64,000 bases of DNA from an uncultured Oscillospiraceae bacterium. Lineage in GTDB: Bacteria; Bacillota; Clostridia; Christensenellales; CAG-138. The stretch covers positions 1,859 through 65,858 of the forward strand of contig CAZBBX010000009.1 of NCBI GenBank assembly GCA_964490325.1, read 5' to 3'. Of the stretch, positions 1 to 64,000 are shown in pieces. Every line of letters begins with the position of its first letter. Within the stretch, counting starts at the first letter, position 1. The notes beneath the pieces were generated by a model. That model saw nothing but the letters and a program-made list of their open reading frames with translations, was not told the DNA's origin and did no database searches. The translations under genes and the position numbers were made by a program.

Positions 1-792
1 GGCGGGATGCACCGCAAGCTCCAACTGCGGCTGCATATGCTTGAGGTTCTCCGTGACCACCTCCAACGGCTCCGTGGGCAGACCATAGAGCCGCAGGTAT
101 TCGGGCAGAGCATCGCCCGCGGTGAAGTTTGGCAGCACCATGGAAAGCGCGGTTTCAAAGCGGTGATACAGCACAGAGGCGTCCGGCGGCGTTTCGCCCT
201 CGGCGGCGGCCTGCTCAAACAGGGAGCTTTCCAGACGGTACAGGCTTTCGTAGTCCTCCGCGCTGCGAAGCTCGATCTCGGGGAAGCGCCCCTTCTTTTC
301 GTAGTCCAAAAAGGCATAATAGCGCGTGATGGCAGGGTCGTCCGCATCCCATTGCGGGATCAGGCGCACGATCTGCGCTTCATAATCCAGCGCGCCCAAG
401 TACTTGAGCACGCTGACGCGCTTGTTGCCCTCCACCACATAGTAGTATCGCAGGTACTCATACACGCGGATGGGGTCGCTGAGGCCGCCGTTCAGCTGGA
501 TGGCGCACACATGCGTCCATTTGTCCGCGAACTCGCTGTTTTCGGAGAGGACAGGCATGAAGTTGTGGGCAAAGGCGCTTGCACGCCCCGCCTGCCAGGT
601 GCCGACGACGCGGCGTAGGGGAATGGTGCGGGTGGGCAGGGAGACGTAGGCCAACGCGCCGCCGTTCTCGGAGCGAGTGTCTGCGGTGTCCAAATAGCCG
701 TTCTCCCCGCGTGCGCGGCGGACGGACAGCTCCTTTAATCCCAGCTTGCGGGCCTTTTGATAGTGTTCCTTTGCAATGGCATATTCGCTCAT
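1..792 (-). CDS. hypothetical protein with ParB/sulfiredoxin-like core motif (3' end lies outside window)
   Basis: Absent from the supplied ORF track because there is no stop inside the window. Hand translation of the minus strand from ATG at 790-792 gives MSEYAIAKEHYQKARKLGL...IRVYEYLRYYYVVEGNKRVSVLKYLGALDYEAQIV... and stays open to position 1. ATGA start/stop overlap with the upstream gene. Product name is only a motif-level guess. Confidence 0.55.
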   Translation of the reverse strand, partial: MSEYAIAKEHYQKARKLGLKELSVRRARGENGYLDTADTRSENGGALAYVSLPTRTIPLRRVVGTWQAGRASAFAHNFMPVLSENSEFADKWTHVCAIQLNGGLSDPIRVYEYLRYYYVVEGNKRVSVLKYLGALDYEAQIVRLIPQWDADDPAITRYYAFLDYEKKGRFPEIELRSAEDYESLYRLESSLFEQAAAEGETPPDASVLYHRFETALSMVLPNFTAGDALPEYLRLYGLPTEPLEVVTENLKHMQPQLELAVHPA

Positions 793-1490
793 AGTGCATC
801 CTCTTTTGTCGGTTTCGCCGCAGTCCTTGCCCCGCGCTTTCTTACGCCTCTGCGCGGCGGCGTATCGTCTTGGTCACGATCAGGAAAGTGCAGCTCGGTC
901 AGGCAGTAGCCAAAGCCGTTGATAAGGGTCGTCTCATCCTGCTTGAGCACGCGGCGTCCCCGCGTGTCGCCGTAGAGATGGCAGTGCCCATACAGCTGAT
1001 ACAGCGGATGATAGCGGTCGAGCAGGCTGCGAAAGCAGGCAAAGCCCTCGTGAAAGCCCTCGCCGTCGCCTAAGCCCTTGGAGGGCGCATGGGTGACCAG
1101 CACGTCAAAGCCCCCGCCGAGTGCAGGCTTTAACAGCTGCAGCCGCGCACGGCGTACGCGGGCTGCCATGGCGCGCTCGGTAAAATGAAAGGGCTTGGGA
1201 CTGCCGCTCTTGCAGCCGCCCAGCCCGATAAAGCGGACACCTCGATAGACAAAGGGCTCGTTCTCCAGATCGATGCAGCCCTCGGGCGGCTGCGTGTCGT
1301 ACAGCTCGTCGTGGTTGCCCCGCACATACAGCAGCGGGAAGGAGAGCATCGTTACAAGAAAGTCCAAATAGGCGGGCTTAAGGTCGCCGCAGGAGATGAT
1401 AAGCTCCACGTCCTTCCAGCGCGCCTTGTCAAAGTAATCCCACAGCGCGGGGCTTTCCATGTCTGCAACAACAAGAACGGTCAGCTTCAT
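789..1490 (-). CDS. metallophosphoesterase (calcineurin-like phosphoesterase family)
   Basis: 233-aa ORF with ordered phosphoesterase motifs (VVADME, SCGDL, RGNHD, THAP, GHCH). Start overlaps the stop of the upstream small gene (ATGA). Confidence 0.85.
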   Translation of the reverse strand: MKLTVLVVADMESPALWDYFDKARWKDVELIISCGDLKPAYLDFLVTMLSFPLLYVRGNHDELYDTQPPEGCIDLENEPFVYRGVRFIGLGGCKSGSPKPFHFTERAMAARVRRARLQLLKPALGGGFDVLVTHAPSKGLGDGEGFHEGFACFRSLLDRYHPLYQLYGHCHLYGDTRGRRVLKQDETTLINGFGYCLTELHFPDRDQDDTPPRRGVRKRGARTAAKPTKEDAL

Positions 1491-1663
1491 GGGCGCCGCT
1501 TTTCCTTAGTCTCTTGCTTAGCGTCCCGATAGGCGCAGCCGACGCAATGTGAGCAGTCGCCCCCGCACACGCCGCCCTTTTTGCGCCTGCGCAGGATATA
1601 CACCACAGCTAAGGCCAGTAGACCCGCAACGGCTGTCAGGATCAGGATATCATAGACGGACAC
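1487..1663 (-). CDS. FeoB-associated Cys-rich membrane protein
   Basis: 58-aa ORF below the track length cut-off, read by hand. GTG start preceded by GGAG: VSVYDILILTAVAGLLALAVVYILRRRKKGGVCGGDCSHCVGCAYRDAKQETKEKRRP. One TM helix followed by a Cys cluster, immediately downstream of feoB, as is typical of this small family. Confidence 0.75.
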   Translation of the reverse strand: MSVYDILILTAVAGLLALAVVYILRRRKKGGVCGGDCSHCVGCAYRDAKQETKEKRRP

Positions 1664-1684
1664 GGGACGCTCCTTTCGGCAAAG

Positions 1685-3670
1685 CTACACGAGCAGGGAA
1701 CCGATCTGGTAGACCGCAAAGGCGACCACCCACGCGATGGCACATTGCATCACCACAACGCCTGCGGCGGCAAGACGGCTCTTCAGCTCCCGCCGCATGG
1801 CGCTGATGGCGGCCACACAGGGGGTATACAGCAGGGTAAACACCAAGAAGCTGAGCGCGGTCAGCGGCGTGAACAGGGTGCTTAGCGGCGTGTCGCCCAA
1901 GAGGACGGACAGGGTGCTTACAACGGTCTCCTTAGCGGTCAGCCCCGTGATGAGCGCCGTTGAAACGCGCCAGTCGCTAAAGCCCAGCGGACGGAACAGG
2001 GGAGAGAGCAGCTTGCCGATCATGGCAAGCAGGGAATCCTCCGCCGCCGCAACGACGTTCAGCTGCGCGTCAAAGGTCTGTAAGAACCATATGACGACCG
2101 TGGCGGCAAAGATGACCGTAAACGCCTTTTTGAGATAATCCTTCGCCTTGTCCCACATCAGCAGCAGGACGCTCTTAGGCGAGGGCAGGCGGTAATCGGG
2201 CAGCTCCATCACAAAGGGAACGGGCTTGGCGCGGGTGAAGGCCTTGATGATGAGCGCTACCAGTATTGCCAAAAGAATGCCTGTTACATACATGCCGATC
2301 ATCACAAGCGCCTGATGCTTGGTGAAGAAGGCGGCCGTGAACAGGGCATAAATGGGGATCTTGGCGGGGCAGCTCATGTAGGGGGTCAGAAGGATGGTGA
2401 CCTTGCGGTCGCGGTCGCTTGAGAGTGTGCGCGTTGCCATGATAGCGGGGACGGAGCAGCCAAAGCCGATCAGCAGGGGCACGATGCTGCGACCCGACAG
2501 GCCGATCTTACGGAGCAGCTTATCCATCACATAGGCGATGCGCGCCATGTAGCCGCTGTCCTCCAAGAGGGACAGGAAGAAAAACAGGGTGACGATGTAG
2601 GGCACGAAGCTGACAACCAGTCCCACGCCGGAGAAAATACCGTCGATGACGAGGCTGTGCACCACGGGGTTGATGCCGTAATTGGTCAAGCCCGTGTCCA
2701 CCAAGGCGGTCAAGGCGTCTATCCCCTGCGCGAGCAGGTTTGACAGGGCAGAGCCGATGACGTTGAAGGTCAGGTAAAAGATGAGCAGCATCACGCCAAG
2801 GAACACGGGGATCGCCGCGTAGCGGTTGGTCAGGACGCGGTCGATCGCCAAGGAGCGGTGGCGCTCACGGCTCTCGCGGCACTTGATCACGGCGTCCTTG
2901 CAGACCCTTTCAATGAAGGCGTAGCGCATGTCGGCCAGCGCCGCGTTGCGGTCCAAGCCGCGCTCGTCCTCCATCTCCACGATGCTGTGCTCGATCATCT
3001 CCAGCTCGTTCTCGTCCAGCTCCAGCCGTTTCTCGATCTCCTTGTCGCCCTCGACCAGCTTTGTGGCGGCAAAACGGGGAAACAGTCCCGCGTTCTGCGC
3101 GTGATCCTCGATCATATGGGTGACGGCATGGATGCAGCGGTGGACAGGGCCTGCGTCGCAAAAATCGTAGCGGTCGGGCAGGCTGCGCCGATGCGCGGTG
3201 TCCAAGGCAACGCGGATGAGATCCTCCACGCCCTCGTTCTTGGCGGCGCTGATGGGAACAACGGGGATGCCCAAGGCCTCGGACAGCTTATCAACGTGGA
3301 TGGAGCCGCCGTTTTCGCGCACCTCGTCCATCATGTTCAGCGCCAGCACCATCGGCAGGTGCAGCTCTATAAGCTGCAGGGTCAGGTACAGGTTGCGCTC
3401 GATGTTCGTTGCGTCCACGATGTTGATGATGCCGTCGGGGTGCTTGTTGAGCAAAAAATCACGCGTGACCAGCTCCTCCGAGGTATAGGGGCGCAGGGAG
3501 TAGATCCCCGGCAGATCCACCACCTCGTCCCCCTTGGACGAGCGGATGACGCCCGACTTGGCGTCCACGGTGACGCCGGGGAAGTTGCCCACATGCTGGT
3601 TGGCGCCCGTGAGCTGATTGAACAGCGTGGTCTTGCCGCAATTTTGGTTTCCGATGAGGGCAAAGATCAT
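1685..3670 (-). CDS. feoB: ferrous iron transporter FeoB
   Basis: 661-aa ORF with an N-terminal G-domain (GNQNCGKTTLFNQLTG, DLPG) and a polytopic membrane domain. ATGA overlap with feoA. Confidence 0.95.
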   Translation of the reverse strand: MIFALIGNQNCGKTTLFNQLTGANQHVGNFPGVTVDAKSGVIRSSKGDEVVDLPGIYSLRPYTSEELVTRDFLLNKHPDGIINIVDATNIERNLYLTLQLIELHLPMVLALNMMDEVRENGGSIHVDKLSEALGIPVVPISAAKNEGVEDLIRVALDTAHRRSLPDRYDFCDAGPVHRCIHAVTHMIEDHAQNAGLFPRFAATKLVEGDKEIEKRLELDENELEMIEHSIVEMEDERGLDRNAALADMRYAFIERVCKDAVIKCRESRERHRSLAIDRVLTNRYAAIPVFLGVMLLIFYLTFNVIGSALSNLLAQGIDALTALVDTGLTNYGINPVVHSLVIDGIFSGVGLVVSFVPYIVTLFFFLSLLEDSGYMARIAYVMDKLLRKIGLSGRSIVPLLIGFGCSVPAIMATRTLSSDRDRKVTILLTPYMSCPAKIPIYALFTAAFFTKHQALVMIGMYVTGILLAILVALIIKAFTRAKPVPFVMELPDYRLPSPKSVLLLMWDKAKDYLKKAFTVIFAATVVIWFLQTFDAQLNVVAAAEDSLLAMIGKLLSPLFRPLGFSDWRVSTALITGLTAKETVVSTLSVLLGDTPLSTLFTPLTALSFLVFTLLYTPCVAAISAMRRELKSRLAAAGVVVMQCAIAWVVAFAVYQIGSLLV

Positions 3671-3933
3671 TCCGCTGCCTCCACTTCGATGCAGGCCGCG
3701 TCGGCAAGGCGCAGCGTCAGCACATACCCGCGCAGGCTCAGACGGATCGGATCGCCCATGGGCGCGACCTCCGTCACCGAAACGAGCGTCCCGGGGATCA
3801 GCCCCATGTCCAAAAGACGCAGACGCAGCGGCCCCTCGCCGCCCACCTTTGTGATCCTTGCCGCCTTCTTGAGCGGCAGCTTATCCAAGGTATGCGCGGC
3901 GCTCGCCGCCTGTTCCCCGTGCGGATGTTCCAT
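3667..3933 (-). CDS. feoA: ferrous iron transport protein FeoA
   Basis: FeoA-like SH3 sequence (LKKAARITKVGGEGPLRLRLLDMGLIPGTLVSV...). The track ORF begins at a TTG (3945). I prefer the ATG at 3931-3933, which is preceded by GGGAGG. Confidence 0.85.
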   Translation of the reverse strand: MEHPHGEQAASAAHTLDKLPLKKAARITKVGGEGPLRLRLLDMGLIPGTLVSVTEVAPMGDPIRLSLRGYVLTLRLADAACIEVEAAE

Positions 3934-3978
3934 ACAGCCTCCCAAAGTTAGCCTTCACTAACTTTTCTATGTGCAATG

Positions 3979-4007
3979 ATTGTACACTATGCCGCACAGC
4001 CTGTCAA
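3979..4007 (-). promoter_or_regulatory. sigma70-type promoter of feoAB (TTGACA-17-TACAAT)
   Basis: On the minus strand: TTGACA (4002-4007), 17-nt spacer, TACAAT (3979-3984), about 45 nt upstream of feoA. Confidence 0.5.
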
Positions 4008-4082
4008 GACGGCGTGCCGCCCAAAGGTCGGCAGCTGTGCCCCAAAGCTCGGCGGCTGCGGACAAGCATCCAAAAACGGGAC

Positions 4083-4117
4083 AAAAAAAGGGAGACGCGC
4101 CGTATGGAACGTCTCCC
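4083..4117 (-). terminator. rho-independent terminator after the AraC-family gene
   Basis: On the minus strand: GGGAGACG-loop-CGTCTCCC followed by TTTTTTT. Confidence 0.7.
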
Positions 4118-4172
4118 TGCCGTGTTGGATGGGGTGTCTGCTGCCGCGGGATTGAAAGCGGCAAACCGACTG

Positions 4173-5063
4173 TCAGCCGCGTTTGTCGCAGGACTTTACG
4201 GCGCGAAGCTCCACATAGCCGCGTTCACCGCGTGGCTCCAGCTGAATGCGCGGGTTCGTATCGTCCCACACGCAGCCCATGCGCGTGGGGTCGCAGCGCT
4301 CTATCGCGCAGCGCAGCAATTCGATCGCCTCGCAGTAGTCCTCCTCGGCGAACGGTTCGCCTTGGAACTGCAGGTATTCCGCCTCGGGCAGCGTGATAAC
4401 GTCGAAGCCCTCGGGGATCTTGCCGTCATAGTCCAACGGGACCTCAGCGCCCTGCACATAGGTGGAGCTGTTGGGCTTCTTGTACTGCGGCGGCAGCCAC
4501 AGGCAGACGGGTTCGCCGCAGAGGGAGTCCATGCTTAAAAGCAGACCCCACACATCGCAGCCGACCTCCTCGCAGTAGGGGAAGTAGTCCTCCGCCGCGA
4601 TCCCACGCTTGATGATGATCTTGCGCTGCGGCTTACGGATCCGCTGCACAAACACGTTTTGCACGGTGCTCATGTCGATCACATCCTTTCTCAATTCACG
4701 ATACTTTACGCCGTAGGGAACGAACAGCGGGATGGGAACAGGCGCCTTGGCGTATTCTCCGGGCTTACAGCCAAACTCCCGCGTGAAGGCGCGGGTGTAG
4801 CCGTCAACGCTGCCAAAGCCCAGATCCAACGCGGCGTCGGTGACGCGGCAGCCCTCGTTTTTGAGGCGCAGCGCCGACCTTGCCAAGCGCAGGCGGCGGA
4901 TGTACTCCGTTGGCGTTAGATCCGTACAGCTTTTAAACAGCCGATAGGAATGCCACGGCGAGAACAGCGAGACGCGTGCAAGCACCGCCATGCTGATATC
5001 CTCCTCCAAGTGTGCAGCGATATACTCCTGCATTCGGGTCACGGCCAAGATCTGTTCCTTCAT
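4173..5063 (-). CDS. AraC family transcriptional regulator with GyrI-like effector-binding domain
   Basis: HTH_AraC motifs (LARVSLFSPWHSYRLFK, DAALDLGFGSVDGYTRAFTREFG). The track ORF is extended to 5231. I chose ATG at 5061-5063 (MKEQILAV...), preceded by GGAGG. Confidence 0.85.
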   Translation of the reverse strand: MKEQILAVTRMQEYIAAHLEEDISMAVLARVSLFSPWHSYRLFKSCTDLTPTEYIRRLRLARSALRLKNEGCRVTDAALDLGFGSVDGYTRAFTREFGCKPGEYAKAPVPIPLFVPYGVKYRELRKDVIDMSTVQNVFVQRIRKPQRKIIIKRGIAAEDYFPYCEEVGCDVWGLLLSMDSLCGEPVCLWLPPQYKKPNSSTYVQGAEVPLDYDGKIPEGFDVITLPEAEYLQFQGEPFAEEDYCEAIELLRCAIERCDPTRMGCVWDDTNPRIQLEPRGERGYVELRAVKSCDKRG

Positions 5064-5163
5064 TGCTGCCTCCCAAGCGCAAGAGCAATGTACCACGGAT
5101 CCTATCAAACGTTCTCGACTTTCCTTGCCATCCTGCGGCGTGAGAAAAGGATGCGCACCTCGC

Positions 5164-5334
5164 TCATTGCGCCTCCTGCCTGTTGAAGCAGTCCACGATA
5201 TCCTGCCTGCGCCCCATGACGGTGACCACATCGTCTCGCCCGATGATGGTGTCGGCGTCCCCGTGGCGGATGTCCCCGCGAGGTGATTTGACCATCAGCA
5301 CCAGCAGGCTCCAGCGGCTTCTCAGATCGCTCAT
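5164..5334 (-). CDS. TrkA-C (RCK_C) domain fragment, 56 aa
   Basis: Hand-read ORF MSDLRSRWSLLVLMVKSPRGDIRHGDADTIIGRDDVVTVMGRRQDIVDCFNRQEAQ. It resembles the second half of an RCK_C domain. Its ATG overlaps the TGA of ORF 5331-5885 (ATGA). Confidence 0.45.
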   Translation of the reverse strand: MSDLRSRWSLLVLMVKSPRGDIRHGDADTIIGRDDVVTVMGRRQDIVDCFNRQEAQ

Positions 5335-5885
5335 GGACAGGCGTTTGTCCGAAGCGCGGCGGGTACGCGGTTGACGAACACATCCGCAATGATGTCCTCG
5401 CCAAAATCCTCCACAGGCATCACGGGATTGGTCAGACCCTTGACGATGTGCTTGCAGTAGAAGCGGTTGATGAGGCGATCCAGCACGTTTTTAAAGAGCT
5501 TCCAGCGCCGCAGCACCATGAACAGAACAAAGGCCGCCACGATGACCAACAGATAGATCAGCGTTTGCCGCAGCTGAAAGCTGCTCATGGACAGAAGGAT
5601 GCTGACCACGCCCGACACGATGGTGGCGGTGAAGGTGTAGCCAAAGATCATGATGGTCTTTGCCAGCCTGCGGCGCGTGTTGGATTCCAGCACGGCCTCG
5701 CTTTCTGCGGTGGTGAAGCCGGAGTTGGTCAGCAGGGACACGACTTGGAACCTTGCCCGCTCCTCCGTAAGCCCCGTGAGGCGAAAGAGGATGGTGAAGA
5801 TGTCCGCCAGCGTGATGTACAGCATGATGACGACTACAAAGATCGGGACGATGATATACATGGTTCCACGCACCGCCAAGGCCAC
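5331..5885 (-). CDS. membrane protein, N-terminal part of an apparently split TrkA-C domain protein
   Basis: 184-aa ORF with 3-4 predicted TM helices. Its tail (VEDFGEDIIADVFVNRVPAAL) looks like the first strand region of an RCK_C domain that continues in the next frame. Start is GTG at 5885 or ATG at 5861. Confidence 0.6.
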   Translation of the reverse strand: MALAVRGTMYIIVPIFVVVIMLYITLADIFTILFRLTGLTEERARFQVVSLLTNSGFTTAESEAVLESNTRRRLAKTIMIFGYTFTATIVSGVVSILLSMSSFQLRQTLIYLLVIVAAFVLFMVLRRWKLFKNVLDRLINRFYCKHIVKGLTNPVMPVEDFGEDIIADVFVNRVPAALRTNACP

Positions 5886-6100
5886 TGCAAAGCTGCAAAA
5901 GCCTCGGCTCCTTATAAAATCGTAGTAGTTTTATATAGCCCCTCTCCAAGGGCTGCAAGGCGGGAGCGCGCTTTTTAAAAGGCGGGGCGGAGACCTGCGC
6001 GGCTCTCTATCTTCATTATATCGGAACAAGGCGCAAAAGTCACGCATCCGTGGGGGAAAGTTCGCGTCCGCGTCAAAGAAAGCTTGCGCTGCTGTTTTTC

Positions 6101-6129
6101 TTGAAAGGCGTTCAGGGACGTGCTATAAT
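6101..6129 (+). promoter_or_regulatory. sigma70-type promoter of glpK (TTGAAA-17-TGcTATAAT)
   Basis: TTGAAA at 6101-6106, 17-nt spacer ending in TGC (extended -10), TATAAT at 6124-6129, 28 nt upstream of the glpK ATG. Confidence 0.55.
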
Positions 6130-6156
6130 GGATCAGATCGATAAGGAGGGCAAGCT

Positions 6157-7650
6157 ATGCCGTACATCCTTGCGTTGGATCAGGGGACGACCTCGTCCCG
6201 CGCCATCCTTTTTGACACGGAGGGGCGCATCAAGGCGTCCGCGCAGTACGAGTTTCCGCAGTATTTTCCGCACGCAGGCTATGTGGAGCACGAGGCGGAG
6301 GAGATCTATCAAAGTGAGATCAAGGCTGTCCGCACCGTACTGGAGCAGGCCGCCGTCAAGCGCGGGCAGGTGCTGTGCGTGGGCGTGACCAACCAGCGCG
6401 AAACGACGATCGTCTGGGAGAAGGCAAGCGGCAAGCCCGTCCATCGCGCCATCGTGTGGCAATGCCGCCGCACGGCGCCGCTTTGCGAGCAGCTGCTGCG
6501 CGAGGGCTTAGGCCCCTACATCAGCGAGCATACGGGGCTTTTGATCGACGCATACTTTTCCGCGACCAAGCTGCGCTATATTTTAGATGCCGTTCCCAAC
6601 GGACAGATGCTGGCGGAGAACGGCAAGCTGCTGTTCGGCACGGTGGACAGCTACCTTGTGTGGAAGCTGACAGGCGCGCACATCACGGACTACAGCAACG
6701 CGTCCCGCACCATGCTCTTTGACATCCACAAGCTGGACTATGACGAGCTGCTGCTGCGGCGGCTGAACATCCCGCGCTGCATGCTGCCCACGCCCCGTCC
6801 CTCGGCGGAGATCTACGGCCGCGTGAAGCAGATCGAGGGCTTGGAGGCCATCTGGGGCGTACCCGTTTCGGGCGCGGTGGGCGACCAGCAGGGCGCTTTG
6901 TTCGGGCAGGCCTGCTTTGAGGCGGGACAGGCAAAATGTACCTACGGCACGGGTGGTTTTCTGATGATGCACACGGGCGATAAGCCCGTCGCCAGTCAAA
7001 ATAGCCTGCTGACCACGATCGCGTGGGGTCTAAAGGGACGCGTGTCCTATGCGTTGGAGGGCAGCATCTTCCATGCGGGCAGCGCCATCAAGTGGCTGCG
7101 CGACGAGCTGGGGCTCATCAAAAGCGCGGCGGAGATCGACGAGCTGGCGGCCTCGGTGTCGGACGCAGGCGGCGCATACTTTGTGTCCGCCTTCACGGGA
7201 CTGGGCGCGCCGCACTGGGACATGTATGCGCGAGGCGCCTTTGTGGGACTGACCCGCGGCACGACCCGCGCCCACTTTGCCCGCGCCGTACTGGAGGGCA
7301 TCGTCTATCAGATCACCGAACTGTCCAAGACGATGGAGGTGGACAGCGGCTTTCCGCTGACCGAGCTGAAGGTGGACGGCGGCGTCAGCGTCTCCGACGT
7401 GATGCTGCAATTTCAGGCCGACATGCTGAAGGTGAACGTCAACCGCCCCAAGTGTGTCGAATCCACGGCGCTTGGCGCCGCCTATCTGGCGGGCTTGGGC
7501 GCAGGCGTATACGGGGACACGGACGAGATCGCCACAAAGTGGCACTCGGAGCGTATCTTTGCCCCCAACATGGACGATCGGGAACGAAGCGAACGCATCG
7601 TTGGCTGGAACAAGGCCATCCTGCGCGCTAAAAACTGGGAGGAATCATAA
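6157..7650 (+). CDS. glpK: glycerol kinase
   Basis: 497-aa ORF starting MPYILALDQGTTSSRAILFD, with FGGY kinase signatures throughout. Confidence 0.95.
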   Translation: MPYILALDQGTTSSRAILFDTEGRIKASAQYEFPQYFPHAGYVEHEAEEIYQSEIKAVRTVLEQAAVKRGQVLCVGVTNQRETTIVWEKASGKPVHRAIVWQCRRTAPLCEQLLREGLGPYISEHTGLLIDAYFSATKLRYILDAVPNGQMLAENGKLLFGTVDSYLVWKLTGAHITDYSNASRTMLFDIHKLDYDELLLRRLNIPRCMLPTPRPSAEIYGRVKQIEGLEAIWGVPVSGAVGDQQGALFGQACFEAGQAKCTYGTGGFLMMHTGDKPVASQNSLLTTIAWGLKGRVSYALEGSIFHAGSAIKWLRDELGLIKSAAEIDELAASVSDAGGAYFVSAFTGLGAPHWDMYARGAFVGLTRGTTRAHFARAVLEGIVYQITELSKTMEVDSGFPLTELKVDGGVSVSDVMLQFQADMLKVNVNRPKCVESTALGAAYLAGLGAGVYGDTDEIATKWHSERIFAPNMDDRERSERIVGWNKAILRAKNWEES

Positions 7651-7653
7651 AAT

Positions 7654-8763
7654 ATGGAAACAAGACCCTATTTGGACTGGACGACCGCCAAGAACTTCAT
7701 GGTGGACGCGTTTATGGCGCACGGCGTACCCGCAGCTGACGCGGCGATCTCGGCGGAGGTACTGCTGGAGAGCGACCGCAGGGGCATCGAAAGCCACGGC
7801 GTCAACCGCTTCAAGCCCATCTACATCGACCGCATGGAGGCGGGCATCCTAAACCCCGTCACGGAGTACGAAGTCTTGCGGGAGACCGCCACCACGCAGG
7901 TAGCGGATGTGCACGATGGCCTGGGCATGGTCGCATCGCACCGTGCCATGGAGACCGCCATTGAAAAGGCCAAGAAGTACGGCCTTGCCATGGTGGCGCT
8001 GCGCAACAGCTCACACTACGGCATCGCGGGCTACTGGGCGAGCATGGCCACAAACGCGGGCATGATCGGCATTACGGGCACCAACGCCCGTCCGTCCATC
8101 GCGCCCACCTTCGGCGTGGAGAACATGCTGGGGACCAACCCGCTGACGGTGGGCTTCCCCACCGACGAGCCCTTCCCCTTCATGCTGGACTGCGCCACCT
8201 CCATCACGCAGCGCGGCAAGCTGGAGTACTATGCGCGCATCGGCAAGGACACGCCCAAGGGCATGGTCATCGGCAACGATGGTCAGGCGCTCACGGACAC
8301 GCCGCAGATCCTGCTTGACCTCACGTCGGGCAAGGCGGCGCTGGCGCCGCTCGGCGGCATAGGCGACGAGCTGGCGGGCTACAAGGGCTACGGTTACGCA
8401 ACGGTGGTGGAGGTGCTCTCCGCCGCGCTGCAGGCGGGCAGCTTCCTGAAGGCCTTGACCAACAAGGACGAGAACGGCAACAAGAAGCCCTACCACCTTG
8501 GACACTTCTTCCTGGTCATCGACCCCGAGGCGTTCATGGGTCTGGACAGCTTCCGCAAGACCTGCGGCGACATTCTTCGCGACCTCAGAGCGTCCAAGAA
8601 GGCGCCCGGCGAGGAGCGCATCTACACGGCGGGTGAGAAGGAATACTTGGTCTGGCTGGATCGCAAGGACAAGGGCATCCCCATGAGCGAGGCGGTACAG
8701 AAGGAATTCATCGCCGTGCGCGACAAGTGCAAGCTGCCCTATCGGTTCTCCTTTGAAAAATAG
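7654..8763 (+). CDS. Ldh_2 family oxidoreductase (malate/L-lactate/ureidoglycolate dehydrogenase-like)
   Basis: 369-aa ORF with typical Ldh_2 family blocks (SDRRGIESHGVNRF, NSSHYGIAGYW, GTNPL, GYKGYG). Substrate cannot be determined from sequence. Confidence 0.8.
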   Translation: METRPYLDWTTAKNFMVDAFMAHGVPAADAAISAEVLLESDRRGIESHGVNRFKPIYIDRMEAGILNPVTEYEVLRETATTQVADVHDGLGMVASHRAMETAIEKAKKYGLAMVALRNSSHYGIAGYWASMATNAGMIGITGTNARPSIAPTFGVENMLGTNPLTVGFPTDEPFPFMLDCATSITQRGKLEYYARIGKDTPKGMVIGNDGQALTDTPQILLDLTSGKAALAPLGGIGDELAGYKGYGYATVVEVLSAALQAGSFLKALTNKDENGNKKPYHLGHFFLVIDPEAFMGLDSFRKTCGDILRDLRASKKAPGEERIYTAGEKEYLVWLDRKDKGIPMSEAVQKEFIAVRDKCKLPYRFSFEK

Positions 8764-8788
8764 GCGGAGCTGCCGCCTTGATCGGATC

Positions 8789-8821
8789 GGTGAGCGGAAA
8801 AGTGCCGCTCACCGTTTTTTA
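8789..8821 (+). terminator. rho-independent terminator
   Basis: GGTGAGCGG-aaaagtg-CCGCTCACC followed by GTTTTTT. Confidence 0.8.
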
Positions 8822-8954
8822 TTTATCCCGACTGCGGCCTGCTTCACGAAGAAGCCCGCTTTACGCGGGGGCGGAGCGCGTGCCGTCGGGTTTGCGCGAT
8901 TCTGCTTGCTTTTTTAGATAAAGCGTGGTAGGGTCTTACTATTCGGAGGAGAGT

Positions 8955-9965
8955 ATGATCGTCGTTTTACAGGATAGTCCCACGCCTGCGGCGTGGTCGC
9001 GCTTTACGGCCTATCTGGACGGGATAGGAGTGCGCGCCGAGCGCCTGCACGGGGAGGCGGGGGAGTTTGTTGCCCTTACGGGCAGGACGGAAGCGTTGGA
9101 CGCGGAGCGCCTTAAGGCCTTTTCCTTTGTTTCGGAGCTGCTGCGCACCGATGACGCCTACCCGCTGGCAAGCCGCAAACGGCAGCCGCAAGACAGCGTG
9201 GTGCGCGCAGGCTCGGCTGCCATCGGCGGCGGCAGCCTCACGCTCATAGCGGGACCCTGCGCCGTGGAATCAGAAAAGCAGATCTGTTTGGCCGCCGAGG
9301 GTCTGCGCCTTGGCGGTGCGACGCTGCTGCGCGGCGGCGCTTTCAAGCCGCGCAGTTCGCCCTATGCCTTTCGCGGATTGGGCAAGGAGGGCCTGCGCCT
9401 GCTTGTCAAGGCGGGCAGGGAGACGGGACTGCCTGTTGTGTCCGAGATATTGGACGCCGAGGCGCTGCCCCTGTTCGACGAGGTGGATCTAATACAGGTC
9501 GGAGCGCGCAACATGCAAAATTACAGCCTGCTTCTCGCCCTTTCGCAGCAGGACAAGCCCGTCCTCTTGAAGCGCGGTCTGTCGGCGACCTACGAGGAGT
9601 GGCTTTTAAGTGCCGAGTACATCCTTTCGGGCGGCCGTGCGCAGGTCGTGCTCTGTGAGCGGGGCGAGCGCAGCTTCGAGCCGCATTGCCGCGCCACACT
9701 CGATCTTGCCGCCGTCCCCGTCATAAAGCGGCTCAGCCACCTGCCCATCTTGGTGGATCCCTCCCATGCGGCGGGAGCCGCCTATGCCGTTTTGCCCTTG
9801 GCAAGGGCGGCGGTGGCCTGCGGTGCGGACGGCGTGATGACGGAGGTGCATCCCGCGCCGGAGGAGGCGTGGAGCGACGCCGCCCAGTCCCTGACCATCG
9901 AGGCGTTCTCTGCGCTTGCAAAGCAGCTTACGGCGCTCAAGTGCTGCATCAAACAGGATGCTTGA
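8955..9965 (+). CDS. aroF: 3-deoxy-7-phosphoheptulonate (DAHP) synthase, type I-beta with N-terminal regulatory-type domain
   Basis: KDO8P/DAHP I-beta core (LIAGPCAVES, LRGGAFKPRSSPY, VDPSH). I chose the ATG at 8955 (MIVVLQ...) after GGAGGAG. The track ORF starts at 8925. Confidence 0.9.
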   Translation: MIVVLQDSPTPAAWSRFTAYLDGIGVRAERLHGEAGEFVALTGRTEALDAERLKAFSFVSELLRTDDAYPLASRKRQPQDSVVRAGSAAIGGGSLTLIAGPCAVESEKQICLAAEGLRLGGATLLRGGAFKPRSSPYAFRGLGKEGLRLLVKAGRETGLPVVSEILDAEALPLFDEVDLIQVGARNMQNYSLLLALSQQDKPVLLKRGLSATYEEWLLSAEYILSGGRAQVVLCERGERSFEPHCRATLDLAAVPVIKRLSHLPILVDPSHAAGAAYAVLPLARAAVACGADGVMTEVHPAPEEAWSDAAQSLTIEAFSALAKQLTALKCCIKQDA

Positions 9966-11040
9966 TCCGTATCTTTCCATACCCGTCCCCGTGGGGGAGG
10001 GCTATACCGTGCGCATCGGCGCGGGACTTTTGGCAGCGGCGGGGGAGCTGCTGCGCCCCGTTTTGCCAAGCTGCCGCATCGTGCTGGTGACGGATGAAAC
10101 TGTTGCGCCGCTCTATTTGGCGCGGGTAAGCGACAGCCTTGCGGCGGCAGGTTATACGCCGCTGCCCTGTATCATTCCTGCGGGCGAGGGCAGCAAGACC
10201 TTGGCGGGCTTTGGCGCGCTTATGGAGCGGTTTGCGGCGCTGAAGCTGGATCGCAGCTCGGCGGTGCTGGCGTTGGGCGGCGGCGTCACAGGCGATCTTG
10301 CGGGCTTTGCGGCGGGCTGCTACCTGCGCGGACTTCCCTTTGTTCAGCTGCCCACCACGCTGCTTGCGGCGGTGGACGCTTCGGTCGGCGGAAAATCGGG
10401 GGTGGATCTTCCCGCGGGAAAGAACCTTGTCGGCTTGATCCTGCAGCCCCGCGCCGTGCTCTGCGACACGGACTGCCTCAAGACCCTGAAAAGTGACGAG
10501 CTGCGCTGCGGCCTTGCCGAGGCGATCAAGACGGGCGTTTTGGCGGGAGAGGCGCTGTTTTCCCTTGCGGAGCAGGGCAGGGACGCGCCCATGGAGGCGC
10601 TGATCGCAGGCTGCGTTCGATTTAAGGCGGACTTGGTGACAAAGGATCCAAGGGATCTTAACGAGCGCCGACTTCTAAACCTTGGACACACGGCGGCGCA
10701 CGCCATCGAGCGCGTGAGCGGGTATACCATCCCGCACGGAAAGGCGGTGGCGATGGGGCTTGCGCTCACGCTGCGCGCCGCATACCGCTTCAGGCTTTGC
10801 AAAAAGGAGTGCGTCTTGCGCGTGGAAGCGGCGCTTCAAAAAGCGGGGCTTGCCACGGATTGTCCGTATTGTGCAAAGGAGCTGGCGGAAGCCGCTCTTT
10901 GCGACAAGAAACGGACGGGGGATACCATCGTTTTGGCGCTGCCCCACGCCATTGGAGACTGTCGCCTGACGCCTTGGAAGGCGAGTGAGCTCTCCGCTCT
11001 TTTTAACGCGGGGCTTGACCCCGTTTCGGAGGAAGTATGA
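9958..11040 (+). CDS. aroB: 3-dehydroquinate synthase
   Basis: GGGVTGDLAGFAA and LPTTLLA..D.SVGGK motifs. The ATG at 9958 overlaps the aroF stop (ATGCTTGA). Confidence 0.9.
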   Translation: MLDPYLSIPVPVGEGYTVRIGAGLLAAAGELLRPVLPSCRIVLVTDETVAPLYLARVSDSLAAAGYTPLPCIIPAGEGSKTLAGFGALMERFAALKLDRSSAVLALGGGVTGDLAGFAAGCYLRGLPFVQLPTTLLAAVDASVGGKSGVDLPAGKNLVGLILQPRAVLCDTDCLKTLKSDELRCGLAEAIKTGVLAGEALFSLAEQGRDAPMEALIAGCVRFKADLVTKDPRDLNERRLLNLGHTAAHAIERVSGYTIPHGKAVAMGLALTLRAAYRFRLCKKECVLRVEAALQKAGLATDCPYCAKELAEAALCDKKRTGDTIVLALPHAIGDCRLTPWKASELSALFNAGLDPVSEEV

Positions 11041-12299
11041 CCAATATTCGCATTTTACCCACAGCCCTTACGGGGCGGGTCAGTGCGCCGCCATCCAAAT
11101 CGGAGGCGCATCGCGCCCTGATCGCGGCGGCACTGTCCACAGCGCCCACGGCGATCAGCCTTGGCGACGGCTGTGAGGATATCGAGGCGACCAAGCGCTG
11201 CCTTATCGCGCTGGGTACGGTGACGGAGCCTGTTGTAAAGGGCTTTATCCTAAAGCGCGGGCAGGGCGTCTTTGACGAGGTGCCGCAGCTGGACTGCGGC
11301 GAGAGCGCGTCCACCCTGCGCTTTTTGCTGCCTGTGGCGGCGGCGCTGTCGGACGTGAGCAGCTTTTCGGGCAAGGCCTCCTTGGCGCGGCGTCCCATAC
11401 AGCCCCTTCTTGCGGAGCTGGCGCGGCACGGCGTGCGGGCAAGCGCAACAAAGCTACCGCTCACGTTGGGCGGAAGGCTCCGCAGCGGTGCGTATCGGCT
11501 TTCGGGGCAGCTCAGCTCCCAGTTCGTGACGGGACTGCTGTTTGCTCTGCCCATCTTGGAGGGGGACAGCACGCTCACCTTGGACGCGCCCCCCGTTTCC
11601 GCACCCTACATTCGTCTGACGCTGAGCATGCTGGAGCGCTTCCGCGTCCGCGTGACGGTCAACGAGGAGCTGACGAGCTTCTTAGTCGCAGGTGGACAGC
11701 GCTATCGCAGCCCCTCTTGGCTCACGGTGGGCGGGGACTGGTCGGCGGCGGCGTTCTTCCTTGCGGCGGGAGCCTTGGGCGGACCCGTCACGGTGACGGG
11801 CTTAACGCCGAACGGACAGGGGGACGCGGCGATCATCGGTCTGCTGCGGCGCTTCGGAGCCAAGATCCGCGTTGCAGGCGATGCGGTGACGGTGGAAAGG
11901 GGCGATCTGACAGGCTGCTCGATGGATTTGACGGGGCAGCCCGACCTCCTGCCGCCTTTGGCGATCGTGGCGGCGTGTGCGCAGGGTGAAAGCAGCTTTA
12001 CGGGAGCGGCGCGCCTGCGCCTCAAGGAAAGCGATCGACTTCGCGCCCTCTGCGAGCTGATCAACGGCTTGGGCGGCAGCGCAGCGGAGACCTCCGATGG
12101 GCTCATCGTGGGGGGCGGCGGCCTGCGCGGCGGCGCGGCGGACAGCCACGGCGATCACCGCATTGCAATGGCGGCAAGCTTGGCTGCCACGGCCTGCAAG
12201 GATCCCGTGCTTGTGACCAACGCGAACGTGGTGGATAAGTCCTACCCCGCTTTTTATACGGAGTACGCCGCGTTGGGAGGGCAGTACCATGTCCTCTGA
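11037..12299 (+). CDS. aroA: 3-phosphoshikimate 1-carboxyvinyltransferase (EPSP synthase)
   Basis: 420-aa ORF with PPSKSEAHRALIAAAL and LRLKESDR motifs. ATGA overlap with aroB. Confidence 0.93.
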   Translation: MTNIRILPTALTGRVSAPPSKSEAHRALIAAALSTAPTAISLGDGCEDIEATKRCLIALGTVTEPVVKGFILKRGQGVFDEVPQLDCGESASTLRFLLPVAAALSDVSSFSGKASLARRPIQPLLAELARHGVRASATKLPLTLGGRLRSGAYRLSGQLSSQFVTGLLFALPILEGDSTLTLDAPPVSAPYIRLTLSMLERFRVRVTVNEELTSFLVAGGQRYRSPSWLTVGGDWSAAAFFLAAGALGGPVTVTGLTPNGQGDAAIIGLLRRFGAKIRVAGDAVTVERGDLTGCSMDLTGQPDLLPPLAIVAACAQGESSFTGAARLRLKESDRLRALCELINGLGGSAAETSDGLIVGGGGLRGGAADSHGDHRIAMAASLAATACKDPVLVTNANVVDKSYPAFYTEYAALGGQYHVL

Positions 12300-13380
12300 G
12301 CTTGGACGCCTTCTCAAACTGACTCTGTTTGGCGAATCCCATGGCGCGGCCGTAGGCGCAGTGCTCAGCGGCCTGCCGTCGGGGGAGCGCATCGACAGGG
12401 ACGCCCTTAGGCGGCTGCTGGTGCGGCGCAGCGCGGCGGGGGAGCTTGCAAGCGGCAGGCGCGAGAGCGACAGCGTCCGCTTCCTTTCGGGCGTGCGCGA
12501 CGGAGCAACGACGGGAACGCCCCTTTGCCTCGTCATCGACAATGAGGACGCAAGACCCGCCGACTATGCAAAGCTCCAAACGCGTCCCCGCCCGGGACAC
12601 GCCGATCTTGCGGCGATCTGCCTTTACGGGAAGCAGGCCGACTTGGCGGGCGGCGGACATTTTTCAGGCAGGCTCACCGCGCCCCTTTGCGCGGCGGGAG
12701 GGATCGCCTTACAAATTTTAGCGCGGCGCGGCATTGTGATCGCGGCGCACCTTGACAGCGCGTCGGACGTGCATGACGCGCCCTTTCCCCCTTCACCCGA
12801 GGCAAAGCTGTTGACGACCCTGCTCCAAAAGCCCTTTCCCGTCTTGGACGACGATGCGGGAGCGCGTATGCGGGACAGGCTGCGCACCGCAAAGGAAGCG
12901 GGGGACAGCGTGGGCGGCGTCGTCGAGTGCGCCGCCGTGGGCGTGGAGGCGGGCTTGGGCGGCCCCCTGTTCGACGGTGTGGAGAGCCGCCTGTCCGAGG
13001 CGCTCTTTGGCATCCCCGCCGTCAAGGGCGTGGAGTTTGGCGCGGGCTTTGCGGCGGCAAGCCTGTTAGGATCGCAGAACAACGATCCCTTTTATTTAGA
13101 CGAAACGGGGCGGGTGCGCACCCGCGGCAACCATGCGGGCGGCATACTGGGCGGCGTCACGAACGGCGAGGCGCTTGTTGTGCGCGTGGCGGTCAAGCCC
13201 ACACCCTCCATCGGAAAGACGCAGGATACCTTGGATCTCACGGACGGACAGGTCAAGCCCCTGTCGATCGGCGGTCGGCACGACCCCTGCGTTGCGCTGC
13301 GCGCCGTACCCGTGGTGGAGGCGTGCTGCGCCTTTGTCATTTTGGACATGCTGACGGAATGGGAGGGAAGAAGACCATGA
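12289..13380 (+). CDS. aroC: chorismate synthase
   Basis: 363-aa ORF with FGESHG, RPGHAD and GRHDPC motifs. Overlaps the aroA end by 11 nt. Confidence 0.93.
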   Translation: MSSELGRLLKLTLFGESHGAAVGAVLSGLPSGERIDRDALRRLLVRRSAAGELASGRRESDSVRFLSGVRDGATTGTPLCLVIDNEDARPADYAKLQTRPRPGHADLAAICLYGKQADLAGGGHFSGRLTAPLCAAGGIALQILARRGIVIAAHLDSASDVHDAPFPPSPEAKLLTTLLQKPFPVLDDDAGARMRDRLRTAKEAGDSVGGVVECAAVGVEAGLGGPLFDGVESRLSEALFGIPAVKGVEFGAGFAAASLLGSQNNDPFYLDETGRVRTRGNHAGGILGGVTNGEALVVRVAVKPTPSIGKTQDTLDLTDGQVKPLSIGGRHDPCVALRAVPVVEACCAFVILDMLTEWEGRRP

Positions 13381-13631
13381 ACGCCGAGATGGAGGAACTG
13401 CGCGACAGCATCGACGCCACCGACGCCAAGCTTTTGGCGCTCTTTGACGAACGGATGCGCCTTTGCGAACGCATCGGACAGCTAAAGCGCCAAGAGGGGG
13501 AGCCGCTCGTACAGTCGGAGCGCGAGGCACAGGTGCTGTCCCATGCGGCGGCAAGCGCCTATCCGACAAGTGCGCGCCGCTTCCTTGCGGAGCTGATCGC
13601 CCTGTCCCGTTCCCTGCAGGAGCAGCCGTGA
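13377..13631 (+). CDS. chorismate mutase (AroQ-class, all-helical)
   Basis: 84-aa in-frame tail of track ORF 12927-13631, from ATG 13377: MNAEMEELRDSIDATDAKLLALFDERMRLCERIGQLKR... This is the typical CM_2 N-terminus. ATGA overlap with aroC. Confidence 0.8.
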   Translation: MNAEMEELRDSIDATDAKLLALFDERMRLCERIGQLKRQEGEPLVQSEREAQVLSHAAASAYPTSARRFLAELIALSRSLQEQP

Positions 13632-14869
13632 GCGGGGGCGCGTCCATCTACGGACTGATCGGCGGCAGGCTTACGCACAGCCTGTCCGTTCCCCTGCATC
13701 GGGCCTTGGGCAACGAGACCTATCGCTTGATCGAGCTGAAGCCCGATGAGCTGGAGCCTTTCCTGCGCCGACCGGAGCTTTGCGGGGTCAACGTGACCCT
13801 TCCCTACAAGCGGACGGTGCTGCCCTATTTGGACGAGCTTACCAAGGAGGCGGCGATGATCGGCAGCGTCAACACCATCCTGCGGCGGGACGGACGGCTC
13901 ATCGGCTGCAACACCGATGCGTACGGCTTAGACTATCTTTTGCAGCGGACGGGGCTGACGCTTTCCAAACGAGACACGCGCATCTTCGGCACGGGGGGCG
14001 CGGCGCGAACGGCGGCGTACCTGGCGCGGCGGCAGGGGGCAAGGCGCGTGACGCTCGTTTCCCATGCGCAGCTTGCGGCGGGACTTGCGGCGGACGACAC
14101 GGCGGAGATCCTTCTTAACGCCACGCCGCTGGGCATGTACCCACATACGGAGGGCTTGCCTGCGGATCCGACGGCGTTTCCGCGCTGCACGGGGGTGATC
14201 GATTTGGTGTACAATCCCCTGCGCACGCGCTTTTTGCAGGCTGCGGAGGCGGCGGGACTGCCCTGCGCAAACGGACTTGGAATGCTGGCGGCGCAGGCCA
14301 AGGCCGCGCACGAGCTGTTTTTTGACTGTTCCCTGCCCGAAACGGAGAACGAGCGCCTGTATCGCCTGCTTTTGCAAAGGCAAACGGATATTGTGCTCAT
14401 CGGAATGGGGGGAGCGGGGAAAAGTACCATTGGCCGCCTCTTGGCGCAGCGCAGCGGCCGCGAATTTTTCGACACGGACGAGCTGATCGCCTCGGAGGCG
14501 GGGCAGAGCATTCCCGCGCTCTTTGCCGCAGAGGGGGAGGCGGGCTTTCGCATAAGGGAGAAAGCGCTCCTTCGCCGCCTGATGACGGGGGGCGGACGCG
14601 TGATCGCCACAGGCGGCGGCGCCGTTTTGGACGCGGAGAATCGCCTGCTGCTCAAACAGAACGCCCGCGTGTATCACATCGAGCGCGCCACGGAGCTGCT
14701 TTGTGTCGAGGGAAGGCCGCTGTATGCGGGAGCGGATCTTGCCGCGCTGTACCGGGCGCGGCTGCCCTTCTACAGGCAGTGCCGCGATCAAAGCATCATA
14801 AACAACGCCACGCCCCTTGCGGCGGCGGAGGCGATCGGGAGGGATATGGATGCGTATCTTGGTGCTTGA
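13628..14869 (+). CDS. aroE: bifunctional shikimate dehydrogenase / shikimate kinase
   Basis: The N-terminal half is AroE-like (GVNVTLPYK, NTD). The C-terminal half carries the shikimate kinase P-loop (IVLIGMGGAGKSTIGRLLA...DTD). GTG start at 13628 overlaps the CM stop (GTGA). The track ORF is extended upstream. Confidence 0.85.
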   Translation: MSGGASIYGLIGGRLTHSLSVPLHRALGNETYRLIELKPDELEPFLRRPELCGVNVTLPYKRTVLPYLDELTKEAAMIGSVNTILRRDGRLIGCNTDAYGLDYLLQRTGLTLSKRDTRIFGTGGAARTAAYLARRQGARRVTLVSHAQLAAGLAADDTAEILLNATPLGMYPHTEGLPADPTAFPRCTGVIDLVYNPLRTRFLQAAEAAGLPCANGLGMLAAQAKAAHELFFDCSLPETENERLYRLLLQRQTDIVLIGMGGAGKSTIGRLLAQRSGREFFDTDELIASEAGQSIPALFAAEGEAGFRIREKALLRRLMTGGGRVIATGGGAVLDAENRLLLKQNARVYHIERATELLCVEGRPLYAGADLAALYRARLPFYRQCRDQSIINNATPLAAAEAIGRDMDAYLGA

Positions 14870-15329
14870 CGGACCGAACATGAACCTTTTGGGACGGCGC
14901 GAGCCGAAGCTGTATGGCACGCAGGACTATGCCGCGCTGCGGTCCTATGTGCAGCGAACGGCGGAGGAGCTGGGCGTGACGGTGGAGCTTTTGCAGTCCA
15001 ACCACGAGGGTGCGCTGGTGGACGCCATACAGGACGCAGCGGACGCGTTTGACGGTATCCTTCTTAACCCCGCCGCGTACACGCACACGAGCATTGCCAT
15101 CCGCGACGCCCTGCTTGCGGTGGGGCTGCCCACCGTGGAGGTGCATCTGACGGATCTAAAGCGGCGCGAGCTGTTCCGCCGCGTGTCCTATGTGCGCACG
15201 GCCTGCCTTGCCACGGTGCAGGGCAAGGGCTTTGCCTCCTACGGCGAGGGGCTGCGGCTGCTCGTCAAGGCCATCGAGAAAAACGGAAAGGTCTCGGCGC
15301 GGGTTGACTTCAACGGCGGGACATACTAA
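14850..15329 (+). CDS. aroQ: type II 3-dehydroquinate dehydratase
   Basis: MRILVLDGPNMNLLGRREPKLYG...NHEG...NPAAYTHTS. The ATG at 14850 overlaps the 3' end of aroE/K. Confidence 0.9.
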   Translation: MRILVLDGPNMNLLGRREPKLYGTQDYAALRSYVQRTAEELGVTVELLQSNHEGALVDAIQDAADAFDGILLNPAAYTHTSIAIRDALLAVGLPTVEVHLTDLKRRELFRRVSYVRTACLATVQGKGFASYGEGLRLLVKAIEKNGKVSARVDFNGGTY

Positions 15330-15371
15330 AATAAAGGCGACGACCGATAAAGAAAGGATAAGCAGAAACGA

Positions 15372-16220
15372 ATGTATCGCATCATCAGCAAGGAGAGCCT
15401 GAATCCCACCGTTACGCGGATGGAGATCGAGGCGCCCGCCATAGCGCGCAAGGCGGAGCCGGGACAGTTCGTCATCCTGCGCGTGGACGAGGAGGGCGAG
15501 CGCATCCCTCTGACCGTGGCGGACTATGACCGTGAGCGCGGCGCCGTCACCGTTATCTTTCAGATCGTGGGGGCGACCACCGAACGCCTCAACCACAAGA
15601 ATGCGGGGGAGTACATCAAAGATTTTGTGGGGCCGCTGGGCAAGCCCACCGAGACGGAGGGGCTAAGAAAGGTCGCCGTCATAGGCGGCGGCGTGGGCTG
15701 CGCCATCGCGTTCCCCGTGGCAAAGAAGCTGCATGAGCAGGGCACGATGGTACATTCCGTGGTGGGCTTCCGCACCAAGGAGCTGGTCATCTTAGAAAAG
15801 GAATTTAGCGCCGTGTCGGACGAGCTTAGGCTCATGTCGGACGACGGGAGCTGCGGCACAAAGGGACTGGTCACGGACGCGCTCAAGGCGCTCATCGAGG
15901 CGGGCAACGCCTATGACGAGGTCATCGCCATCGGCCCCTTGATCATGATGAAATTCATCTGCCGCCTGACCAAGACCTACGGCATCAAGACGGTCGTGAG
16001 CATGAACTCCATCATGATCGACGGTACGGGCATGTGCGGCTGCTGCCGCCTGACGGTCGGCGGCAAGACGCGTTTTGCCTGCGTGGACGGCCCCGATTTC
16101 GACGGTCACGAGGTGGATTTTGACGAGACCATGGCGCGGGCAACGGCGTATCGCGATTTCGAGCGCCGCGCCCACGAGGAGGTCTGCAATCTGTTCCAAA
16201 AGGAAAAGGAGGCGCGCTGA
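15372..16220 (+). CDS. nfnA: sulfide/dihydroorotate dehydrogenase-like FAD/NAD-binding subunit (NfnA-type)
   Basis: 282-aa ORF with a ferredoxin-NADP reductase-like fold and a C-terminal 2Fe-2S Cys cluster (GTGMCGCCRL...FACVDGP). Paired with the gltD-like gene downstream. Confidence 0.75.
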   Translation: MYRIISKESLNPTVTRMEIEAPAIARKAEPGQFVILRVDEEGERIPLTVADYDRERGAVTVIFQIVGATTERLNHKNAGEYIKDFVGPLGKPTETEGLRKVAVIGGGVGCAIAFPVAKKLHEQGTMVHSVVGFRTKELVILEKEFSAVSDELRLMSDDGSCGTKGLVTDALKALIEAGNAYDEVIAIGPLIMMKFICRLTKTYGIKTVVSMNSIMIDGTGMCGCCRLTVGGKTRFACVDGPDFDGHEVDFDETMARATAYRDFERRAHEEVCNLFQKEKEAR

Positions 16221-16222
16221 AT

Positions 16223-17608
16223 ATGCCCAACATGTCGCTAAAAAAGAATGCCATGCCCACGCAGGACGCCGAAACGCGCAGCCACAACTTTCAAGAGGTG
16301 GCGCTGGGCTACGAGGAGCAGATCGCCTTGGACGAGGCGGAGCGCTGCCTGCACTGCAAGAACAAGCCCTGCGTACAGGGCTGCCCCGTCAACATCGACA
16401 TCCCCGCCTTTATCGCGGAGGTCAAAAAGGGCGACTACGAAGCCGCCTATCAGGTCATCAACCGCTCCAGCAGCCTGCCCGCCGTGTGCGGCCGCGTCTG
16501 CCCGCAGGAATCGCAGTGCGAAAAATACTGCGTGCGGGGCGTCAAGGGCGAGCCTGTGGGAATAGGGCGCTTGGAGCGCTTCGTTGCGGACAGGCACAAC
16601 GCGCTTGCCGCGGGCGAAACCGAAAGACCCGCGCCCAACGGCCATCGCGTGGCGGTCGTAGGCTCCGGCCCCGCAGGTCTGACCTGCGCAGGCGACCTTG
16701 CCAAGAAGGGCTACGCGGTCACGGTGTTCGAGGCGCTGCACTTGGCGGGGGGCGTGCTGGTCTACGGCATCCCCGAGTTCCGTCTGCCCAAGGCCATCGT
16801 GCGCCGCGAGATCGAAAACCTCAAGGCGTTGGGCGTTCAAGTGGAGACCAACATGGTCATCGGCAAGACCCTTTCCGTGGATGAGCTGATGGAGCAGGGC
16901 TACGAGGCCGTGTTCATCGGTTCGGGCGCGGGGCTGCCCCGCTTCATGGGCATCGAGGGCGAGAACCTCAAGGGCGTGTATTCCGCCAACGAGTTTCTCA
17001 CCCGCGTCAACCTTATGAAGGCCTACAAGGCGGACGCGCAGACGCCCGTGCTGCGCGCCAAGCGCGTGGCTGTGGTGGGCGGCGGCAACGTGGCCATGGA
17101 CGCGGCGCGCTGCGCCAAGCGCTTAGGCGCCGAGGAGGTCACCATCGTCTATCGCCGTTCCCTTACCGAGCTTCCCGCCCGTAAGGAGGAGGTCGAGCAT
17201 GCGATGGAGGAGGGCGTGATCTTCAAGCTGCTCAACAACCCCAAGCGCATCTTGGGCGATGAGCAGCGCAATGTAGTCGGCATGGAGTGCTTGGAGATGA
17301 CGCTTGGCGAGCCGGACGCATCGGGACGCCGCCGTCCCGTGGAGAAGGCGGGCAGCGAGTTCATGCTGGACGTGGACGCGGTCATCATCGCCATAGGCAC
17401 CTCGCCCAATCCGCTCATCAAGTCCACCACTAAGGGCTTGGACACGCAAAGCTGGGGCGGCATCGTTGCAGACGAAGCAACGGGGCAGACCTCGCGCAAG
17501 GGCGTGTACGCGGGCGGCGACGCCGTAACGGGGGCTGCAACGGTCATCTTGGCGATGGGCGCGGGCAAGTCCGCGGCAGCGGCCATCGACGCGCAGCTGA
17601 TGGGCTGA
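16223..17608 (+). CDS. nfnB: NADPH-dependent glutamate synthase beta-chain-like oxidoreductase (NfnB-type)
   Basis: 461-aa ORF with two 4Fe-4S Cys motifs (CLHCKNKPC..GCP, CGRVCPQESQCE) and two dinucleotide folds (VAVVGSGPAGL, VAVVGGGNVAMD). Confidence 0.8.
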   Translation: MPNMSLKKNAMPTQDAETRSHNFQEVALGYEEQIALDEAERCLHCKNKPCVQGCPVNIDIPAFIAEVKKGDYEAAYQVINRSSSLPAVCGRVCPQESQCEKYCVRGVKGEPVGIGRLERFVADRHNALAAGETERPAPNGHRVAVVGSGPAGLTCAGDLAKKGYAVTVFEALHLAGGVLVYGIPEFRLPKAIVRREIENLKALGVQVETNMVIGKTLSVDELMEQGYEAVFIGSGAGLPRFMGIEGENLKGVYSANEFLTRVNLMKAYKADAQTPVLRAKRVAVVGGGNVAMDAARCAKRLGAEEVTIVYRRSLTELPARKEEVEHAMEEGVIFKLLNNPKRILGDEQRNVVGMECLEMTLGEPDASGRRRPVEKAGSEFMLDVDAVIIAIGTSPNPLIKSTTKGLDTQSWGGIVADEATGQTSRKGVYAGGDAVTGAATVILAMGAGKSAAAAIDAQLMG

Positions 17609-17634
17609 TCCTAACAAGTATACTATTCGCATAA

Positions 17635-17655
17635 CGGGACGCGGCAGCGCCCCGC
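17635..17655 (+). repeat. left copy of a 21-nt direct repeat (terminator hairpin without T-run)
   Basis: CGGGACGCGGCAGCGCCCCGC is identical to 17858-17878. Confidence 0.9.
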
Positions 17656-17857
17656 GGATCCGTCAAAAAACGCAGTTTTTTGACGGGGCTGCTGCGGCAG
17701 GGCTTTCTCTTGCCCCTTTGGAGACCCAAAGCGGCAAGCAAGGTGTCGTAACCGCCGCGCATGTCGCCGGTTACGACGGATCGGATGGTTATTCCCTTGT
17801 TTGTTCCCTTGTCGGATCGACAGAGCGATCCGACGGTTGCTCTATTTGACAGGGTGG
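17656..17857 (+). repeat. multi-hairpin intergenic repeat element, copy 1
   Basis: Contains hairpin H1 CGTCAAAAAACGCAGTTTTTTGACG (17661-17685), H2 CTTGCCCCTTTGG-agac-CCAAAGCGGCAAG (17709-17738) and H4 GTCGGATCG-acagag-CGATCCGAC (17811-17834). The same module order recurs at 22779-22996 (inverted) and 41735-42185. Confidence 0.85.
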
Positions 17858-17884
17858 CGGGACGCGGCAGCGCCCCGCTTTTTT
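17858..17884 (+). terminator. rho-independent terminator (right copy of the 21-nt direct repeat plus T-run)
   Basis: CGGGaCGC-ggca-GCGcCCCG hairpin followed by CTTTTTT. Confidence 0.65.
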
Positions 17885-17895
17885 GTAAATTCTCC

Positions 17896-17926
17896 TTGAC
17901 AAACCGTATTATCCGTACTATAGTAC
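17896..17926 (+). promoter_or_regulatory. promoter (TTGACA-17-TATAGT) with overlapping 12-bp palindrome GTACTATAGTAC, a candidate YtrA/GntR operator
   Basis: TTGACA at 17896-17901, TATAGT at 17919-24, perfect palindrome at 17915-17926. Lies immediately upstream of the GntR gene. Confidence 0.55.
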
Positions 17927-17952
17927 AGTATACACTTTGGGGAGGTGAAGGA

Positions 17953-18333
17953 ATGATCGAGATCGACAGATATTCGCGAACTTCCATCTACGAGCAGCTT
18001 GTGGTGCAGATCGAGCAGGACATTCATAGGAACGTCCTGCCGTCCGGTGCGGCGCTGCCCTCCGTGCGCAGCCTGTCCGTACAGCTGAACATCAACCCCA
18101 ACACCGTTCAGAAGGCCTATTCAGAGCTGGAAAAACGGGGTCTTTGTTACGCTGTACCGGGCAGCGGCCGCTATGTAACGGAGATGGCGCAGCGCATCGA
18201 TCAAACGCAGCAGCGGGAGCTGACGGAGGCTCTTATGGCTCTGTGCCGCCGTTGGGCGGACGCGGGGAGGAGCAAGGAGCAGCTCATCGAACAGATCCAA
18301 AGAACAGATATGAACGGAGGGATGAGCCTATGA
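17953..18333 (+). CDS. GntR family transcriptional regulator (YtrA subfamily)
   Basis: 126 aa from ATG 17953 after GGAGGTGAAGGA. Winged-HTH block IYEQLVVQIEQDI..LPSVRSLSVQLNINPNTVQKAYSELEKRG. Short C-terminus typical of the YtrA type. Confidence 0.85.
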   Translation: MIEIDRYSRTSIYEQLVVQIEQDIHRNVLPSGAALPSVRSLSVQLNINPNTVQKAYSELEKRGLCYAVPGSGRYVTEMAQRIDQTQQRELTEALMALCRRWADAGRSKEQLIEQIQRTDMNGGMSL

Positions 18334-19241
18334 TCCTTGCAAAGGACGTTACCAAGCGCTTTGGCGACAAGGCGGCGCTGTATCAACTCAACTGCACGAT
18401 CCCCGCAGGCTGCGTCTACGGTCTTGTGGGAGCAAACGGTGCGGGCAAGTCCACCTTTCTGCGGCTGGCGGCGGGCATCTATCAGGCGGACGAGGGGGAG
18501 CTGACGCTGGACGGCAAGCGCGTCTTTGACGAGCCAGACAGCAAGCAGCGCGTTGCCTTCGTTCCCGACGAGCTGTACTTCCTGCCGGGCGCAGATCTAC
18601 AGCGCATGGTCAAGCTGTACGAGGCGGCCTATCCGCGCTTCGACCGCGCCTACTTTGACAAGCAATGCGCCGTGTTCGACCTGCCCAAGCGCAGCATAAA
18701 CGGCTATTCCAAGGGGATGCGGCGGCAGGCGGCGTTCCTGCTGGCGATGAGCTGCCGTCCCGACTATCTGCTGATGGACGAGACCTTTGACGGCTTGGAT
18801 CCCATCATCCGCAATCTGGTGCGCCGCCTCATCTACGAGGACGTGACGGAGCGGGGGCTGACGGCGGTGCTGACCAGCCATTCCCTGCGCGAGCTGGAGG
18901 ACACCTGCGACCAGCTGGCGCTCATCCATCAGGGCGGCATCGTGTTTGAAAGCGAGGTGGAGAAGCTCAAGACCAAGCTGTTCAAGGTGCAGATCGCCTT
19001 CAACGAGCCGTTCGACCAAAGCCGCTTTCAAGACTTCGACCTGCTGCAGTACAGGCAAAGCGGCAGCGTAGCGGGCTTCCTTGTGCGCGGCGATCGGGAA
19101 GATACGCGGGAGCGCCTCAGCGCCATGCAGCCCGTCCTGCTGGAGCTGCTGCCCTTGTCCTTGGAGGAGGTCTTTGTGTACGAGCTGGACGCGTTGGGCT
19201 ATGTGTTCGAGTCTGCGGCGAAGGAGGCGAGCAAGGCATGA
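18330..19241 (+). CDS. ABC transporter ATP-binding protein
   Basis: Walker A GANGAGKST, signature YSKGMRRQ, Walker B LLMDETFDGLD. ATGA overlap with the GntR gene. Confidence 0.9.
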   Translation: MILAKDVTKRFGDKAALYQLNCTIPAGCVYGLVGANGAGKSTFLRLAAGIYQADEGELTLDGKRVFDEPDSKQRVAFVPDELYFLPGADLQRMVKLYEAAYPRFDRAYFDKQCAVFDLPKRSINGYSKGMRRQAAFLLAMSCRPDYLLMDETFDGLDPIIRNLVRRLIYEDVTERGLTAVLTSHSLRELEDTCDQLALIHQGGIVFESEVEKLKTKLFKVQIAFNEPFDQSRFQDFDLLQYRQSGSVAGFLVRGDREDTRERLSAMQPVLLELLPLSLEEVFVYELDALGYVFESAAKEASKA

Positions 19242-21424
19242 AAAGGAGCTTCATAAAAACAGGCGTGGGGAACTTTTCCGCCATGTATTTTGAGAATCTG
19301 CGGCGCGTGCGCACGCTTGGCATCATCCTTACGGCGGTGCTGACCTTTGAAAGCCTGCTTACGGCGTTGGTGTATTCCCTGGTTACCGATATAGCGCCTC
19401 TTAGCAGGCTGTCGACGATCCTGGTCAACGCCATCCTCTTGGGCGTGGTGCTGAGCATGGTGCTTTATGGCTACGGCAACCACCGCAACAAATCGGACTT
19501 CTACTTTGCCATTCCGCAAAGCCGCGACGGGCTGTATCTGGCAAACGGCTTGGCGGCGCTCACTTGGACGATGCTGTCCATCATCACAGAGCTGCTGTGC
19601 GTGAGCATCGTCTATGCGGCGTTCGGCGTGACCCTCAACCCTGCAAGCCTGCTGCTGGTGCTGCTTGGCTGCCTGCTGGTCGGCTTGCTGACCATCACCG
19701 CCATGGGCGTGGGCTGCGCCGTAACGGGTCGCGGCTTCTCCGCCCTTGTGACGGGTCTCCTTCTTCTTCTCCTGCCCCGCATCCTCTTTACTTCCATGGA
19801 GCTGACGGTGAAGATGCTTGCGCCCACGGTGGCGAAACTGCAGTTTCCCTTCTTCCTGGACGGGTATCAAATGGCCTTTGGGGCCTTCACAAGTCTCCTC
19901 TCGGGGGGAGCCTCGCTGCTCAAGAACGGCTGGCACTACCTGTACAGCCTTGTGCTGGCGGCGCTGCAGCTTTGGCTGGGGCTGATCCTGTATCGCAGAC
20001 GTCCCGCCGAGGCCTGCGGCGATGGCTTCGTGTCCGTAAGGGCAAGGAACATCGTGTCGGGACTGACCGCCTGCACGGTGCTTGCACCCGTGGGCTGCCT
20101 GATCCCTGCGCTGCTGCTGGCAAAGGACGAAAGGACGGGGCTGGTCGTCCTGCTCATCGTATTTGTCATCATTGCGCTGCTGATCTATGGCTTGGTGCAG
20201 CTTACCGCCCGCAGCCGCTGGCGCGGGCTTGTACGCGGCCTTGGATATTTCGGCCTGTCCGCGGCGCTCAGCATCCTTGTGATGCTGCTGGGTTGGGGCG
20301 TGGGTACCATCGAGCAGCGGCGCGAGGTCCAACAGGAGGATATCCGCTCCATCGAGCTGGTTCGCGAAGACCAGAACAGCGTCCTTGAACCCGTCCTTGC
20401 AATAATGCTCGGCTACTATAACGATGGATATCCGTATCGAACCCTGTGCTCTCCCTATGTAGACGTCACCAACGATGCGACCTGCCGCATCGCGGCGCAG
20501 ACCCTCAGGGACGATCGCTACCTGTACGACAGCGCGGCGCGAAAGGGACAGTCGGGCACGGACTATCTGGACACGCTGCTGTTTAGCAACACGACTACCA
20601 ACAATTCTTCATCCTTGAACCTGCGCATCACGCTAAAGAGCGGTGCCGTGCTGACCCGGGAGCTGCAGATGTACAGCGATGATTATGACGTCTTTACGGA
20701 GGCGGCCAAGGGCAGCGAGGGTTATATAGCCTATCAGAAGGCCATGCCGACCGACAAGGAGATCCGCTCCTGCAGCTTTACAGATCTTGCGGTGGGGGAG
20801 GACTTCGATCAGGCGGCCTTCCTTTCGACTTATCGCAGCGAGTATACGGGCGCGGAGGGTTCCATGGACGCGTTGGCGTTCACCCTGCGCGGCTGCAGTC
20901 ATGCGGACAGCTACAGGCAGACCTACTATGTGACGCTGTATGACACGCCCAAGTCGGCGCGCCTCCTTATGGACGCGGTCAATGAGGCAGGGGCAAAGGC
21001 TTTGCAGACCTGCGGCAATTACAGCATGTGGAGCACATATGCGGCGGTGCATCTGTATGACTATGATCGGCGTCTGGTGCTGACCCTCCATGAGGATTCG
21101 GCGTTGGATACCACGTTGACCGTTGCTCCCTTCGAGGCGTATGGAGTCTACGGTTACGATTCAGCGTATGACGAGTACGCGGTGGCGGTGGACGGCAAAG
21201 ATACCGGGGAGCAGGCGCTGCTTGCGCGCAAGTCCGACGTGGTAAAGCTCCTTAAGACGCTGCCCCTTGCCACGGCGGAGACGGAGAACATCCTGTCGCT
21301 GCGTTGGACGGCATACACGGACGTCGCCACATACACAAGGCAGGATTACTGCGTATGGCTTGCGCCCACAAGGGAGCAGATGAACGCCCTTTACGCGCTG
21401 TTTGGCTGCGACCCCGACGCATAA
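19238..21424 (+). CDS. ABC-2-type transporter membrane protein with large C-terminal extracytoplasmic domain
   Basis: 728-aa ORF. About 370 aa are polytopic membrane region, followed by about 350 aa of soluble region. ATGA overlap with the ATPase gene. Confidence 0.65.
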   Translation: MKRSFIKTGVGNFSAMYFENLRRVRTLGIILTAVLTFESLLTALVYSLVTDIAPLSRLSTILVNAILLGVVLSMVLYGYGNHRNKSDFYFAIPQSRDGLYLANGLAALTWTMLSIITELLCVSIVYAAFGVTLNPASLLLVLLGCLLVGLLTITAMGVGCAVTGRGFSALVTGLLLLLLPRILFTSMELTVKMLAPTVAKLQFPFFLDGYQMAFGAFTSLLSGGASLLKNGWHYLYSLVLAALQLWLGLILYRRRPAEACGDGFVSVRARNIVSGLTACTVLAPVGCLIPALLLAKDERTGLVVLLIVFVIIALLIYGLVQLTARSRWRGLVRGLGYFGLSAALSILVMLLGWGVGTIEQRREVQQEDIRSIELVREDQNSVLEPVLAIMLGYYNDGYPYRTLCSPYVDVTNDATCRIAAQTLRDDRYLYDSAARKGQSGTDYLDTLLFSNTTTNNSSSLNLRITLKSGAVLTRELQMYSDDYDVFTEAAKGSEGYIAYQKAMPTDKEIRSCSFTDLAVGEDFDQAAFLSTYRSEYTGAEGSMDALAFTLRGCSHADSYRQTYYVTLYDTPKSARLLMDAVNEAGAKALQTCGNYSMWSTYAAVHLYDYDRRLVLTLHEDSALDTTLTVAPFEAYGVYGYDSAYDEYAVAVDGKDTGEQALLARKSDVVKLLKTLPLATAETENILSLRWTAYTDVATYTRQDYCVWLAPTREQMNALYALFGCDPDA

Positions 21425-21443
21425 GGGAAAAAGGCATGAAAAA

Positions 21444-21475
21444 GCGCCCCGCCGTAAGGCGGGACGCATTTTTTG
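21444..21475. terminator. bidirectional rho-independent terminator
   Basis: GCGCCCCGCC-gtaa-GGCGGGACGC flanked by an A-run upstream and a T-run downstream. Sits between convergent genes. Confidence 0.75.
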
Positions 21476-21488
21476 TCGATCGGGTGAA

Positions 21489-21776
21489 TTAATAACGACG
21501 ATGGTCGTCTCTGCGCTTTGCGAAGCACTCGCTGCAGTAGATCGGCTTGTCATTGCGAGGCTGGAACGGCACCTTGGTGGGCTTACCGCAGCTTGCGCAG
21601 ACGGCGTCGAACATTTCGCGGCTATCCGTACGCGGTTTCTTGCGGGCGCGTCTGCACTCGGGGCAGCGAAGGGGCTCGTTTTGGAAGTTGTTTTGTGCGT
21701 AGAACTCCTGTTCCCCTGCGGAAAATACGAATTCCCTACCGCAATCCTTGCATACCAATACCTTGTCTTCGAACAT
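21489..21776 (-). CDS. zinc-ribbon domain protein (three CxxC pairs)
   Basis: 95-aa ORF MFEDKVLVCKDCGREFVFSAGEQEFY...RCPECRRARK...CASCGKPTKVPFQPRNDKPIYCSECF. Confidence 0.8.
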   Translation of the reverse strand: MFEDKVLVCKDCGREFVFSAGEQEFYAQNNFQNEPLRCPECRRARKKPRTDSREMFDAVCASCGKPTKVPFQPRNDKPIYCSECFAKRRDDHRRY

Positions 21777-21811
21777 TGTTTTTTCCTTCCGTGGACTCCA
21801 TTAGAATTTTG

Positions 21812-22031
21812 TGACATCCTTGATCGGCTGACCTGGTCTTTAACCCCACACTCGCCGACAGGAGGGTTCGCTCATAAGCTTTCGCTCCCCACTACTGCCT
21901 CTCTCGACGGTCGCCCGTCGGTCGGACTTACTTCTAAGCCGCACCGTGCTCGCGGACATTTGCCCGTTTACGTGGATCGTTTCGCCTGCGACTGGCATCG
22001 ACTTGCAACCACAGACCCAATCTCGGATACC
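21812..22031 (-). ncRNA. candidate structured RNA / long structured 5' leader of unknown class
   Basis: GC-rich block between AT-rich flanks, beginning about 6 nt after a consensus promoter. The 5' end (plus-strand coordinates 22013-22028) is complementary to the 3' end (21816-21839). Internal hairpins include CGACGG-GCGA-CCGUCG (21905-21920) and GGCUUA-GAAG-UAAGUCC (21924-21940). No ORF. Confidence 0.45.
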
Positions 22032-22036
22032 CTAAC

Positions 22037-22065
22037 ATTATAGCGTCATGGAAGACCAAATGCAA
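22037..22065 (-). promoter_or_regulatory. sigma70 consensus promoter (TTGCAT-17-TATAAT)
   Basis: On the minus strand: TTGCAT (22060-22065), 17-nt spacer, TATAAT (22037-22042). Confidence 0.6.
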
Positions 22066-22146
22066 TGATTATTTTTGCCAAAACCCGTCAATTTAGGGCG
22101 ATGTAAGCAAAATATACAATTATTTGACCTTCCACATATCACTTTA

Positions 22147-22734
22147 TCAATGTTTAGATGCAGAAATATGGGGGTCAGGGCGTTCTAAGTACTGGGCGCG
22201 GGGTCCGCCGACATACTTGGGACGGCTGTAAGCAAGCACAAGGTTCGCTTCCCCGATGCGTCTTAGGGTGCTGTGAACGGGTACCGCCACGCAATGCAGG
22301 TGCATACCAATGAGCGTGTCGCCCACATCCATGCCCAGCGTAGCCTGCCCCTTCAGATCCTCCGCCATCCGCGCCGCATCCCCGCGCCGCAGGAAGGTCT
22401 CCGTCACGCAGGCGCCGCCCGCATGCAGCCAAGGCTTGACCCACACCTGCTGCAGGTCGAACGCCTTGAGGCAGTCGGCGCTCACGCAGAGGGAACGGTT
22501 GATATGCTCGCAGCCCTGTACCGCAAGGTACAGCCCCGCTTCCTCGACAAGGGGCAGCACGCCGTCCAGCAGCGCCCTTGCGGCGTCCTCGCTTGAGGCG
22601 GAGCCGATGCGCTTGCCCAGGATCTCACTGGTGGAGCAGCCCAGCACCATCAGCGACCCGCGCTGCGGCTGTGCGGCGTCCAACAGGATGCGCAGCGCCT
22701 CCTCAGCCTGCGACTTGATCGTATCGTGATCCAT
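22147..22734 (-). CDS. UPF0340/TIGR01440 (DUF436) family protein
   Basis: 196 aa from ATG 22734 (GGAGG upstream): MDHDTIKSQAEEALRILL...LMVLGCSTSEILG...AVQGCEHINRSL. The track ORF is extended to 22983 through the repeat element. Confidence 0.8.
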   Translation of the reverse strand: MDHDTIKSQAEEALRILLDAAQPQRGSLMVLGCSTSEILGKRIGSASSEDAARALLDGVLPLVEEAGLYLAVQGCEHINRSLCVSADCLKAFDLQQVWVKPWLHAGGACVTETFLRRGDAARMAEDLKGQATLGMDVGDTLIGMHLHCVAVPVHSTLRRIGEANLVLAYSRPKYVGGPRAQYLERPDPHISASKH

Positions 22735-22778
22735 GATCGGTAAACCTCCATTTCCCGCGTCAGTATAGCACGCTTTTC

Positions 22779-22996
22779 CCACTCTGTCAAAAATAGGGGT
22801 ACGGACTGACCAAAAAGCAACCGTCGGATCGCTCCGCCGATCCGACAACGGAACAAACAAGAGAACCGCCGTCAAATTCGTCGAAATCGGCGACCGGCGC
22901 GGCGGTTTCGACACCTTGCTTGCCCTTTTGGGCCTCCAAAATGGCAAGAGAAAGCCCTGCCGAAGCAGCCCGTCAAAAAGCATCGTTTTTTGACGG
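22779..22996 (-). repeat. multi-hairpin intergenic repeat element, copy 2 (inverted orientation)
   Basis: H4 GTCGGATCGctccgcCGATCCGAC (22823-22846), H2 CTTGCCCTTTTGG-gcct-CCAAAATGGCAAG (22919-22948), H1 CGTCAAAAAGCATCGTTTTTTGACG (22971-22995). Collinear with copy 1 when reverse-complemented. Confidence 0.85.
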
Positions 22997-23017
22997 AAGA
23001 GGTGGTATACTGTATTT

Positions 23018-24016
23018 ATGGAATGGACGGACTTGCTATTAGACTGGTACGATCAGAACAAGCGGACGCTGCCTTGGCGCGACAGCGGCGACCCATACAA
23101 GGTCTGGGTGTCGGAGATCATGCTGCAGCAGACCCGCGTGGCGGCGGTGATCCCGCACTATCTGCGCTTTATGGAGGCGCTGCCCACCATTGCGGACTTA
23201 GCCGCCGTTGATGAGGAACGCCTTGACCGCCTGTGGCAGGGCTTGGGCTACTACAGCCGCGCCCGCTCCCTGCGGCGCGCCGCGCAGCTCGTCACGGAAA
23301 ATTTCGGCGGTGAGCTGCCGCACACCGCGGCGGCGCTTCTTACGCTGCCGGGCATTGGCGCATACACGGCGGGAGCCATCGCCTCCATCGCCTTTGATGA
23401 GCGAACGGCAGCCGTGGACGGGAACGTGCTGCGCATCTACTTAAGGCTGAACAACGATCCAAGGGACGCAGCGGAGCCAAAGCTTCGTACCGAGATCGCG
23501 CTTCGCCTTACCAAGGAGCTGCCCGAGCGGGCGGGGGACTTCAACCAAGCCCTGATGGATCTGGGCGCAATGGTGTGCCTTCCTAACGCCGAGCCGCAGT
23601 GCAAAAGCTGTCCCCTTAGGGAGCGCTGCTTGGCGCACGCGGCGGGTACGGCGCGGGAGCTGCCCTACAGAAGAAGCAAGCAGCCGCGCCGCACGGAGGA
23701 AAGGACGGTACTGGTACTGCGCACGGACAAGGGCGTCCTGCTGCGCCGCCGTCCAAAGACGGGACTGCTTGCGGGGCTGTACGAGCTGCCAAACGAGCTT
23801 GGTCTGCTGTCCGTGGAGCAGGCGGTGCAGGCGATGACACAGCTTGGACTGCGCCCCGTTTCGGATCTGCGCTTTTATAAGCGCCGCCATATCTTTACGC
23901 ATATCGAGTGGCACATGCAGGTGTACAGCTGCGACGTTTCGGGCGAACCCAAGGCGGGGCTTGTCCCCTCTGACGGTTCACAGGCGCTGCCAACGGCGTT
24001 TGCCTGCTGCCTTTAG
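23018..24016 (+). CDS. mutY: A/G-specific adenine DNA glycosylase
   Basis: LLDWYDQNKRTLPWR, PYKVWVSEIMLQQTRV, a 4Fe-4S Cys cluster (C..CKSCPLRERC) and a NUDIX-like C-terminal domain. Confidence 0.92.
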   Translation: MEWTDLLLDWYDQNKRTLPWRDSGDPYKVWVSEIMLQQTRVAAVIPHYLRFMEALPTIADLAAVDEERLDRLWQGLGYYSRARSLRRAAQLVTENFGGELPHTAAALLTLPGIGAYTAGAIASIAFDERTAAVDGNVLRIYLRLNNDPRDAAEPKLRTEIALRLTKELPERAGDFNQALMDLGAMVCLPNAEPQCKSCPLRERCLAHAAGTARELPYRRSKQPRRTEERTVLVLRTDKGVLLRRRPKTGLLAGLYELPNELGLLSVEQAVQAMTQLGLRPVSDLRFYKRRHIFTHIEWHMQVYSCDVSGEPKAGLVPSDGSQALPTAFACCL

Positions 24017-24084
24017 GCTATGGACAGCATCAAAGCGCGGGGAAGCGCATAGATTGTCGCAAACGGAGCTTAGGGGGTCGGATC

Positions 24085-25371
24085 ATGCCGCTTTTGCGAT
24101 ATGGAGACAAGGGCGTGTTCGTGCGCTATCTGCAGCTTGCGCTCAAACGTGCGGGATACAAGACGGGAGAGATCGACGGCATCTACGGACGCCGCACACT
24201 GGCGGCGCTGACCGCCTTTCAGCAGGAGAACGGCCTTGCCGCAGACGGCATTGCGGGGCGGCTCACTTGGTCGGCACTGTACCCCTATCTGGCGGGGTAT
24301 CGCCCCCATGTGACGGCGTCGGGCGACAGCTACTATAAACTGGCAAAGCGCTACGGCACGAGCGTGACGGCCATCGAGCGGGCAAATCCGAGCTATCAGG
24401 CGGCGAATCTGCCCGTAGGCGTTACGCTTGTGATCCCGCTGGACTTTTCCGTCGTATCCTTTGAGGTACCCTACAGCAGCGCCTATACGCGCATCGTACT
24501 GGACGGTCTTGCTGCACGCTATCCCTTTATTCACCTTTCCTCCATCGGCGTGAGCGTGATGGGCAAAAAGCTCCACTGCGCGGCGCTGGGGACGGGGGGA
24601 AGGGAGATCGCCTGCAACGCCTCGCACCACGCCAACGAGTGGATCACCACGCCCTTGACCTTACGCTTCCTTGAGGAGTACGCTGCGGCGGTGGCGGCGG
24701 ATGGGCTGATCTATGGCTTTTCCGCCCGTGCTCTGTACGAGGCCACCGTCCTGTACATAACGCCCTTGGTCGATCCCGACGGCGTGGATCTGGTGACGGG
24801 GGCGCTGCCAAAGGACGACAGCTGGTATCGGCAGGCGGAGGCACTGGCGGCCTACTATCCGTCCATCCCCTTTCCCAACGGCTGGAAGGCCAACATCGTG
24901 GGCGTCGATCTGAATTTGGGCTACCCGGCGGGCTGGGAGGAGGCGCGGCGAATTAAATTTGCGGCGGGCTACACGCGGCCGGGGCCGAGGGACTATGTGG
25001 GCACGGCGCCCCTGACCGAGCCGGAGAACATCGCCATGTACGAGTTCACGCTTGCGCATGACTTTCGCCTTACCCTGTCCTACCACACGCAGGGCAGCGT
25101 GATCTACTGGAAGTACGACGGCTACGAGCCTGCCCGCTCCCGCGTGATCGCGGACGCGTTTGCACAGGCCAGCGGCTACTTGGTGGAGGATACGCCCTTT
25201 GCAAGCGGGAACGCGGGCTATAAGGATTGGTTCATTCAGACCTACGATCTGCCGGGCTATACCATCGAGGCGGGCAGAGGCGTCAGCCCCCTGCCGCTCA
25301 GCGACCTTCCCAAGCTCTATCGGGAGAACGAGGGGATCTTTGCCCTTGCGCTGCTTTTGAGCGCACCGTAA
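24085..25371 (+). CDS. peptidoglycan-binding + LysM + M14 zinc carboxypeptidase-like protein (gamma-D-glutamyl-diamino acid endopeptidase type)
   Basis: PG_binding_1 repeat (GDKGVFVRYLQLALKRAGY...GIYG), LysM (YYKLAKRYGTSVTAIERANP) and an M14 HxxE motif (HHANEWITT). Confidence 0.8.
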   Translation: MPLLRYGDKGVFVRYLQLALKRAGYKTGEIDGIYGRRTLAALTAFQQENGLAADGIAGRLTWSALYPYLAGYRPHVTASGDSYYKLAKRYGTSVTAIERANPSYQAANLPVGVTLVIPLDFSVVSFEVPYSSAYTRIVLDGLAARYPFIHLSSIGVSVMGKKLHCAALGTGGREIACNASHHANEWITTPLTLRFLEEYAAAVAADGLIYGFSARALYEATVLYITPLVDPDGVDLVTGALPKDDSWYRQAEALAAYYPSIPFPNGWKANIVGVDLNLGYPAGWEEARRIKFAAGYTRPGPRDYVGTAPLTEPENIAMYEFTLAHDFRLTLSYHTQGSVIYWKYDGYEPARSRVIADAFAQASGYLVEDTPFASGNAGYKDWFIQTYDLPGYTIEAGRGVSPLPLSDLPKLYRENEGIFALALLLSAP

Positions 25372-25378
25372 AACGCAC

Positions 25379-27049
25379 TTGCGGGAAACAAAACCAAATG
25401 CTATACTCAATACCGTGGAAACAAAAGGCAGAACAAATTTAATTCGCGGCGCGGCCATCTTAAGCCTTGCGGGCATCGTCTGCAAGGTACTGGGCGTACT
25501 CATCCGCAGCTGGGCGTCCGCCGTCATCGGTGTGGACGGCATGGAGTACTACGAGATCGTCTTCCCGTTCTACTCTTGGCTGCTGATCCTATCCAGCTCA
25601 GGCATCCCCACCGCCATCTCGCGCATGGTCGCAGAGCGCGTGTCGTTGGGCGACCACGCGGGAGCGCGCAGCGTCTTTCGCCGTGCGCTGCTGATCCTCA
25701 CGCTGCTTGGACTTGCGTCCACCGCCGTTTTGTTCTTCGGCGCGGACTTCTTTGCGGTGCAGTTCTTGGGCAAGGGACAGGAGCTGTCGCTGTCGTTCAA
25801 GGCGCTTGCGCCCGCGCTGTTCTTTGTGTCGGTGCTCTGCGCCTATCGCGGCTATTTGCAGGGCTTGCAGCTGATGACGGGCACGAGCGTGTCGCAGATC
25901 GCAGAGCAGGTGTTCAAGTGCGCCATTGGGCTGCTGCTGGCCTCGCGTTGGATCTCCCGCGGCCCCGCATGGGGCGCTGCCGGTCTGCTGGTGGGCATCT
26001 CCGTCTCCGAATTGGCGGCGCTTATCATCATGCTGCTGTTCACGCTCAAAAATCGCCGCGTCCTTATGCCCTTGGGGGCGCCCAAGGAAGCGGTGTACAA
26101 TAAGCGCATCCTTTCCACCCTGTTCAAGATTGCCATTCCCATCACCATAGGCGCGTCCGTGCTGCCGCTTACCAGTATGCTGGACGTGAAGATGATCTAC
26201 TACTTCCTCGAAAAGTACCTGTCCGCAGAGGATGCGCGCTACTGCTATGTCGCACTCAGCACCTATGTGCGTTCCCTTATCAACCTTCCCGCGTCGCTGA
26301 CCACTGCGCTGGCCATCAGCATCGTGCCGTCCCTGTCCGCAGCCCGCGCCAAGCAGGATCTCAAGAGCGTCAACGAGCTGTCCCGCCTGAACGTCAAGCT
26401 GGCGATGGTGGTTGGCCTGCCCTGCGCGGCGGGGCTGTTCGTGCTGGGCGGTCCCATCATTCAAATGCTCTTTCCCAGCATCGAGCAGCGCTCACTGGAG
26501 ATCGCCGTTCCGCTGATGCGCATCGCCTCCATCTCCGTCATCTTCATCTCGCTCACGCAGGCGGTCACGGGCGCCTTGCAGGGCGTGGGCAAGCAGCGCC
26601 TGCCCGTGTACTTCCTTGCCATCGGCGCGGCGCTGAAGGTGCTGTGCAACGTCCTGCTTTTGAGCATCCCTTCCATCAACATCAAGGGCGCTTCCATCTC
26701 GAACATCGTCTGCTACGGCGTGGCGGGCATACTGGACACGATAGCCCTTGTGCGCGCCGTCAAGCTCAAGCTGCATCCCGTTGGCACGTTTCTAAAGCCC
26801 CTCATCGCCTCCGTGCTCATGGGCGCGGTGGTGTACTTCGTGTACAAGCTGCTGTACGCTTGGCATCCGGGGACGATGGTGACGCTTTTAGCGGTGCTGG
26901 TGGGCGTGATCGTGTATGCCGCGCTGCTGTTTGCCCTGCGCATCTTTGATGCGGAGGAGCTGATCTATGTGCCGGGCGGCACAAGGCTCAAGCGCTTTGT
27001 CCGCGCACAAAAAAAGAGCGCGGAGGAGCCTCCCGCTCCCAAGGAGTGA
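25379..27049 (+). CDS. MOP-superfamily polysaccharide/lipid II flippase-like protein (YabM/SpoVB/MurJ-like)
   Basis: 556-aa polytopic ORF located upstream of mazG and hup, as yabM is in Bacilli/Clostridia. The start is uncertain (TTG at 25379 or GTG at 25415) and there is no strong RBS. Confidence 0.7.
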   Translation: MRETKPNAILNTVETKGRTNLIRGAAILSLAGIVCKVLGVLIRSWASAVIGVDGMEYYEIVFPFYSWLLILSSSGIPTAISRMVAERVSLGDHAGARSVFRRALLILTLLGLASTAVLFFGADFFAVQFLGKGQELSLSFKALAPALFFVSVLCAYRGYLQGLQLMTGTSVSQIAEQVFKCAIGLLLASRWISRGPAWGAAGLLVGISVSELAALIIMLLFTLKNRRVLMPLGAPKEAVYNKRILSTLFKIAIPITIGASVLPLTSMLDVKMIYYFLEKYLSAEDARYCYVALSTYVRSLINLPASLTTALAISIVPSLSAARAKQDLKSVNELSRLNVKLAMVVGLPCAAGLFVLGGPIIQMLFPSIEQRSLEIAVPLMRIASISVIFISLTQAVTGALQGVGKQRLPVYFLAIGAALKVLCNVLLLSIPSINIKGASISNIVCYGVAGILDTIALVRAVKLKLHPVGTFLKPLIASVLMGAVVYFVYKLLYAWHPGTMVTLLAVLVGVIVYAALLFALRIFDAEELIYVPGGTRLKRFVRAQKKSAEEPPAPKE

Positions 27050-27055
27050 TATTCC

Positions 27056-28465
27056 ATGAAACAGATCCTTATTGCCCCCCTGTCCACGCCCAAGACCCTG
27101 AGCGCGCAGGTCATGGAGAGTGTGCATAGCGCCAAGCTGCTGTATCTGCAGACCGCCAAGCATCCCTCCGCCAAGCCCGTACTGGACGCGGGGTTGGCCT
27201 TTTTCTCCATGGACGAGCTGTACGATGCAGCGAAGGACTTTGACGCGCTCAACGATGCCATTGCCGATCGACTGACGGCGGGACCCTCCTGCGTATACGC
27301 GGTGATGGGCGACGGCTGCTATGCGCAGCTTGCCGCAATCCGCCGTGCCGCCGCCGAGCGGGGCTTTGCCGTGAAGCTCTTGCCCACCGTATCCTTCAGC
27401 AAGGCGGCGTTTCCCATGGAGCAGAGCGCGCTGCGGCTTTCGGCACGGGAGCTTCCCGCCCGCTTGGAGCCGACCCTGCCCCTTTTGATCGAGGAGATCG
27501 ACACGCCCCTGACCGCAGGCGAGCTGAAGCTGCGCCTGATGAAGACCTATCCCGAGGCGCTGCAGGTCACGCTTGCGACCCTCTGCGCGGACGGGAGCTA
27601 TCGGCACAGGGAGCTGCCGCTGTACGAGCTGGATCGCGGGACGAGCTATGGCTCGGGCACGGTGCTGCTGGTACCGCCCGTTCCGTTTATGCAGCGGGAG
27701 CATTACGACTACGAGGCGCTGGTGGCGGTCATGCGCCGCCTGAGGGAGCCGGATGGCTGCCCTTGGGATCGGGAGCAGACGCACGAGAGCATCCGCAGGG
27801 ATCTGATCGAGGAGTGCTATGAGCTGATCGGCGCGATCGATGAAAAGAGCGACGAGCACATGCAGGAGGAGCTGGGCGACGTACTGATGCAGGTGGTGTT
27901 CCACGCCGAGATCGCGGCGGAGCAGGGTCGCTTCGACGAGGGAGACGTGTGCAGCGGCATCGTGCAAAAGCTCATCTATCGGCATCCCCATGTCTTTGGC
28001 GACGTGCAGGTGCAGTCCTCGGACGAGGTGCTGAAAAACTGGGACGCCCTCAAAAAGAAGGAAAAGCAGCAAAACAGCGTCTCGGAGATCATGCAGGCCA
28101 TCTCACCCTCCTTCCCCGCGCTGCTGCAGGCGCAGAAGGTGCAGCACAAGGCGCACAAGGCGGGCTTCGACTGGGACAACGCCAAGGAAGCGTTTCCGAA
28201 GATCCGTGAGGAGACCGATGAATTGGAAGCCGCCATGGCAGGGGAGGGCGACAGTAAGGAGGAGCTGGGCGATCTGTTGTTTGCCGCGGTCAATGTGGCA
28301 AGGCTCCTTGGGCTGGACGCGGAGGAGGCGCTGCACCAAGCGACCGCCAAATTCATTGCCCGCTATGCCCGTATGGAGGAGCTTGCGCGGCTTGACGGGG
28401 TCGAGCTTGCAAATAAATCGCTTTCCGAACAGGATCTGTACTGGAAAAAGGCAAAAAGTCGGTGA
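27056..28465 (+). CDS. mazG: MazG nucleotide pyrophosphohydrolase with N-terminal tetrapyrrole-methylase-like domain (YabN type)
   Basis: 469-aa ORF. The C-terminal half has tandem MazG repeats (EECYELIGAIDE..., EELGDLLFAAVNVARLLGLD). Confidence 0.88.
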   Translation: MKQILIAPLSTPKTLSAQVMESVHSAKLLYLQTAKHPSAKPVLDAGLAFFSMDELYDAAKDFDALNDAIADRLTAGPSCVYAVMGDGCYAQLAAIRRAAAERGFAVKLLPTVSFSKAAFPMEQSALRLSARELPARLEPTLPLLIEEIDTPLTAGELKLRLMKTYPEALQVTLATLCADGSYRHRELPLYELDRGTSYGSGTVLLVPPVPFMQREHYDYEALVAVMRRLREPDGCPWDREQTHESIRRDLIEECYELIGAIDEKSDEHMQEELGDVLMQVVFHAEIAAEQGRFDEGDVCSGIVQKLIYRHPHVFGDVQVQSSDEVLKNWDALKKKEKQQNSVSEIMQAISPSFPALLQAQKVQHKAHKAGFDWDNAKEAFPKIREETDELEAAMAGEGDSKEELGDLLFAAVNVARLLGLDAEEALHQATAKFIARYARMEELARLDGVELANKSLSEQDLYWKKAKSR

Positions 28466-28482
28466 AAATTTGCATTTCCCCC

Positions 28483-28511
28483 TTGATTTTGGGACAAGGT
28501 ACTGATACAAT
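28483..28511 (+). promoter_or_regulatory. promoter of hup (TTGATT-17-TACAAT)
   Basis: Hexamers at 28483-88 and 28506-11, about 40 nt upstream of the hup ATG. Confidence 0.45.
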
Positions 28512-28553
28512 AAGCAACGTTGCTTTTAGCACTATTTTAGGAGGAATTAGATA

Positions 28554-28826
28554 ATGAATAAAACCGAATTGATCGCAGTTGTCGCAGAAAAGTGCGCAGT
28601 TTCCAAGAAGAACGCCGAGAAGTCCGTCAACGCAGCCCTGTGCGGCATCACCGATGCTCTGAAGGCAGGCGAGAAGGTCTCTCTGGTCGGCTTTGGCTCC
28701 TTCGAAGCCAAGAAGCGTCCCGCTCGCAAGGGTCATAACCCCATGACCGGCGCCGAGATCGACATCGCCGCTTCCACCACCCCCGCGTTCAAGGCCGGCA
28801 AGGCTCTCAAGGACGCCCTCAACTAA
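28554..28826 (+). CDS. hup: DNA-binding protein HU
   Basis: 90-aa ORF MNKTELIAVVAEK...GFGSFEAKKRPARKGHNPMTG. Confidence 0.95.
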   Translation: MNKTELIAVVAEKCAVSKKNAEKSVNAALCGITDALKAGEKVSLVGFGSFEAKKRPARKGHNPMTGAEIDIAASTTPAFKAGKALKDALN

Positions 28827-28845
28827 GCTACAGTACAACAATATT

Positions 28846-28895
28846 AAGGCCGCCCCGTTTGCAGCACAGCTGTTCGAGGCGGCCTCTTTATTTGT
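28846..28895. terminator. bidirectional terminator hairpin between convergent hup and aminopeptidase genes
   Basis: AAGGCCGCC ... GGCGGCCT stem with an inner CAGC-aca-GCTG stem, then CTTTATTT. Confidence 0.55.
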
Positions 28896-28901
28896 ACTTG
28901 T

Positions 28902-30020
28902 TTACATCAGGTTTTCGGGATTCAGCGCCGTCAGCTCGGGCAGCACGAAGCGGCCGTCCTTGCGGATGAGCACATCGTCAAAGTAGATCTCCCCGCCGCC
29001 ATAGGCAGGCGTTTGGATCATCACCAGATCCCAGTGCTGCGCGGACTTGTTGCCGTTGTTGCAGTCGTCATAGCAGGCGCCGGGGGTGAAGTGGATGGAG
29101 CCTGCGATCTTCTCGTCAAAGAGCGTATCCTTCATCGGTTCGGTGATGTAGGGATTCACGCCGATGGCAAACTCGCCCACATAGCGCGCCCCCTCGTCAA
29201 TGTCCAGCTGCGCGTTGATGCGTGCCGTGTCGTTGGCGGTGGCCTCCACGATCCTGCCGTCACGGAACACAAAGCGGATGTCCGTGTAGGTAAAGCCGTT
29301 CTCCAAGGAGGGCGTGTTGTAATGGATCACGCCGTTGACGCTTTCGCGCACGGGGGCGGTGTAGATCTCGCCGTCGGGAATGTTCATCTCTCCCGCGCAC
29401 TTGATGGCGGGCAGACCCTTGATGGAAAAGCTTAGGTCGGTGTCGGCGGGACCCTTGAGCCGTACATGGTCGCTGCGCTCCATCAGCGCCTTCAGGGCGT
29501 CCATGGCCCTGTCCATCTTGGAGTAATCCAAGCAGCAGACCTTGAAGTAGTAATCCTCAAACGCCTCGGTGCTCCTGTCCGCAAGCTGCGCCATGGAGGG
29601 CGTGGGATAGCGCAGCACGACCCACTTGGTCTTGGGCACGCGGATCTCGCCGTGGACAGGCGTCCAGTACAGGCGCATGTACGCGTTCATGTTTTCGGAA
29701 GGAACGTCCTTGGTCTCGGAGGCGTTTTCCCCACCGCGTATGCCGATGTAGGCCTGCATGGAGGCCATCACCGCCGCGTCAAAGGCGGCCTTGCTCTTTA
29801 GCTGCGCCTCGGTGCAGCCAAGCAGCAGCTCCCGCTCGATGGACTTGTCGGTCGTCCACACAAAGGGGTTGCCGCCGACCTGATAGACCTGTCGAATGAG
29901 TGCCTTTACAAGCGCGCCGCAGTCGCCTATCCCCTCGATCAGTACGTTTTCACCCGCCTGCACGCGGCAGGAATGGTGAACAAGATTGTGCGCAAGCACG
30001 GTAATGCGCGGATCTGTCAC
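28902..30020 (-). CDS. aminopeptidase, M29 (AmpS/PepS) family
   Basis: 372 aa from GTG 30020 (GGGAGG 7 nt upstream): (M)TDPRITVLAHNLVHHSCRVQAGENVLIEG... The track ORF is over-extended to 30692. Confidence 0.85.
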   Translation of the reverse strand: MTDPRITVLAHNLVHHSCRVQAGENVLIEGIGDCGALVKALIRQVYQVGGNPFVWTTDKSIERELLLGCTEAQLKSKAAFDAAVMASMQAYIGIRGGENASETKDVPSENMNAYMRLYWTPVHGEIRVPKTKWVVLRYPTPSMAQLADRSTEAFEDYYFKVCCLDYSKMDRAMDALKALMERSDHVRLKGPADTDLSFSIKGLPAIKCAGEMNIPDGEIYTAPVRESVNGVIHYNTPSLENGFTYTDIRFVFRDGRIVEATANDTARINAQLDIDEGARYVGEFAIGVNPYITEPMKDTLFDEKIAGSIHFTPGACYDDCNNGNKSAQHWDLVMIQTPAYGGGEIYFDDVLIRKDGRFVLPELTALNPENLM

Positions 30021-30212
30021 AGCCTTTACCTCCCAACAAAATTCCTCTTTAGTATAGCGCCTTTTCAGCGCTTTCGCAAGGGAGTACGCAGCTGTAAAAA
30101 GTGTACGCAGATGCGAACGGCCTTCGCTTTTTTTCAACAAGAAGCGCTTGCTAAGCAAAAGTGCGCATGCTATACTGTGCATAGAAACATTTCCGAGAGG
30201 GGGCGGGTCGGG

Positions 30213-31577
30213 ATGCGGGACGAGTTTCATAATACGGTGCCGGAATATGCATCCTTGGACGAACCGCTGCTTACTCATGCCAAGACCACAAAAAAACGTG
30301 CCTCCGCTCTTGCGAGCTTGACCATAGCCGCAGCCGCCGTGCTTTTGATCGCGTTGGCCGCGTTTTTCCTGCTGCGCGTACGCGGAACGGTGATAGAGCG
30401 CAGCCCGCACAGCGCGACCATCGCCGTGGACGTGCACAAGTACGGCGTGGATACCGAGCTTTTGCGCTACGAGCTGTACGAAAACGGCGTTTCCATCAGC
30501 CGCTTCGAGGGAACGACTCCCGCAAAGGACGGCGAGCTGTCCTTTAGCGGCCTTAACGCCGATACCAAGTACCATCTGCATTTCTATGACGCTGACGATA
30601 CGGCGGGTGTCCTGCGCGTGGGCAGCATCTCCTTCCGCACCACCAAGGAGGGGGAGCAGCCGCAGCAGGGCATTGCCACGTCCACGCCGCAAAACGACGG
30701 GACGCCCACAGCGGGGATCGTTTCGACCGCCACACCCTCCCCCACGCCCACGGCAACGCCTGCGCCCACGGCGACTCCCACGGCAACACCTACGCCTACC
30801 CCTACGCCTACTCCAACACCCACGCCCACACCAACCCCTACGCCCACGCCCAAACCGACGCCCACGCCGATCCCCACAACGCTCTACGATGGTCCCGAGG
30901 TTATCGAGTGGGCGGTGTACTATCCCGCCGTGTATACCACGGACGACGCCAACACCTACGGCCTAAGGATCGCCTTCAAGCCGCACGACGCCACGGACAT
31001 CTCCGTGCGCTTCACGGCGGACAGCAGCGAGGTCTACAGCGTTCCTACATCGGACATGGAGTACTATTGGGACGGCGAGGCTTACTATGTGGACACGTCA
31101 AGCTTCCACGTTTCCGCCATCGGCACGCACACGGGCAGCTGCACGATCTCGTATAAGCTGGGCGGCACGGCGGCCACCACCACCAAGACCATCAGCTTTG
31201 CGGTGGGCGGACTGGTGATAGGCGATCTGTCCGCCGCGCTCATCACACCGGGAACGCCTGCGTTCTATCGGCTGCAGCTGAGCGGGCAGGGCTACACGAT
31301 CCCCGACGGTGCCTATCCCGTCATCGACTCTGTCGAATGGACGAACAGCCAAATGGGTGGAACGTACCATATCGTGCCGACAACGGCGTACAGCGTGGAC
31401 AGCGGCACAGGCGCGTTTACGCTCGACTATTCGCAGGCCTATGTGGCGGAGGGTGTGCCGGACAGCGTCAGCTTTACCGTTCGTGTGACGTATCACTGGG
31501 ATTGCCCCGACCTGTTCGGCGGCGTGAGCTATACGCGCAGCGCTACCCTTTCAAGCAGTGCCACGGTGCTTCCCTGA
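30213..31577 (+). CDS. hypothetical membrane-anchored protein with Pro/Thr-rich linker
   Basis: From ATG 30213 there is one N-terminal TM helix ([22 protein letters not shown]), then a [30 protein letters not shown] linker (about 30740-30880), then a beta-rich C-terminal region. No recognisable catalytic motif. Confidence 0.6.
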   Translation: [454 protein letters not shown]

Positions 31578-31619
31578 CCGTTTCGATCGTTTCGCAGGAT
31601 AAACTTTTAGGAGGTTCGC

Positions 31620-32585
31620 ATGAAGAAGAAACATTCCGCCGTTCGCAGCCGCTTGATCCTGGCTGCCATACTGATCGTCATACTGCTGTTCCTGTTCAAC
31701 CCGAACTGGATCCCCTTCCTCAGCGCCGAGACGCGTACGGAGGTGAGCAACCTACTGCAAAGCACCTTCCTGCAGACGGACGCTGCGGACGGCTATCCGC
31801 TGTTCTCCTGGCCAAAGATCATCACGATCCTTGCCATCGTTGCGCTGATATGGCTGATCGCAACGGTCCTAAAGCTCATCCTGGGCGTGATCTACAAAAA
31901 GCAGGAGCGCAGGCGCACGGTGACGGAGCTGCTGCTCAGCCTCATCAAGTATGCCGCCGTGCTGGTGGGCGTCATCTGGGCGCTGACCGTGGCGGGGGTC
32001 AACATCGTGGGTCTGCTGGCAGGCGTGGGCGTGATCGGCCTTGCGCTGACCTTCGGTGCGCAGAGCCTCCTGGAGGACGTCATCACGGGGATCTTCATCA
32101 TCTTCGAGGGACAGTATAAGGTCGGCGACATCATCGTGCTGGACAGCTTCCGCGGGGTGGTGAAGCATATCTCCGTGCGGACGACCACCATCGAGGACGC
32201 GGGAGGCAACCTCAAGATCATCAACAATTCCGACATCCGCAATTTGCAGAATCGTTCCGCCAACGCGTCCGTGGCCATCTGTGATCTGGGCGTACCCTAC
32301 GAGGCGCGCATCACGGATGTGGAGCTGGTGCTAAAGCGCGAGCTGCCCAAGATCCTCAACCGCAATCCCGAGCTGTTCACCGAGGTGCCCTACTATGCGG
32401 GCGTACAGGAGCTGGGCGCATCGGCGGTCATCGTGCGCGTGCTTGCCAAGGTGGAGGAGCGCAACATCTTTGTCGCGCAGCGCGCCCTCAATCGCGAGCT
32501 GAAGATCATCTGCGAGCAGAACAACATCAACATCCCCTACCAGCAGATCGTGCTGCACCAAGGGGACGGTGACAAGAACGCGTAA
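31620..32585 (+). CDS. mechanosensitive ion channel family protein (MscS-like)
   Basis: 321-aa ORF. TM helices followed by the MscS beta-domain block LLEDVITGIFIIFEGQYKVGDIIVLDSFRGVVKHISVRTTTIED. Confidence 0.88.
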   Translation: MKKKHSAVRSRLILAAILIVILLFLFNPNWIPFLSAETRTEVSNLLQSTFLQTDAADGYPLFSWPKIITILAIVALIWLIATVLKLILGVIYKKQERRRTVTELLLSLIKYAAVLVGVIWALTVAGVNIVGLLAGVGVIGLALTFGAQSLLEDVITGIFIIFEGQYKVGDIIVLDSFRGVVKHISVRTTTIEDAGGNLKIINNSDIRNLQNRSANASVAICDLGVPYEARITDVELVLKRELPKILNRNPELFTEVPYYAGVQELGASAVIVRVLAKVEERNIFVAQRALNRELKIICEQNNINIPYQQIVLHQGDGDKNA

Positions 32586-32609
32586 AGCAACATCGCTTTT
32601 TTCAAATTT

Positions 32610-32634
32610 CGAGGGGCGCAGACCCCTCTTTTTG
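32610..32634 (+). repeat. left direct repeat = terminator hairpin of the mscS-like gene (GAGGGG-cgcaga-CCCCTC-TTTTTGT)
   Basis: GAGGGGCGCAGACCCCTCTTTTT is repeated identically at 36957-36979. Marks the left border of the AT-rich island. Confidence 0.9.
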
Positions 32635-32678
32635 TTTACTTGCGGAGCAGCAGATGACTAATGTAATAGGGATTTCGA

Positions 32679-32707
32679 TTGACAAATAGCGTGTTACAAC
32701 GTAAAAT
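32679..32707 (+). promoter_or_regulatory. sigma70 consensus promoter inside the island (TTGACA-17-TAAAAT)
   Basis: TTGACA at 32679-84, 17-nt spacer, TAAAAT at 32702-07. It lies about 300 nt upstream of the 1305-aa ORF. Confidence 0.55.
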
Positions 32708-33013
32708 ATAGATAGAAAGATAACGTAAAATGAGTGTTTAGTTTATAATTACTTTAGTAATTGAACGCGGTAATACAGCAAATGGGTGGGTTATGCTGAT
32801 ATGTTGCAAGCGGATACTACGGTGCCATAATCGGAAGGATTATTTGAGGAAGGGAAAAAGCCGACCGATGTATGCCTTCTGGAAATGTTATTGGATATAG
32901 AAATCTTGAATTAGGAGCCGTATCTCGATGAGATTCTCCAAGTTCAATACACGATCAATGAGTAGTGCGTATGCATAAATTAGCAACGCTGATTATCGGA
33001 AAGGGGACATAGT

Positions 33014-36000
33014 ATGGGGGTATCTGACGGACAATACGCTCCGGAACGTGTCGAGTTGAAGGGATATCTCGCTGAATTCAGGGATGCATTGGAAGAGGAA
33101 ATCAGAGATATCGAGAAGAATGGCCAGTCTATAACATCGCTTGCGGGAGGAAGGAGAATCGGGAACCGTGGGCTTGAGTTTTGGTATCGATTTAGCGTTG
33201 AATATGCTCCCTCAATTCCGGCCGATACACCTGCTACGCTATTGATTGGAAGGGATCGATTTGATGTAACAGTTATCAGCTTTGAAGAGAATTCGATCAC
33301 AATCTCCTCTACAGTGCAACTGCCCGATCATATTGGACGTGCGCAACTTGAGAATGGTGCAACAGAATTGATGCGGCGACTAATCAAACGTATAGAGGAA
33401 AATGCAACCAAGAAAAATCCAGCCGGGGAACACATGCTTGATTGTAAGGACGGTGTTTATCCCGCCAAGCAGATACGTTCACATGATAATTTGGTTTTTG
33501 ATCCCGTCTATAACGAAGAACAGAAGCGAGCAATAAAAACCGCACTTGAGTATGATATTACATATATTTGGGGACCACCAGGAACTGGGAAAACCATGGT
33601 AATTGGTCGGATTGCCGGAGAATTGTTCCAACGGGGGCGTTCTGTACTGGTGGTCTCTCATACGAACACAGCGGTAGATGGTGCAATCGAAAAAACGGAT
33701 GAAGAGTATTCTAAGCGGCATACAACGGATGCCGCCGATTATCCAATTCTTAGATTAGGGACTCCTTCCAGATTGCTTCCCGAGCGAGTATTGCTTAAGA
33801 CGCATGTCACGAAGCTGGGAGAAAAGCTGGTAGAAAAGAAGCAAAAGCTTGAAAATGAACAAGCAAAAAAGAATGCCGAGATTGGCAGGATGCTGGATTT
33901 ACTGAAAAAAGATACTTGGGTCAAGGGCAATAAATTAGGACAAATTAAAGAGACGCTATATAATATCGCAAATCTTGAGAAGCAAGAAAGTGACATCAAG
34001 CAAAGAATAGAGAGCATTAACACAGAACTTCAACTGATAAAGGAGAATTGTCCTAAATATAGGGAGTATTGCGCGTTAGCAAAAGATTATTCGATATTGG
34101 AGAAAGAATATCGGTCTGCCTGTGATCGGTTATCTGAGGCAGAAACCATAATAGAGGAATCACCACGTTGTATACAGGAAGCCCTTGATGAAGTGAAGAA
34201 ACATGATATATATACGGCGCTGCGAGAGAAAGAAGAAACGCATATGTCGATACAGTTTCTAAATAAAGAGATATCAAAAGCAATTAGCAATATAGAAAGG
34301 CTCTCTTCTGAAAAAAACCAAATAGACGTTCGAAGAAACGAAGCTACACAAAAAATTGCAAAATACGAATTAAAGAGTTCTTTTGCAAAGGTATTTTCCG
34401 GAAAAGGTGCAATAAACGAAGCGCGTAGTTGCATGCAAGAATCAGAGATCCGTTTACAGCAGATTGAGTCTGAACTTCAGCGCACGCTAGAATTGGAACA
34501 AAGGTACAAAGATGAGATCAATGAATTATCAATTCTTAAGGAGCAGATTAAGGCTGTTAAACCTTCTAACACAGTATCATATTGGGAAGGTGAAGCGGAT
34601 ACGTTACAAAAAAAGAATAAGAAGGCAAAAGAAGAGAGAGAAGCGCTCTTATTATCCAAAAGCAGATTGGAGGATCGACTGCCTAAACTTGAAGCGCAAT
34701 GTAATGCAGCCAAAGTTCCTTTTGATTCGTTCAAAGAACTTGATAAGGATCGCCAAACAGCAGAAGGGGGGCTAAAGAGAATAAAAGACACCATTATGCG
34801 CGCACACAGTAGGTGTCAACAGCAACTTAGTGAAGAATACTCTCAGTGCTCTGCTTTTTCTGATATTGCTAAGGGAGGATCGAACAAGGAACTATTTGAC
34901 ATTTTGTGTACTCAGCTAAATATGGTTCGGAATGAAGTGAAAGGATGCAATCCGGAAGAACTTCAGAAACATATAGCTCAATTAGAAAAGGAACTGAATT
35001 CTGTTTCCAAACAGATGGACGAGATTAGGGAGAAATTGCTGGAGCTGGAAAAACAAGCCGTTATGAAAGCAAGCATTATTGGCTGCACATTGGCAAAATC
35101 GTATTTAAGTGACGTATTGCGCCAAAGAACTTTTGATACGGTTATACTTGATGAGGCATCGATGGCATCAATCCCTGCACTCTGGTGTGCCGGTTACCTT
35201 GCTGTAAATTGTTTTGTGATCGTTGGTGATTTTCTTCAGCTTCCGCCCATTGTGTTAGCATCAACACCTATGGCACGTAAATGGCTTGGAAAGGACATTT
35301 TCTATCATAGCGGCATGCAGGCAAAGGCGAAAGGCACGAATGAAATACCCGTAAATTTCGTGATGCTCGATAGACAGTATCGCATGGAATCTGACATAGC
35401 AGACATATCAAACATGTATTATGGACAGTATAAAAGGCTAAGATCTGATGATATAGCAACATGCAGAATTGAAGGACGTCAAAACTTCTACAAGTGGTGT
35501 TCCGAGAAGGAGAATGCCCCCCATGTTCACCTGATTGATACGGAAAGCCTTCATGCATGGGTTACGGGCGTTCGCAGACCAAAAGGTCATAGCCGACTAA
35601 ATTGCTTTTCCGCCGCGGTCGATGTTGATTTAGCGTTTAGTTTGCTGAAAAATAAACTTCTTGCACTTGATCCCAATACCGCAAAACCAGTAACAGAATC
35701 ATCGATTCTTATTGTGGCGCCATACAAACCGCATGTAAAACGGCTCAGTAAGTTAATTGAACTAGAGTATCGGAATCGCGGCTTCAAAGAAGACCTAAAC
35801 TATATTCGTGCCGGGACCATTCACAGTTTTCAGGGAAGCGAAGCTGATATTGTAATATTTGATCTTGTGATTGATGAACCACACTGGAAGGCGAATTTGT
35901 TTATGACGGAATCGGGTATTAATGATGATCTTCGAAAGATGTTTAATGTGGCAATTACAAGAGCAAAGTATCAATTGTTCATTGTGGGTAATTTTGCATA

Positions 36001-36931
36001 TTGTCAAAAACATGCAAAAAATAACGCCTTGTCCGACTTGCTCAATAAGCTTATTCTCAAAAATAGACTAGAAAAGATCGATGCAAAACAACTGTTTCCC
36101 AACATTACATTTTCTAGACAAACCGATGTGTTATGTACCAATATCCATGCCTATAAGCATATTCTTTGCCGTGAAGCGTCTTTTGATGCATACTTTATGG
36201 AGGACATTCGCAGCTTCAAACAACGTTTGATAATATATTCCCCGTTTATCACCGAAAGTCGCCTGTGCTGCCTACTTCCACATTTTGCCGATGCGGTGTC
36301 TGCAGGGAAGCAAATCATTGTTGTTACGAAAACGGTATCAGAGCGTAATAAAGGCGAAGTGGGGTCGTATCAGAAATGTGAGGAGGAGTTGCGCAGCATT
36401 GGTGTGAGCGTACTTCATAAAAAGGGAATGCACGAAAAGTTGATTTTCGTAGATAGTGAAGCGTTGTGGATCGGTTCATTGAATGCATTGAGCTATACTG
36501 GCTTGACTGGTGAAATCATGTATCGACTAGAAGACGCAACTCAAACGAAAGAACACGAAGATATCTATTATATTGAGAGTATTTGTGATGCGGTGGATCA
36601 TAGCTACGAACAGAAATGTCCTATTTGTAATAATGAAATGGTTATTCGAGATTGCAGCGATGGCGGAATTTATTGGAAGTGTATTAACTGTGACTATTCA
36701 AGAAACTATCTACAACAGTACCCGAAGGATGGAATTATGCGTTGTAAATGTGGAGCTGAATATGTTTTCTCCATGAAAAAAGAACCAAGGTGGGTTTGTT
36801 CCAAGGATCCACATCACTACCAAACAATACACAGAAGTGATCTTCTACTAAATAAGATGGCAGCACTAATACCAACAAAGGCTGACAGAGAGAGGGTTAA
36901 TGCATACTTTGACAGCCATAAGGGGGAGTGA
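33014..36931 (+). CDS. Upf1/DNA2-like SF1 helicase with coiled-coil insertion, fused to a PLD-family (single HKD) nuclease domain and two zinc ribbons; candidate single-gene anti-phage defence protein (Mokosh type II-like architecture)
   Basis: 1305-aa ORF with an AAGGGGA RBS. Helicase motifs in order: GPPGTGKT (33572-33595), VLVVSHTNTAVD, ILDEAS (DEAS 35150-35161), VIVGDFLQLPP, LDRQYRM, TIHSFQGSEADIVIFD, FNVAITRAK. HKD motif HEKLIFVD-x6-GSLN (36431-36484). CPIC-x17-CINC (36617-36691) and CKC-x15-C-x4-HH (36743-36817). Confidence 0.9.
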   Translation: MGVSDGQYAPERVELKGYLAEFRDALEEEIRDIEKNGQSITSLAGGRRIGNRGLEFWYRFSVEYAPSIPADTPATLLIGRDRFDVTVISFEENSITISSTVQLPDHIGRAQLENGATELMRRLIKRIEENATKKNPAGEHMLDCKDGVYPAKQIRSHDNLVFDPVYNEEQKRAIKTALEYDITYIWGPPGTGKTMVIGRIAGELFQRGRSVLVVSHTNTAVDGAIEKTDEEYSKRHTTDAADYPILRLGTPSRLLPERVLLKTHVTKLGEKLVEKKQKLENEQAKKNAEIGRMLDLLKKDTWVKGNKLGQIKETLYNIANLEKQESDIKQRIESINTELQLIKENCPKYREYCALAKDYSILEKEYRSACDRLSEAETIIEESPRCIQEALDEVKKHDIYTALREKEETHMSIQFLNKEISKAISNIERLSSEKNQIDVRRNEATQKIAKYELKSSFAKVFSGKGAINEARSCMQESEIRLQQIESELQRTLELEQRYKDEINELSILKEQIKAVKPSNTVSYWEGEADTLQKKNKKAKEEREALLLSKSRLEDRLPKLEAQCNAAKVPFDSFKELDKDRQTAEGGLKRIKDTIMRAHSRCQQQLSEEYSQCSAFSDIAKGGSNKELFDILCTQLNMVRNEVKGCNPEELQKHIAQLEKELNSVSKQMDEIREKLLELEKQAVMKASIIGCTLAKSYLSDVLRQRTFDTVILDEASMASIPALWCAGYLAVNCFVIVGDFLQLPPIVLASTPMARKWLGKDIFYHSGMQAKAKGTNEIPVNFVMLDRQYRMESDIADISNMYYGQYKRLRSDDIATCRIEGRQNFYKWCSEKENAPHVHLIDTESLHAWVTGVRRPKGHSRLNCFSAAVDVDLAFSLLKNKLLALDPNTAKPVTESSILIVAPYKPHVKRLSKLIELEYRNRGFKEDLNYIRAGTIHSFQGSEADIVIFDLVIDEPHWKANLFMTESGINDDLRKMFNVAITRAKYQLFIVGNFAYCQKHAKNNALSDLLNKLILKNRLEKIDAKQLFPNITFSRQTDVLCTNIHAYKHILCREASFDAYFMEDIRSFKQRLIIYSPFITESRLCCLLPHFADAVSAGKQIIVVTKTVSERNKGEVGSYQKCEEELRSIGVSVLHKKGMHEKLIFVDSEALWIGSLNALSYTGLTGEIMYRLEDATQTKEHEDIYYIESICDAVDHSYEQKCPICNNEMVIRDCSDGGIYWKCINCDYSRNYLQQYPKDGIMRCKCGAEYVFSMKKEPRWVCSKDPHHYQTIHRSDLLLNKMAALIPTKADRERVNAYFDSHKGE

Positions 36932-36956
36932 GTGGTATTACTGATTGCCTACAGAG

Positions 36957-36983
36957 GAGGGGCGCAGACCCCTCTTTTTTTGT
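36957..36983 (+). repeat. right direct repeat = second copy of the terminator hairpin (GAGGGG-cgcaga-CCCCTC-TTTTTTTGT)
   Basis: Identical core to 32610-32632. It also serves as the terminator of the island gene. Confidence 0.9.
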
Positions 36984-37031
36984 GCGGCGGCGGCAGAGGG
37001 ACGGCGGGGAGAAGGCGCTGCTAAAAAAACA

Positions 37032-37060
37032 TTGACAAACGACAAAAAATATGGTTAAAT
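37032..37060 (+). promoter_or_regulatory. promoter (TTGACA-17-TTAAAT) upstream of the XRE-cupin regulator
   Basis: Hexamers at 37032-37 and 37055-60. Confidence 0.5.
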
Positions 37061-37113
37061 CCTGCTTGTTGGTTTAGTGAATGTAAACTTTATGTTTAGA
37101 AAGGGTTGACCGC

Positions 37114-37653
37114 ATGGAGATCGGCGAAAAGATCAAAAGGCTGCGCTTGCGCTTGGGTCTGACGCAGGAGGAGCTTGCGGCTCGAACGGAGCTGACCAAA
37201 GGCTTTATCTCGCAGCTGGAGCGCGACATCACCTCGCCCTCCATTGCAACGCTTATGGACATTTTAGAGGCGCTCGGCACGGACATCAGCAGCTTTTTCA
37301 GCGAACGCGTGGACGAAAAGGTGGTCTGGCCCGCCGAGGACATGTTCCTCAAGGAGGACGAAGACGCGGGGCTCACCATCCGTTGGGTGGTGGCAAGCGC
37401 GCAAAAGAACGGCATGGAGCCGATCTTTGTGACGCTGCAAAGCGGCGCGAGTACGCAGCAAAGCGATCCGCACGAGGGCGAGGAGTTTGGCTACGTCCTA
37501 AGCGGCACCGTTACGCTGATAGACGGCGATACGCGCTATCGCGTCAAAAAGGGAGACGGCTTTTATCTGCGCCCCAAGGGGGTACACTACTTGGTAAACA
37601 GCGGCAAGCGGCAGGCAGAGGTGCTGTGGGTCAGCGCGCCGCCCTCATTCTGA
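37114..37653 (+). CDS. XRE-family HTH + cupin domain transcriptional regulator (PuuR-like)
   Basis: [41 protein letters not shown], with a C-terminal cupin ([16 protein letters not shown]). Precedes potABCD. Confidence 0.85.
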
Positions 37654-37672
37654 CAGGTCGGGGGGAAAGACG

Positions 37673-39058
37673 ATGGACGAACGGAAGCATTTGATCGAGC
37701 TGATCGACGTATCGAAGGATTACAACGGGGATGTGGCGCTGGAACACATCAATTTGTACATTCGGGACGGCGAGTTTCTTACGCTCTTGGGGCCTTCGGG
37801 CTGCGGCAAGACGACCATGCTGCGCCTGATAGCGGGCTTCATTCTGCCCACTGCGGGACGCATCGAGATGGACGGGGTGGACATTGCGCGCATCCCGCCG
37901 CACAAGCGGGAGGTCAACACGGTGTTCCAAAAGTACGCCCTGTTCCCGCATCTCAACGTGTTCGACAACATCGCCTTCGGCCTGAAGATCAAGAAGCTCA
38001 GCAAGGACGTGATCGAGGAGAAGGTCAACGCCATGCTCAAGCTCGTCAACCTGCCGGGCTACGGCAAGCGTTGGGTGGATCAGCTTTCGGGCGGACAGCA
38101 GCAGCGCATCGCCATTGCCAGAGCCTTGGTCAACGAACCGAAGGTGCTGCTCCTGGACGAACCGCTCGGCGCCTTGGATCTCAAGCTGCGGCAGGAGATG
38201 CAGGTCGAGCTCAAGCGGATGCAGCAGCAGCTGGGCATCACCTTCATCTACGTCACCCACGATCAGGAGGAGGCGCTCACCATGAGCGACACCATCGTGG
38301 TGATGAAGGACGGCGTGATCCAGCAGGTCGGTACGCCCATCGACATCTATAACGAGCCGAAGAACCCCTTTGTGGCGGACTTCATCGGCGAGAGCAACAT
38401 CATCGACGGCATCATGCTGGAGGACTATCGCGTGCGCATCAACGGCGTGAGCTACAAGTGCGTGGACACGGGTTTCGGCAAGAACGTGGAGGTGGACGTG
38501 GTCGTTCGCCCCGAGGACATCGACATCGTTCCAAAGGAAGAGGCGCGCATAGCGGGCGTGGTCAGCTCGGTGGTGTTCATGGGGGTGCATTACGAGGTCT
38601 GCGTGGACTGCGGCGGCTACGAATGGGTCGTGCAGACCACGGAGAGCGCCGCTGTGGGCGACAACGTGGGCATCTCCATTCCGCCGGACGCCATCCACAT
38701 CATGAAAAAGACGCGCTCCAACAACATCTTGGACTGCGAGGTCTATCCCGACGACGGGGAGATCTACATCGACGACGTGGCGTTTACCTGCGAGATCCCC
38801 GAGGATTACGAGACCCGCGAGAAGGCACTGGTGCAGATCCGACCCGCCGACGTATCCGTTGTTGCGCCGCAGGACGCCAAGCTGACAGGCTTTGTCAAGG
38901 CGTGCATGTTCCTTGGCACGCACTATGAGATCACCATCTCCTGCAAGGAGAACGACTGGATCGCGTTCACGCCCGACTTCATGGAGGACGGCGAGGAGGT
39001 CGGCATACAGGCGGAGGCAGACAAGCTGACGCTCAGCCACACCGACCTGAACGGGTAA
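37673..39058 (+). CDS. potA: spermidine/putrescine ABC transporter ATP-binding protein with extended C-terminus
   Basis: Walker [18 protein letters not shown] and [11 protein letters not shown] motifs. 461 aa, which is longer than I recall for typical PotA proteins (about 350-385 aa). The extra length comes from a second TOBE-like repeat. Confidence 0.88.
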
Positions 39059-39063
39059 GCGCG

Positions 39064-39846
39064 ATGAAGCGGACGGTCTTTGCGTATCCCTACATCGTAT
39101 GGATGCTCATCTTCATCTTAGCGCCGATGGCGTTCATCTTTGTGTACGCGTTCTCCGTGAACGGCTCCTTCAGCTGGGAGCCCTTCCTCAAGGCGCTCTC
39201 CCCGGAGTACCTCAAGGTGTTGGGACATTCCATCCTCACCGCGCTGTACACGACGCTCATCTGCCTGCTGCTGGGCTATCCCATCGCGTACATCCTCTCC
39301 CGCATGAAGCGGAGCGTGGCGGCGCTGATGAGCGTGTTCTTCATCGTGCCCATGTGGATGAACTTCCTGCTGCGCACCTATGCGTGGCGGGTGCTGCTGG
39401 GCAGCTTTTTCCCGGGGGTGCTGAACACCGAGGCGGCGGTGCTGCTGGGCATGGTGTATAACTTTCTGCCCTTCATGCTGCTGCCCATCTACACGGTGCT
39501 GCAAAAGATGGACAAGAGCTATTTGGAGGCTGCGCGGGATCTGGGTGCAAACGGCTTTGTCAGTTTCCTCCGCGTGGTGCTGCCCCTGTCCGTTCCCGGC
39601 ATCGTATCGGGCGTGACCATGGTGTTCGTGCCGTCCATAACGGCGTTTGCCATTTCGCAGCTCTTGGGCGGCAAGATGACGGGGATGCTCTACGGCGATC
39701 TGATCTACAACAAGTTCGTCATTGAAGGCTCCCAGTCCGTGGGCAGCGCGCTGTCCATCGTGCTGCTCGTGTTCGTGCTTATCAGCATGGGGGTCATGCG
39801 GCTGTTCGACAAGAGCCATGAGGAGGAAGGGGGCAAACTGTGGTGA
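39064..39846 (+). CDS. potB: spermidine/putrescine ABC transporter permease
   Basis: 260-aa polytopic ORF with an EAA-loop-like motif (LEAARDLGANGF). Confidence 0.85.
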   Translation: MKRTVFAYPYIVWMLIFILAPMAFIFVYAFSVNGSFSWEPFLKALSPEYLKVLGHSILTALYTTLICLLLGYPIAYILSRMKRSVAALMSVFFIVPMWMNFLLRTYAWRVLLGSFFPGVLNTEAAVLLGMVYNFLPFMLLPIYTVLQKMDKSYLEAARDLGANGFVSFLRVVLPLSVPGIVSGVTMVFVPSITAFAISQLLGGKMTGMLYGDLIYNKFVIEGSQSVGSALSIVLLVFVLISMGVMRLFDKSHEEEGGKLW

Positions 39847-40652
39847 AACGCATAAGCAAGCTGCTCTCGGGCGCCTACCTTGGGCTGATGCTCCTATTTT
39901 TGTACGTCCCGATCTTCTTCTTGATCGCCTACTCCTTCAACGCCTCCAAGACCCTTGGCAACTGGACGGGCTTCACGCTGGATTGGTATGTAAAGCTTTT
40001 CAACAACTCCACCATCATGGACGCCCTGTGGGTGACCATCTCGGTGGCGGTCATCTCTGCCGTCGTTGCGACCGTGTTGGGCACGGCGGCAGCCATCGGC
40101 ATCCACTCCATGAAGCGCCGCCGCCGTGCGCTCATCGAGAGCGTATCGCAGCTTCCCATGGTCAATCCCGACCTGGTGACGGGCGTCTCGCTGATGCTGC
40201 TGTTCCTGTTCATCGGTCTGCGCGACGGCTATGTGCGACTTTTGATCGCGCACATCACCTTCAACCTGCCCTATGTGCTCTTTTCGGTGCTGCCAAGGCT
40301 TCGGCAAAGCTCCAACATGCTCTACGAGGCGGCGCTGGATCTGGGCTGCACGCCCATGCGTGCGCTGTGGAAGGTGGTCATCCCCGACATCATGCCGGGC
40401 ATCGTATCGGGCTTCATCCTTGCGTTCACCCTGTCCATCGACGACTTTGTCATCAGCTTCTTTGCGGGGAACGGCGTGGACAATCTGTCCATGTACATCT
40501 TCTCCAGTGCAAGGCAGGGCATCAATCCCGCGCTGTCCACGATCATCTTCGTACCCGTGCTGACGCTGCTGCTGATCGTCAACATCCGCAGCATCAAGCG
40601 TGAGCGGGAGGATGAGATCCAAGACCGCAAGACCAAGGCGAAAAAGAGATAA
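39840..40652 (+). CDS. potC: spermidine/putrescine ABC transporter permease
   Basis: 270-aa polytopic ORF with an EAA loop (YEAALDLGCTPM). GTG start overlaps the potB stop. Confidence 0.85.
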   Translation: MVKRISKLLSGAYLGLMLLFLYVPIFFLIAYSFNASKTLGNWTGFTLDWYVKLFNNSTIMDALWVTISVAVISAVVATVLGTAAAIGIHSMKRRRRALIESVSQLPMVNPDLVTGVSLMLLFLFIGLRDGYVRLLIAHITFNLPYVLFSVLPRLRQSSNMLYEAALDLGCTPMRALWKVVIPDIMPGIVSGFILAFTLSIDDFVISFFAGNGVDNLSMYIFSSARQGINPALSTIIFVPVLTLLLIVNIRSIKREREDEIQDRKTKAKKR

Positions 40653-40686
40653 AAATAACGCTGTAACCATAAGGAGGTATCGTCCC

Positions 40687-41733
40687 ATGAAAAAGATCGT
40701 TTCCCTGTGTATCTGTCTCGTGCTCATTCTCACGCTCGGCCTGACCGCCTGCGGCGAAAAGAAACAGACGCTCAACATCCTCAACTGGGGCGATTACATC
40801 GACCCCGCGCTCATCGAGCAGTTCGAGGATACCTACAACGTAAAGGTCAAGTACTCCACGCTGACCAGCAACGAGGAAATGCTTATCAAGCTGCGCGCAA
40901 GCGACTGCGTATACGACCTGTGCTTCCCCTCGGACTACATCATCGAGAAGCTCATCTCCGAGGATCTCTTGGCGCCGCTGAACATGGACAACATTCCAAA
41001 CAGCGTCAATTTGGACGCGGACATCCTCGCCACGACAGCCTCCTTCGACCCGGGCAACACCTACTCCCTGCCGTACATGTGGGGCACGGTGGGCATCCTG
41101 TACAACAAGACGATGGTAAGCGAGCAGGTGGACAGCTGGGACATCCTTTGGGATACAAACTACGCAGGACAGGTGCTGATGTACGACAGCGTGCGCGACA
41201 CCATCGGTCTGTCGCTGATCCGCTTGGGCTATGACCTCAACACCAGAAGCGAGGAAGAGGTCGGCAAGGCCGCGGACGAGCTGATCTGGCAAAAGCAAAA
41301 CGTTGCGCAGGGTTACGGCACGGACGACATCAAGGAGGCCATGATCAATGGCCGCGCCGCCTTGGGGGTCATGTATTCGGGCGACGCCCTGTACTGCATC
41401 TCGGAGAACAGTGACCTTGCCTATGCCCTGCCCAAGGAAGGCAGCAACGTATGGTTCGACAACGTGGTCATCCCCAAGACCTCCAAGAATCAGGAGCTGG
41501 CGGAGACCTTCATCAACTTCCTCTGCGACGCCGAGGTCGCCAAGCAGAACACGGAGTATATCTATTACTCCTCGCCCAACGCCGCGGCAATGGCGCTGCT
41601 GGACGAGAGCTTCACCGAGGATCCCACCTACAACCCGTCCAAGGAGACCTTGGCGCGCTGCGTGGTGTTCCACGATCTGGGCGAGTTTATCACCGTGTTC
41701 AACGACGCTTGGGAGCGCGTGCTGCAAAGCTAA
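40687..41733 (+). CDS. potD: spermidine/putrescine ABC transporter substrate-binding lipoprotein
   Basis: ATG at 40687 after AAGGAGG. Lipobox LTLGLTAC. PotD-like body. The track ORF starts upstream at 40600. Confidence 0.85.
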   Translation: MKKIVSLCICLVLILTLGLTACGEKKQTLNILNWGDYIDPALIEQFEDTYNVKVKYSTLTSNEEMLIKLRASDCVYDLCFPSDYIIEKLISEDLLAPLNMDNIPNSVNLDADILATTASFDPGNTYSLPYMWGTVGILYNKTMVSEQVDSWDILWDTNYAGQVLMYDSVRDTIGLSLIRLGYDLNTRSEEEVGKAADELIWQKQNVAQGYGTDDIKEAMINGRAALGVMYSGDALYCISENSDLAYALPKEGSNVWFDNVVIPKTSKNQELAETFINFLCDAEVAKQNTEYIYYSSPNAAAMALLDESFTEDPTYNPSKETLARCVVFHDLGEFITVFNDAWERVLQS

Positions 41734-41734
41734 A

Positions 41735-42185
41735 GCCGTCTGCGACGGCTTCGCCAAAAAGCGCACGCTTTTTGACGAGACTGCTTTGGCCGTCTGCGAC
41801 GGCTTCGTCAAAAAACCGCCGTTTTTTGACGAGTCTGCTGCGGCAGGGCTTTCTCTTGCCCTTTTGGAGACCCAAAAGGGCAAGCAAGGTATCAAATCCG
41901 CCGCACATGTCGCCGGTATTAGCCGTCTATGACGGCTTCGCCAAAAAGCGCACGCTTTTTGACGAGACTGCTGCGGCAGGGCTTTCTCTTACCCTTTTGG
42001 AGACCCAAAAGGGCAAGCAAGGTATCAAAACCGCCGCGCATGTCGCCGGTTTTGATGGAGCTGATGGTTGTTCCCTTGCTGCTTGCGTTGTCGGATCGGC
42101 GGAGCGATCCGATGGTTGCTTATGGACGTTCCTTCGTTTATTCCATTGTCGGATCGGCGGAGCGATCCGACGGTTACTTTTTCAT
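41735..42185 (+). repeat. composite array of the multi-hairpin repeat family (about 2.5 tandem units)
   Basis: Modules present. H0 (GCCGTCTGCGACGGC): 41735-49, 41789-803, 41922-36. H1 (TCGCCAAAAAGCGCACGCTTTTTGACGA type): 41751-78, 41805-32, 41938-65. H2 (CTTGCCCTTTTGG-agac-CCAAAAGGGCAAG): 41855-84, 41988-42017. H4 (GTCGGATCGgcggagCGATCCGA): 42090-113, 42148-171. Confidence 0.85.
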
Positions 42186-42192
42186 CCATTGG

Positions 42193-42221
42193 AAAGGACT
42201 GCGCAAATGGCAGTCCTTTTT
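42193..42221 (+). terminator. rho-independent terminator
   Basis: AAAGGACTGC-gcaaatg-GCAGTCCTTT followed by a T-run. Confidence 0.75.
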
Positions 42222-42235
42222 CGATCTGTATTTAC

Positions 42236-42760
42236 TTATCCCTCATGCAGTCCGAGCCGCTTATAATAGCCCGCTTCCAATAAGTAGGAGCCGTCGGGCA
42301 GGCACAGCGTGTACAGCCCCGCTTCCCGCGTAAAGCCCGTCTTTTCGTACAGGCGGACGGCGGGCAGGTTCCCCGTTACAACGAGCAGCCGCAGCCACAT
42401 GGCGCCCCTTGCCTTGGCCAAGGCGGCGGCTTGCCGCAGCAGCGCAGCACCATAGCCTTTGCCGCGGTGCTCGACGCTTACACCCAGCCGCTCCAGGTAC
42501 AGGGAAGCGCCCTTTTGCCGCGTCCAAGCGGGAAACGGCGGCTCCTGCGGCGGCGGGCACAGGGCAAAAGCGCCCATGAGCTGCCCTCCTTTAGTCAAAA
42601 CGTACAGGCGCTCGTTTTCCATATCGTCTAGAAAGCAGCAGCCGGGATAGACCTCGTTCCATATGCCGATCCCATCCGCAGCAAGCCTTGCCGTGATCCC
42701 CCCAAACAGCGTCCTAAGGGCGCCGAGATCCGCCGCCGCTGCCAAACGAAGCGTGGTCAT
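42236..42760 (-). CDS. GNAT family N-acetyltransferase
   Basis: 174-aa ORF with the acetyl-CoA binding block VSVEHRGKGYGAALLRQAAALAK...LYEKTGF. ATGA overlap with the upstream gene. Confidence 0.85.
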   Translation of the reverse strand: MTTLRLAAAADLGALRTLFGGITARLAADGIGIWNEVYPGCCFLDDMENERLYVLTKGGQLMGAFALCPPPQEPPFPAWTRQKGASLYLERLGVSVEHRGKGYGAALLRQAAALAKARGAMWLRLLVVTGNLPAVRLYEKTGFTREAGLYTLCLPDGSYLLEAGYYKRLGLHEG

Positions 42761-45120
42761 GGGGTGACGCGATAGATCGTCACGGAGCCGTTTTGAAAGA
42801 CCTCTTGGCAGTTCTCCCTAAAGTACGCCGTGTCCACGGCATAGTTGCTGTACTCGCAGCTGCCAAGGTAGACATAGTCCACGCCGTAGCTTTCAAACAG
42901 CTCGCCGCTTTCGGCGGGGTGCTCCAGCATACTTGTAACGTCGCTGCGGCGCTTGCTCGTGTCGATGCCGTGGAAGTAAAGGAAGGTGTTGGCGCCGCAG
43001 ACGATGCTGCGTCCCGTCAGGGTGGACACCGTGTTCAGGTGCCAGTTGGCGTCGGTCAAAAACAGTGCGTCCGAGGCCGTGTCCTCCTTGATAAATTCCG
43101 CCGCTTCGATCTCCTTGCTGCTGAACACCATGTAGTTGCTGCGCGCCTCGCGCACGATGGTCATGGTGGAGCTTAGGAAGGTGGTCAGCGCCAGTACGCA
43201 GCAGCCAAGGGACAGCGCCACCCTTGCTAAGCGCCAAGAGCGGGGGGCGCAGGGATCGCAGCGGAAGACCACCGCAAGCTGCAGGATGGAGCAGGCGGCT
43301 ATAAGCAGCGCCATTAGGCGGGTCAGTCCCTGCGAAATGCCAAGGAAGCTGCTTTGATACTGCTCGAACAGGAGCTTTAGCAGGATCGCGTTCACCGCAA
43401 GCGCCATAAGGACGGAGACGCCGCAAAGGACGGCCTGCGTGCGCTTGTTCATGCGCAGCTGCTCATAGCCGCCGCGAACGAGCAGCCACAGCAGGGCAAA
43501 GAGCAGCACCAGAAGCGTGCAGCAGGAGCCGAAGCGCAGATCGACCGCAGCGCCGCTTGCAACGCGCAGCAGCTTGACAAACAGGTAGGCAAACACCGCG
43601 CAGGACAGCAGAGCCGAGCCTTGCGCATAGCTGCGGCAGCTGTCGTTTGGCAGGGTGCGCTTTTTGATCGCATGGTCGATGCGGTGGTAGGCGCTTGCCG
43701 CAAAGCGGGCTACAAGGCCGCAAAGGAAGGCAAAGCTTACAAAGATGAGCTTGTTGTTGTCGTAGGTGTTGGGCTGAAAGACGACCAGCTCCGCAATGAT
43801 CCACAGCATTAGCGGCCCCGCTGCGATGCGCCGATCCCGCTTGCTCAGGCAGAGGAAGGCGGGAACGGCCAGCACAAACAGCCAACCCAGATTTTTCAGG
43901 TAGAACCACAGGTAGCTGTCCAGCTCGTTGGCCCAGTTGAAGTGGAGCTGCACCATGCCGCTTTCCGAGGCCTGCGCAAAGGTGAACAGCACCAGCTGCG
44001 GCAGCGCCAGCAGCAGCGTTCCGCAGCCAAAGACCGCCCAGCCCAAGAGCCGCTTCCAATTAAACTTACGGATAAGCTCCATCACCAGATAGACGGCGCT
44101 GATGACGCCCAGCGCCAAGAAGGAGTGGGTGTGGATGAGGGGCAGGCCACCCGCCAGCACAATCAGCGGAATGAGGTTTCGCTTCTCCCCGCGGAAGGCC
44201 CAACCCGTCAGCAGGTACAGGCAGGGGAACAGGAAGGCCCAGCCAAAGAGCGTAGCCCGTTGGGGAATGAGCATGTCCACGATGGGGTTCACCCAGCGCA
44301 GGCCGATGGTGGGCAGGTTCGTGGGCGTAAGGTAGAAGCCGTCCAAGAGGTTTTGCAGGTTGTTGCCAATGGAGGAGGAGCCAAGCAGGCTTTGCAGCGC
44401 CGTAGAGCTGCCGTCTGCAAGGTCGAAGAAGTAGGCAAAGCCAAAGCCGCTGCCAAAGAAGAACAGCAGCGTTGCAACAACGGCGCGGCCCTGCCGCTTG
44501 AGCCATTGCTCAAAGAAGAAGTACACGCCCAGTATGACAAGGGCGTAGGCATAGAGAGCGGAGATGAGGTAGGCCTGCCGCAGACTGCTGCCCAAGAGCA
44601 GCAGGGTCGAGGCCGAGGTCTCGCACAGGAAGGGATAGTTGACGGTATGCCCTACAAAGATGCTGTATTCGGGAGGGAAGGTACCCTGCTCGGCGATGCT
44701 GGTGATGAAGCCAAGGTGCATCGCAAGATCGCCGTAGGTGACTTGCCCCACCCAGTAGCCCTGCTCGTCGGTGCGCAGGATGTGCGTGGAGAACAGGCAG
44801 CAGCCCAGCACGAAGATGCCGCACAGCGCAAGCATGGGCCACAGCTGCTTGATGCAGCCTGCAAGGCCGTGTATCCGTCCCTTGGCCTTCAGTCCGCAGA
44901 CGACGCCTGCAAGGAGAGCGACCCCCAAGGCCAGCAGCTGCGCCGTTAAGGTAAAGCCGATGACAAAGGCAAAGAGCGAAGGCAGCCATGTCCACAGGAA
45001 CAGACCGATCACCAAGCCCAGCCAAATGCGGCGCTGCGGCTTGTGGGCGGAGAACAGCGCCTCGGCGATATACACGCCCGAAACGGCGAACGCCAGTACA
45101 TAGAGAAGGGATACGATCAT
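42757..45120 (-). CDS. large polytopic membrane protein, possibly a GT-C-fold (ArnT/PMT-like) glycosyltransferase
   Basis: 787 aa from ATG 45120 (GGGAGAGG upstream). At least 12 hydrophobic segments plus a C-terminal soluble domain of about 130 aa. The family assignment is a guess from topology only. Confidence 0.5.
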   Translation of the reverse strand: MIVSLLYVLAFAVSGVYIAEALFSAHKPQRRIWLGLVIGLFLWTWLPSLFAFVIGFTLTAQLLALGVALLAGVVCGLKAKGRIHGLAGCIKQLWPMLALCGIFVLGCCLFSTHILRTDEQGYWVGQVTYGDLAMHLGFITSIAEQGTFPPEYSIFVGHTVNYPFLCETSASTLLLLGSSLRQAYLISALYAYALVILGVYFFFEQWLKRQGRAVVATLLFFFGSGFGFAYFFDLADGSSTALQSLLGSSSIGNNLQNLLDGFYLTPTNLPTIGLRWVNPIVDMLIPQRATLFGWAFLFPCLYLLTGWAFRGEKRNLIPLIVLAGGLPLIHTHSFLALGVISAVYLVMELIRKFNWKRLLGWAVFGCGTLLLALPQLVLFTFAQASESGMVQLHFNWANELDSYLWFYLKNLGWLFVLAVPAFLCLSKRDRRIAAGPLMLWIIAELVVFQPNTYDNNKLIFVSFAFLCGLVARFAASAYHRIDHAIKKRTLPNDSCRSYAQGSALLSCAVFAYLFVKLLRVASGAAVDLRFGSCCTLLVLLFALLWLLVRGGYEQLRMNKRTQAVLCGVSVLMALAVNAILLKLLFEQYQSSFLGISQGLTRLMALLIAACSILQLAVVFRCDPCAPRSWRLARVALSLGCCVLALTTFLSSTMTIVREARSNYMVFSSKEIEAAEFIKEDTASDALFLTDANWHLNTVSTLTGRSIVCGANTFLYFHGIDTSKRRSDVTSMLEHPAESGELFESYGVDYVYLGSCEYSNYAVDTAYFRENCQEVFQNGSVTIYRVTP

Positions 45121-45353
45121 GACAGCCTCTCCCTTACGCAAAGTTTCTTTGATTATACACGATTCCCATGGAAAAGGAAAGCCCAATCCAAGCCTGCGGC
45201 AGCTCCATTTACTCTGAAAAGTTTCAGACGGGTAACGCTCTCTACACATTTTGAACACAATTTTCTACTACAATAGCACTGTCAGCATGGGAAACTGCGG
45301 TTGACGCTGCGGCTTTTCCGTGCTACACTTTGAGACCATAAGGAGTTGAGGAT

Positions 45354-45929
45354 ATGAAAAAAATTCTTGCTATAGCGCTGATCCTGCTGCTCACGCTCGG
45401 TCTTGCCGCGCCTGTCATGGCCGCCACCAGCGATGAGAACAAGGAGACGCTCATCAAGCTGATCGACTGCAACGAGACCTCCGCCTACAAGCGCATCATC
45501 AATCAGGCGGTCAAGATCATTCGCAACGACGCCATCACCATCTCCGACGAGCAGCTCAGCGAGCTGACGAACCTTGTCGTGAGCGGCGACGCCTTGGCGC
45601 TGACCTTCAAGGGCTATTCTGCCGACGACTACACCGCGGAGGAGCAGCAGACCGCACTGGGCGTGGCGGATCAGGTCTGCAAGATCTTGGACGTCAGCTA
45701 CACCATCGATCCCACCAACGATCCGCAGGGCGACAGCTCCATCGTCGTGTCCATCTACAAAAACGGCATACTGCTGGGCAAGATCGACAGCGACGCCAAG
45801 ACCGACCTTGTGGACGGCGCAAACGTGTGGTATCTGATCGGCGGCGCCGTGCTGCTGCTTGCCGCGCTCGCTATGGTGTTCGTGCTTATCAAAAAGCGCC
45901 GCACACAGACGGAGACGGAGACGGCCTAA
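45354..45929 (+). CDS. secreted protein with C-terminal TM anchor and basic tail
   Basis: Signal peptide MKKILAIALILLLTLGLAAPVMAA. C-terminus WYLIGGAVLLLAALAMVFVLIKKRR. No LPXTG motif seen. Confidence 0.65.
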   Translation: MKKILAIALILLLTLGLAAPVMAATSDENKETLIKLIDCNETSAYKRIINQAVKIIRNDAITISDEQLSELTNLVVSGDALALTFKGYSADDYTAEEQQTALGVADQVCKILDVSYTIDPTNDPQGDSSIVVSIYKNGILLGKIDSDAKTDLVDGANVWYLIGGAVLLLAALAMVFVLIKKRRTQTETETA

Positions 45930-45932
45930 GTC

Positions 45933-46607
45933 ATGGCAACGAAAAGAAAGAAAAAGAACGGCTTTTTAAGAGGAGCGGCGCTGCTGCTCCCCTTTCTGCT
46001 GTTTGCGGCGGCGGTGTTCTGCTTCTCCCTGTACCTTTGCGACAGCGTACTGGAGGAGAACGCCTACTTTTCGCTGCTGGTGGGCGGCGGACGCGACGCG
46101 TCGGGAACGGTCGTGGATACAAATTTTGTGCCCGGCGAGGCGCCGGATGTGCTCAGGCGCATCCCCAGCATCAACTATGGGCAGCAGTGGGCGATCCTCA
46201 ATGTGGACTGGGACGGCGGTGGCTGGGAGCTTCGCAACATCCCCGTCTTCTTGGGCGCGGATAAGGCCATCCTCAAGGTCGGCGCAGGCATGAGCTTTGC
46301 CTCCACCTTCCCCGGCGAGGGGGAGCGCTGCATCATCTCCTCCCATGTGACGCGTTACTTTGCGCAGCTGGAGGACACCCCCGCAGGCGCGATCGTTACG
46401 CTCAACACGCTGTACGGCACCTATACCTACCGCGTGGTGGACAGACAGACCTTCAAGGGCACGGATCGCACCTACCTAAGCCCCAGCAGTGACAAAAACG
46501 AACTGATCCTCTACACCTGCTATCCCCGCGACAACGACGGGCACAGGCGCACCAAGCGCTGCGCGCTCATCTGCGAGAAGCTCAGCGGACTGGAGGTGAC
46601 GGGATGA
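45933..46607 (+). CDS. sortase family protein
   Basis: N-terminal TM anchor, a His region (CIISSHVTRY), the catalytic-Cys motif LILYTCYP (TLxTC-like) and a downstream Arg. Confidence 0.7.
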   Translation: MATKRKKKNGFLRGAALLLPFLLFAAAVFCFSLYLCDSVLEENAYFSLLVGGGRDASGTVVDTNFVPGEAPDVLRRIPSINYGQQWAILNVDWDGGGWELRNIPVFLGADKAILKVGAGMSFASTFPGEGERCIISSHVTRYFAQLEDTPAGAIVTLNTLYGTYTYRVVDRQTFKGTDRTYLSPSSDKNELILYTCYPRDNDGHRRTKRCALICEKLSGLEVTG

Positions 46608-47458
46608 AGCCCCTGCAAAAATTCCTCTGCGGGATCCTTGTGATCCTGTTGACGGCAACAAGCTTTGTTGCGCTTGCGGCGGGAACGCTGCGCTATACGA
46701 CCTTGAACGCGGGCTGGTACAAGCTGACCCTGCCCGACAAGAGCTACATCAGTCAGATGCGTTCCTTCATCGAGGATGATCTGTCCTATGTCGCCATCCT
46801 CTACGGCTTCTCCGACGACGCACTGAACGGCGTGGTGACGGACGAGGATATCAAAAACTACACCGACGACTTTGTGGACGCGTTCTTTGCCGCCGCCACG
46901 GACGGTGGGGCGGTCGAGGCGCCGGAGTATCCGCCCGAGACCTTCACGGCCTTCGCGCTGACCAACACGAGCTGGGGCTATGAGGCCGCCACAAACTTTG
47001 GCGAGGACTGCGCCGAGGCGGTCAAGACCTCGCTTGCGGCGGTGGACAGCGAGCTTGTCACAAGTACGATCTCAGGCCTTACCAACAGTACGCTCGTGCA
47101 GATCCTAAGTAAGCTTTGCTGGCTGTTTGCGGGTCTGCTGCTGGCGTTCATCTTGGTGCTGTTTGCCTCGGCGGGAAAGGCCAAGCGCGGCCTCCTATTG
47201 ACAAGCGGCAGCGTGTTCATGGGCGCAAGCCTGCTGTTCATACCCGTGGCGGTGTTTGCGGCCAAGGGTTACACAAGCGCGGTCAACCTCAGCCTGTCGG
47301 CATACCGCGTACAGCTCGTGGGCATTTTGGATGCGGCGCTTCGGGGCGGCCTGTGGATCGGCGGCGCGGCGCTTGCTCTCTCGCTTATCCTGCTCGTCCT
47401 TGCGATTTGGCGCACAACGGCCAAAAAGAAGCCCCAAAAGGCGAAAAATCAGGCTTGA
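46604..47458 (+). CDS. hypothetical membrane protein
   Basis: 284-aa ORF with an N-terminal TM/signal, an acidic extracytoplasmic region and 3-4 C-terminal TM helices. ATGA overlap with the sortase gene. Confidence 0.6.
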   Translation: MKPLQKFLCGILVILLTATSFVALAAGTLRYTTLNAGWYKLTLPDKSYISQMRSFIEDDLSYVAILYGFSDDALNGVVTDEDIKNYTDDFVDAFFAAATDGGAVEAPEYPPETFTAFALTNTSWGYEAATNFGEDCAEAVKTSLAAVDSELVTSTISGLTNSTLVQILSKLCWLFAGLLLAFILVLFASAGKAKRGLLLTSGSVFMGASLLFIPVAVFAAKGYTSAVNLSLSAYRVQLVGILDAALRGGLWIGGAALALSLILLVLAIWRTTAKKKPQKAKNQA

Positions 47459-47483
47459 CAAGGCGCTGATCCCTCGCTATAAT
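47455..47483 (+). promoter_or_regulatory. sigma70 consensus promoter of infC-rpmI-rplT (TTGACA-17-TATAAT)
   Basis: Perfect hexamers at 47455-60 and 47478-83. Confidence 0.65.
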
Positions 47484-47489
47484 AAGAAA

Positions 47490-47606
47490 GGTTCAAGCAG
47501 AAGCGCCCGCTTCTCACCTGCCGACGCAACAGCAGTCAGGCAAGGTCAAAGACTTTTCTAAAAGACTTTCGTATCGGTGGGCGTTCTGCGTCCGCCGATA
47601 TTTTTA
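47490..47606 (+). promoter_or_regulatory. candidate L20-leader-type attenuator upstream of infC
   Basis: About 115-nt leader ending in the hairpin GGTGGGCG-ttctg-CGTCCGCC (47576-47596) followed by GATATTTTTA, immediately before the infC RBS. Position and operon context match the Firmicute L20 leader. The sequence was not compared with a covariance model. Confidence 0.45.
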
Positions 47607-47623
47607 TGTGGAGGTGCTTTCCC

Positions 47624-48139
47624 ATCGCTATTACCAAGCTCATGATCAACGAGGAGATCCGCGACGCGCAGGTGCGCGTGATCGACGAAAACGGCGGTCA
47701 GCTCGGCGTACTGGACGTCCGCGACGCGCAGCGTCTTGCGGACGAACGTTCGCTCGATCTGGTCAAGGTCAATCCCGGCGGCAATCCCCCCGTGTGCAAA
47801 CTGATGGACTACGGGAAGTATTACTACGATCAGGTAAAACGCGAAAAGGAAATGCGCAAGAATCAAAAGGTGGTCGAGACCAAGGAGATCCGTCTGTCCG
47901 CGACCATCGACGATCATGACATGGAGGTCAAGGCCAAGCAGTGCATCAAGTTCCTGCAAAACGGCGACAAGGTCAAGGTCTCCATCCGCTTCCGCGGCCG
48001 TCAGATCACCAAGGGCGATCTGGGCGAGGAAGTCATGCTCACCTTCTTCGACATGCTTGAGGGCACGGCGATTAAGGAGAAGGCGCCCAAGCAGGAGGGC
48101 CGCAACATGACCATGATCTTAGCCCCCAATGCGAGTTAA
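47624..48139 (+). CDS. infC: translation initiation factor IF-3 (non-AUG start)
   Basis: IF-3 body (INEEIRDAQVRVIDENGGQLGV...PPVCKLMDYGKY...). GGAGG at 47610-14. Best-spaced in-frame start is ATC 47624; alternatives are ATT 47630 and ATG 47642. The track ATG at 47606 precedes the RBS. Confidence 0.85.
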   Translation: MAITKLMINEEIRDAQVRVIDENGGQLGVLDVRDAQRLADERSLDLVKVNPGGNPPVCKLMDYGKYYYDQVKREKEMRKNQKVVETKEIRLSATIDDHDMEVKAKQCIKFLQNGDKVKVSIRFRGRQITKGDLGEEVMLTFFDMLEGTAIKEKAPKQEGRNMTMILAPNAS

Positions 48140-48202
48140 CAACGACCCAAAAATTGGAGTTTGTTATAAAGAAACGGTAAACGAATTACAGGAGGAACTA
48201 CC

Positions 48203-48400
48203 ATGCCGAAGATCAAGACCCACCGTGGTGCCGCAAAGCGCTTTGACCTCACCAAGAGCGGCAAGATCAAGCGTTCCAAGGCTTACAAGAGCCACATTCT
48301 CACCAAAAAGACTACCAAGCGTCTGCGCGGGCTGCGTCAAACCGGCTACATTGCCGAGTGCGAAGCCAAAAAAGTGCGCGAGCTGATCCCGTATAAGTAA
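48203..48400 (+). CDS. rpmI: 50S ribosomal protein L35
   Basis: 65-aa [17 protein letters not shown]... Confidence 0.95.
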
Positions 48401-48414
48401 GGAGGAACAAAACT

Positions 48415-48774
48415 ATGGCACGCATTAAGAGAACCGTCAACGCAGTCAAGAAGCGCCGCAAGATCCTCCGTTCCGCCAAGGGTTACTTTGGCGCCAAGAG
48501 CCGTCAGTATCGTGCAGCCGCGCAGCAGGTGCGCAAGTCCATGGCCTACGCCTATGTGGGCCGCAAGCTCAAGAAGCGCGAGTATCGCAAGCTGTGGATC
48601 GCCCGTATCAACGCAGGCGCCCGCATCTGCGGCACCACCTACAGCCGTATGATCAACGGCCTGAAGCTGGCGAACGTCGATATCAACCGCAAGGTCCTTG
48701 CCGATCTGGCTGTCAACGACATGAACGCCTTCAAAAACTTGGTCGATGTGGCAATGGCTGCCCGCGCCGAGTAA
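48415..48774 (+). CDS. rplT: 50S ribosomal protein L20
   Basis: 119-aa [30 protein letters not shown]... Confidence 0.95.
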
Positions 48775-48793
48775 GCAAAGCGTATCACATCTT

Positions 48794-48820
48794 CCCCTGC
48801 GTCTGACGCGGGGGTTTTTT
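48794..48820 (+). terminator. rho-independent terminator
   Basis: CCCCTGCG-tctga-CGCGGGGG followed by TTTTTT. Confidence 0.8.
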
Positions 48821-48835
48821 GTTTGGGAGGCGAAA

Positions 48836-50563
48836 ATGCTCGAAGAACGGTATCTTGCATGGCTCAAACACTTTTTGCCGCCGCAGGCGGGGCTTGACGA
48901 GGCGGCGCTTATGGATCGTGCGCACACGGCGGCGGCGCTGCGGCAAAGCAGTCCGTGGCGGGAGCAGATCCCCGAGGCGCTGTATCAAAGCTATGTGCTG
49001 CCGCTTTTTGTCAACAACGAGCCCCTCGTCCCCTCCTTAGAGCCCTTCCTTTCCTTCCTAGGACCCCTTGATGCGGGGCTGTCGCTCTATGACGCCGCGG
49101 TGACGGTCAACTATCGCTGCCGCGCAGCGGCGCAGTATCGCTTCAACGATGCGATAACGGCAAGTCCTCTGATCGTGCTTTTGCGGGGCTATGGCCGCTG
49201 CGGTGAGCTGAGCACCCTGACCGTCCTTTGCCTGCGCGCTGTGGGGATCCCCGCACGGCAGGTCTACACCCCGCTTTGGGCGCACTGCGACGACAATCAC
49301 GCCTGGGTGGAGGCGTACACGGGGGATGGGTGGCACTATTTGGGCGGCTGCGAGGCGGAGCCGACCTTGGATCGGGCGTGGTTCGATTATGCGGTCACGC
49401 GTGCGCCCTTCATCCGCACCACGGCGGACGCCGAGCTTGAAAGCTTCGATCCCGCTCTGTACGGCGGCAACTGCGTGGGGTCGGAGGGCAAGCGTCTTGT
49501 GATCGACCGAACCAAGGCGTATGCGGACACGACCGCGTTGACCCTGCGCATACAAAAGGGCGGCAGACTCGTGCCAAGGCAGCAGATCTCGCTTTGCCTG
49601 CTCAACGCGGGAGCGCTGCGCCCCTTTGCCCGCTTGGTCAGCGATCCTGACGGCGTTTGCCGCATCAACTTGGGACGCGGCAGCTGCTTTGTCACGGCAC
49701 ATGACAAGGAGGGCGAGTACCTGCTGCCACTGCCCTTGGAGACGGCGGGGGAGACGGCGGACTATACCTTCCCGATGGACGAAGCCCTGTCGGACGGCGG
49801 TCTGTCCCTTACGCAGCTTCCGCCCAAGGGACGGATGCTGCACGCAGCCCCTCCGCCTACGCCTGCAGAAAGGGCAAGGGGTGAGGCGGCGGACAGGGCG
49901 TTTGCGGCGCGAAGCGTGCAGCAGACGGACTGGCAGTACCCCTCGGATACGTTCCCCAAGGGGGCTTGCCGCCTGCAGCTTTCCATGGAGCGCCCACTAC
50001 ACTTTTCCACAGACTGCGGCTTGGAGCGGCAAACGGACGAGGGCTTTGCCCTGCTCCCGCTGCACGGGTCTGTGCCAATGGAGCTGCAGTTGCCCTGCGG
50101 CCGCTGGCGCAGCACGCGCTGCACCCGCCGCTTGGACGGGAGCATGGACGCAAGCCTATATTGCTTCACCCTAAGCGAAGCGGGGCTTGCGCTTGCGCTC
50201 GATCCCCCGCCCGACCGCAAGGCGGACTTTGGCAAAGGTCTTGCGCTTGCGCCGCCCTACGCGGGACTGCGCCGTTGCTATATCGCCTGCTTGGGCGAGA
50301 CGGGGGAGACGAACACGCGCCTTGAGGCAGAGCTGAAAGCGTATGCTAAAACCGCCGCCGCAAAGGACGCGCCGCTGTTTTATGAGAAGGGGGAGGCGCT
50401 GCCGCAGCAGGTGCGCGAGGCGCTTGGCGTTGGCGATCCCAATAGGCCGCTGTTGATCGCGGTGGTAAATGGCCAAGCGCGAGCGGCGCTTGCCAACGCG
50501 CAGGGCGGCGCGCTGCGGCTCCTTATGGAGTTTACAGCAAAGACGGAGGAAGAAGAATGTTGA
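48836..50563 (+). CDS. transglutaminase-like superfamily protein
   Basis: 575 aa from ATG 48836 (GGGAGG upstream). Transglutaminase core GRCGELSTLTVLCLRAVGIPARQVY...DDNHAWVEAY (Cys-His-Asp). Confidence 0.75.
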   Translation: MLEERYLAWLKHFLPPQAGLDEAALMDRAHTAAALRQSSPWREQIPEALYQSYVLPLFVNNEPLVPSLEPFLSFLGPLDAGLSLYDAAVTVNYRCRAAAQYRFNDAITASPLIVLLRGYGRCGELSTLTVLCLRAVGIPARQVYTPLWAHCDDNHAWVEAYTGDGWHYLGGCEAEPTLDRAWFDYAVTRAPFIRTTADAELESFDPALYGGNCVGSEGKRLVIDRTKAYADTTALTLRIQKGGRLVPRQQISLCLLNAGALRPFARLVSDPDGVCRINLGRGSCFVTAHDKEGEYLLPLPLETAGETADYTFPMDEALSDGGLSLTQLPPKGRMLHAAPPPTPAERARGEAADRAFAARSVQQTDWQYPSDTFPKGACRLQLSMERPLHFSTDCGLERQTDEGFALLPLHGSVPMELQLPCGRWRSTRCTRRLDGSMDASLYCFTLSEAGLALALDPPPDRKADFGKGLALAPPYAGLRRCYIACLGETGETNTRLEAELKAYAKTAAAKDAPLFYEKGEALPQQVREALGVGDPNRPLLIAVVNGQARAALANAQGGALRLLMEFTAKTEEEEC

Positions 50564-51033
50564 CCTTACAGAAGGTGAACGATAAAAACCTGTGGCGTCT
50601 GATGGCGCTGCAGGTAAAAAAGGAACAGGAAGATTTTGTGGCGACCAATACGGAGAGCGTCTTGGAAGCCTATGTGACCGTGACGGCAGGCGGAGTGGCG
50701 CTGCCCTTTGGCGTTTACGATGGGGAGACGCCCGTGGGCTTTTTGATGATCGGCTACGGTACAAACGACCCCGACGATCCGTCCGTGGCAAAGGATAACT
50801 ACTGCCTGTGGCGCTTGATGATCGATGCGGACAAGCAGGGGCGCGGCTATGGCAGGGCGGCGCTTTTGCTGGCGCTGGACTACATCGCGTCAAAGCCCTG
50901 CGGCGAGGCGGTCAGCTGTTGGCTGTCCTATGAGCCGACGAACGAAAGCGCCCGCAGGCTCTACCGTTCGGTGGGCTTTACGGAGACGGGGGAGCGCTGC
51001 GGGGACGAAGTCGTGGCGGTTCGCCACCTGTAG
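50557..51033 (+). CDS. GNAT family N-acetyltransferase (diamine acetyltransferase-like)
   Basis: 158-aa ORF with DKQGRGYGRAALLLALDYI ... RLYRSVGFTETGE. Confidence 0.8.
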   Translation: MLTLQKVNDKNLWRLMALQVKKEQEDFVATNTESVLEAYVTVTAGGVALPFGVYDGETPVGFLMIGYGTNDPDDPSVAKDNYCLWRLMIDADKQGRGYGRAALLLALDYIASKPCGEAVSCWLSYEPTNESARRLYRSVGFTETGERCGDEVVAVRHL

Positions 51034-51065
51034 GGAAGGCAAAACGCCCCATACTAATCAAAAAA

Positions 51066-51095
51066 AGGAGCGCCGCCCAAGTGGGAAGCGCTCCT
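51066..51095. terminator. bidirectional terminator hairpin
   Basis: AGGAGCGC-14 nt-GCGCTCCT flanked by an A-run and a T-rich tract, between convergent genes. Confidence 0.6.
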
Positions 51096-51100
51096 ATAGT

Positions 51101-51541
51101 TTACTTTAGTTCGCTGGTGCAGTGGGGGCAGCGGGTGGCTTCGTCGTGGATCTCCGAAAAGCAGTAGGGGCAGAGCCGCGGCGCCTTGGCAGGTTCGGCG
51201 GGGACTTCCTTCTTGTGCTTCGCCTTGTTGATGAGCTTCACCACAAGGAAGATGCACAGCGCAATGATGAGAAAATCCAACACAACGGAGAGGAAGGTGC
51301 CGTAATTGAGCGTTGCTGCGCCCGCAGCCTGCGCATCGGCAAGGGTGGCGTAGCTGCCGCCGTCCAGCGCAACAAACCAGTTGGCAAAGTCCACGCCCCC
51401 GGTCAGCAGACCGATCAAGGGCATGATCAGATCGCCCACCAAGGAGGAGACGATCTTTCCAAACGCGGTCGCGATGATAACGCCCACCGCCATGTCCATG
51501 ACGTTGCCCTTGAAAGCAAATTCCTTAAATTCTTTCCACAT
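51101..51541 (-). CDS. mscL: large-conductance mechanosensitive channel MscL with C-terminal zinc-ribbon tail
   Basis: [35 protein letters not shown]... is canonical MscL. The last 25 aa are [23 protein letters not shown]. Confidence 0.9.
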
Positions 51542-51593
51542 ACCTCATATCCTCCGATCATTTATTCCATGCGCCTTGGCGGCGCACAAGGTT

Positions 51594-52448
51594 TCAGGCC
51601 TGCGGCTTGGCCTTGCGGCGGCGCAGAAAGCCCGCCAGTGCAAACAAGCCAAAGACGATCAGGTGTACGCTCACCACGGTCGGTCCCGTTTGGAAGGACA
51701 GACGGCAGGCGGCGTAAAAGCCCGCAAAGAAGCAGAACAGCGCCACCGCAACGGCTGTCAGCACCACGCTGCGGAAGCTCTTGCACACGCGCATGGCGGA
51801 GAGCGCGGGGAAGATGATAAGCCCCGAGATCATGATGGAGCCCATCATACGCATCCCCAGCACGATGGTCACGGCGGTCAAAAGTGCGATGATGAGCTTG
51901 TACAGATCCACGCGCACCCCCGTCGCCTTGGAGAAGGACTCGTCAAAGGTCACGGCAAACAGGCGGTTGTACAGCAGGATAAATAAAAGCAGCACCAGTA
52001 CGGAGAGGATGATGCTGAGCAGCAGATCCTTATCCGTCAGCGTGATGAGCGAGGCGCTCCCAAAAAGACTGTTGCAGATGTCCGCACTGCGGTTGCCCGT
52101 GAAGTTGTACAGCAGGCTGCCCACGGCAACGGCTCCCGTAGAGAAGATGGCAATGGCGGCGTCCCCCTTGATGCTGCTGTTCTCACTGATGCGCAGCAGC
52201 AGGAAGGCGGCGGCGATCACGATGGGGATGGAGACCTCCAAGGAAAAATCGCTGAGGTTCAGAATGGTCGCCAGCGCCAGCGCGCCAAAGCCCACATGGG
52301 ACAGCCCGTCCCCGATCATGGACAGGCGCTTCAACACCAAGCTCACGCCCAGCAGGGACGCGCACAGGGACACCAGCGTGCCCACGATGAGGGCGCGCAG
52401 CACGACCTCAACAAGGATGGGACTTTGCAGGATCTCGGTAAAGGTCAT
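51594..52448 (-). CDS. metal (Zn/Mn-type) ABC transporter permease
   Basis: 284 aa from ATG 52448 (ATGA overlap with the ATPase gene). ABC-3 family pattern. The track ORF is over-extended to 53057. Confidence 0.85.
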   Translation of the reverse strand: MTFTEILQSPILVEVVLRALIVGTLVSLCASLLGVSLVLKRLSMIGDGLSHVGFGALALATILNLSDFSLEVSIPIVIAAAFLLLRISENSSIKGDAAIAIFSTGAVAVGSLLYNFTGNRSADICNSLFGSASLITLTDKDLLLSIILSVLVLLLFILLYNRLFAVTFDESFSKATGVRVDLYKLIIALLTAVTIVLGMRMMGSIMISGLIIFPALSAMRVCKSFRSVVLTAVAVALFCFFAGFYAACRLSFQTGPTVVSVHLIVFGLFALAGFLRRRKAKPQA

Positions 52449-53155
52449 AGCTCCACCCCCTTCATGAAGGCACAGCCGATCTCGCTGACGCGATAGTCCT
52501 TGGCGGAGCCGTAGTAGAGCGGTTCGTGATGCAGGTGCAGGATGTGGGAGGCGTCCTGCACGGCGCTGGACAGATCGTGGGAGACCATGATGACGGTCAG
52601 CCCCGATTCGCGGTTGAGCTTGCGCACGATGCGATACAGCTCTCCCGTCACCACGGGATCCAGTCCCGCGGCAGGCTCGTCCAGCACCAACAGCTTTTGC
52701 GTGGCGCACAGCGCCCTTGCCAGCAGCACGCGCTGCTGCTGTCCGCCCGACAGGTCGTGGTAGCAGTGATGGGCAAGCTCGTCCACGCCCAAGAGCGCAA
52801 GGTTGCGCAGGGCAAGCTCCTTTTCCCTTCGACCGTAAAAGGGGCGGGCGCCCAAGCGGTTCAGCGTGCCCGACAGCACCACCTCGTATACCGAGGCAGG
52901 AAAGTCGCGCATGGCCTGCGTCTGCTGGGGCAGATAGCCGATCTCGCGGCGGTGAAAGCGCTTGTCGAACTCGATGGTGCCGCTCACGGGCTTGATAAGC
53001 CCCAAGATGGCCTTGATGAGCGAGCTTTTGCCCGAACCGTTCTCGCCCACGATGCACAGATAATCCCCTTCTTCGACGGGGAAGCTGATGTCGGAGGCGA
53101 CGCGCACGCCCTCATAGGCCAGCGCAACGTCGGTGCAGCGCAGCAGAGTCGTCAT
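52445..53155 (-). CDS. metal ABC transporter ATP-binding protein
   Basis: [24 protein letters not shown] and LVLDEP motifs. Confidence 0.88.
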   Translation of the reverse strand: MTTLLRCTDVALAYEGVRVASDISFPVEEGDYLCIVGENGSGKSSLIKAILGLIKPVSGTIEFDKRFHRREIGYLPQQTQAMRDFPASVYEVVLSGTLNRLGARPFYGRREKELALRNLALLGVDELAHHCYHDLSGGQQQRVLLARALCATQKLLVLDEPAAGLDPVVTGELYRIVRKLNRESGLTVIMVSHDLSSAVQDASHILHLHHEPLYYGSAKDYRVSEIGCAFMKGVEL

Positions 53156-53156
53156 A

Positions 53157-54137
53157 TCAGTACAGCGCCTTTCGTAGGTTTTCGATGTTTGCCCGCATCA
53201 GGGACAGATAGCTTTCCCCCGCGTCCCATTCGGCGCGGGTCAGGTTGTGGCAGGAGTGCAGCAAAAGGATCTCGCAGCCTGTGGCGTCCTGAATGGACTT
53301 GGCGGCGCTGCCCTTGGAAAACTCAATGATAAAGACGGCGGGGATGTCCTCCTCCTCGATCTTGTTGACCAAAAAGGCGATGGTGGCAAGGCTCGGCTCC
53401 GTGTCGGAGGAGCAGCCGGGGAAGGCGGCGTAGTAGGTAAAGCCGTAATCCTCCGCCAGATAGCGGAAGGGGAAGCGCTCCGCAAAGATCAGAGTGTGCC
53501 GCAGGGCGTTGGCGCTAAGCGTACTGAGCGCCTCGTCCAAGCCGTCCAGATCCGACTGATAAGCGGCGTTGTTGGCGGTATAGACGCTTGCGTTGGCGGC
53601 GTCCAGCTCGCACAGCACATCCGTAATAGCCTGCACCATGCGCTTGGCGTTCTTGGGCGAGGTCCAAATATGCTCGTCATAGGCGGGGCAGGTCTCGGCC
53701 GCGGTCTCCTCCTCACCCTCCATGCCCGCAACGGTCTCCTCCGTCACCACGCTCACCGTGTCGATGAGCGCCAGACAGCGGGGGCCTTTGCCGTCAAGCG
53801 TGGCAAGCAGCTCGTCCACCCACGCGTCGGTCTCGCCGCCGATGTAGAGGAACAGATCGCAGCTTTCGATCAGGGACAGGTCGCCGAGGGTCGGCTCGTA
53901 GCCGTGCGCCTCGGTGTCGGGCGGCAAGAGCTGGGTCACGGTGACGGCGTCGCCGCCTACGACGCGCGCAAAATCATAGGGCGGAAAGATGGTCGCCACG
54001 ATGGACAGACCATCCTCTTTCGTTTCCTTGTCGTCGGGAGCGGTCGAAGCGCCGCCGCAGGCCACACAAGCGCACAGAAGCAGCATCGCAAGGCTGCAGA
54101 CGCCTATGCGTCTTATCAATTTCCATACATTCTTCAT
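53157..54137 (-). CDS. metal ABC transporter substrate-binding lipoprotein (ZnuA/TroA family)
   Basis: Lipobox LLLCACVACGG and a cluster-9 SBP body with an acidic (not His-rich) loop EGEEETAAE, so metal specificity remains open. Confidence 0.8.
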   Translation of the reverse strand: MKNVWKLIRRIGVCSLAMLLLCACVACGGASTAPDDKETKEDGLSIVATIFPPYDFARVVGGDAVTVTQLLPPDTEAHGYEPTLGDLSLIESCDLFLYIGGETDAWVDELLATLDGKGPRCLALIDTVSVVTEETVAGMEGEEETAAETCPAYDEHIWTSPKNAKRMVQAITDVLCELDAANASVYTANNAAYQSDLDGLDEALSTLSANALRHTLIFAERFPFRYLAEDYGFTYYAAFPGCSSDTEPSLATIAFLVNKIEEEDIPAVFIIEFSKGSAAKSIQDATGCEILLLHSCHNLTRAEWDAGESYLSLMRANIENLRKALY

Positions 54138-54192
54138 CTATTTTATCATAGCACAAGACTGTCAAAATGCAAGGGAAAAAAGTGCATCCCCG

Positions 54193-55143
54193 TCAGGGCG
54201 TCAGGGAAAGCGAAAGCTCGCTCACGCCCTCCGCCTGCTCCGCCATGGCCACCACGATCGCCTCCGCAAGGTAAGGCGTCACGGCAAGCGCCTGCTCAAG
54301 GGTGTTGGCGTTGTGTCCCACCTCAAGGAGCAGACTGTAGGGGGCAAGGTGCTGGTTATAGCGCCCCGCCTTCACACGCACGGGACGCGCAAGGCGGCTG
54401 TCCATCGCCTTGAGCTGACGGGTCAGGGAGGCGGCAAGATTGTAGTTTTGCGCATAGCGGGGCTTTTCCTCATAGTTGTCCCCGCGTCCCACCACGCACA
54501 TGACCCTTGCAAGCTCCTCACCGTTTAAGCTTACAAAGTCCGTGGTCGGCTCGTCGGTGACGGTGTAGGCGTCGCGGTGCAGGTCGATGACAAGGACAAG
54601 GGAGGGATAGGCGGCAAGCGCTTTGCGAAGGGTGATCTCCGAGCGGCTGTACGCCGTGGCGAGCTTCCCGCATTCATGGCGGGTCGTGTCGTGCAGCACC
54701 GATACGCCGTACACCTCGCGAAGGCATTTGGCAAGCGCTTCGCCCACGGCGATCACGCTGCGCGTTTCGTCCATCGTGCGCCATTGCCCGCTCTGGGTGT
54801 AGGGATAGGTCGCCGTCTGCGTGTAGGCCTCCGCGTCATGCGTGTGATAGATCAGCACGCAGGGGGCGTCCCCGCGCAGGGTGCAGTTCAAAGCGGGCAG
54901 GGTCTGATACAGCACCACAGGTGCCGCCGCCGTGACAAGGGGCGCAGGGGTCGCTGCAGCAGGGCTTTGCGAAGCGGCGGCGGGGGATGAGATACTCTCG
55001 GCAAAGGCAAAGGCTTGGACGAACGGCTCCGCCTCGCTCAGCTTGGGACAAAACAGGGAACAGGACAGCACAAGGAGCGTAAGCCACATCACGAGCAGCT
55101 TGCACCACGCCAGGGGCGTGGGAAAATTCTTTTGTTTTTGCAT
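54193..55143 (-). CDS. spoIIP: stage II sporulation protein P
   Basis: 316-aa ORF with an N-terminal TM helix and SpoIIP blocks (VLIYHTHDAEAY, IDLHRD, GRYNQHL). Confidence 0.85.
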   Translation of the reverse strand: MQKQKNFPTPLAWCKLLVMWLTLLVLSCSLFCPKLSEAEPFVQAFAFAESISSPAAASQSPAAATPAPLVTAAAPVVLYQTLPALNCTLRGDAPCVLIYHTHDAEAYTQTATYPYTQSGQWRTMDETRSVIAVGEALAKCLREVYGVSVLHDTTRHECGKLATAYSRSEITLRKALAAYPSLVLVIDLHRDAYTVTDEPTTDFVSLNGEELARVMCVVGRGDNYEEKPRYAQNYNLAASLTRQLKAMDSRLARPVRVKAGRYNQHLAPYSLLLEVGHNANTLEQALAVTPYLAEAIVVAMAEQAEGVSELSLSLTP

Positions 55144-55159
55144 GGTACACCTCCCTTTC

Positions 55160-55187
55160 AGACTATGCGGCGGGGGCGCAGGTATGC
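55160..55187 (-). promoter_or_regulatory. candidate sigmaE-type promoter of spoIIP (GCATACC-13-CATAGTCT)
   Basis: On the minus strand, the -35-like GCATACC (55181-87) and -10-like CATAGTCT (55160-67) match the Bacillus sigmaE pattern xxATAxx-14-CATACAxT as I recall it. It is nearly identical in layout to the spoIVA upstream region. Confidence 0.45.
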
Positions 55188-55233
55188 ACGAGCCTGTCCC
55201 GTGTCGGCGGCAAACAAAAAGGGAGGAGCCTCC

Positions 55234-55263
55234 AAAAATAAAAACAGGCGGGACGCCCCGCCT
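55234..55263 (-). terminator. rho-independent terminator after gpr
   Basis: On the minus strand: AGGCGGG-gcgt-CCCGCCT followed by GTTTTTATTTTT. Confidence 0.75.
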
Positions 55264-55278
55264 AAAAAACTGCGTTCT

Positions 55279-56163
55279 TTAGCTCAAAAGCTGCTCCAGT
55301 GCACGGTAATTGCGGCCGTGCAGCGCCAAGTTGACGGCCTCCGATAAGACCTTGGCAAGGTCGGACACCAGCGCGTCCACATCCTTTGGCGTCACGATGA
55401 GCGCCTTGACGTCCTCGGGCAGGGCGGCAAGGGTGCGGGTGGGATCGGTGCGCCTGCCCGTTCTGCTGAGGGCGTTTGCCACGATGGTCTCGCCCGAGAC
55501 CACCAGCGGCACGCCCATGGCAAGCACGGGAACGCCCACCGTGCGCAGGGACAGGGCGGTCTGGAAGTTGCCGATGCCTGCGCCGGGGCTGATACCGCTG
55601 TCGTTGAGCTGGATGACGCGGCCGATGTGGCGGCTGTCCACGGAGGCGAGCGAGTCGATAAACAGCACGAAGGCGGGCTTGACCGTACCAATCAGCCCGC
55701 TGACGACCTCGACGGTCTCCATGCCCGTCACGCCCAGCACATTGGGCGCAAAGGAGGATACCGCCCTTGTGCCCTCGGGCAGCAGCTCCTTTTTGCGCTT
55801 CAAAATGTGGCGCGTGGCAAAGACATGCTCCGCCGTGCGCGGCCCCAAGGCATCGGGCGTGACGTAACGGTTGCCAAGCCCCACCACCAAGCCGTCCTCA
55901 TCGGAGCGGCTGCACAGCAGGCGATGCAGCTCCCCTGCGGCGCAGCGCGCCAGATGCGTGCGAAACGCGGCGTCGCTGACGGCGTTTTCGGGCACGGTCA
56001 GGGTGATGTAGCGGCCGATGGGCTTGTCGAGTGCGCGGGAGGCCTGCTCCGTCTCCACGGTGATGCGGGAGATCTCAATGCTGCCAAAGAGCGCGACCTC
56101 CTCGCGTATGCCCGCAAGATCCGATCGTCCGCCAAAGGCTTCCATGGCAAGATCAGTACGCAT
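55279..56163 (-). CDS. gpr: GPR endopeptidase (spore germination protease)
   Basis: MRTDLAMEA... N-terminus and GPR family body. Adjacent to spoIIP, as in Bacillus. Confidence 0.85.
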   Translation of the reverse strand: MRTDLAMEAFGGRSDLAGIREEVALFGSIEISRITVETEQASRALDKPIGRYITLTVPENAVSDAAFRTHLARCAAGELHRLLCSRSDEDGLVVGLGNRYVTPDALGPRTAEHVFATRHILKRKKELLPEGTRAVSSFAPNVLGVTGMETVEVVSGLIGTVKPAFVLFIDSLASVDSRHIGRVIQLNDSGISPGAGIGNFQTALSLRTVGVPVLAMGVPLVVSGETIVANALSRTGRRTDPTRTLAALPEDVKALIVTPKDVDALVSDLAKVLSEAVNLALHGRNYRALEQLLS

Positions 56164-56209
56164 GGCGGTATCCTTTCCTACAATAGATACCGCTTAGTAT
56201 GCGCCAGCG

Positions 56210-57688
56210 TCAGAGGAGTATGCAGATCAGGCCGTTGCAGCCGTTGTTGACGATGCGCTGCAGGGTGTACTGCATCCGCTCCTGCACCTGCTCGCTCATG
56301 CCCACGACCTTGCCCTGCATACTTTCCACCACCAGATCATAGAGGGACTTGCCAAACAGGTTGGTCTGCCAGATGGCCTTGGGATCGTCGGCAAAGGTGT
56401 CCGTCAGGTACTGCACCAGCGCTTCGGATTGCTGCTCGGTGCCCACGATGGGGTTGACCTCGCTGTCGATGTCCACGCGGATGAGGTGCAGGCCGCTTGC
56501 CCTTGCGTGCAGGCGAACGCCAAAGCGGCTGCCCTGCCTTGTGATCTCGGGATCGAGCAGCTCCATCTCCTCCAAGGCGGGGGAGACGATGCCGTAGCCC
56601 GTCTGCCGCGCCTTGTCCAAGGCGCCTGCGATGCGGTCGTACTCCCGTTTGGCGGCCACAAAGTCCTTGAGCGCCGACATCAGCTCACAGTCGTTGTCGA
56701 TGGCGAGACCCGTCGCATCGCTGAGCACCTCGTAAAAGACGCCCTCCTCAGGCTGCAGCGTGAGGATCAGGCTGCCGTCGGCGGGGGACAGCGTGGTCAG
56801 CACAGGTGCGGTAAAGCGCGGCAGTCCCGTCAAGGCCTCCTGCAGCAAGGGCCAGTCGCGAAGCTCCTTGAGCTTGCCCATCACGCCTTGGATCGCCTCG
56901 ATCAGCTTGCCCATCAGGGGGTTGGAGGCGTCCAGCGCCCGCATGAAGCCGGGTAGGCGCAGCTCGATCAGGCGGAAGGGGAAGGCAAACAGAAGCTCCG
57001 TCACCAGCTCCGTCAAGGCGCGCTCATCCATGTTCAGCACGTTTAGGGGCAGCGCATCGATGGAAAAGCGGGTCTTGATCTCGCTTACGACCGCCTTGGC
57101 CTTGTCGCCGTCGGGCTGCGTGGAGTTAACGACCACGATGAAGGGCTTGCCTGTTTGGCGCACCTCCTCGATGGCTCTTGCCTCCGCGTCACGATACGCC
57201 TCGCGGGGGATCTCGGTGATGCTTCCGTCGGTGGTCATCACCACGCCTATGGTCGCGTGCTCACCGATGACCTTCTGCGTGCCGATGGCGGCGGCCTCCT
57301 CGAAGGGGATGTCCTGCGGAAACCACGGGGTGGTCACCATGCGCGCCTGCTCGTTCTCCAAGTGGCCAATGGCGTCGGGAATGAGATAGCCCACGCAGTC
57401 CACCAGCCTCAGCTTTGCGGATACGTTTTCGCCAAGATCGACGCGCACCGCCTCGTTGGGGACAAAATGGGGCTGCGTGGTCATGATGCTTCGACCCGTA
57501 CCGCTTTGCGGCAGCTCGTCTGTGACGCGGCGGCGCTCGCTCTCCTCCGCGATGTTGGGCAGCATCATCAGCTCCGAAAAGCGTTTGACAAAGGTGGACT
57601 TGCCCGTGCGGACGGGTCCCACCACGCCGATATAGATATCGCCGCCCGTACGGGTCGCGATGTCGCGGTACAGCTGTGCCTTATCCAT
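56210..57688 (-). CDS. spoIVA: stage IV sporulation protein A
   Basis: 492 aa from ATG 57688 (GGAGG upstream): MDKAQLYRDIATRTGGDIYIGVVGPVRTGKSTFVKRF... The track ORF is over-extended to 57997. Confidence 0.92.
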   Translation of the reverse strand: MDKAQLYRDIATRTGGDIYIGVVGPVRTGKSTFVKRFSELMMLPNIAEESERRRVTDELPQSGTGRSIMTTQPHFVPNEAVRVDLGENVSAKLRLVDCVGYLIPDAIGHLENEQARMVTTPWFPQDIPFEEAAAIGTQKVIGEHATIGVVMTTDGSITEIPREAYRDAEARAIEEVRQTGKPFIVVVNSTQPDGDKAKAVVSEIKTRFSIDALPLNVLNMDERALTELVTELLFAFPFRLIELRLPGFMRALDASNPLMGKLIEAIQGVMGKLKELRDWPLLQEALTGLPRFTAPVLTTLSPADGSLILTLQPEEGVFYEVLSDATGLAIDNDCELMSALKDFVAAKREYDRIAGALDKARQTGYGIVSPALEEMELLDPEITRQGSRFGVRLHARASGLHLIRVDIDSEVNPIVGTEQQSEALVQYLTDTFADDPKAIWQTNLFGKSLYDLVVESMQGKVVGMSEQVQERMQYTLQRIVNNGCNGLICILL

Positions 57689-57719
57689 ACATACCTCCGA
57701 ATAGCTTACTCCTCGCATA

Positions 57720-57748
57720 AACGTATGACGAAAAGGGCGCGGGTATGC
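57720..57748 (-). promoter_or_regulatory. candidate sigmaE-type promoter of spoIVA (GCATACC-14-CATACGTT)
   Basis: On the minus strand: GCATACC (57742-48), 14-nt spacer, CATACGTT (57720-27), about 30 nt upstream of the ATG. Confidence 0.5.
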
Positions 57749-57753
57749 GCACA

Positions 57754-57784
57754 CAAAAAAAGGAGACCCTGCGAAGGGGTCTCC
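57754..57784 (-). terminator. rho-independent terminator after degV
   Basis: On the minus strand: GGAGACCCC-ttcgc-AGGGTCTCC followed by TTTTTTTT. Confidence 0.8.
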
Positions 57785-57800
57785 GTGAGAAGGGCTTTGC

Positions 57801-58661
57801 TTACTTGTGGATGAACAGCACGCCGATGGTGCCGGGGCCGCAGTGGGAGCTGATGGTGCAGCTTGCACGGGTGACGAACAGCTCCTTAAAGGGCTGCAGC
57901 GCCAGCACCTGCGCCTTGGCGTCGGCAAGGATGGACTCGTCGATGCCCGAATGTGTGATAAACACGCGGTCGTATACAAGATCGTCCCGTCCCGCAAGCT
58001 GCTGCTCGATGTACTTGGTCACGCATTTGCCAAGCTTGCCCACATACTTTTTGCCCACGGTCATGGAGCCGCCGCGGTCATTGACCACAAAGATGCTCGG
58101 ATGCAGCCCCAGTATACCTGCGCTCAGCTGCGCCATGCTGGAGCAGCGTCCGCCTGCGTGGAGAAAGTCCAGCTTGTCGATGACGAAGCTGGCGCTGGTC
58201 TTGTCGGCAAGGGCGCTGACCTCCTCACAGATCTTGGACGCCTCCATGCCGCTTGCAATGCGCTCACCCGCCTCGCAGACCAGCAGGCCGGAACCCGTGG
58301 ACAGGCTCTTGGAGTCGATGACATACACCTCGCCGCCCAGCTGCTCGGCAGCGATGCGGGCATTTTGGTGGCAGCTGGACAGACCGCTGCCAAGCGAAAT
58401 GTGGATGACGGCCTCGCCTGCGTCCACATGGGGCTGAAACAGGCGCAGGTATTCTTCGGGATTCACCGCCGCCGTGCGGGGCAGGGTGTGGGTCTTGTAC
58501 CAATTTTCGTAGACGTCATCGGGAAAGATGCTCACGCCGTCGATGCCCACGGTGTCGCCCATATACACGCTCAGGGGAGTGAAGGCAACATGATAGCGTT
58601 CCGCCAGTTCCGGCCCGATGTCTACAGAGCTGTCGGCGGATAAAAAGATCTTTTTAGCCAT
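57801..58661 (-). CDS. DegV family fatty-acid-binding protein
   Basis: 286-aa ORF MAKKIFLSADSSVDIGPEL... with DegV family blocks. Confidence 0.88.
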   Translation of the reverse strand: MAKKIFLSADSSVDIGPELAERYHVAFTPLSVYMGDTVGIDGVSIFPDDVYENWYKTHTLPRTAAVNPEEYLRLFQPHVDAGEAVIHISLGSGLSSCHQNARIAAEQLGGEVYVIDSKSLSTGSGLLVCEAGERIASGMEASKICEEVSALADKTSASFVIDKLDFLHAGGRCSSMAQLSAGILGLHPSIFVVNDRGGSMTVGKKYVGKLGKCVTKYIEQQLAGRDDLVYDRVFITHSGIDESILADAKAQVLALQPFKELFVTRASCTISSHCGPGTIGVLFIHK

Positions 58662-58687
58662 AACAGCCTCCTTGCTTGTTTTTTTCT

Positions 58688-58716
58688 ATTTTATCAAACC
58701 ATTTACAATTCGTCAA
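58688..58716 (-). promoter_or_regulatory. promoter of degV (TTGACG-17-TAAAAT)
   Basis: On the minus strand: TTGACG (58711-16), 17-nt spacer, TAAAAT (58688-93). Confidence 0.5.
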
Positions 58717-58957
58717 TGCGTTGCCTTTTACAAAGGAAGCGGATCTCTTCGGGGCAGTTCCCGTCTTCAAATGCTGCCCGCAGGGCAGAAAGCTGCAGGA
58801 AGGAAAGTTTTTTCATAAAAAAGACGAAAAACTAAAAAAGCGCCACCGTTCTTTCACAATGCGCACATACTCCTGCCATCTTGCTTTTCTATACTGGCAA
58901 CAGTGAAAGGGGAGACCCGATCACAAAATCCTCCTCCTTATGTATGATACTTCCCCC

Positions 58958-58994
58958 GTCAAAAGCTCCGCATCCCCCCCGCGGAGCTTTTGAC
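58958..58994. repeat. solo GTCAAAAG...CTTTTGAC hairpin (H1-like module)
   Basis: Perfect 14-bp inverted repeat GTCAAAAGCTCCGC-atccccccc-GCGGAGCTTTTGAC. It has the same GTCAAAA/TTTTGAC ends as the H1 modules of the repeat family. Confidence 0.7.
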
Positions 58995-59002
58995 ATGTTT
59001 TG

Positions 59003-59018
59003 GCTCTTCGCGAAGAGC
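59003..59018. promoter_or_regulatory. perfect 16-bp palindrome GCTCTTCGCGAAGAGC (possible operator)
   Basis: Read directly. It lies 43 nt upstream of the -35 of the lysine-operon promoter. Confidence 0.3.
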
Positions 59019-59060
59019 ACGTCTGTTTTCCAATGGGATGCGTATATTTTCCGCGCTATC

Positions 59061-59089
59061 TTGACGGGATCGGCAGAGCCTGCTAAAAT
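59061..59089 (+). promoter_or_regulatory. promoter of the lysine-fermentation operon (TTGACG-17-TAAAAT)
   Basis: Hexamers at 59061-66 and 59084-89. Confidence 0.55.
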
Positions 59090-59109
59090 ATATTTGATAC
59101 AATTTCATA

Positions 59110-59282
59110 GAGTATAGAGGCGCGGAATGCAGAACAGCCGCGGGTCATGGTCGCCGATCGGCCGCCCGCTGCAAGGGGCGTTTCGCCGAAAGCGCGGCAA
59201 GGATCGGAAAAAAACGCGCTTGGGAACAGATCGAGCGGGTCTGTAACTGTCGTCCGCCGTGTACGGGATGATGCGCTATCGA
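59110..59282 (+). promoter_or_regulatory. lysine riboswitch (L-box) aptamer
   Basis: Conserved L-box blocks in order: AGAGGCGCG (59116-), AAGGGGCGUUUCGCCGAAAG (59172-), UGGGAAC, CUGUAACUGUCG. These parallel the B. subtilis lysC leader blocks AGAGGUGCG / GGGGAGCGUCGCCGAAG / CUGUCA as recalled from memory. Confidence 0.65.
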
Positions 59283-59315
59283 ACCAATTTTTGGGATCGA
59301 TGGCGCTTTTTGGAC

Positions 59316-59357
59316 GGAGCGCTATCAAGTTTGTCTTGGCTGCGCTTCGTTTTTTTG
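59316..59357 (+). terminator. candidate riboswitch-controlled terminator
   Basis: GGAGCGC (59316-22) pairs with GCGCTTC (59342-48) and is followed by GTTTTTTT. The left arm can alternatively pair with 59299-59307. Confidence 0.45.
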
Positions 59358-59392
59358 TATCAGCAATAAAAAAATCAGGAGGAAAAAGGGAA

Positions 59393-59782
59393 ATGGAAGA
59401 AAAGAAGGTCATGATCCGCCTGCGCATGAGCGCGCATGACGCGCATTACGGCGGCAATTTGGTGGACGGCGCAAGGATGCTGCAGCTGTTCGGCGATGTT
59501 GCAACGGAGCTTTTGATCCGCCGCGACGGGGACGAGGGGCTGTTCCGCGCCTATGACGAGATCGAGTTTTTGGCCCCCGTCTTCGCAGGGGATTACATCG
59601 AAGCGACGGGTGAGATCGTCTCCGAGGGACGAAGCTCCCGCCGTATGCGCTTTGAAGCGTACAAGGTCATCGCGCCGCGTCCCGAGCTGAGCGATTCCGC
59701 CTGCGACGTGCTGGATACCCCCGTGCTGGTCTGCCGTGCAAGCGGCACCTGCGTCACCCCCGTTGATAAGCAAAGAAAGTGA
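59393..59782 (+). CDS. kal: 3-aminobutyryl-CoA ammonia-lyase (hotdog fold)
   Basis: 129 aa from ATG 59393 (AGGAGGAAAAAGGGAA upstream). Small hotdog-type protein at the head of the lysine fermentation cluster. The track ORF is over-extended to 59147. Confidence 0.7.
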
Positions 59783-59791
59783 GATAGTACC

Positions 59792-60631
59792 ATGGAAAAG
59801 CTGATCGTAACCTGCTGCGTCTCCGGCGCAGAAGTCACCAAGGAGCACAATCCCGCCGTCCCCTACACCGTGGCGGAGTACGTTCGCGAGGCCAAGGGCG
59901 CCTATGACGCCGGCGCCTCTTTGATCCATCTGCATGTCCGCGAGGACGACGGCACGCCCACCCAGAGCAAGGAGCGCTTCCAAGTCATCATGGACGCCAT
60001 CCGCAAGGCCTGCCCCGATATCATCTTGGAGCCTTCCACAGGCGGCGCGGTCGGCATGAGCGCCGAGGAGCGCCTGCAGCCCCTGCTGCTGCGTCCCGAA
60101 ATGGCGACACTGGACTGCGGCACCACCAACTTTGGCGACGACATCTTTGTCAACACCGAAAAGGACATCATCGCCTTTGCGGAGCGTATGAATGAGCTGG
60201 ACGTCTATCCCGAGATCGGCGTGTTCGACAAGGGCATGGTGGACACCGCGCTGCGTCTTAACAAGAAGGGCATCATAAAAGGGCCTCTGTACTTCGACTT
60301 TGCGCTTGGACTGCGCGGCGGCATGACGGGCGAGGCCCGCGACCTGTGCTTCATGCGCGATTCCATCCCGCACGATGCGCTGTGGACGGTCTGCGCCATG
60401 GGACGCTATGAGTACCCCGTTGCGGTACAGGCCATCACCATGGGCGGTCACGTTCGTGTCGGCTTCGAGGACAACATCTACGTTTCCAAGGGCGTGCTTG
60501 CCAAGAGCAACGGCGAGCTGGTCGAAAAGATCGTTCGCTTCGCCAAGGAGTTCGGCCGCCCCGTTGCGACCCCCGCCGAGGCGCGTGCCATCTTAGGCAT
60601 TGCAGGCCGTCCCAACGACCCCACCCGTTAA
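59792..60631 (+). CDS. kce: 3-keto-5-aminohexanoate cleavage enzyme (BKACE/DUF849 family)
   Basis: 279-aa ORF MEKLIVTCCVSGAEVTKEHNPAVPYT...LIHLHVRED. Confidence 0.85.
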   Translation: MEKLIVTCCVSGAEVTKEHNPAVPYTVAEYVREAKGAYDAGASLIHLHVREDDGTPTQSKERFQVIMDAIRKACPDIILEPSTGGAVGMSAEERLQPLLLRPEMATLDCGTTNFGDDIFVNTEKDIIAFAERMNELDVYPEIGVFDKGMVDTALRLNKKGIIKGPLYFDFALGLRGGMTGEARDLCFMRDSIPHDALWTVCAMGRYEYPVAVQAITMGGHVRVGFEDNIYVSKGVLAKSNGELVEKIVRFAKEFGRPVATPAEARAILGIAGRPNDPTR

Positions 60632-60656
60632 GTTCAGCTGAGAAGGAGATAGATTT

Positions 60657-61697
60657 ATGGCTATGAAAGGCAACAAATACGGCACGCATCGCGTCATCGA
60701 GCCCAAGGGCGTCCTTACGCAGGCGGCCTATCGCATCGACAACGACATGTCCAAGCGCTACAGCAACGAGATCATCTGCGACGTTATCTCGCTGAACATC
60801 GATTCCGCGTCCTTCACCCAGATCGAGGAGGCCTGCGGCGGCGATGAGCAAAAGATCGGCGAGATGATCCTTGGCATCGTGGCGGAACGCGGCAAGCAGC
60901 AAAATCCCGTCACGGGCAGCGGCGGCATGTTCATCGGCCGCGTGGCGTACATCGGCGAGGATCTGATGGATCGCGACCTGAAGGTCGGCGATAAGATCGC
61001 GTCGCTGGTGTCCCTGTCCCTCACCCCGCTGCGCATCGATTGCATCAAGGCCATCCACAAGGACATCGACCGCGTGGACATCGATGGGCAGGCCGTTCTG
61101 TTTGAAAGCGGCATCTACGCAAAGCTGCCCGACGACATGTCCGAACCGCTGGCGCTGGCAGCCTTGGATGTGGCGGGCGCTCCCGCACAGGCAAGGCGTC
61201 TTCCCAAGGAGGGCGACAGCGTCCTCATCTTGGGTGCAAACGGCAAGAGCGGTGTGCTCTGCGGCTACGAGGCGATGAAGAAGGTCGGCAAGAGCGGCCG
61301 CGTCGTGGGCGTGGTGCGCAATCCCAAGCAGGTCCCCGCGCTGATGGAGCTGGGCGTGTATCACGAGGTCGTCGTGGCCTCCGCCACCGAGCCTGTTAGC
61401 GTATTAAACGCTGCCTTGGCGGCCAACGGCGGCAAGGAGTACGACCTGTCCATCTCCTGCGTGAACGTTGAAAACTGCGAGATGAGCGCCATCCTGCCCG
61501 TTCGCGACAACGGCGTGGTGTACTTCTTCTCCATGGCGACCAGCTTTACCAAGGCGGCCTTGGGCGCCGAGGGCGTGGGCAAGGACGTGACCATGATCGT
61601 GGGCAACGGCTACGCCAAGGACCATGCCGAGATCACCCTCAACGTGCTGCGCGAGAATCCCAAGCTGCGGCAGCTGTTTGACGAAAAATACGTATAA
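60657..61697 (+). CDS. kdd: L-erythro-3,5-diaminohexanoate dehydrogenase
   Basis: 346-aa ORF with an MDR-like fold and a GANGKSG dinucleotide motif. Its position between kce and kamA is as in known lysine fermentation clusters. Confidence 0.75.
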   Translation: MAMKGNKYGTHRVIEPKGVLTQAAYRIDNDMSKRYSNEIICDVISLNIDSASFTQIEEACGGDEQKIGEMILGIVAERGKQQNPVTGSGGMFIGRVAYIGEDLMDRDLKVGDKIASLVSLSLTPLRIDCIKAIHKDIDRVDIDGQAVLFESGIYAKLPDDMSEPLALAALDVAGAPAQARRLPKEGDSVLILGANGKSGVLCGYEAMKKVGKSGRVVGVVRNPKQVPALMELGVYHEVVVASATEPVSVLNAALAANGGKEYDLSISCVNVENCEMSAILPVRDNGVVYFFSMATSFTKAALGAEGVGKDVTMIVGNGYAKDHAEITLNVLRENPKLRQLFDEKYV

Positions 61698-61712
61698 GGA
61701 ACGGAGGCGCTT

Positions 61713-62963
61713 ATGCGGCAAGGCAGAATGAACGGACTGTTTCGCGACGTGCCCGACGCGCAGTGGAACGACTGGCAGTGGCAGGTCAAAAACCGCGTCG
61801 AGACGCTGGAGCAGCTCAAGAGCTATCTGACCCTCACTCCCGAGGAGGAGGCGGGCGTAGCGGCCTGCTTAGGTACGCTGCGCATGGCGATCACGCCCTA
61901 CTATCTCTCCTTGATCGACCCGACGGATCCCTTCGACCCCATCCGCCGTCAATGCGTTCCCACCGCTAAGGAGCTTGTCGCCGCACCGGAGGATCAGCTC
62001 GATCCCCTGCATGAGGACGCCGACTCCCCCGTGCGCGGACTGACGCATCGCTATCCCGACCGCGTGCTGCTCTTGATCACCGATCAATGCTCCATGTACT
62101 GCCGTCACTGCACCCGCCGCCGTTTTGCGGGGCAGCACGACTGCAGTCTGCCTGCCGAGCAGATCGACCGCTGCATCGAGTACATCCGCGAGCATAAGGA
62201 GGTGCGGGACGTGCTGCTTTCGGGCGGAGACGCGCTGATGGTCAGCGACGAACGCCTCCGGTACATCCTTACAAAGCTCCGCGCCATCGAGCATGTGGAG
62301 ATCATCCGCATCGGGTCGCGCACCCCCGTGGTGCTGCCCCAGCGGATCACGCCGCAGCTTTGCGCGCTCCTTAAGGAGTTCCATCCGCTGTGGCTGAACA
62401 CCCACTTCAATCACCCCAACGAGATCACCGCAGATTCCGCCAAGGCCTGCGCCATGCTGGCGGACGCGGGTATCCCCTTGGGCAACCAGAGCGTGCTGCT
62501 GGCGGGGGTGAACGACTGCGTGCATGTGATGACCACCCTTGTGCATGAGCTGGTCAAGCTGCGTGTGCGTCCGTACTACATCTATCAGTGCGACCTGTCG
62601 ATGGGGCTGAAGCACTTCCGCACCCCCGTCAGCAAGGGCATCGAGATCATCGAGGCGCTGCGCGGACATACCAGCGGCTTTGCCGTGCCCACCTTCGTGG
62701 TGGATGCGCCGGGCGGCGGCGGCAAGATCCCCGTCATGCCCAACTACCTCATCTCGGAGAGCCCCTCCCGCGTGGTGCTGCGTAACTTTGAGGGCGTCAT
62801 CACGAGCTATACCCAGCCCGAGGACTATCACGAAAGCTGCCACTGCCCCGTCTGTACGGGCAAAAAGCAGGCTCCCGCGTTGGGCGTGGCGGCCTTGGAG
62901 CAGGGCAAGCTGCTTTCCTTGGAGCCGAAGGGCTTGGCGCGCAGCGAGCGCCACAAGGGATAA
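61713..62963 (+). CDS. kamA: L-lysine 2,3-aminomutase (radical SAM)
   Basis: 416-aa ORF with the CSMYCRHCTRR radical-SAM cluster motif and KamA family blocks (LLSGGDALM, NTHFNHPNE). Confidence 0.92.
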   Translation: MRQGRMNGLFRDVPDAQWNDWQWQVKNRVETLEQLKSYLTLTPEEEAGVAACLGTLRMAITPYYLSLIDPTDPFDPIRRQCVPTAKELVAAPEDQLDPLHEDADSPVRGLTHRYPDRVLLLITDQCSMYCRHCTRRRFAGQHDCSLPAEQIDRCIEYIREHKEVRDVLLSGGDALMVSDERLRYILTKLRAIEHVEIIRIGSRTPVVLPQRITPQLCALLKEFHPLWLNTHFNHPNEITADSAKACAMLADAGIPLGNQSVLLAGVNDCVHVMTTLVHELVKLRVRPYYIYQCDLSMGLKHFRTPVSKGIEIIEALRGHTSGFAVPTFVVDAPGGGGKIPVMPNYLISESPSRVVLRNFEGVITSYTQPEDYHESCHCPVCTGKKQAPALGVAALEQGKLLSLEPKGLARSERHKG

Positions 62964-62968
62964 GGCCT

Positions 62969-64000
62969 ATGGAGCGGAAACTGCATTTGGAGCAAGCCGA
63001 GGTGAATGCCGCACGCGCAAGCGCGGCGCACATCGCGGCGGATACGCAGGCCTTCATCGACAAGCACAGCACCGTGACGGTGGAACGCACGATCTGCCGC
63101 CTGCTGGGCATCGACGGCGTCAACGAGTACGAGGTGCCGCTGCCCAACGTCCTTGTCGATCAGCTCAAGGAAAAGGGGCTGCTCTCGCGGGGTGCCGCCT
63201 ATGCGGTGGGCACCGCCATGCTGGACACGGGCTTTACGCCGCAGCAGATCGCCGAGGCGGTCAACGCGGGCACGCTCGATCTTGGCCGCTTGGCCGCGCA
63301 CGATGCAGAGGAGATCCGCGACGCGGTCTACCCCTATGCTGTGGCAATGACCGAACGCATCCGCGAAAACGTGGCGGTGCGGGACGCCTATCTTGCGGAC
63401 TACGGCGACAAGCAGGGGCCTTACCTCTATGTCATCGTGGCCACGGGCAACATCTATGAGGACATCACCCAAGCCCGCGCAGCCGCCAAGCAGGGCGCGG
63501 ACGTCATAGCCGTCATCCGCACCACGGGGCAGAGCCTCCTTGACTATGTTCCCTTTGGCGCGACCACGGAGGGCTTCGGCGGGACCTATGCCACGCAGGA
63601 GAACTTCCGCCTCATGCGCGCCGCGCTGGACGAGGTGGGCGAGGAGCAAAGGCGCTACATCCGCCTGTGCAACTACTGCTCGGGGCTGTGTATGCCCGAG
63701 ATCGCCGCGATGGGCGCAATGGAGCGCTTGGACGTGATGCTGAACGATGCGCTCTACGGCATCCTCTTCCGCGATATCAACATGCAGCGCACGCTCATCG
63801 ACCAGTACTTCTCCCGCGTGATCAACGGCTTTGCAGGCGTTATCATCAACACGGGCGAGGACAACTATCTCACCACCGCCGATGCGGTGGAGGAGGCGCA
63901 CACCGTGCTGGCCTCTCAGCTTCTCAACGAGCAGTTTGCCCTGCTCGCGGGGCTGCCGGAGGAGCAGATGGGCTTGGGGCACGCCTTTGAGATCGATCCC
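62969..64000 (+). CDS. kamD: beta-lysine/D-lysine 5,6-aminomutase alpha subunit (3' end outside window)
   Basis: Absent from the track because there is no stop in the window. Hand translation from ATG 62969 gives MERKLHLEQAEVNAARASAAHIAADTQAFIDKHSTVTVERTICRLLGIDG...VIVATGNIYEDITQARAAAKQGADVIAVIRTTGQSLLDYVPFGATTEGFGGTYATQENF... and stays open to 64000. Confidence 0.85.
   Translation, partial: MERKLHLEQAEVNAARASAAHIAADTQAFIDKHSTVTVERTICRLLGIDGVNEYEVPLPNVLVDQLKEKGLLSRGAAYAVGTAMLDTGFTPQQIAEAVNAGTLDLGRLAAHDAEEIRDAVYPYAVAMTERIRENVAVRDAYLADYGDKQGPYLYVIVATGNIYEDITQARAAAKQGADVIAVIRTTGQSLLDYVPFGATTEGFGGTYATQENFRLMRAALDEVGEEQRRYIRLCNYCSGLCMPEIAAMGAMERLDVMLNDALYGILFRDINMQRTLIDQYFSRVINGFAGVIINTGEDNYLTTADAVEEAHTVLASQLLNEQFALLAGLPEEQMGLGHAFEIDP

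What the first reader, a model, noticed from the sequence alone, without database searches (positions are those of the whole stretch)
32610..36983. AT-rich 4.3-kb single-gene island inserted at the mscS terminator and bounded by a duplicated terminator hairpin
Seen directly: base composition and codon choice change abruptly at about 32635 and revert at about 36957. By eye the interior is roughly 40 percent GC and the flanks are above 60 percent; this needs to be computed. The 23-nt sequence GAGGGGCGCAGACCCCTCTTTTT, a stem-loop plus T-run, occurs at both borders (32610-32632 and 36957-36979). Just outside each copy there is further degenerate similarity: left ..GTTTACTTGCGGAGCAGCAG, right ..GTGCGGCGGCGGCAG. 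Inference: horizontally acquired DNA integrated at, or by recombination through, the terminator of the mscS-like gene, so that the host terminator now closes both mscS and the cargo gene. Unusually, no integrase, transposase, tRNA gene or other mobility function lies inside or next to the island.
Basis: partly seen in the sequence, partly recalled or inferred. Interest (0 to 1): 0.85.

Follow-up and report, generated by a model that had tools for sequence, protein, structure and literature searches.

The report
Defence-gene island flanked by duplicated terminator
A 4.3-kb piece of foreign DNA carrying one anti-phage defence gene (a helicase-nuclease of the Mokosh type II kind) sits exactly at the transcription terminator of a host channel gene in some strains of an uncultured gut or sewage bacterium and is absent in others; the only unusual feature is that it has a perfect 23-base copy of that terminator at each end and no mobility gene.

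Summary
The DNA between the copies is 41.0% GC against 60.8% outside. The cargo gene has GC3 0.38 against 0.78-0.87 in its neighbours.

Metagenome contigs of the same species give at least 8 empty sites (mscS, one hairpin, XRE-cupin/potABCD) and 6 filled sites with identical junctions. This is a strain-variable insertion of 4,346 bp.

The cargo (33014-36931, 1305 aa) is an Upf1-like SF1 helicase with a roughly 415-aa coiled-coil insert, a C-terminal PLD nuclease with an intact HxK(x4)D motif, and Zn-ribbons. That is the type II Mokosh architecture, and the best PADLOC hits are MkoA and MkoC. The island carries its own promoter-like site.

There is no integrase, transposase, tRNA gene or terminal inverted repeat. 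Across the 47 other homologue loci surveyed (about 15-20 distinct genomic contexts), none has a comparable flanking repeat, so the duplication is specific to this insertion and is not a family trait.

The most likely route is conservative, Campbell-type recombination through a 23-bp identity, as in an att-flanked island lacking its own integrase. The recombinase and the donor are unknown. The defence cargo is ordinary; the borders are mildly unusual.

The parts
31620..32585 (+). Host mscS-like gene (321 aa), left flank of the insertion site
   Evidence: Pfam MS_channel_2nd, MS_channel_3rd and MS_channel_1st. GC3 is 0.857. The identical protein is found on both filled and empty contigs.
32611..32633 (+). 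Left copy of the 23-bp direct repeat: the mscS intrinsic terminator hairpin GAGGGG-CGCAGA-CCCCTC plus T5 (attL-like junction)
   Evidence: In empty alleles this is the only copy.
32634..36956 (+). Island-specific DNA, 4323 bp, 41.0% GC, absent from empty alleles
   Evidence: BLAST of empty contigs jumps from 32633 to 36957 with a 23-nt overlap.
32679..32707 (+). Promoter-like site TTGACA-17-TAAAAT (11 of 12) carried by the island, about 300 nt upstream of the cargo start codon
   Evidence: This is a consensus match only and has not been tested.
32714..33013 (+). Predicted long 5' leader of the cargo gene, with no ORF of 36 aa or more
   Evidence: no Rfam family; fold z = -2.48. Its function is unknown.
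33014..36931 (+). Cargo gene: 1305-aa type II Mokosh-like helicase-PLD nuclease
   Evidence: Pfam AAA_11 8.7e-35, AAA_12 8.8e-24, PLDc_2 1.8e-5. PADLOC MkoA 8.1e-55, MkoC 1.8e-46. Upf1, Dna2 and IGHMBP2 in PDB and NCBIfam. More than 400 homologues.
33014..33418 (+). N-terminal helix/beta-barrel/helix domain (aa 1-135)
   Evidence: AlphaFold2 model, mean pLDDT 72.9. Weak Foldseek matches to the N-terminal regions of IGHMBP2, Upf1 and Dna2, E 6e-3 to 4e-2, TMq up to 0.46.
33509..33808 (+). Helicase RecA1 start with Walker A GPPGTGKT (aa 187-194)
   Evidence: Invariant in the family alignment A1.
33809..35053 (+). About 415-aa E/K/L-rich coiled-coil-like insertion between Walker A and Walker B
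   Evidence: Composition. Weak SMC-type hits. Least conserved part of A1.
35054..36052 (+). Helicase motifs II-VI (DEAS at aa 713-716; AAA_12)
36179..36562 (+). PLD-family nuclease domain with H1140-x-K1142-x4-D1147 and G1154-S-L-N1157
   Evidence: PLDc_2. PADLOC MkoC, DrmC and MkoB cover this region. The motif residues are invariant in 20 family members.
36611..36823 (+). C-terminal Cys-rich Zn-ribbon region (C1202, C1205, C1223; C1244, C1246, C1262, H1268)
   Evidence: Weak Zn_ribbon_Top1 hit. The Cys and His residues are invariant in A1.
36957..36979 (+). Right copy of the 23-bp direct repeat: terminator now closing the cargo gene (attR-like junction), followed by host DNA
37114..37653 (+). 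Host XRE-HTH/cupin regulator, right flank, followed by potABCD-like transporter genes

Best explanation
This is a horizontally acquired, strain-variable, single-gene anti-phage defence island.

**Cargo (inferred from homology).** The gene encodes a type II Mokosh-like protein: an Upf1-like SF1 helicase fused to a PLD-family nuclease, with extra C-terminal Zn-ribbons. It is probably transcribed from a promoter that the island carries. By analogy with tested Mokosh systems, it probably uses ATP-driven translocation on phage RNA, ssDNA or replication intermediates to license cleavage by the PLD nuclease.

**Insertion (inferred from the junctions).** The island entered the chromosome by a conservative, Campbell-type crossover. 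The crossover took place inside a 23-bp sequence that the incoming DNA shared with the intrinsic terminator of mscS. That reaction produces the observed structure: host-left, 23-mer, island, 23-mer, host-right. It leaves a working terminator behind both mscS and the new gene. It also allows scarless loss by recombination between the two copies.

**Enzyme (not shown).** The island has no recombinase. The crossover was therefore catalysed in trans, either by a site-specific recombinase of another element (which would make this a CIME-like, att-flanked island without an integrase) or by host recombination acting on the short identity. Once present, the island can also move between strains by ordinary homologous recombination in the flanks.
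For: **Shown**
- Perfect 23-bp direct repeat at both borders and nowhere else.
- Empty alleles equal left flank, one 23-mer and right flank: L001, L003, L004, L008, L009, L010, L133, L134. Filled alleles have identical junctions: L002/L129, L006, L007, L128, L130, L132.
- Both alleles occur in one sample, ERZ15185952 (L008 empty, L131 filled).
- GC is 41.0% against 60.8%, and GC3 0.38 against 0.78-0.87.
- The island sits on two left-flank haplotypes that differ by about 2.5% over 4.2 kb, while the island copies differ by 0.23%. L128's flank is 99.9% identical to empties L004, L008 and L010.
- No tRNA, terminal inverted repeats, integrase or transposase.
- Cargo: AAA_11/AAA_12 plus PLDc_2; MkoA and MkoC are the best PADLOC hits; Upf1, IGHMBP2 and Dna2 are the nearest solved or curated relatives.
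- Walker A, DEAS and HxK(x4)D..GSxN are invariant across 20 homologues.
- Promoter-like TTGACA-17-TAAAAT inside the island.

**From the literature**
- Type II Mokosh is a single gene with an N-terminal COG1112/Upf1-like helicase and a C-terminal PLD. Defence requires both active sites (bioRxiv 10.1101/2022.05.11.491447).
- Type II Mokosh is a monomer of about 132 kDa with a narrow phage range (bioRxiv 10.1101/2025.07.10.664194).
- CIMEs are elements that keep attL and attR but have lost their integration and transfer genes (PMC5704250).
Against: - No recombinase with this specificity, no circular (attP) junction and no integrase-bearing element at this site was found in any of about 20 contigs of the species.
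- The donor is unsampled. The nearest homologue outside this locus is 57% identical, and no plasmid or phage carries a close relative.
- The 47 other homologue loci surveyed (about 15-20 distinct genomic contexts) have flanking repeats of at most 14 nt, which is background level. There is therefore no evidence of a dedicated terminator-targeting system.
- 23 bp is at the lower limit for RecA-dependent recombination (general knowledge).
- The MkoC and MkoA profile matches cover only part of the profiles. The PLDc_2 score of 25.0 bits is just under Pfam's cut-off of 27.
- Defence activity has not been tested.
Confidence: 0.6

Rival explanations
1. The 23-bp repeat is a target-site duplication. 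An enzyme made staggered cuts on either side of the palindromic terminator, inserted a linear 4323-bp DNA (32634-36956), and gap repair then duplicated the 23 bp. This is what Cas1-type integrases do with CRISPR repeats and casposon targets.
For: - The repeat is perfect and ends sharply on both sides.
- The duplicated unit is a small palindrome.
- No att-type recombinase is present.
Against: - There are no terminal inverted repeats.
- There is no transposase or casposase in or near the island.
- Known target-site duplications of transposons and casposons are about 2-15 bp (general knowledge).
- No other family member shows such a duplication.
Confidence: 0.1
2. No site-specific step occurred in this species. 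The island first arose in a related donor, inside the orthologous mscS-XRE intergenic region. It then entered this species by homology-facilitated recombination. The left copy and the sequence after it would then be the donor's version of the intergenic region, and the right copy the recipient's.
For: - There is borderline collinear similarity between the 180-260 nt following each copy. It includes ATTGACAAA at 45 nt and at 52 nt from the hairpin (p about 0.02).
- The window's lineage has a private mscS haplotype with about 12-15 synonymous SNPs between 31659 and 32327, next to the island. Its right flank is identical to that of empty alleles.
Against: - A second filled lineage (L128) carries the empty-type mscS haplotype with identical junctions. 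The private haplotype is therefore not linked to the island.
- A perfect 23-mer followed by sequence whose similarity to the host's is at best borderline is hard to reconcile with a single donor divergence.
- The sister species has an unrelated terminator and different downstream genes (L026, MscS 78% identical).
- The leader is AT-rich, unlike a high-GC relative.
Confidence: 0.2
3. The gene is ancestral at this locus, and the empty alleles are all secondary precise deletions between the two repeat copies. Nothing was recently inserted.
For: - Deletion between 23-bp direct repeats would give exactly the empty sequence.
- The island copies differ by 0.23%, which is similar to the 0.14% divergence of the right flank.
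Against: - The island is 20 GC points below the genome, and its GC3 is 0.38 against about 0.85. That is incompatible with long residence.
- Empty alleles are the more diverse class and occur on several haplotypes.
- The sister species lacks the gene at this position.
- This model still does not explain how the terminator came to be duplicated.
Confidence: 0.07

Closest known systems
Type II Mokosh (MkoC) anti-phage defence
   Same: - It is a single gene with an N-terminal Upf1-like (COG1112) SF1 helicase and a C-terminal PLD nuclease carrying HxK(x4)D.
- The best PADLOC hits are MkoA and MkoC.
- It is carried on strain-variable DNA.
   Different: - The profile matches are partial.
- This family adds a conserved C-terminal region of three or four Cys clusters (Zn-ribbons, weakly topoisomerase-type).
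- It has a long, poorly conserved coiled-coil-like segment between Walker A and Walker B.
- It occurs in uncultured gut Clostridia, and no member has been tested.
CIMEs (cis-mobilizable elements) and other att-flanked islands without an integrase
   Same: - It is bounded by direct repeats that equal the single site of empty strains.
- It has no integration or transfer genes.
- It lies at the 3' end of a host gene, and the duplicated segment preserves that gene's 3' function.
   Different: - CIMEs are recognised as decayed ICEs or IMEs and occur beside related intact elements; none was found here.
- This island is only one gene long.
- The repeat is an intrinsic terminator rather than the 3' end of a coding or tRNA gene.
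IMEX elements (Xer-dependent integrative elements such as CTX-phi, TLC and the gonococcal genetic island)
   Same: - They have no recombinase of their own.
- They are flanked by direct copies of a short, imperfectly palindromic host site.
- They rely on a host enzyme.
   Different: The repeat here bears no resemblance to a dif site and is not known to lie at the replication terminus. Xer involvement was not tested.
Integron gene cassettes
   Same: It is a single gene associated with a hairpin-forming recombination site, and it can be lost precisely.
   Different: - There is no intI or attI nearby.
- The hairpin is 18 nt with a 6-bp stem, whereas an attC is 57-141 bp.
- There is no GTTRRRY core at the junction.
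- The gene has its own promoter-like site.
Terminator- or palindrome-targeting mobile elements (class C group II introns; IS110- and IS1397-type insertion into REP or hairpin sequences)
   Same: The insertion point is defined by an intrinsic terminator hairpin.
   Different: Those elements encode their own reverse transcriptase or transposase and do not duplicate the whole hairpin. Neither enzyme is present here.

Membership tests
Type II Mokosh (MkoC) | Single polypeptide with an N-terminal Upf1-like / COG1112 SF1 helicase | tested here: met
   AAA_11 8.7e-35 and AAA_12 8.8e-24. TIGR00376 IGHMBP2 family 3.5e-40. Upf1 7e-18 and Dna2 2e-14 among PDB sequences. Walker A and DEAS invariant.
Type II Mokosh (MkoC) | C-terminal PLD-family nuclease with the HxK(x4)D catalytic motif | tested here: met
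   PLDc_2 at aa 1063-1182, E 1.8e-5, 25.0 bits against a cut-off of 27. H1140, K1142, D1147 and G1154-S-L-N1157 are invariant in 20 homologues. PADLOC MkoC, MkoB and DrmC align here.
Type II Mokosh (MkoC) | Match to the curated MkoC profile over most of its length | tested here: inconclusive
   MkoC E 1.8e-46, but the best stretch covers profile positions 841-1121 of 1136. MkoA scores higher, E 8.1e-55 over 731-1097 of 1112. PADLOC's and DefenseFinder's own coverage rules could not be applied.
Type II Mokosh (MkoC) | Protects against phage, dependent on the ATPase and PLD active sites | not testable with these tools
   This needs plaque assays with K193A and H1140A mutants.
CIME / att-flanked integrase-less island | Flanked by direct repeats identical to the single site in empty strains | tested here: met
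CIME / att-flanked integrase-less island | Lacks integration and transfer genes | tested here: met
   The island has one ORF of 80 aa or more on its coding strand. No recombinase domain in it or in neighbours from about 22.8 to 47 kb.
CIME / att-flanked integrase-less island | Derived from, or mobilised by, an ICE or IME whose integrase recognises the same att site | not testable with these tools
   No such element appears on any contig of the species. The 23-mer is absent from GTDB representatives and IMG/VR. The full genome is not available.
Transposon / insertion sequence | Terminal inverted repeats and a transposase | tested here: not met
   No terminal inverted repeat pair at the island ends. 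No transposase domain.
tRNA/tmRNA-targeting genomic island | Integration into the 3' end of a tRNA or tmRNA gene next to an integrase | tested here: not met
   No tRNA or tmRNA in the 64-kb window.
Integron cassette | attC site and a neighbouring intI/attI platform | tested here: not met
   The repeat is a 6-bp-stem hairpin of 18 nt. The left junction reads GTTTACT, which is not GTTRRRY. No integrase among neighbours.

The most novel reading that the evidence does not exclude
The 23-bp terminator, a 6-6-6 imperfect palindrome that extends to about 13-6-13 with its A- and T-tracts, acts as a genuine recombination site for a trans-acting recombinase that has not been described. In that case intrinsic terminators would serve as attachment sites for promoter-bearing single-gene defence cassettes that carry no mobility gene of their own and that insert and excise without a scar.
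Probability: 0.1. Interest if true: 0.75.

Novelty: new variant of a known kind. Interest (0 to 1): 0.42.

Why it matters
This locus gives a clean natural example, with both filled and empty alleles, of how a single defence gene is added to a bacterial chromosome without any visible mobility machinery and without disturbing the neighbouring transcription units. If the terminator-sized repeat proves to be a recombination site, it would help explain the many defence genes that lie in 'hotspots' lacking integrases. It also points to a large, untested, Zn-ribbon-bearing branch of Mokosh type II-like proteins in gut Clostridia. That branch has more than 400 homologues and repeatedly appears as an AT-rich single-gene island in high-GC hosts.

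Tried and rejected
- **Is the repeat a common motif?** No. It has two copies in the window even with 3 mismatches, none in 100-odd other loci, none in the GTDB species representatives and none in IMG/VR.
- **Is terminator duplication a family-wide signature?** No. In the 47 other homologue loci surveyed (about 15-20 distinct contexts), the longest upstream/downstream shared word is 14 nt or less, which is background. The other islands carry their own, different terminators.
- **Terminal inverted repeats.** None.
- **Plasmid or phage vector for the gene.** The best plasmid hits are under 32% identical and partial, and nothing meaningful was found in phages or IMG/VR. The leader has no match in plasmids.
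- **Known RNA family in the leader or island.** None. The single hit, at E 0.26, is a fly lncRNA model and is chance.
- **Degenerate similarity just outside the repeat.** Not significant. The longer collinear alignment is borderline.
- **Does the private mscS haplotype of the window's lineage mark co-transfer with the island?** Rejected, because L128 carries the island on the empty-type haplotype.
- **Sister species for a diverged empty site.** The nearest MscS is 78% identical and has an unrelated terminator and different neighbours. The host lineage is too sparsely sampled.
- **Second empty/filled pair from another family member.** This could not be done, because proteins from fetched loci cannot be looked up.

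Full report
**1. The observation**

The sequence and a pattern search show GAGGGGCGCAGACCCCTCTTTTT exactly at 32611-32633 and 36957-36979. No further copy exists in the 64-kb window, even with three mismatches. None of 100 dinucleotide-preserving shuffles produced a match.

The repeat finder reports the pair as the longest direct repeat of the region, with 4346 bp start to start.

Composition changes as described. The DNA between the copies (32634-36956) is 41.0% GC and the rest of the window is 60.8%. Third-position GC is 0.383 for the long ORF, against 0.857 for mscS, 0.778 for XRE and 0.874 for potA (profiles). It is the only kb-scale AT-rich stretch in the window.

The hairpin has a 6-bp stem and a 6-nt loop, followed by T5 in the left copy and T7 in the right. 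The left copy is called terminator-like. The right copy is not, probably because the purine run just upstream can pair with the T-tract (fold). Its hairpin sequence is identical.

**2. It is an insertion polymorphism**

Looking up the exact MscS and XRE proteins in public assemblies returned about 20 contigs of the same species.

- Eight are empty: L001, L003, L004, L008, L009, L010, L133, L134. They read mscS stop, one hairpin, TTGTGCGGCGGCGGCAG..., XRE. That is exactly the left flank, one 23-mer and the right flank of the window.
- Six are filled with identical junctions: L002/L129, L006, L007, L128, L130, L132.
- L131 starts inside the island. One sample (ERZ15185952) yielded both an empty contig (L008) and this filled one (L131).
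- Flanks of empty and filled contigs are 96.6-100% identical to the window, so they belong to one species.

The island sits on two left-flank haplotypes.

- The window's lineage carries about 12-15 private synonymous SNPs in mscS.
- L128 carries the island on the haplotype of the empty contigs. It is 99.9% identical to L004, L008 and L010, and 97.5% identical to the window, over 4.2 kb.
- The two island alleles differ at 10 of 4323 positions.

Presence or absence is therefore uncoupled from the flanking haplotype. That fits precise gain or loss at the repeat, or recombination very close to it. Apart from noting that the island is compositionally foreign, the data do not tell gain from loss.

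**3. The host**

The closest MscS in GTDB species representatives is 78% identical and comes from an uncultured Oscillospiraceae MAG. That genome has a different terminator and different downstream genes. The MscS cluster of this species has only three member sequences among 5.8 billion clusters. The lineage is rarely sampled, which limits comparative work.

**4. The cargo**

ORF 33014-36931 encodes 1305 aa. Its parts are:

- **N-terminal domain (aa 1-135).** It is modelled as helix, beta-barrel, helix at pLDDT 72.9. It gives only weak structural matches, to the N-terminal parts of IGHMBP2, Upf1 and Dna2.
- **SF1 helicase core.** Pfam gives AAA_11 (8.7e-35) and AAA_12 (8.8e-24). The core is split by an E/K/L-rich segment of about 415 aa.
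- **PLD nuclease (aa 1063-1182).** The PLDc_2 hit has E 1.8e-5, just under the Pfam cut-off.
- **C-terminal Cys-rich region.** It has a weak topoisomerase Zn-ribbon hit.

The nearest curated or solved relatives are IGHMBP2, Upf1, Dna2 and Sen1. In PADLOC the best families are MkoA (8.1e-55) and MkoC (1.8e-46), with partial profile coverage.

In an alignment of 20 homologues, several features are invariant: Walker A (GPPGTGKT), DEAS, the PLD motif H1140-x-K1142-x4-D1147 with GSLN, and the Cys/His clusters.

[quoted passage not shown] Both active sites are required for defence. A later preprint finds type II Mokosh monomeric and narrow in phage range.

The cargo meets the architectural definition. 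Function is inferred, not shown. The Zn-ribbon tail is an addition.

**5. The gene family and its contexts**

More than 400 homologues exist, but the nearest outside this locus is only 57% identical. The donor is therefore unsampled.

Homologues sit as single genes among unrelated housekeeping genes, without integrases. Their GC content falls into two patterns:

- In hosts of about 36%, 47% or 52% GC, the gene matches the host composition.
- In several hosts of about 57-63% GC (L011/L049, L023, L062, L075, L076/L112), it is again a 41-47% GC island.

The family therefore appears native to lower-GC Clostridia and has been exported repeatedly.

None of the 47 other loci surveyed (about 15-20 distinct contexts, since several are the same context sampled repeatedly) has a flanking direct repeat longer than 14 nt. 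Those inspected carry their own, unrelated terminators. The duplicated terminator is therefore a property of this insertion event and not of the gene family. This argues against the cargo protein mobilising itself.

No close relative lies on plasmids, phages or IMG/VR contigs.

**6. How it got there**

The following are excluded:

- tRNA targeting.
- Terminal inverted repeats.
- Any recombinase or transposase in the island or within about 10 kb.
- A genome-wide repeat.

What remains is a perfect 23-bp direct repeat that equals the single site of empty strains. This is the classic product of a conservative crossover between a circular or looped incoming DNA and the chromosome, inside a shared sequence.

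I favour this Campbell-type route. The enzyme could be a trans-acting site-specific recombinase. The island would then be equivalent to a CIME, an element retaining attL and attR but no integration genes. Alternatively, host recombination could act on a short identity. The palindromic 6-6-6 core, extended by the flanking A- and T-tracts, resembles a recombinase core site, but any terminator does, so this carries no weight.

The rivals are as follows.

- **A 23-bp target-site duplication by staggered cleavage.** This is possible, but the length is unprecedented outside Cas1-type integrases and no such enzyme is present.
- **Import from an orthologous intergenic region of a divergent donor.** It is weakly suggested by a borderline collinear alignment of the sequence after each copy, including ATTGACAAA at 45 nt and 52 nt from the hairpin (p about 0.02). 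It is hard to reconcile with a perfect 23-mer next to sequence that is at best weakly similar.
- **Ancestral presence with repeated deletion.** This is contradicted by the composition.

**7. Consequences for expression (inferred)**

- mscS keeps a terminator.
- The island brings a strong promoter-like site (TTGACA-17-TAAAAT, 32679-32707).
- It has a leader of about 300 nt, with no Rfam match and a modestly stable fold.
- The right hairpin insulates the XRE promoter from cargo transcription.

**8. Verdict**

The cargo is an ordinary kind of thing: a Mokosh type II-like defence gene on strain-variable DNA. The borders are mildly unusual and unexplained in enzymatic terms: terminator-sized direct repeats, no mobility gene and a single gene. 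There is no evidence of a new mobility system. The case is best described as a new variant of att-flanked, integrase-less islands carrying a new member of a known defence family.

Noticed in passing
window 29973-31577 (+), including 30730-30868: The 534-aa gene just upstream of mscS has no Pfam hit. It is far more variable between strains than its surroundings, at about 4-5% nt divergence. It has a 12-nt indel at 30730-30741 and an array of about 23 CCACGC hexamers. On other contigs it is called as 454 or 450 aa, or split into 162+220 or 147+220 aa ORFs.
   Followed up: partly
window 41735-42050: There are tandem duplications of a 133-nt unit (2 copies, 91% matches) and a 54-nt unit. Each holds small hairpins, and they lie downstream of the potD-like gene. 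BLAST cross-matches suggest that copy order or content differs between strains.
   Followed up: no
window 33880-33960; L128 and L130: The second island allele differs from the window at 9-10 sites. Six of them cluster within 81 nt at the start of the coiled-coil segment, giving R292G, L294Q and Y316C. This looks like a small recombination tract or a local hotspot.
   Followed up: partly
L132 position corresponding to window 33522: One filled contig carries Q170L in the cargo. Q170 is invariant in 20 family members and lies just before Walker A. The change is either a loss-of-function allele or an error in a contig with 1.6x coverage.
   Followed up: no
L011/L049, L023, L062, L075, L076/L112 versus L050-L060 and L091/L102: Homologues of the cargo are 41-47% GC single-gene islands in several other hosts of about 57-63% GC. 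They match host GC in hosts of about 36%, 47% and 52% GC. This suggests repeated export from lower-GC Clostridia.
   Followed up: partly
Table: Many homologue clusters have a longest contig of only 4.2-5.5 kb, barely longer than the 4-kb gene. This is what is expected if assemblies break at the borders of strain-variable single-gene islands.
   Followed up: no
window 32634-32815 versus 36980-37172: There is a borderline collinear similarity between the DNA after the left repeat copy (island leader) and the DNA after the right copy (host XRE promoter and 5' UTR). It includes ATTGACAAA at 45 nt and 52 nt from the hairpin, and both sites have 17-nt promoter spacers (score 42 against 29 +/- 5 in shuffles, p about 0.02).
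   Followed up: partly
window 32714-33013: The leader of about 300 nt between the island's promoter-like site and the cargo start codon has no ORF of 36 aa or more and no Rfam match. It folds somewhat better than shuffles (z = -2.48). A regulatory role is possible but untested.
   Followed up: partly
window 36948-36990: The terminator scanner misses the right hairpin copy although its sequence is identical to the left one. The likely reason is that the island's last bases (ACAGAGGA) can pair with the T-tract and lengthen the stem (-22.1 against -15.8 kcal/mol for roughly 60-nt contexts).
   Followed up: yes

What the first reader, a model, noticed from the sequence alone, without database searches (positions are those of the whole stretch)
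33014..36931. 1305-aa helicase-PLD nuclease-zinc ribbon fusion: candidate single-gene anti-phage defence system
Seen directly: a full, ordered set of Upf1/DNA2/MOV10-type SF1B helicase motifs. They are GPPGTGKT, SHTNTAVD, DEAS, VGDFLQLPP, QYRM, FQGSEAD and VAITRAK. After them comes one HKD motif (HEKLIFVD-x6-GSLN) and then two Cys/His zinc-ribbon-like modules. Established knowledge: one-HKD PLD proteins (Nuc, Zucchini type) are dimeric nucleases. The pairing of a COG1112/Upf1-like helicase with a PLD nuclease defines the Mokosh anti-phage system, whose type II form is a single polypeptide; my memory of its exact domain order is not certain. It also mirrors the eukaryotic MOV10L1/Zucchini piRNA machinery. 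Inference: the island location, the foreign composition, the gene's own promoter and this enzymology together argue for a stand-alone nucleic-acid-targeting immunity gene. Several features might make it a new family or subtype rather than canonical MkoC: the ~170-aa N-terminal domain with no motif I can name, the very long coiled coil inside the helicase, and the double zinc ribbon tail. I cannot decide this without searches.
Basis: partly seen in the sequence, partly recalled or inferred. Interest (0 to 1): 0.9.

Follow-up and report, generated by a model that had tools for sequence, protein, structure and literature searches.

The report
Mokosh-like helicase-nuclease with coiled-coil arm
A single foreign gene dropped between housekeeping genes encodes a 1305-residue motor-plus-nuclease protein that looks like a distant, structurally elaborated cousin of the known one-gene anti-phage system Mokosh type II, so it is a good but untested candidate for a new subtype of bacterial immunity.

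Summary
Order: N-terminal beta-barrel with flanking helices; Upf1-like SF1B helicase split by an all-helical insert of about 425 aa; one single-HKD PLD nuclease domain whose closest folds are Zucchini, NucT and Nuc; two zinc-ribbon modules. The gene is a low-GC islet (GC3 38% against 78-87% in neighbours), bracketed by an exact 23-nt direct repeat of a terminator hairpin, between housekeeping genes.

It has the defining architecture of Mokosh type II, but it is not a canonical MkoC. It scores 157 bits in two pieces on the MkoC profile, against 1518 bits full-length for a true MkoC. Homology covers only motif II to the HKD (22% identity).

It belongs to a separate family: at least 125 clusters at 50% identity, with close members in gut/rumen Clostridia and Bacteroidales and shorter-insert members in many phyla. 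There is no conserved synteny. Members sit beside BREX, Gabija and restriction systems, in integrative elements, or alone. The coiled-coil insert recalls CoCoNuT CnuH helicases.

Verdict: new variant of a known kind. Function is inferred, not shown.

The parts
32611..32633 (+). Left copy of the exact 23-nt direct repeat GAGGGGCGCAGACCCCTCTTTTT. It is the terminator-like hairpin after the MscS-like gene and marks the left edge of the low-GC cassette.
32679..32707 (+). Best sigma-70-like promoter match (TTGACA-17-TAAAAT, 11 of 12), inside the AT-rich (38% GC) leader of the cassette, about 306 nt upstream of the ATG. Consensus match only.
33014..36931 (+). Whole ORF, 1305 aa plus stop: helicase-PLD-zinc-ribbon fusion.
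33014..33508 (+). N-terminal domain, residues 1-165: helix 18-35, six strands 40-113, helix 115-129. This is a predicted beta-barrel with flanking 'stalk' helices, at the position of the Upf1-family 1B/OB domain. It has no sequence match in Pfam or PDB.
33509..33793 (+). First part of RecA-like domain 1A, residues 166-260, with Walker A (187-194, nt 33572-33595) and motif Ia SHTNTAVD (215-222).
33794..35068 (+). All-helical insert, residues 261-685 (ten helices; 39% E/K/Q/R, 4% P/G). It is probably a long antiparallel coiled-coil arm at the position of Upf1 domain 1C. Sequence is poorly conserved, but length is nearly fixed: 376 aa for residues 270-645 in 24 of 38 homologues and 375-376 aa in 32.
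35069..36055 (+). Rest of domain 1A and RecA-like domain 2A, residues 686-1014: DEAS (713-716, nt 35150-35161), VGDFLQLPP, QYRM, FQGSEAD, VAITRAK.
36056..36583 (+). Linker and single-HKD PLD nuclease domain, residues 1015-1190 (Pfam PLDc_2 1063-1182). HxK(x)4D is at 1140-1147 (nt 36431-36454) and GSLN at 1154-1157.
36611..36709 (+). Zinc-ribbon module 1, residues 1200-1232: C1202, C1205 and C1223 are invariant. The fourth ligand C1226 is present here but replaced by Gly-Asp in most relatives.
36743..36826 (+). Zinc-ribbon module 2, residues 1244-1271: C1244, C1246, C1262 and H1268 are invariant. It is followed by C-terminal helices up to residue 1301.
36957..36979 (+). Right copy of the 23-nt direct repeat (same terminator-like hairpin sequence as the left copy; the terminator scan listed only the left copy), 25 nt after the stop codon. 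It marks the right edge of the cassette; start-to-start spacing is 4346 nt.

Best explanation
The gene is a horizontally acquired, stand-alone nucleic-acid-targeting immunity gene. It has the Mokosh type II design but belongs to a separate family.

Proposed mechanism:
1. The Upf1-like SF1B motor, with its N-terminal barrel and the two C-terminal zinc ribbons as extra nucleic-acid-binding surfaces, loads on single-stranded DNA or RNA produced by an invading phage or plasmid. It translocates 5'->3' using ATP.
2. The C-terminal PLD domain carries only one HKD half-site. It can therefore cut only when two copies pair, as in Nuc, NucT and Zucchini.
3. The long, length-conserved coiled-coil arm inserted in RecA1 is proposed to control that pairing, or to sense the substrate or a partner. 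Nuclease activity would then be licensed only on the right target.
4. Cleavage is metal-independent, through a phosphohistidine on H1140.

Shown here: domain order, intact catalytic residues, folds, foreign origin, sporadic distribution, and defence or mobile-element neighbourhoods of homologues.

Inferred: defence function, substrate, polarity, dimer-gated nuclease, and the role of the arm.
For: **Architecture and catalytic residues**
- All motifs are present and invariant across 38 homologues.

**Helicase fold**
- Model pLDDT is 83.6.
- Foldseek top hits are senataxin, IGHMBP2, Dna2, Upf1 (TM up to 0.72 by target), Sen1 and ZNFX1.

**PLD fold**
- Model pLDDT is 88.7.
- Top hits are mouse Zucchini/PLD6, H. 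pylori NucT and Salmonella Nuc, all single-HKD nucleases, and also the PLD domain of the restriction enzyme SauUSI.
- Only one HKD motif is present per chain.

**Similarity to Mokosh**
- The closest defence models are MkoA (185 bits) and MkoC (157 bits), and the C-terminal helicase-to-PLD stretch is colinear with MkoC.
- In Mokosh, Walker A and PLD active-site mutants lose defence.
- E. coli Mokosh II is a monomer in solution and protects only against an ssDNA phage.

**Foreign origin**
- GC3 is 38% against 78-87% in neighbours.
- A 23-nt direct repeat sits at both ends of a 4.3-kb cassette.

**Genomic context of homologues**
- No synteny or partner is conserved family-wide; a sister clade keeps a downstream two-gene pair (see below), absent here. 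In 115 neighbour ORFs from 14 loci, no Pfam family occurs in more than 3 ORFs.
- Homologues lie beside type III RM + McrBC, type I RM + GmrSD + serine recombinase, BREX + HEC-06 + PDC-S41 and Gabija, and Mrr + type I RM in an integrase element.
- One lies in an ICE-like element with ArdA.
- Others stand alone among housekeeping genes.
Against: - There is no experimental evidence for this family.
- In this window there is no neighbouring defence gene or mobility gene.
- I did not test the defence association of homologues statistically against a background.
- The protein is not a canonical MkoC, so the Mokosh phenotype cannot simply be transferred.
- In six loci of a sister clade, the gene is followed by a conserved pair: a ~396-aa protein and a WG_beta_rep protein. 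Some members may therefore need partners.
- The antiparallel-hairpin geometry of the insert is deduced from the one-dimensional pattern of helix breaks, not from coordinates.
- Most relatives lack the fourth Cys of zinc module 1.
Confidence: 0.6

Rival explanations
1. It is a derived member of the CoCoNuT CnuH helicase lineage: Upf1-like helicases with an OB/stalk and a coiled-coil insert, which work with McrBC-like GTPases and a nuclease effector and are predicted to target RNA. On this reading it has fused its PLD effector and lost the McrBC partner, rather than being a relative of Mokosh.
For: - CnuH helicases have a large helical insertion with coiled coils after Walker A and an OB fold flanked by stalk helices. 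In type III-B the nuclease is fused to the helicase, and in type III-C the effector carries PLD domains.
- This protein has the same layout.
- One homologue (L095) lies directly downstream of a McrB/McrC pair.
Against: - The defining association with CnuB/CnuC is absent in the window and in all but one of about 15 contexts.
- The PLD-to-helicase junction is colinear with MkoC.
- I could not obtain CnuH sequences, so there was no direct comparison.
Confidence: 0.15
2. It is cargo that serves a mobile element rather than the host. Examples would be a factor for competition between elements, for plasmid or ICE exclusion, or for processing of the element's own DNA or RNA.
For: - Several homologues sit inside integrative or conjugative elements next to recombinases, integrases, ParB or ArdA.
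- The cassette in the window is foreign and flanked by direct repeats.
- A second locus (L104) also has a flanking 33-nt repeat.
Against: - At least five contexts, including the window, have no mobility genes at all.
- No full-length relative was found on 72,556 plasmids or 50,697 phage records.
- Defence genes are commonly carried as cargo on such elements, so this reading overlaps with the main one.
Confidence: 0.15
3. It is a housekeeping DNA-repair or RNA-quality-control helicase-nuclease (DNA2-, Upf1- or senataxin-like) of this organism.
For: The nearest solved structures are eukaryotic RNA/DNA surveillance helicases. One homologue lies in the dnaA-gyrA origin region.
Against: - GC3 is 40-50 points below that of the host genes.
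- No NCBIfam family reaches its cut-off.
- Distribution across phyla is patchy and synteny is not conserved.
- The nearest relative of the host's MscS locus has no such arrangement.
- The origin-region copy arrives together with the same foreign downstream genes that are seen elsewhere.
Confidence: 0.05

Closest known systems
Mokosh type II (MkoC; E. coli YjhR lineage)
   Same: - One polypeptide with a Upf1-like SF1 helicase N-terminal to a single-HKD PLD nuclease.
- Walker A and the HKD are intact.
- The stretch from motif II to the HKD is colinear and homologous: hhalign 98%, E 1.6e-13, 504 columns.
- MkoC also has a long spacer (about 400 aa) between Walker A and motif II.
   Different: - Identity is only 22%.
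- It scores 157 bits in two pieces on the PADLOC MkoC profile, against 1518 bits end to end for a true MkoC.
- The ~290-aa MkoC N-terminal region is unrelated.
- The MkoC spacer is not coil-like: 27% E/K/Q/R and 11% aromatic.
- MkoC ends about 35 aa after the HKD and has no zinc-ribbon tail.
CoCoNuT CnuH helicases (types II/III; Bell et al. 2024, PMC11090510)
   Same: - Upf1-like helicase with an OB/stalk before Walker A and a large helical insertion with coiled coils after it.
- Coupled to, or fused with, a nuclease. Type III-C uses PLD domains.
- Predicted to be a defence function.
   Different: - CnuH is almost always encoded with McrBC-like CnuB/CnuC, and often with TerY-P. Here there is no partner.
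- The fused nuclease in type III-B is Vsr-like, and the PLD domains of type III-C are on a separate CnuE protein.
- The sequence relationship was not tested.
Mokosh type I helicase MkoA with MkoB
   Same: MkoA is the best-scoring PADLOC model for the helicase core: 185 bits, residues 646-1013 on profile 731-1097. MkoB and DrmC give weak hits on the PLD domain.
   Different: - Type I is a two-gene system in which the helicase protein carries an extra kinase domain (the serine-threonine kinase domain of Millman et al.).
- Here there is one gene and no such domain.
- A PLD-less Bacillaceae helicase scores just as well on MkoA (188 bits), so that score mostly reflects the generic Upf1-like core.
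Eukaryotic Upf1-family helicases and the MOV10L1/Zucchini (PLD6) pair
   Same: - The helicase model superposes on Upf1, IGHMBP2, senataxin, Sen1, Dna2 and ZNFX1.
- The PLD model's best hit is mouse Zucchini.
- The pairing of helicase and PLD nuclease mirrors the piRNA machinery, as noted for Mokosh.
   Different: - Here it is a fusion in one chain.
- It has a 425-aa helical insert and bacterial zinc ribbons.
- There are no CH, SQ or other eukaryotic accessory domains.
Single-HKD PLD nucleases Nuc / NucT / BfiI type, and SauUSI
   Same: One HxK(x)4D plus GSxN per domain, and a fold match with TM 0.59-0.69 by target. SauUSI is a precedent for a PLD nuclease fused to an ATP-dependent helicase in restriction.
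   Different: - Nuc and NucT are small stand-alone dimers.
- SauUSI is an ATP-dependent restriction endonuclease in which only the PLD domain matched here. From my own knowledge, not checked here, it pairs an N-terminal PLD domain with an SF2 helicase and recognises modified DNA.

Membership tests
Mokosh type II (MkoC) | [quoted passage not shown] | tested here: met
   AAA_11/AAA_12 at 166-993 and PLDc_2 at 1063-1182. Folds confirmed.
Mokosh type II (MkoC) | Full-length, high-scoring match to the MkoC family profile (PADLOC PDLC03924), as shown by bona fide MkoC. | tested here: not met
   It scores 157 bits in two pieces (168-344 on profile 251-418; 878-1183 on 840-1122 of 1136). Buttiauxella and Escherichia MkoC score 1518 and 1471 bits over positions 1-1135. 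Nine distant family members score 123-155 bits.
Mokosh type II (MkoC) | Homology over the N-terminal region and the inter-motif spacer of MkoC. | tested here: not met
   hhalign aligns only residues 608-1162 with MkoC 580-1137. BLASTP additionally finds only the Walker A patch.
Mokosh type II (MkoC) | Intact ATP-binding and PLD active-site residues, which are required for defence. | tested here: met
   K193, D713/E714, H1140, K1142 and D1147 are present and invariant in 38 homologues.
Mokosh type II (MkoC) | Protects cells against phage. | not testable with these tools
   This needs plaque assays. Only the neighbourhoods of homologues speak to it.
Mokosh type I (MkoA + MkoB) | Two genes: a helicase protein with an additional kinase (serine-threonine kinase) domain, and a separate PLD protein. 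| tested here: not met
   There is one gene, and the neighbours are an MscS-like channel and an XRE-cupin regulator. The MkoA profile is covered only at 731-1097 of 1112.
CoCoNuT CnuH | Upf1-like helicase with an OB/stalk and a large helical or coiled-coil insertion after Walker A. | tested here: met
   Barrel at 40-113 between helices 18-35 and 115-129, and an all-helical stretch at 261-685. Family description.
CoCoNuT CnuH | Nearly invariant genomic association with McrBC-like CnuB/CnuC. | tested here: not met
   Absent from the window. Seen next to only one homologue, L095, out of about 15 contexts.
CoCoNuT CnuH | Sequence or phylogenetic placement within the CnuH clade. | not testable with these tools
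   The CnuH sequences in the paper's supplement are truncated in the held copy.
Upf1-like SF1B helicases | Ordered motifs I, Ia, II, III, IV, V and VI, and a two-RecA fold with 1B and 1C accessory domains. | tested here: met
   Motifs. PDB sequence hits to Upf1, DNA2, SETX, IGHMBP2 and Sen1. Foldseek E down to 3e-20 and TM by target up to 0.72. The equivalence of the N-terminal barrel to 1B rests on position and secondary structure only.
Single-HKD PLD nucleases (Nuc/NucT/Zucchini) | One HxK(x)4D with a downstream GSxN, the PLD fold, and an active site formed by a homodimer. | tested here: inconclusive
   Motif and fold are met. Dimerisation could not be tested.
Nhi / DNA2-type nuclease-helicases | A nuclease of a different fold placed N-terminal to the SF1 helicase. 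| tested here: not met
   The PADLOC Nhi model gives only 19-20 bits on the P-loop. The N-terminal domain is a barrel with no nuclease motif or match.

The most novel reading that the evidence does not exclude
This is the founding example of a distinct, widespread single-protein immune family that current defence-finding profiles cover only partially. In it, an SMC/Rad50-like antiparallel coiled-coil arm of fixed length, grafted into a Upf1-type motor, acts as a ruler or dimerisation switch. The arm brings two half-site PLD domains together only on invader single-stranded DNA or RNA. That would be a new way to gate a nuclease, and a prokaryotic counterpart of helicase-plus-Zucchini RNA processing within one chain.
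Probability: 0.3. Interest if true: 0.75.

Novelty: new variant of a known kind. Interest (0 to 1): 0.5.

Why it matters
- **Mokosh would broaden.** If the protein protects against phages, Mokosh-type immunity would extend from the enterobacterial MkoC lineage to a separate family. That family is common in gut and rumen Clostridia and Bacteroidales and also occurs in marine and soil phyla. Some single 90%-identity clusters hold hundreds to over a thousand metagenomic sequences.
- **Mechanism could be dissected.** How Mokosh senses infection and controls its PLD nuclease is still unknown. This protein has a single HKD half-site, a length-conserved coiled-coil arm and zinc ribbons in one chain. 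That gives a tractable system for asking how a helicase licenses a nuclease.
- **Annotation gap.** Defence-annotation profiles cover this family only partially.

Tried and rejected
1. **Empty-site comparison.** I looked for a related genome with the MscS gene next to the XRE-cupin/PotA genes but without the insert. The closest MscS relative (79% aa, an Oscillospiraceae MAG) is not syntenic. An exact search for the left junction in metagenome contigs found nothing. The insertion is therefore inferred from composition and the flanking repeat only.
2. **Naming the N-terminal domain by sequence.** Pfam and PADLOC scans on the segment, a 21-sequence profile against PDB, and Pfam on all members gave nothing.
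3. **Direct comparison with CnuH.** The sequences were not retrievable.
4. **Regulatory RNA in the 380-nt leader.** There was no Rfam match, and the leader is not conserved in other loci.
5. **Relatives on plasmids and phages.** Only partial, distant helicase hits were found.
6. **A split, type-I-like version of the family.** I searched with the PLD-zinc-ribbon module. Hits of 1100 aa or more (about 85 of the 150 listed) carry it at the C-terminus, and I interpret the many shorter hits as fragments rather than stand-alone proteins, which I did not check.
7. **Housekeeping helicase reading.** Rejected on composition, patchy distribution and lack of synteny.
8. **NCBIfam.** No family reaches its cut-off; the best is IGHMBP2 at 138 against 349 bits.
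9. **E. coli yjhR.** In K-12 and in the other strains I sampled it is only a C-terminal remnant. I took full-length MkoC from Buttiauxella, Escherichia sp., Pantoea and Tatumella loci instead.

Full report
**1. Observation**

The ORF 33014..36931 on the + strand starts with ATG and encodes 1305 aa.
- Walker A GPPGTGKT 187-194 (K193)
- SHTNTAVD 215-222
- DEAS 713-716
- VGDFLQLPP 737-745
- QYRM 788-791
- FQGSEAD 939-945
- VAITRAK 979-985
- HEKLIFVD 1140-1147, followed six residues later by GSLN 1154-1157

There is one HxK(x)4D motif in the chain.

Pfam finds AAA_11 (166-345, E 9e-35) and AAA_12 (779-993, E 9e-24). PLDc_2 (1063-1182) scores 29.2 bits when that segment is scanned alone. The Zn_ribbon_Top1 and Zn_ribbon_recom matches in the tail are weak.

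A database search returned more than 120 full-length relatives of 1300-1410 aa at 45-57% identity with the same Pfam set. In an alignment of 38 of them, the catalytic residues and C1202, C1205, C1223, C1244, C1246, C1262 and H1268 are invariant. C1226, the fourth ligand of the first zinc module, is present here and in a minority; most relatives have Gly-Asp there.

**2. Setting in the window**

- GC falls from about 0.60 to 0.41 over the gene. GC3 is 0.38, against 0.78-0.87 for the three neighbouring genes.
- An exact 23-nt repeat, GAGGGGCGCAGACCCCTCTTTTT, lies at 32611-32633 and at 36957-36979. The left copy scored as a terminator-like hairpin; the right copy has the identical sequence but was not listed by the scan. 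The first copy follows the MscS-like gene and the second follows the helicase gene. The foreign DNA is thus a 4.3-kb one-gene cassette with a duplicated terminator at each end.
- The AT-rich leader holds the best promoter-like match, TTGACA-17-TAAAAT at 32679-32707. The number of such matches in the region is no higher than in shuffles.
- The neighbours are housekeeping genes: M14 carboxypeptidase, MurJ-like flippase, MazG, M29 aminopeptidase and MscS on one side, and an XRE-cupin regulator and PotA/PotB on the other. There is no multi-gene defence island here.
- The host is probably an uncultured Oscillospiraceae-like member of the Clostridia. The closest MscS relative is 79% identical. The identical protein occurs only on two short metagenome contigs.

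**3. Anatomy**

AlphaFold2 with the 38-sequence alignment gave a model of residues 1-1020 with mean pLDDT 83.6.

- *N-terminal domain.* Residues 18-35 form a helix, 40-113 form six strands, and 115-129 form a helix. This barrel-between-two-helices pattern lies just before Walker A, where Upf1-family helicases carry the 1B/OB barrel on its stalk. That equivalence is an inference from position and secondary structure. By sequence the domain matches nothing in Pfam, PADLOC or PDB, even with a profile that includes distant members.
- *Helical insert.* Residues 261-685 are ten helices with short breaks.
  - The composition is 39% E/K/Q/R and 4% P/G.
  - The breaks are roughly mirror-symmetric about residues 454-463, which suggests one long antiparallel hairpin. 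I could not inspect coordinates.
  - The insert sits between motifs Ia and II, the position of Upf1 domain 1C.
  - Its sequence is poorly conserved, but its length is nearly fixed: 376 aa for residues 270-645 in 24 of 38 homologues, and 375-376 aa in 32.
- *Helicase fold.* Foldseek places the model with senataxin, IGHMBP2, Dna2, Upf1 (TM by target up to 0.72), Sen1, ZNFX1 and Aquarius. There is a weak Rad50 hit further down the list.
- *C-terminal region.* The model of residues 1015-1305 has pLDDT 88.7.
  - Its best structural matches are mouse Zucchini/PLD6, H. pylori NucT and Salmonella Nuc. PLD3 and the PLD domain of SauUSI follow.
  - After the PLD core come two three-stranded modules, at 1200-1232 and 1244-1271, and then terminal helices.

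**4. Relation to Mokosh**

[quoted passage not shown] They show that Walker A and PLD mutants lose defence. E. coli yjhR is a remnant of such a gene.

I recovered full-length MkoC (1171-1176 aa) from Buttiauxella, Escherichia sp., Pantoea and Tatumella loci. These score 1471-1518 bits end to end on the PADLOC MkoC profile.

The window protein scores 157 bits in two pieces, covering about 40% of that profile. It scores 185 bits on the helicase part of MkoA. BLASTP gives 22% identity over 483 aa, from motif II to the HKD. Profile-profile comparison aligns only residues 608-1162 with MkoC 580-1137 (98%, E 1.6e-13).

MkoC differs in three places:
- It has an unrelated N-terminal region of about 290 aa.
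- Its 400-aa spacer is not coil-like.
- It has no zinc-ribbon tail.

So the protein has the Mokosh type II design and shares ancestry in the helicase-PLD core, but it is not a member of the MkoC family.

**5. The family**

A scan of one genome per species found 222 relatives.
- Full-length members at 40-57% identity are in Lachnospiraceae, Oscillospiraceae and other Clostridia, and in Bacteroidales, mostly from gut and rumen.
- Members of about 1000-1070 aa occur in Dehalococcoidia, Planctomycetota, Verrucomicrobiota, SAR86, Pelagibacteraceae, Peptococcaceae and others. They have the same N-terminal domain, HKD and CxxC tail, but only about 300 aa between Walker A and motif II. A match in a Methanocellaceae archaeon MAG (L050) was listed but its architecture was not checked.
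- Bacillaceae and Nitrospira relatives lack the PLD domain.
- Nine of these members score 183-210 bits on MkoA and 123-155 bits on MkoC, so the whole family lies outside MkoC.
- The PLD-zinc-ribbon module finds 125 clusters (at 50% identity) at E <= 1e-30 and 350 at E <= 1e-10. In hits of 1100 aa or more (about 85 of the 150 listed) it lies at the C-terminus; the many shorter hits are probably fragments.
- No full-length relative is on sequenced plasmids or phages.

**6. Genomic context of homologues**

No synteny or partner is conserved across the family as a whole; one sister clade does keep a downstream pair (below). Among 115 neighbour ORFs from 14 loci, no Pfam family occurs in more than three ORFs. 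Of about 15 independent contexts:
- *At least five carry bona fide defence systems within 10 kb:*
  - type III RM plus McrBC
  - type I RM plus GmrSD with a serine recombinase
  - BREX (PglX, PglZ, BrxL) plus HEC-06 and PDC-S41
  - Gabija
  - Mrr plus type I RM in an integrase element
- *One is in an ICE-like element* with ParB, a DNA methylase and ArdA.
- *At least five, including the window, are solitary* among housekeeping genes.
- *In six loci of a sister clade* the gene is followed by a conserved pair, a ~396-aa protein and a WG_beta_rep protein of about 1000 aa, in different host settings. The window lacks this pair.

This pattern fits a mobile defence gene. I did not compute an enrichment statistic.

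**7. Mechanism**

*Shown:* an intact SF1B motor, one HKD half-site in a Nuc/Zucchini-type fold, extra putative nucleic-acid-binding modules, and foreign origin.

*Inferred from established knowledge of these families:*
- Upf1-like helicases move 5'->3' on RNA or ssDNA.
- Single-HKD PLD nucleases act as dimers through a phosphohistidine and need no metal.

E. coli Mokosh II is a monomer in solution and protects only against an ssDNA phage. I therefore propose that the motor loads on invader single strands and that cleavage needs two PLD domains to pair. The coiled-coil arm would control that step. The substrate, the trigger and the role of the arm are all untested.

**8. Other comparisons**

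CoCoNuT CnuH helicases share the OB/stalk and a large helical insertion with coiled coils after Walker A. They are coupled to, or fused with, nucleases, including PLD domains in type III-C. However, they are defined by association with McrBC-like CnuB/CnuC, which is absent here. I could not compare sequences.

**9. Verdict**

- It is a new variant of a known kind: a Mokosh-type-II-like helicase-PLD fusion from a separate family, with a CnuH-like coiled-coil arm and a zinc-ribbon tail.
- Confidence that it is an anti-mobile-element defence gene is about 0.6.
- Interest is 0.5. The design is already known and function is unproven. The length-conserved arm in a Upf1-type motor, and the family's abundance in gut microbes, make it worth testing.

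Noticed in passing
window 32611-32633 and 36957-36979: An exact 23-nt direct repeat of a terminator-like hairpin brackets the 4.3-kb low-GC cassette, so the MscS-like gene and the inserted gene end with the same hairpin sequence. No integrase or transposase is present. The insertion mechanism is unknown.
   Followed up: partly
L104 9136-9168 and 14245-14277: A second locus has a flanking direct repeat (33 nt, 30 of 33 identical) around a small upstream ORF plus the homologous gene. Four other loci checked (L095, L096, L106, L019) show none spanning the gene.
   Followed up: partly
L014, L016, L093, L104, L132, L133 (downstream of the homologue): In six loci of a sister clade (about 55-57% identity to the window protein), the gene is followed by the same pair: a ~396-400-aa protein with no Pfam match and a 950-1059-aa WG_beta_rep protein. 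The host contexts differ: an RHS region, an ICE-like element, and the dnaA-gyrA origin region. This may be a three-gene module. It is absent from the window.
   Followed up: partly
L073-L090 (Priestia, Bacillus and other Bacillaceae) and L066, L070, L091, L092 (Nitrospira): These relatives share the helicase core (tblastn matches start near query residues 10-20, so probably the N-terminal domain too; not checked directly) but lack the PLD domain. The Bacillaceae form (about 844 aa) ends in four CxxC pairs instead.
   Followed up: no
L054, L055, L056, L064, L047: SAR86, Desulfomonilaceae, Opitutaceae and an unclassified Pseudomonadota MAG carry family members with Walker A at about residue 320-338. 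That implies an extra N-terminal region of about 150 aa, which I did not examine.
   Followed up: no
L001 15016-16032 (E. coli K-12 yjhR): The K-12 yjhR pseudogene is only the C-terminal 338 aa of an MkoC. DNA matching it occurs in 1730 of 5426 complete E. coli genomes. In those sampled it is truncated or interrupted by IS elements.
   Followed up: partly
window 29973-31577 (+) and 42757-45258 (-): Two long ORFs (534 and 832 aa) in the high-GC flanks gave no Pfam match at E <= 1e-5. The first overlaps an M29 aminopeptidase gene on the other strand and may be spurious.
   Followed up: no
window 37631-39040 (-): A 469-aa ORF lies antisense to the PotA-like gene. It is typical of the long spurious reading frames found in 60% GC DNA and is not a gene candidate.
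   Followed up: no
L095 6063-9931: The homologue P0108 lies directly downstream of a McrB-like protein (DUF8425, DUF8426, AAA_5), a McrC and a 215-aa unknown, after a type III RM system. I did not check whether this McrBC is of the CoCoNuT (NxD, coiled-coil) kind.
   Followed up: no

What the first reader, a model, noticed from the sequence alone, without database searches (positions are those of the whole stretch)
33797..35077. ~430-aa coiled-coil segment inserted inside the helicase core between motif Ia and motif II
Seen directly: Walker A and motif Ia lie at aa 187-222, but the DEAS box does not appear until aa 713. The intervening stretch is almost proline-free and dominated by K/E/Q/L heptad-like runs. 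Examples are KLVEKKQKLENEQAKKNAEIGRMLDLLKK, EIRLQQIESELQRTLELEQRYKDEINELSILKEQIK and HIAQLEKELNSVSKQMDEIREKLLELEKQ. A Gly-containing break (SSFAKVFSGKGAINEA, aa ~455-470) sits close to its midpoint. Inference: this is an antiparallel Rad50/SMC-like coiled-coil arm with an apex near aa 460, projecting from RecA domain 1. It would be far longer than the 1B/1C stalk insertions I know from Upf1-family helicases. It could act as a ruler, a dimerisation arm or a sensor, as in Lamassu/SMC-type defence proteins.
Basis: inference. Interest (0 to 1): 0.6.

Follow-up and report, generated by a model that had tools for sequence, protein, structure and literature searches.

The report
Coiled-coil arm inside Mokosh-like helicase
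A 1305-residue helicase-nuclease, probably an anti-phage defence protein, has a roughly 28-nm two-stranded helical arm growing out of its motor domain; the arm looks real and its family is widespread, but similar arms have been reported in related defence helicases and its job is untested.

Summary
ORF 33014-36931 (+) has Walker A at aa 187-194, motif Ia at 211-222 and DEAS at 713-716. The stretch between them (aa 261-685) is proline-poor and rich in E/K/Q/L.

Several in-silico lines indicate one intramolecular antiparallel coiled-coil hairpin with its tip at aa 454-463:
- AlphaFold2 predicts it all-helical (pLDDT 94.6 when folded alone).
- Fold searches return only long antiparallel coiled coils such as Rad50, MukB, Smc, chemoreceptors and prefoldin.
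- Hydrophobicity repeats every 3.45-3.55 residues.
- Covariation peaks on the antidiagonal centred at aa 456-460.
- Shorter relatives appear to lack matched pieces of both strands.

The arm occupies the position of Upf1 domain 1C and is best read as an expansion of it. The Walker A to motif II spacing is 526 aa, against about 142 in Upf1. Across relatives this spacing falls into classes of about 160, 298, 429 and 525 aa.

The protein has the architecture of Mokosh type II (Upf1-like helicase plus a single-HKD PLD nuclease) with two added zinc ribbons. It sits alone on a low-GC island.

Helical or coiled-coil insertions after Walker A are published for CoCoNuT CnuH helicases. This scan has also noted Mokosh-like coiled-coil helicases in at least 31 other genomes. 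The arm's function remains inference.

The parts
33014..36931 (+). Whole gene: 1305-aa Upf1-like SF1 helicase, coiled-coil arm, single-HKD PLD nuclease and two zinc ribbons
   Evidence: ORF; translation; Pfam AAA_11, AAA_12, PLDc_2; PADLOC MkoA 8e-55 and MkoC 2e-46; Foldseek hits to Upf1, SETX, IGHMBP2, DNA2
33065..33400 (+). aa 18-129: helix, beta-barrel, helix. Likely the counterpart of the Upf1 stalk plus domain 1B
   Evidence: DSSP on the AF2 model gives H18-35, E40-113, H115-129. Assignment to 1B rests on position and the whole-model Upf1 hits, so it is inference.
33572..33679 (+). Walker A (aa 187-194) and motif Ia (aa 211-222) of RecA1
   Evidence: Sequence; invariant columns; aligned to Upf1 GPPGTGKT
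33794..35068 (+). aa 261-685: the coiled-coil arm, an intramolecular antiparallel hairpin at the domain 1C position
   Evidence: AF2 all-helical, pLDDT 83-89 in the full model and 94.6 alone; fold hits; 3.5-residue periodicity; covariation
33809..34372 (+). Ascending strand, aa 266-453 (helices 270-305, 308-345, 347-408, 413-453)
   Evidence: partner map from covariation
34373..34402 (+). Apex, aa 454-463, inside a conserved tip motif (Y451, E452, K454, K459, F461, K464)
   Evidence: Lowest pLDDT of the arm; antidiagonal covariation centre at 456-460; conservation peak
34403..35068 (+). Descending strand, aa 464-685 (helices 464-514, 521-565, 568-613, 624-642, 647-685). It carries about 30 extra residues around 608-646.
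   Evidence: The last helix aligns to the Upf1 1C helix.
34172..34585 (+). Conserved 'joint': aa 387-415 (E393, K396, H397, L403) is inferred to face aa 498-524 (Y498, P517, W524) about 45-60 residues below the tip. The stated range also spans the apex that lies between the two segments.
   Evidence: Conservation peaks; top covarying pairs 393-524, 400-517, 396-524
35150..35161 (+). Motif II (Walker B) DEAS, aa 713-716
35348..35992 (+). RecA2 (AAA_12), aa 779-993
   Evidence: Pfam PF13087, 8.8e-24
36158..36565 (+). Single-lobe PLD nuclease domain, aa 1049-1184. Its one HxK(x4)D motif is at aa 1140-1147, followed by GSLN.
   Evidence: PLDc_2 scores 25.0 bits against a cut-off of 27; DrmC and MkoB hits; invariant H1140, K1142, D1147, G1154, S1155, N1157; one alpha/beta lobe in the model
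36617..36817 (+). Two zinc ribbons, aa 1202-1268
   Evidence: Invariant Cys/His columns; weak Zn_ribbon_Top1 hit
32611..32633 (+). Left copy of a 23-nt terminator-like hairpin repeat that bounds the low-GC island
   Evidence: Read directly; GC drop at 32600-37200
36957..36979 (+). Right copy of the same 23-nt repeat

Best explanation
Residues 261-685 form one intramolecular, antiparallel, two-stranded coiled-coil hairpin. About 188 residues go up and about 222 come down, with the tip at aa 454-463. If straight, it would be about 28 nm long (188 x 0.148 nm, my estimate).

The hairpin is rooted in RecA1 of a Upf1-like SF1 helicase, between motif Ia and motif II. This is the site of Upf1/Sen1 domain 1C (the 'prong'), and the arm is best read as a large expansion of that domain.

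The host protein is a stand-alone, horizontally acquired helicase-nuclease with the Mokosh type II architecture, so it is most likely an anti-phage or anti-plasmid enzyme.

The mechanism is inferred, not shown. The arm appears to be a rigid element of set length with a conserved Lys-rich tip and a conserved mid-arm joint. These sit at a fixed distance from the edge of the helicase that leads during 5'-3' translocation. The PLD domain has only one HKD motif, so nuclease activity needs a second copy in trans. I think the likeliest role (about 30%) is that the arm controls or scaffolds target-dependent pairing of two molecules, or docking of a partner. That would license the nuclease only once the helicase has engaged foreign nucleic acid.
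For: Structure:
- AF2 of aa 1-1200 (68-sequence alignment) gives 261-685 as all helix, pLDDT 83-89.
- AF2 of aa 255-695 alone (113 sequences) gives mean pLDDT 94.6 and pTM 0.68, with the minimum at aa 455-464.
- Foldseek hits for the arm are Rad50, MukB elbow, chemoreceptor, Smc coiled coil, dynein stalk and JetC.
- VIA-align hits are PrgA (Z 12.7), MukB elbow (11.3) and chemoreceptor (11.3; 306 of 309 residues aligned). Aa 411-515 superposes on prefoldin, CHMP4B and seryl-tRNA-synthetase hairpins at 1.5-2.5 A.
- Hydrophobic period is 3.45-3.55 in 8 of 9 helices.

Covariation (180 sequences, effective number 153):
- The antidiagonal peak lies at i+j = 912-919, robust z up to 3.6.
- All five ascending segments have their best partner on one hairpin path: 413-453 with 461-502 (z 5.2), 381-408 with 509-537 (z 3.6), 347-380 with 538-572, 308-345 with 569-607, and 266-305 with 642-681 (z 3.0).

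Length:
- The insert is 425 aa in most close homologues.
- Walker A to motif II spacing falls into classes of about 298 (n=19), 429 (n=21) and 525 (n=63) among 108 representatives. Bacillaceae relatives form a further class of about 160.
- Shorter classes lack matched pieces of both strands (47 vs 46 aa; 105 vs 124 aa) and keep the tip module.

1C position: the last arm helix aligns to the Upf1 1C helix, and Upf1 spacing is about 142 aa.

Host protein:
- PADLOC MkoA and MkoC hits; Upf1-family fold.
- Single HKD with invariant catalytic residues.
- Low-GC island.
- No conserved neighbour gene in 27 related loci.
- In type II Mokosh, Walker A and PLD mutants lose defence (10.1101/2022.05.11.491447).
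Against: - No coordinates or contact maps were available. The geometry is inferred from secondary structure, fold-search ranges and covariation.
- AF2 readily builds hairpins from long helices.
- VIA Z-scores of 10-13 lie within the range the tool itself calls common for helical models.
- Covariation z-values are modest (2.3-5.2). They would look the same for an antiparallel intermolecular pairing.
- Gap placement in low-identity coiled coil is ambiguous. Only about half of the short-form sequences give the clean three-part HMM pattern.
- The arm may be bent or folded at its breaks (346, 409-412, 515-520, 566-567, 614-623, 643-646) rather than straight.
- Function: E. coli type II Mokosh behaves as a monomer in mass photometry (10.1101/2025.07.10.664194), so any pairing is not constitutive.
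- Canonical MkoC arms show no detectable sequence similarity to this arm.
Confidence: 0.72

Rival explanations
1. The insert is helical but packs into a compact multi-helix bundle, or an arm folded back at an elbow. It would then be a globular regulatory domain on RecA1 rather than an extended rod.
For: There are six helix breaks with conserved non-heptad residues (P347, S412, P517, W524, F615). Fold hits include the MukB elbow and the folded cohesin elbow. pTM is only 0.58-0.68.
Against: The best partner of every ascending segment lies on a single antiparallel path. There is no second set of contacts such as a four-helix bundle would give. Near-complete alignments exist to straight hairpins (chemoreceptor, 306 of 309 residues). 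The breaks on the two strands lie at matched distances from the tip (42 vs 51, 107 vs 102, 147 vs 150 residues).
Confidence: 0.15
2. The two strands pair between two molecules (a domain-swapped antiparallel dimer), so the arm is a constitutive dimerisation element that assembles the two-HKD active site.
For: A single HKD motif requires a dimer for catalysis, as established for Nuc- and Zucchini-type PLD nucleases. Covariation cannot distinguish intra- from inter-chain antiparallel pairing.
Against: Both ends of the insert must return to adjacent strands of RecA1 (ILRLG before it, IIGCT after it), which a hairpin satisfies most simply. AF2 folds the single chain with very high confidence. E. 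coli type II Mokosh is monomeric at 132 kDa by mass photometry (10.1101/2025.07.10.664194).
Confidence: 0.08
3. The arm is a true homologue of SMC/Rad50/Lamassu arms, making the protein an SMC-type defence ATPase.
For: Weak NCBIfam hits to archaeal SMC-related protein (4.7e-5) and SMC (1.6e-3), and to PADLOC JetC (9.6e-3), all inside the insert. Structural hits to Rad50, Smc, MukB and JetC.
Against: The ATPase is an SF1 RecA-type helicase, not an ABC head. There is no hinge domain or CxxC hook at the tip. The weak hits fall far below curated cut-offs and are what shared coiled-coil composition would produce.
Confidence: 0.02
4. The insert is a neutral spacer or low-complexity expansion with no specific role.
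For: It has the lowest sequence conservation in the protein (0.47). Related Bacillaceae proteins lack the arm.
Against: Length is held to about +/-1 residue across 45-57% identity. Length classes are discrete. Heptad phase is conserved. The tip, joint and base carry conserved motifs.
Confidence: 0.03

Closest known systems
Mokosh type II (MkoC), Millman et al. 2022 (bioRxiv 10.1101/2022.05.11.491447)
   Same: One polypeptide with an N-terminal COG1112/Upf1-like helicase and a C-terminal PLD nuclease, acting as a single-gene unit. PADLOC MkoC 1.8e-46 and MkoA 8.1e-55. The MkoC profile itself has about 400 positions between the Walker A region (about 245-288) and motif II (about 668-709). MkoC-like proteins in the same class have Walker A to motif II spacings of 292-477 aa that are proline-poor and rich in E/K/Q.
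   Different: The HMM match is only partial: 157 bits here against about 950 bits for genuine MkoC loci. The arm shows no detectable sequence similarity to canonical MkoC arms. This protein has a longer spacing (526 aa), an N-terminal stalk and barrel, and two C-terminal zinc ribbons. Defence has not been tested.
Domain 1C ('prong') of Upf1, Sen1/SETX and IGHMBP2
   Same: Same insertion site between motif Ia and motif II of RecA1. The last arm helix aligns to the Upf1 1C helix. The whole-protein fold matches Upf1, SETX, IGHMBP2 and DNA2.
   Different: Upf1 has about 142 aa between Walker A and motif II; this protein has 526. 1C is a small helical subdomain lying on the nucleic acid, not a rod.
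CnuH helicases of type II/III CoCoNuT systems (Bell et al., eLife 2024, PMC11090510)
   Same: [quoted passage not shown] They also have an OB/stalk module and work with nuclease effectors, including PLD. The authors propose that the insertion couples the helicase to the effector.
   Different: No McrBC-like CnuB/CnuC genes and no separate wHTH-effector CnuE gene lie nearby. Here the effector is fused.
SMC, Rad50, MukB and JetC arms
   Same: An intramolecular antiparallel coiled coil inserted between Walker A and Walker B of a P-loop ATPase. The length is conserved, and both strands seem to change together. These are the top structural matches.
   Different: The ATPase fold differs (SF1 RecA rather than an ABC head). 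There is no hinge or zinc hook, and no kleisin or Mre11 partner. The arm is about 190 residues per strand, compared with roughly 300-350 in SMC proteins (my recollection).

Membership tests
Upf1-like SF1B helicases (Pfam AAA_11/AAA_12, COG1112) | Helicase motifs I, Ia and II plus a RecA2 domain, with family-level HMM and fold matches | tested here: met
   AAA_11 8.7e-35 and AAA_12 8.8e-24, both above their cut-offs. Upf1 7e-18 by sequence. Foldseek Upf1, SETX and IGHMBP2 at 1e-19 to 1e-20.
Upf1-like SF1B helicases (Pfam AAA_11/AAA_12, COG1112) | Accessory domains on RecA1: a barrel (1B) on a helical stalk before Walker A, and 1C between motifs Ia and II | tested here: inconclusive
   The model has helix 18-35, barrel 40-113 and helix 115-129 before Walker A, and the arm sits at the 1C site. 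I could not superpose the barrel on 1B by itself.
Mokosh type II (MkoC) | Upf1-like helicase and PLD nuclease in one polypeptide, with intact Walker A and HxK(x4)D motifs | tested here: met
   GPPGTGKT at 187-194. The HxK(x4)D motif (sequence HEKLIFVD) at 1140-1147 with GSLN at 1154-1157, invariant in 68 sequences. PLDc_2 scores 25.0 bits, just under the 27-bit cut-off. DrmC 2.8e-7.
Mokosh type II (MkoC) | Full-length match to the MkoC profile at the level of recognised members | tested here: inconclusive
   156.8 bits in two partial stretches (profile about 251-609 and 839-1122), against 951-957 bits for MkoC loci L001 and L002. The MkoA profile scores higher (184.6 bits). PADLOC's own thresholds were not available.
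Mokosh type II (MkoC) | Protects cells from phage | not testable with these tools
   Needs a plaque assay in a heterologous host.
SMC/Rad50-type ATPases (including Lamassu LmuB and Wadjet JetC) | ABC-type head split by the coiled coil | tested here: not met
   The ATPase is an SF1 helicase with two RecA domains.
SMC/Rad50-type ATPases (including Lamassu LmuB and Wadjet JetC) | Hinge domain or CxxC zinc hook at the apex | tested here: not met
   The apex at 454-463 is a 10-residue turn with a short helix. It has no Cys pair and no globular domain.
SMC/Rad50-type ATPases (including Lamassu LmuB and Wadjet JetC) | Long intramolecular antiparallel coiled coil | tested here: met
   (in silico only).
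CoCoNuT CnuH | Conserved linkage to McrB-like CnuB and McrC-like CnuC genes | tested here: not met
   The neighbours are an MscS channel, an HTH-cupin regulator and an ABC transporter. No neighbour is conserved across 27 related loci.
CoCoNuT CnuH | Large helical or coiled-coil insertion after Walker A in a UPF1-like helicase | tested here: met
   The feature is as described in PMC11090510.

The most novel reading that the evidence does not exclude
The arm is a convergently evolved, SMC-like molecular ruler in an SF1 helicase. Its stepwise lengths (about 0, 80, 140 and 190 residues per strand) would set the distance between the translocating motor and a conserved Lys-rich tip module (Y451, K454, K464). 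The tip would bind a specific target or a second protomer. Tip engagement would be passed down the coiled coil to license the single-HKD nuclease. This would be a sensing principle not yet described for Mokosh or any Upf1-like helicase.
Probability: 0.2. Interest if true: 0.7.

Novelty: new variant of a known kind. Interest (0 to 1): 0.42.

Why it matters
Mokosh is a common anti-phage system, and I found no paper in the library searched that establishes how it works. Its relatives Upf1, MOV10 and Zucchini act in eukaryotic RNA surveillance and the piRNA pathway.

A length-calibrated coiled-coil arm growing from the 1C 'prong' suggests how such enzymes could couple translocation to nuclease licensing. 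The conserved tip and joint, together with natural short, medium and long versions, give ready-made experiments such as arm-length swaps and tip mutants.

This remains a structural detail of a known kind of system, and comparable insertions have already been noted in CnuH helicases.

Tried and rejected
- Complex prediction with two copies of the arm (alignment A3) returned 'no answer' with score 0.00. It is neither support for nor evidence against arm-arm pairing.
I examined neighbourhoods through the search for related loci instead.
- Model coordinates are not exposed, so I could not measure arm length, bending, or contacts with the PLD domain.
- Mirror symmetry of the conservation profile gave only weak peaks (r 0.46-0.48 at i+j = 910-914 and 957-961, about 1.8 SD above the mean over the sums tested). 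I do not count it as evidence.
- Many of the top individual covarying pairs involve highly conserved columns (393, 524, 608) and may reflect phylogeny. I relied on segment-wise antidiagonal sums instead.
- SMC/Rad50 homology was rejected (see rival explanations).
- Literature searches for a Mokosh structure or a description of its coiled coil found none in the library searched. Preprint 10.1101/2025.07.10.664194 models type II Mokosh as a monomer, and the word 'coiled' does not occur in its text.
- No tRNA gene lies in the window, and no integrase-like domain was found among the eight neighbouring ORFs I scanned.
Full report
**Observation**

The finding's coordinates (33797-35077) correspond to aa 262-688 of a 1305-aa ORF at 33014-36931 on the + strand.
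- Walker A (GPPGTGKT) is at aa 187-194, motif Ia at 211-222 and DEAS at 713-716. All three are invariant or nearly so in 33 and in 68 homologues.
- The insert has 1.4% Pro, 2.8% Gly and 33% E+K+Q.
- With a home-made heptad score, 36% of 28-residue windows in the insert exceed the 95th percentile of shuffles with the same composition. Elsewhere in the protein the figure is 0-2%.
- Hydrophobicity averaged over 180 aligned homologues has its dominant period at 3.45-3.55 residues in 8 of 9 predicted helices. At most 1% of shuffles reach this.

**The host protein**

- Pfam finds AAA_11, AAA_12 and a just-sub-threshold PLDc_2.
- PADLOC finds MkoA (8e-55) and MkoC (2e-46). NCBIfam gives partial IGHMBP2-family and PLuB helicase hits.
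- The closest solved relatives by sequence are Upf1, DNA2, SETX/Sen1 and IGHMBP2. The closest by fold are Upf1, SETX, IGHMBP2, DNA2, Aquarius and ZNFX1.
- The PLD domain is a single lobe with one HxK(x4)D...GSxN motif at aa 1140-1157, invariant across the family. Two zinc ribbons follow it.
- The gene lies alone on a low-GC island (GC 0.37-0.47 against about 0.60). The island sits between an MscS-type channel gene and an HTH-cupin regulator gene with an ABC transporter operon downstream. A duplicated 23-nt terminator-like hairpin bounds it.
- Across 27 related loci, no neighbouring gene is shared by more than three. The gene therefore behaves as a single-gene unit, as type II Mokosh does (10.1101/2022.05.11.491447).

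**Structure of the insert**

AlphaFold2 on aa 1-1200 (pLDDT 83.3, pTM 0.58) predicts aa 261-685 as helices 270-305, 308-345, 347-408, 413-453, 456-461, 464-514, 521-565, 568-613, 624-642 and 647-685. Folded alone (aa 255-695, 113-sequence alignment), the arm reaches pLDDT 94.6 and pTM 0.68. Its only dip in confidence away from the chain ends is at aa 455-464.

Coordinates are not exposed, so I inferred topology in other ways.

1. *Fold searches.* Foldseek returns only long antiparallel coiled coils: Rad50, MukB elbow, chemoreceptor cytoplasmic domain, Smc arm, dynein stalk and JetC. VIA-align gives PrgA (Z 12.7), MukB elbow (11.3) and chemoreceptor (11.3; 306 of 309 residues aligned). Aa 411-515 superposes on simple helical hairpins (prefoldin, CHMP4B, seryl-tRNA-synthetase arm) at 1.5-2.5 A. 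By the tool's own caution, these Z-scores show a shared arrangement, not homology.

2. *Covariation.* I used APC-corrected mutual information on 180 long-class sequences (effective number 153). Summed along antidiagonals, it peaks at i+j = 912-919, a fold-back centre at aa 456-460 (z up to 3.6). Taken separately, each of five ascending segments finds its best partner on the same hairpin path:
   - 413-453 with 461-502 (z 5.2)
   - 381-408 with 509-537 (z 3.6)
   - 347-380 with 538-572 (z 2.3)
   - 308-345 with 569-607 (z 2.4)
   - 266-305 with 642-681 (z 3.0)

   The shift of about 30 in the sum at the base matches an extra segment in the descending strand (about 608-646).

3. *Helix breaks.* Breaks on the two strands lie at matched distances from the tip: 42 vs 51, 107 vs 102 and 147 vs 150 residues.

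**Length behaviour**

- In 33 homologues at 45-57% identity, the H264-G690 segment is 425 aa in most, with a range of 415-426. Sequence identity there is the lowest in the protein.
- Among 108 cluster representatives with both motifs, Walker A to motif II spacing falls into discrete classes: about 298 (19), about 429 (21) and about 525 aa (63).
- MAFFT places the missing residues of the shorter classes on both strands in similar amounts. The medium class lacks 363-409 against 493-525 plus 557-569 (47 vs 46 aa). The short class lacks 311-415 against 486-570 plus 605-643 (105 vs 124 aa).
- An HMM of the long class matches many short-form proteins in three pieces: ascending base, a separately significant tip module (about 405-506, E down to 3e-11) and descending base. 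Other short-form sequences align ambiguously, so this line of evidence is suggestive only.
- Bacillaceae relatives (for example Priestia megaterium) lack the arm altogether, with spacing of about 160 aa, close to Upf1.
- Conservation within the arm peaks at the base, at a mid-arm joint (E393, K396, H397, L403 inferred to face Y498, P517, W524), at the tip (Y451, E452, K454, K459, F461, K464) and near 605-615.

**Relation to known helicase anatomy**

In the phmmer alignment to Upf1, Walker A and motif II are about 142 residues apart, against 526 here. The last arm helix (647-685) aligns to the helix of Upf1 domain 1C that leads into the strand before motif II. The arm is therefore an expansion of 1C.

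The N-terminal helix, barrel and helix (aa 18-129) occupy the position of the Upf1 stalk and domain 1B. This assignment is inference.

**Relation to known systems**

- *Mokosh type II.* The architecture is the same. The MkoC profile itself has about 400 positions between the Walker A region and motif II, and MkoC-like proteins in the same bacterial class have proline-poor spacings of 292-477 aa. However, this protein matches the MkoC profile only partially (157 bits against about 950). Its arm also has no detectable sequence similarity to canonical MkoC arms.
- *CoCoNuT CnuH.* Bell et al. (PMC11090510) describe 'a large helical insertion' with predicted coiled coils after Walker A in UPF1-like CnuH helicases. 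They propose that it couples the helicase to nuclease effectors. The general feature is therefore published.
- *This scan.* Earlier notes report Mokosh-like helicases with coiled-coil inserts in at least 31 other genomes. One of them (e1-2995107) appears to be a member of this family.
- *Distribution.* The family is spread across Clostridia, Bacteroidales, Chloroflexota, Planctomycetota, Verrucomicrobiota, Pseudomonadota, Bacillaceae, Nitrospira and one Methanocellaceae archaeon.

**Mechanism**

What is shown in silico: an intramolecular antiparallel coiled coil of about 188 residues per strand (about 28 nm if straight, my estimate), with conserved length, heptad phase, tip and joint.

What is inferred:
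- In Upf1-like helicases, 1C lies at the edge that leads during 5'-3' translocation. This is my recollection of the Upf1 and Sen1 structures.
- A single-HKD PLD needs a second copy for catalysis, as established for Nuc- and Zucchini-type enzymes.
- From these two points, the arm probably sets the geometry for, or gates, target-dependent pairing of two molecules or docking of a partner. That would license the nuclease.
- E. coli type II Mokosh is monomeric at rest (10.1101/2025.07.10.664194). This fits regulated pairing but not constitutive pairing.
- I give the functional reading about 30% and the structural reading about 85%.

**Verdict**

The feature is a family trait of a divergent variant of a known kind of system. 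Interest is moderate.

Noticed in passing
window 32611-32633 and 36957-36979: The same 23-nt GC-rich hairpin followed by a T-run (GAGGGGCGCAGACCCCTCTTTTT) occurs at both edges of the low-GC island (about 32600-37200). The single-gene island is thus bracketed by a duplicated terminator-like stem-loop. No tRNA gene is in the window, and none of the neighbouring ORFs I scanned had an integrase-like domain.
   Followed up: partly
window 36158-36817 (aa 1049-1268): The PLD domain has only one HKD motif and a single lobe, so catalysis should need two copies. A low-confidence linker (aa 1031-1046) joins it to the helicase. Two zinc ribbons with invariant Cys/His residues follow it.
   Followed up: partly
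L072, L073, L062 (Priestia megaterium, Rossellomorea marisflavi, Neobacillus sp.): These Bacillaceae relatives (26-32% identity) keep the helicase core but lack the arm. Their Walker A to motif II spacing is about 160 aa, close to Upf1. They could serve as natural arm-less controls.
   Followed up: partly
L013 875-1300, L014 5522-5923, L015 5507-5932: In three close homologue loci, a small Xre-type HTH_3 gene lies directly upstream of the helicase-nuclease gene. In this window the same position is a leader of about 380 nt with no such ORF.
   Followed up: partly
L049 (uncultured Methanocellaceae archaeon): A homologue with about 30% identity, covering query residues 1-1191, is present in an archaeal MAG. 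The family therefore crosses the bacteria-archaea boundary.
   Followed up: no
window 33014-33523 (aa 1-170): In the AF2 model the N-terminal region is helix 18-35, a six-strand beta-barrel at 40-113 and helix 115-129. This layout resembles the Upf1 stalk plus 1B barrel rather than an unknown sensor domain. I did not test it by a separate fold search.
   Followed up: partly
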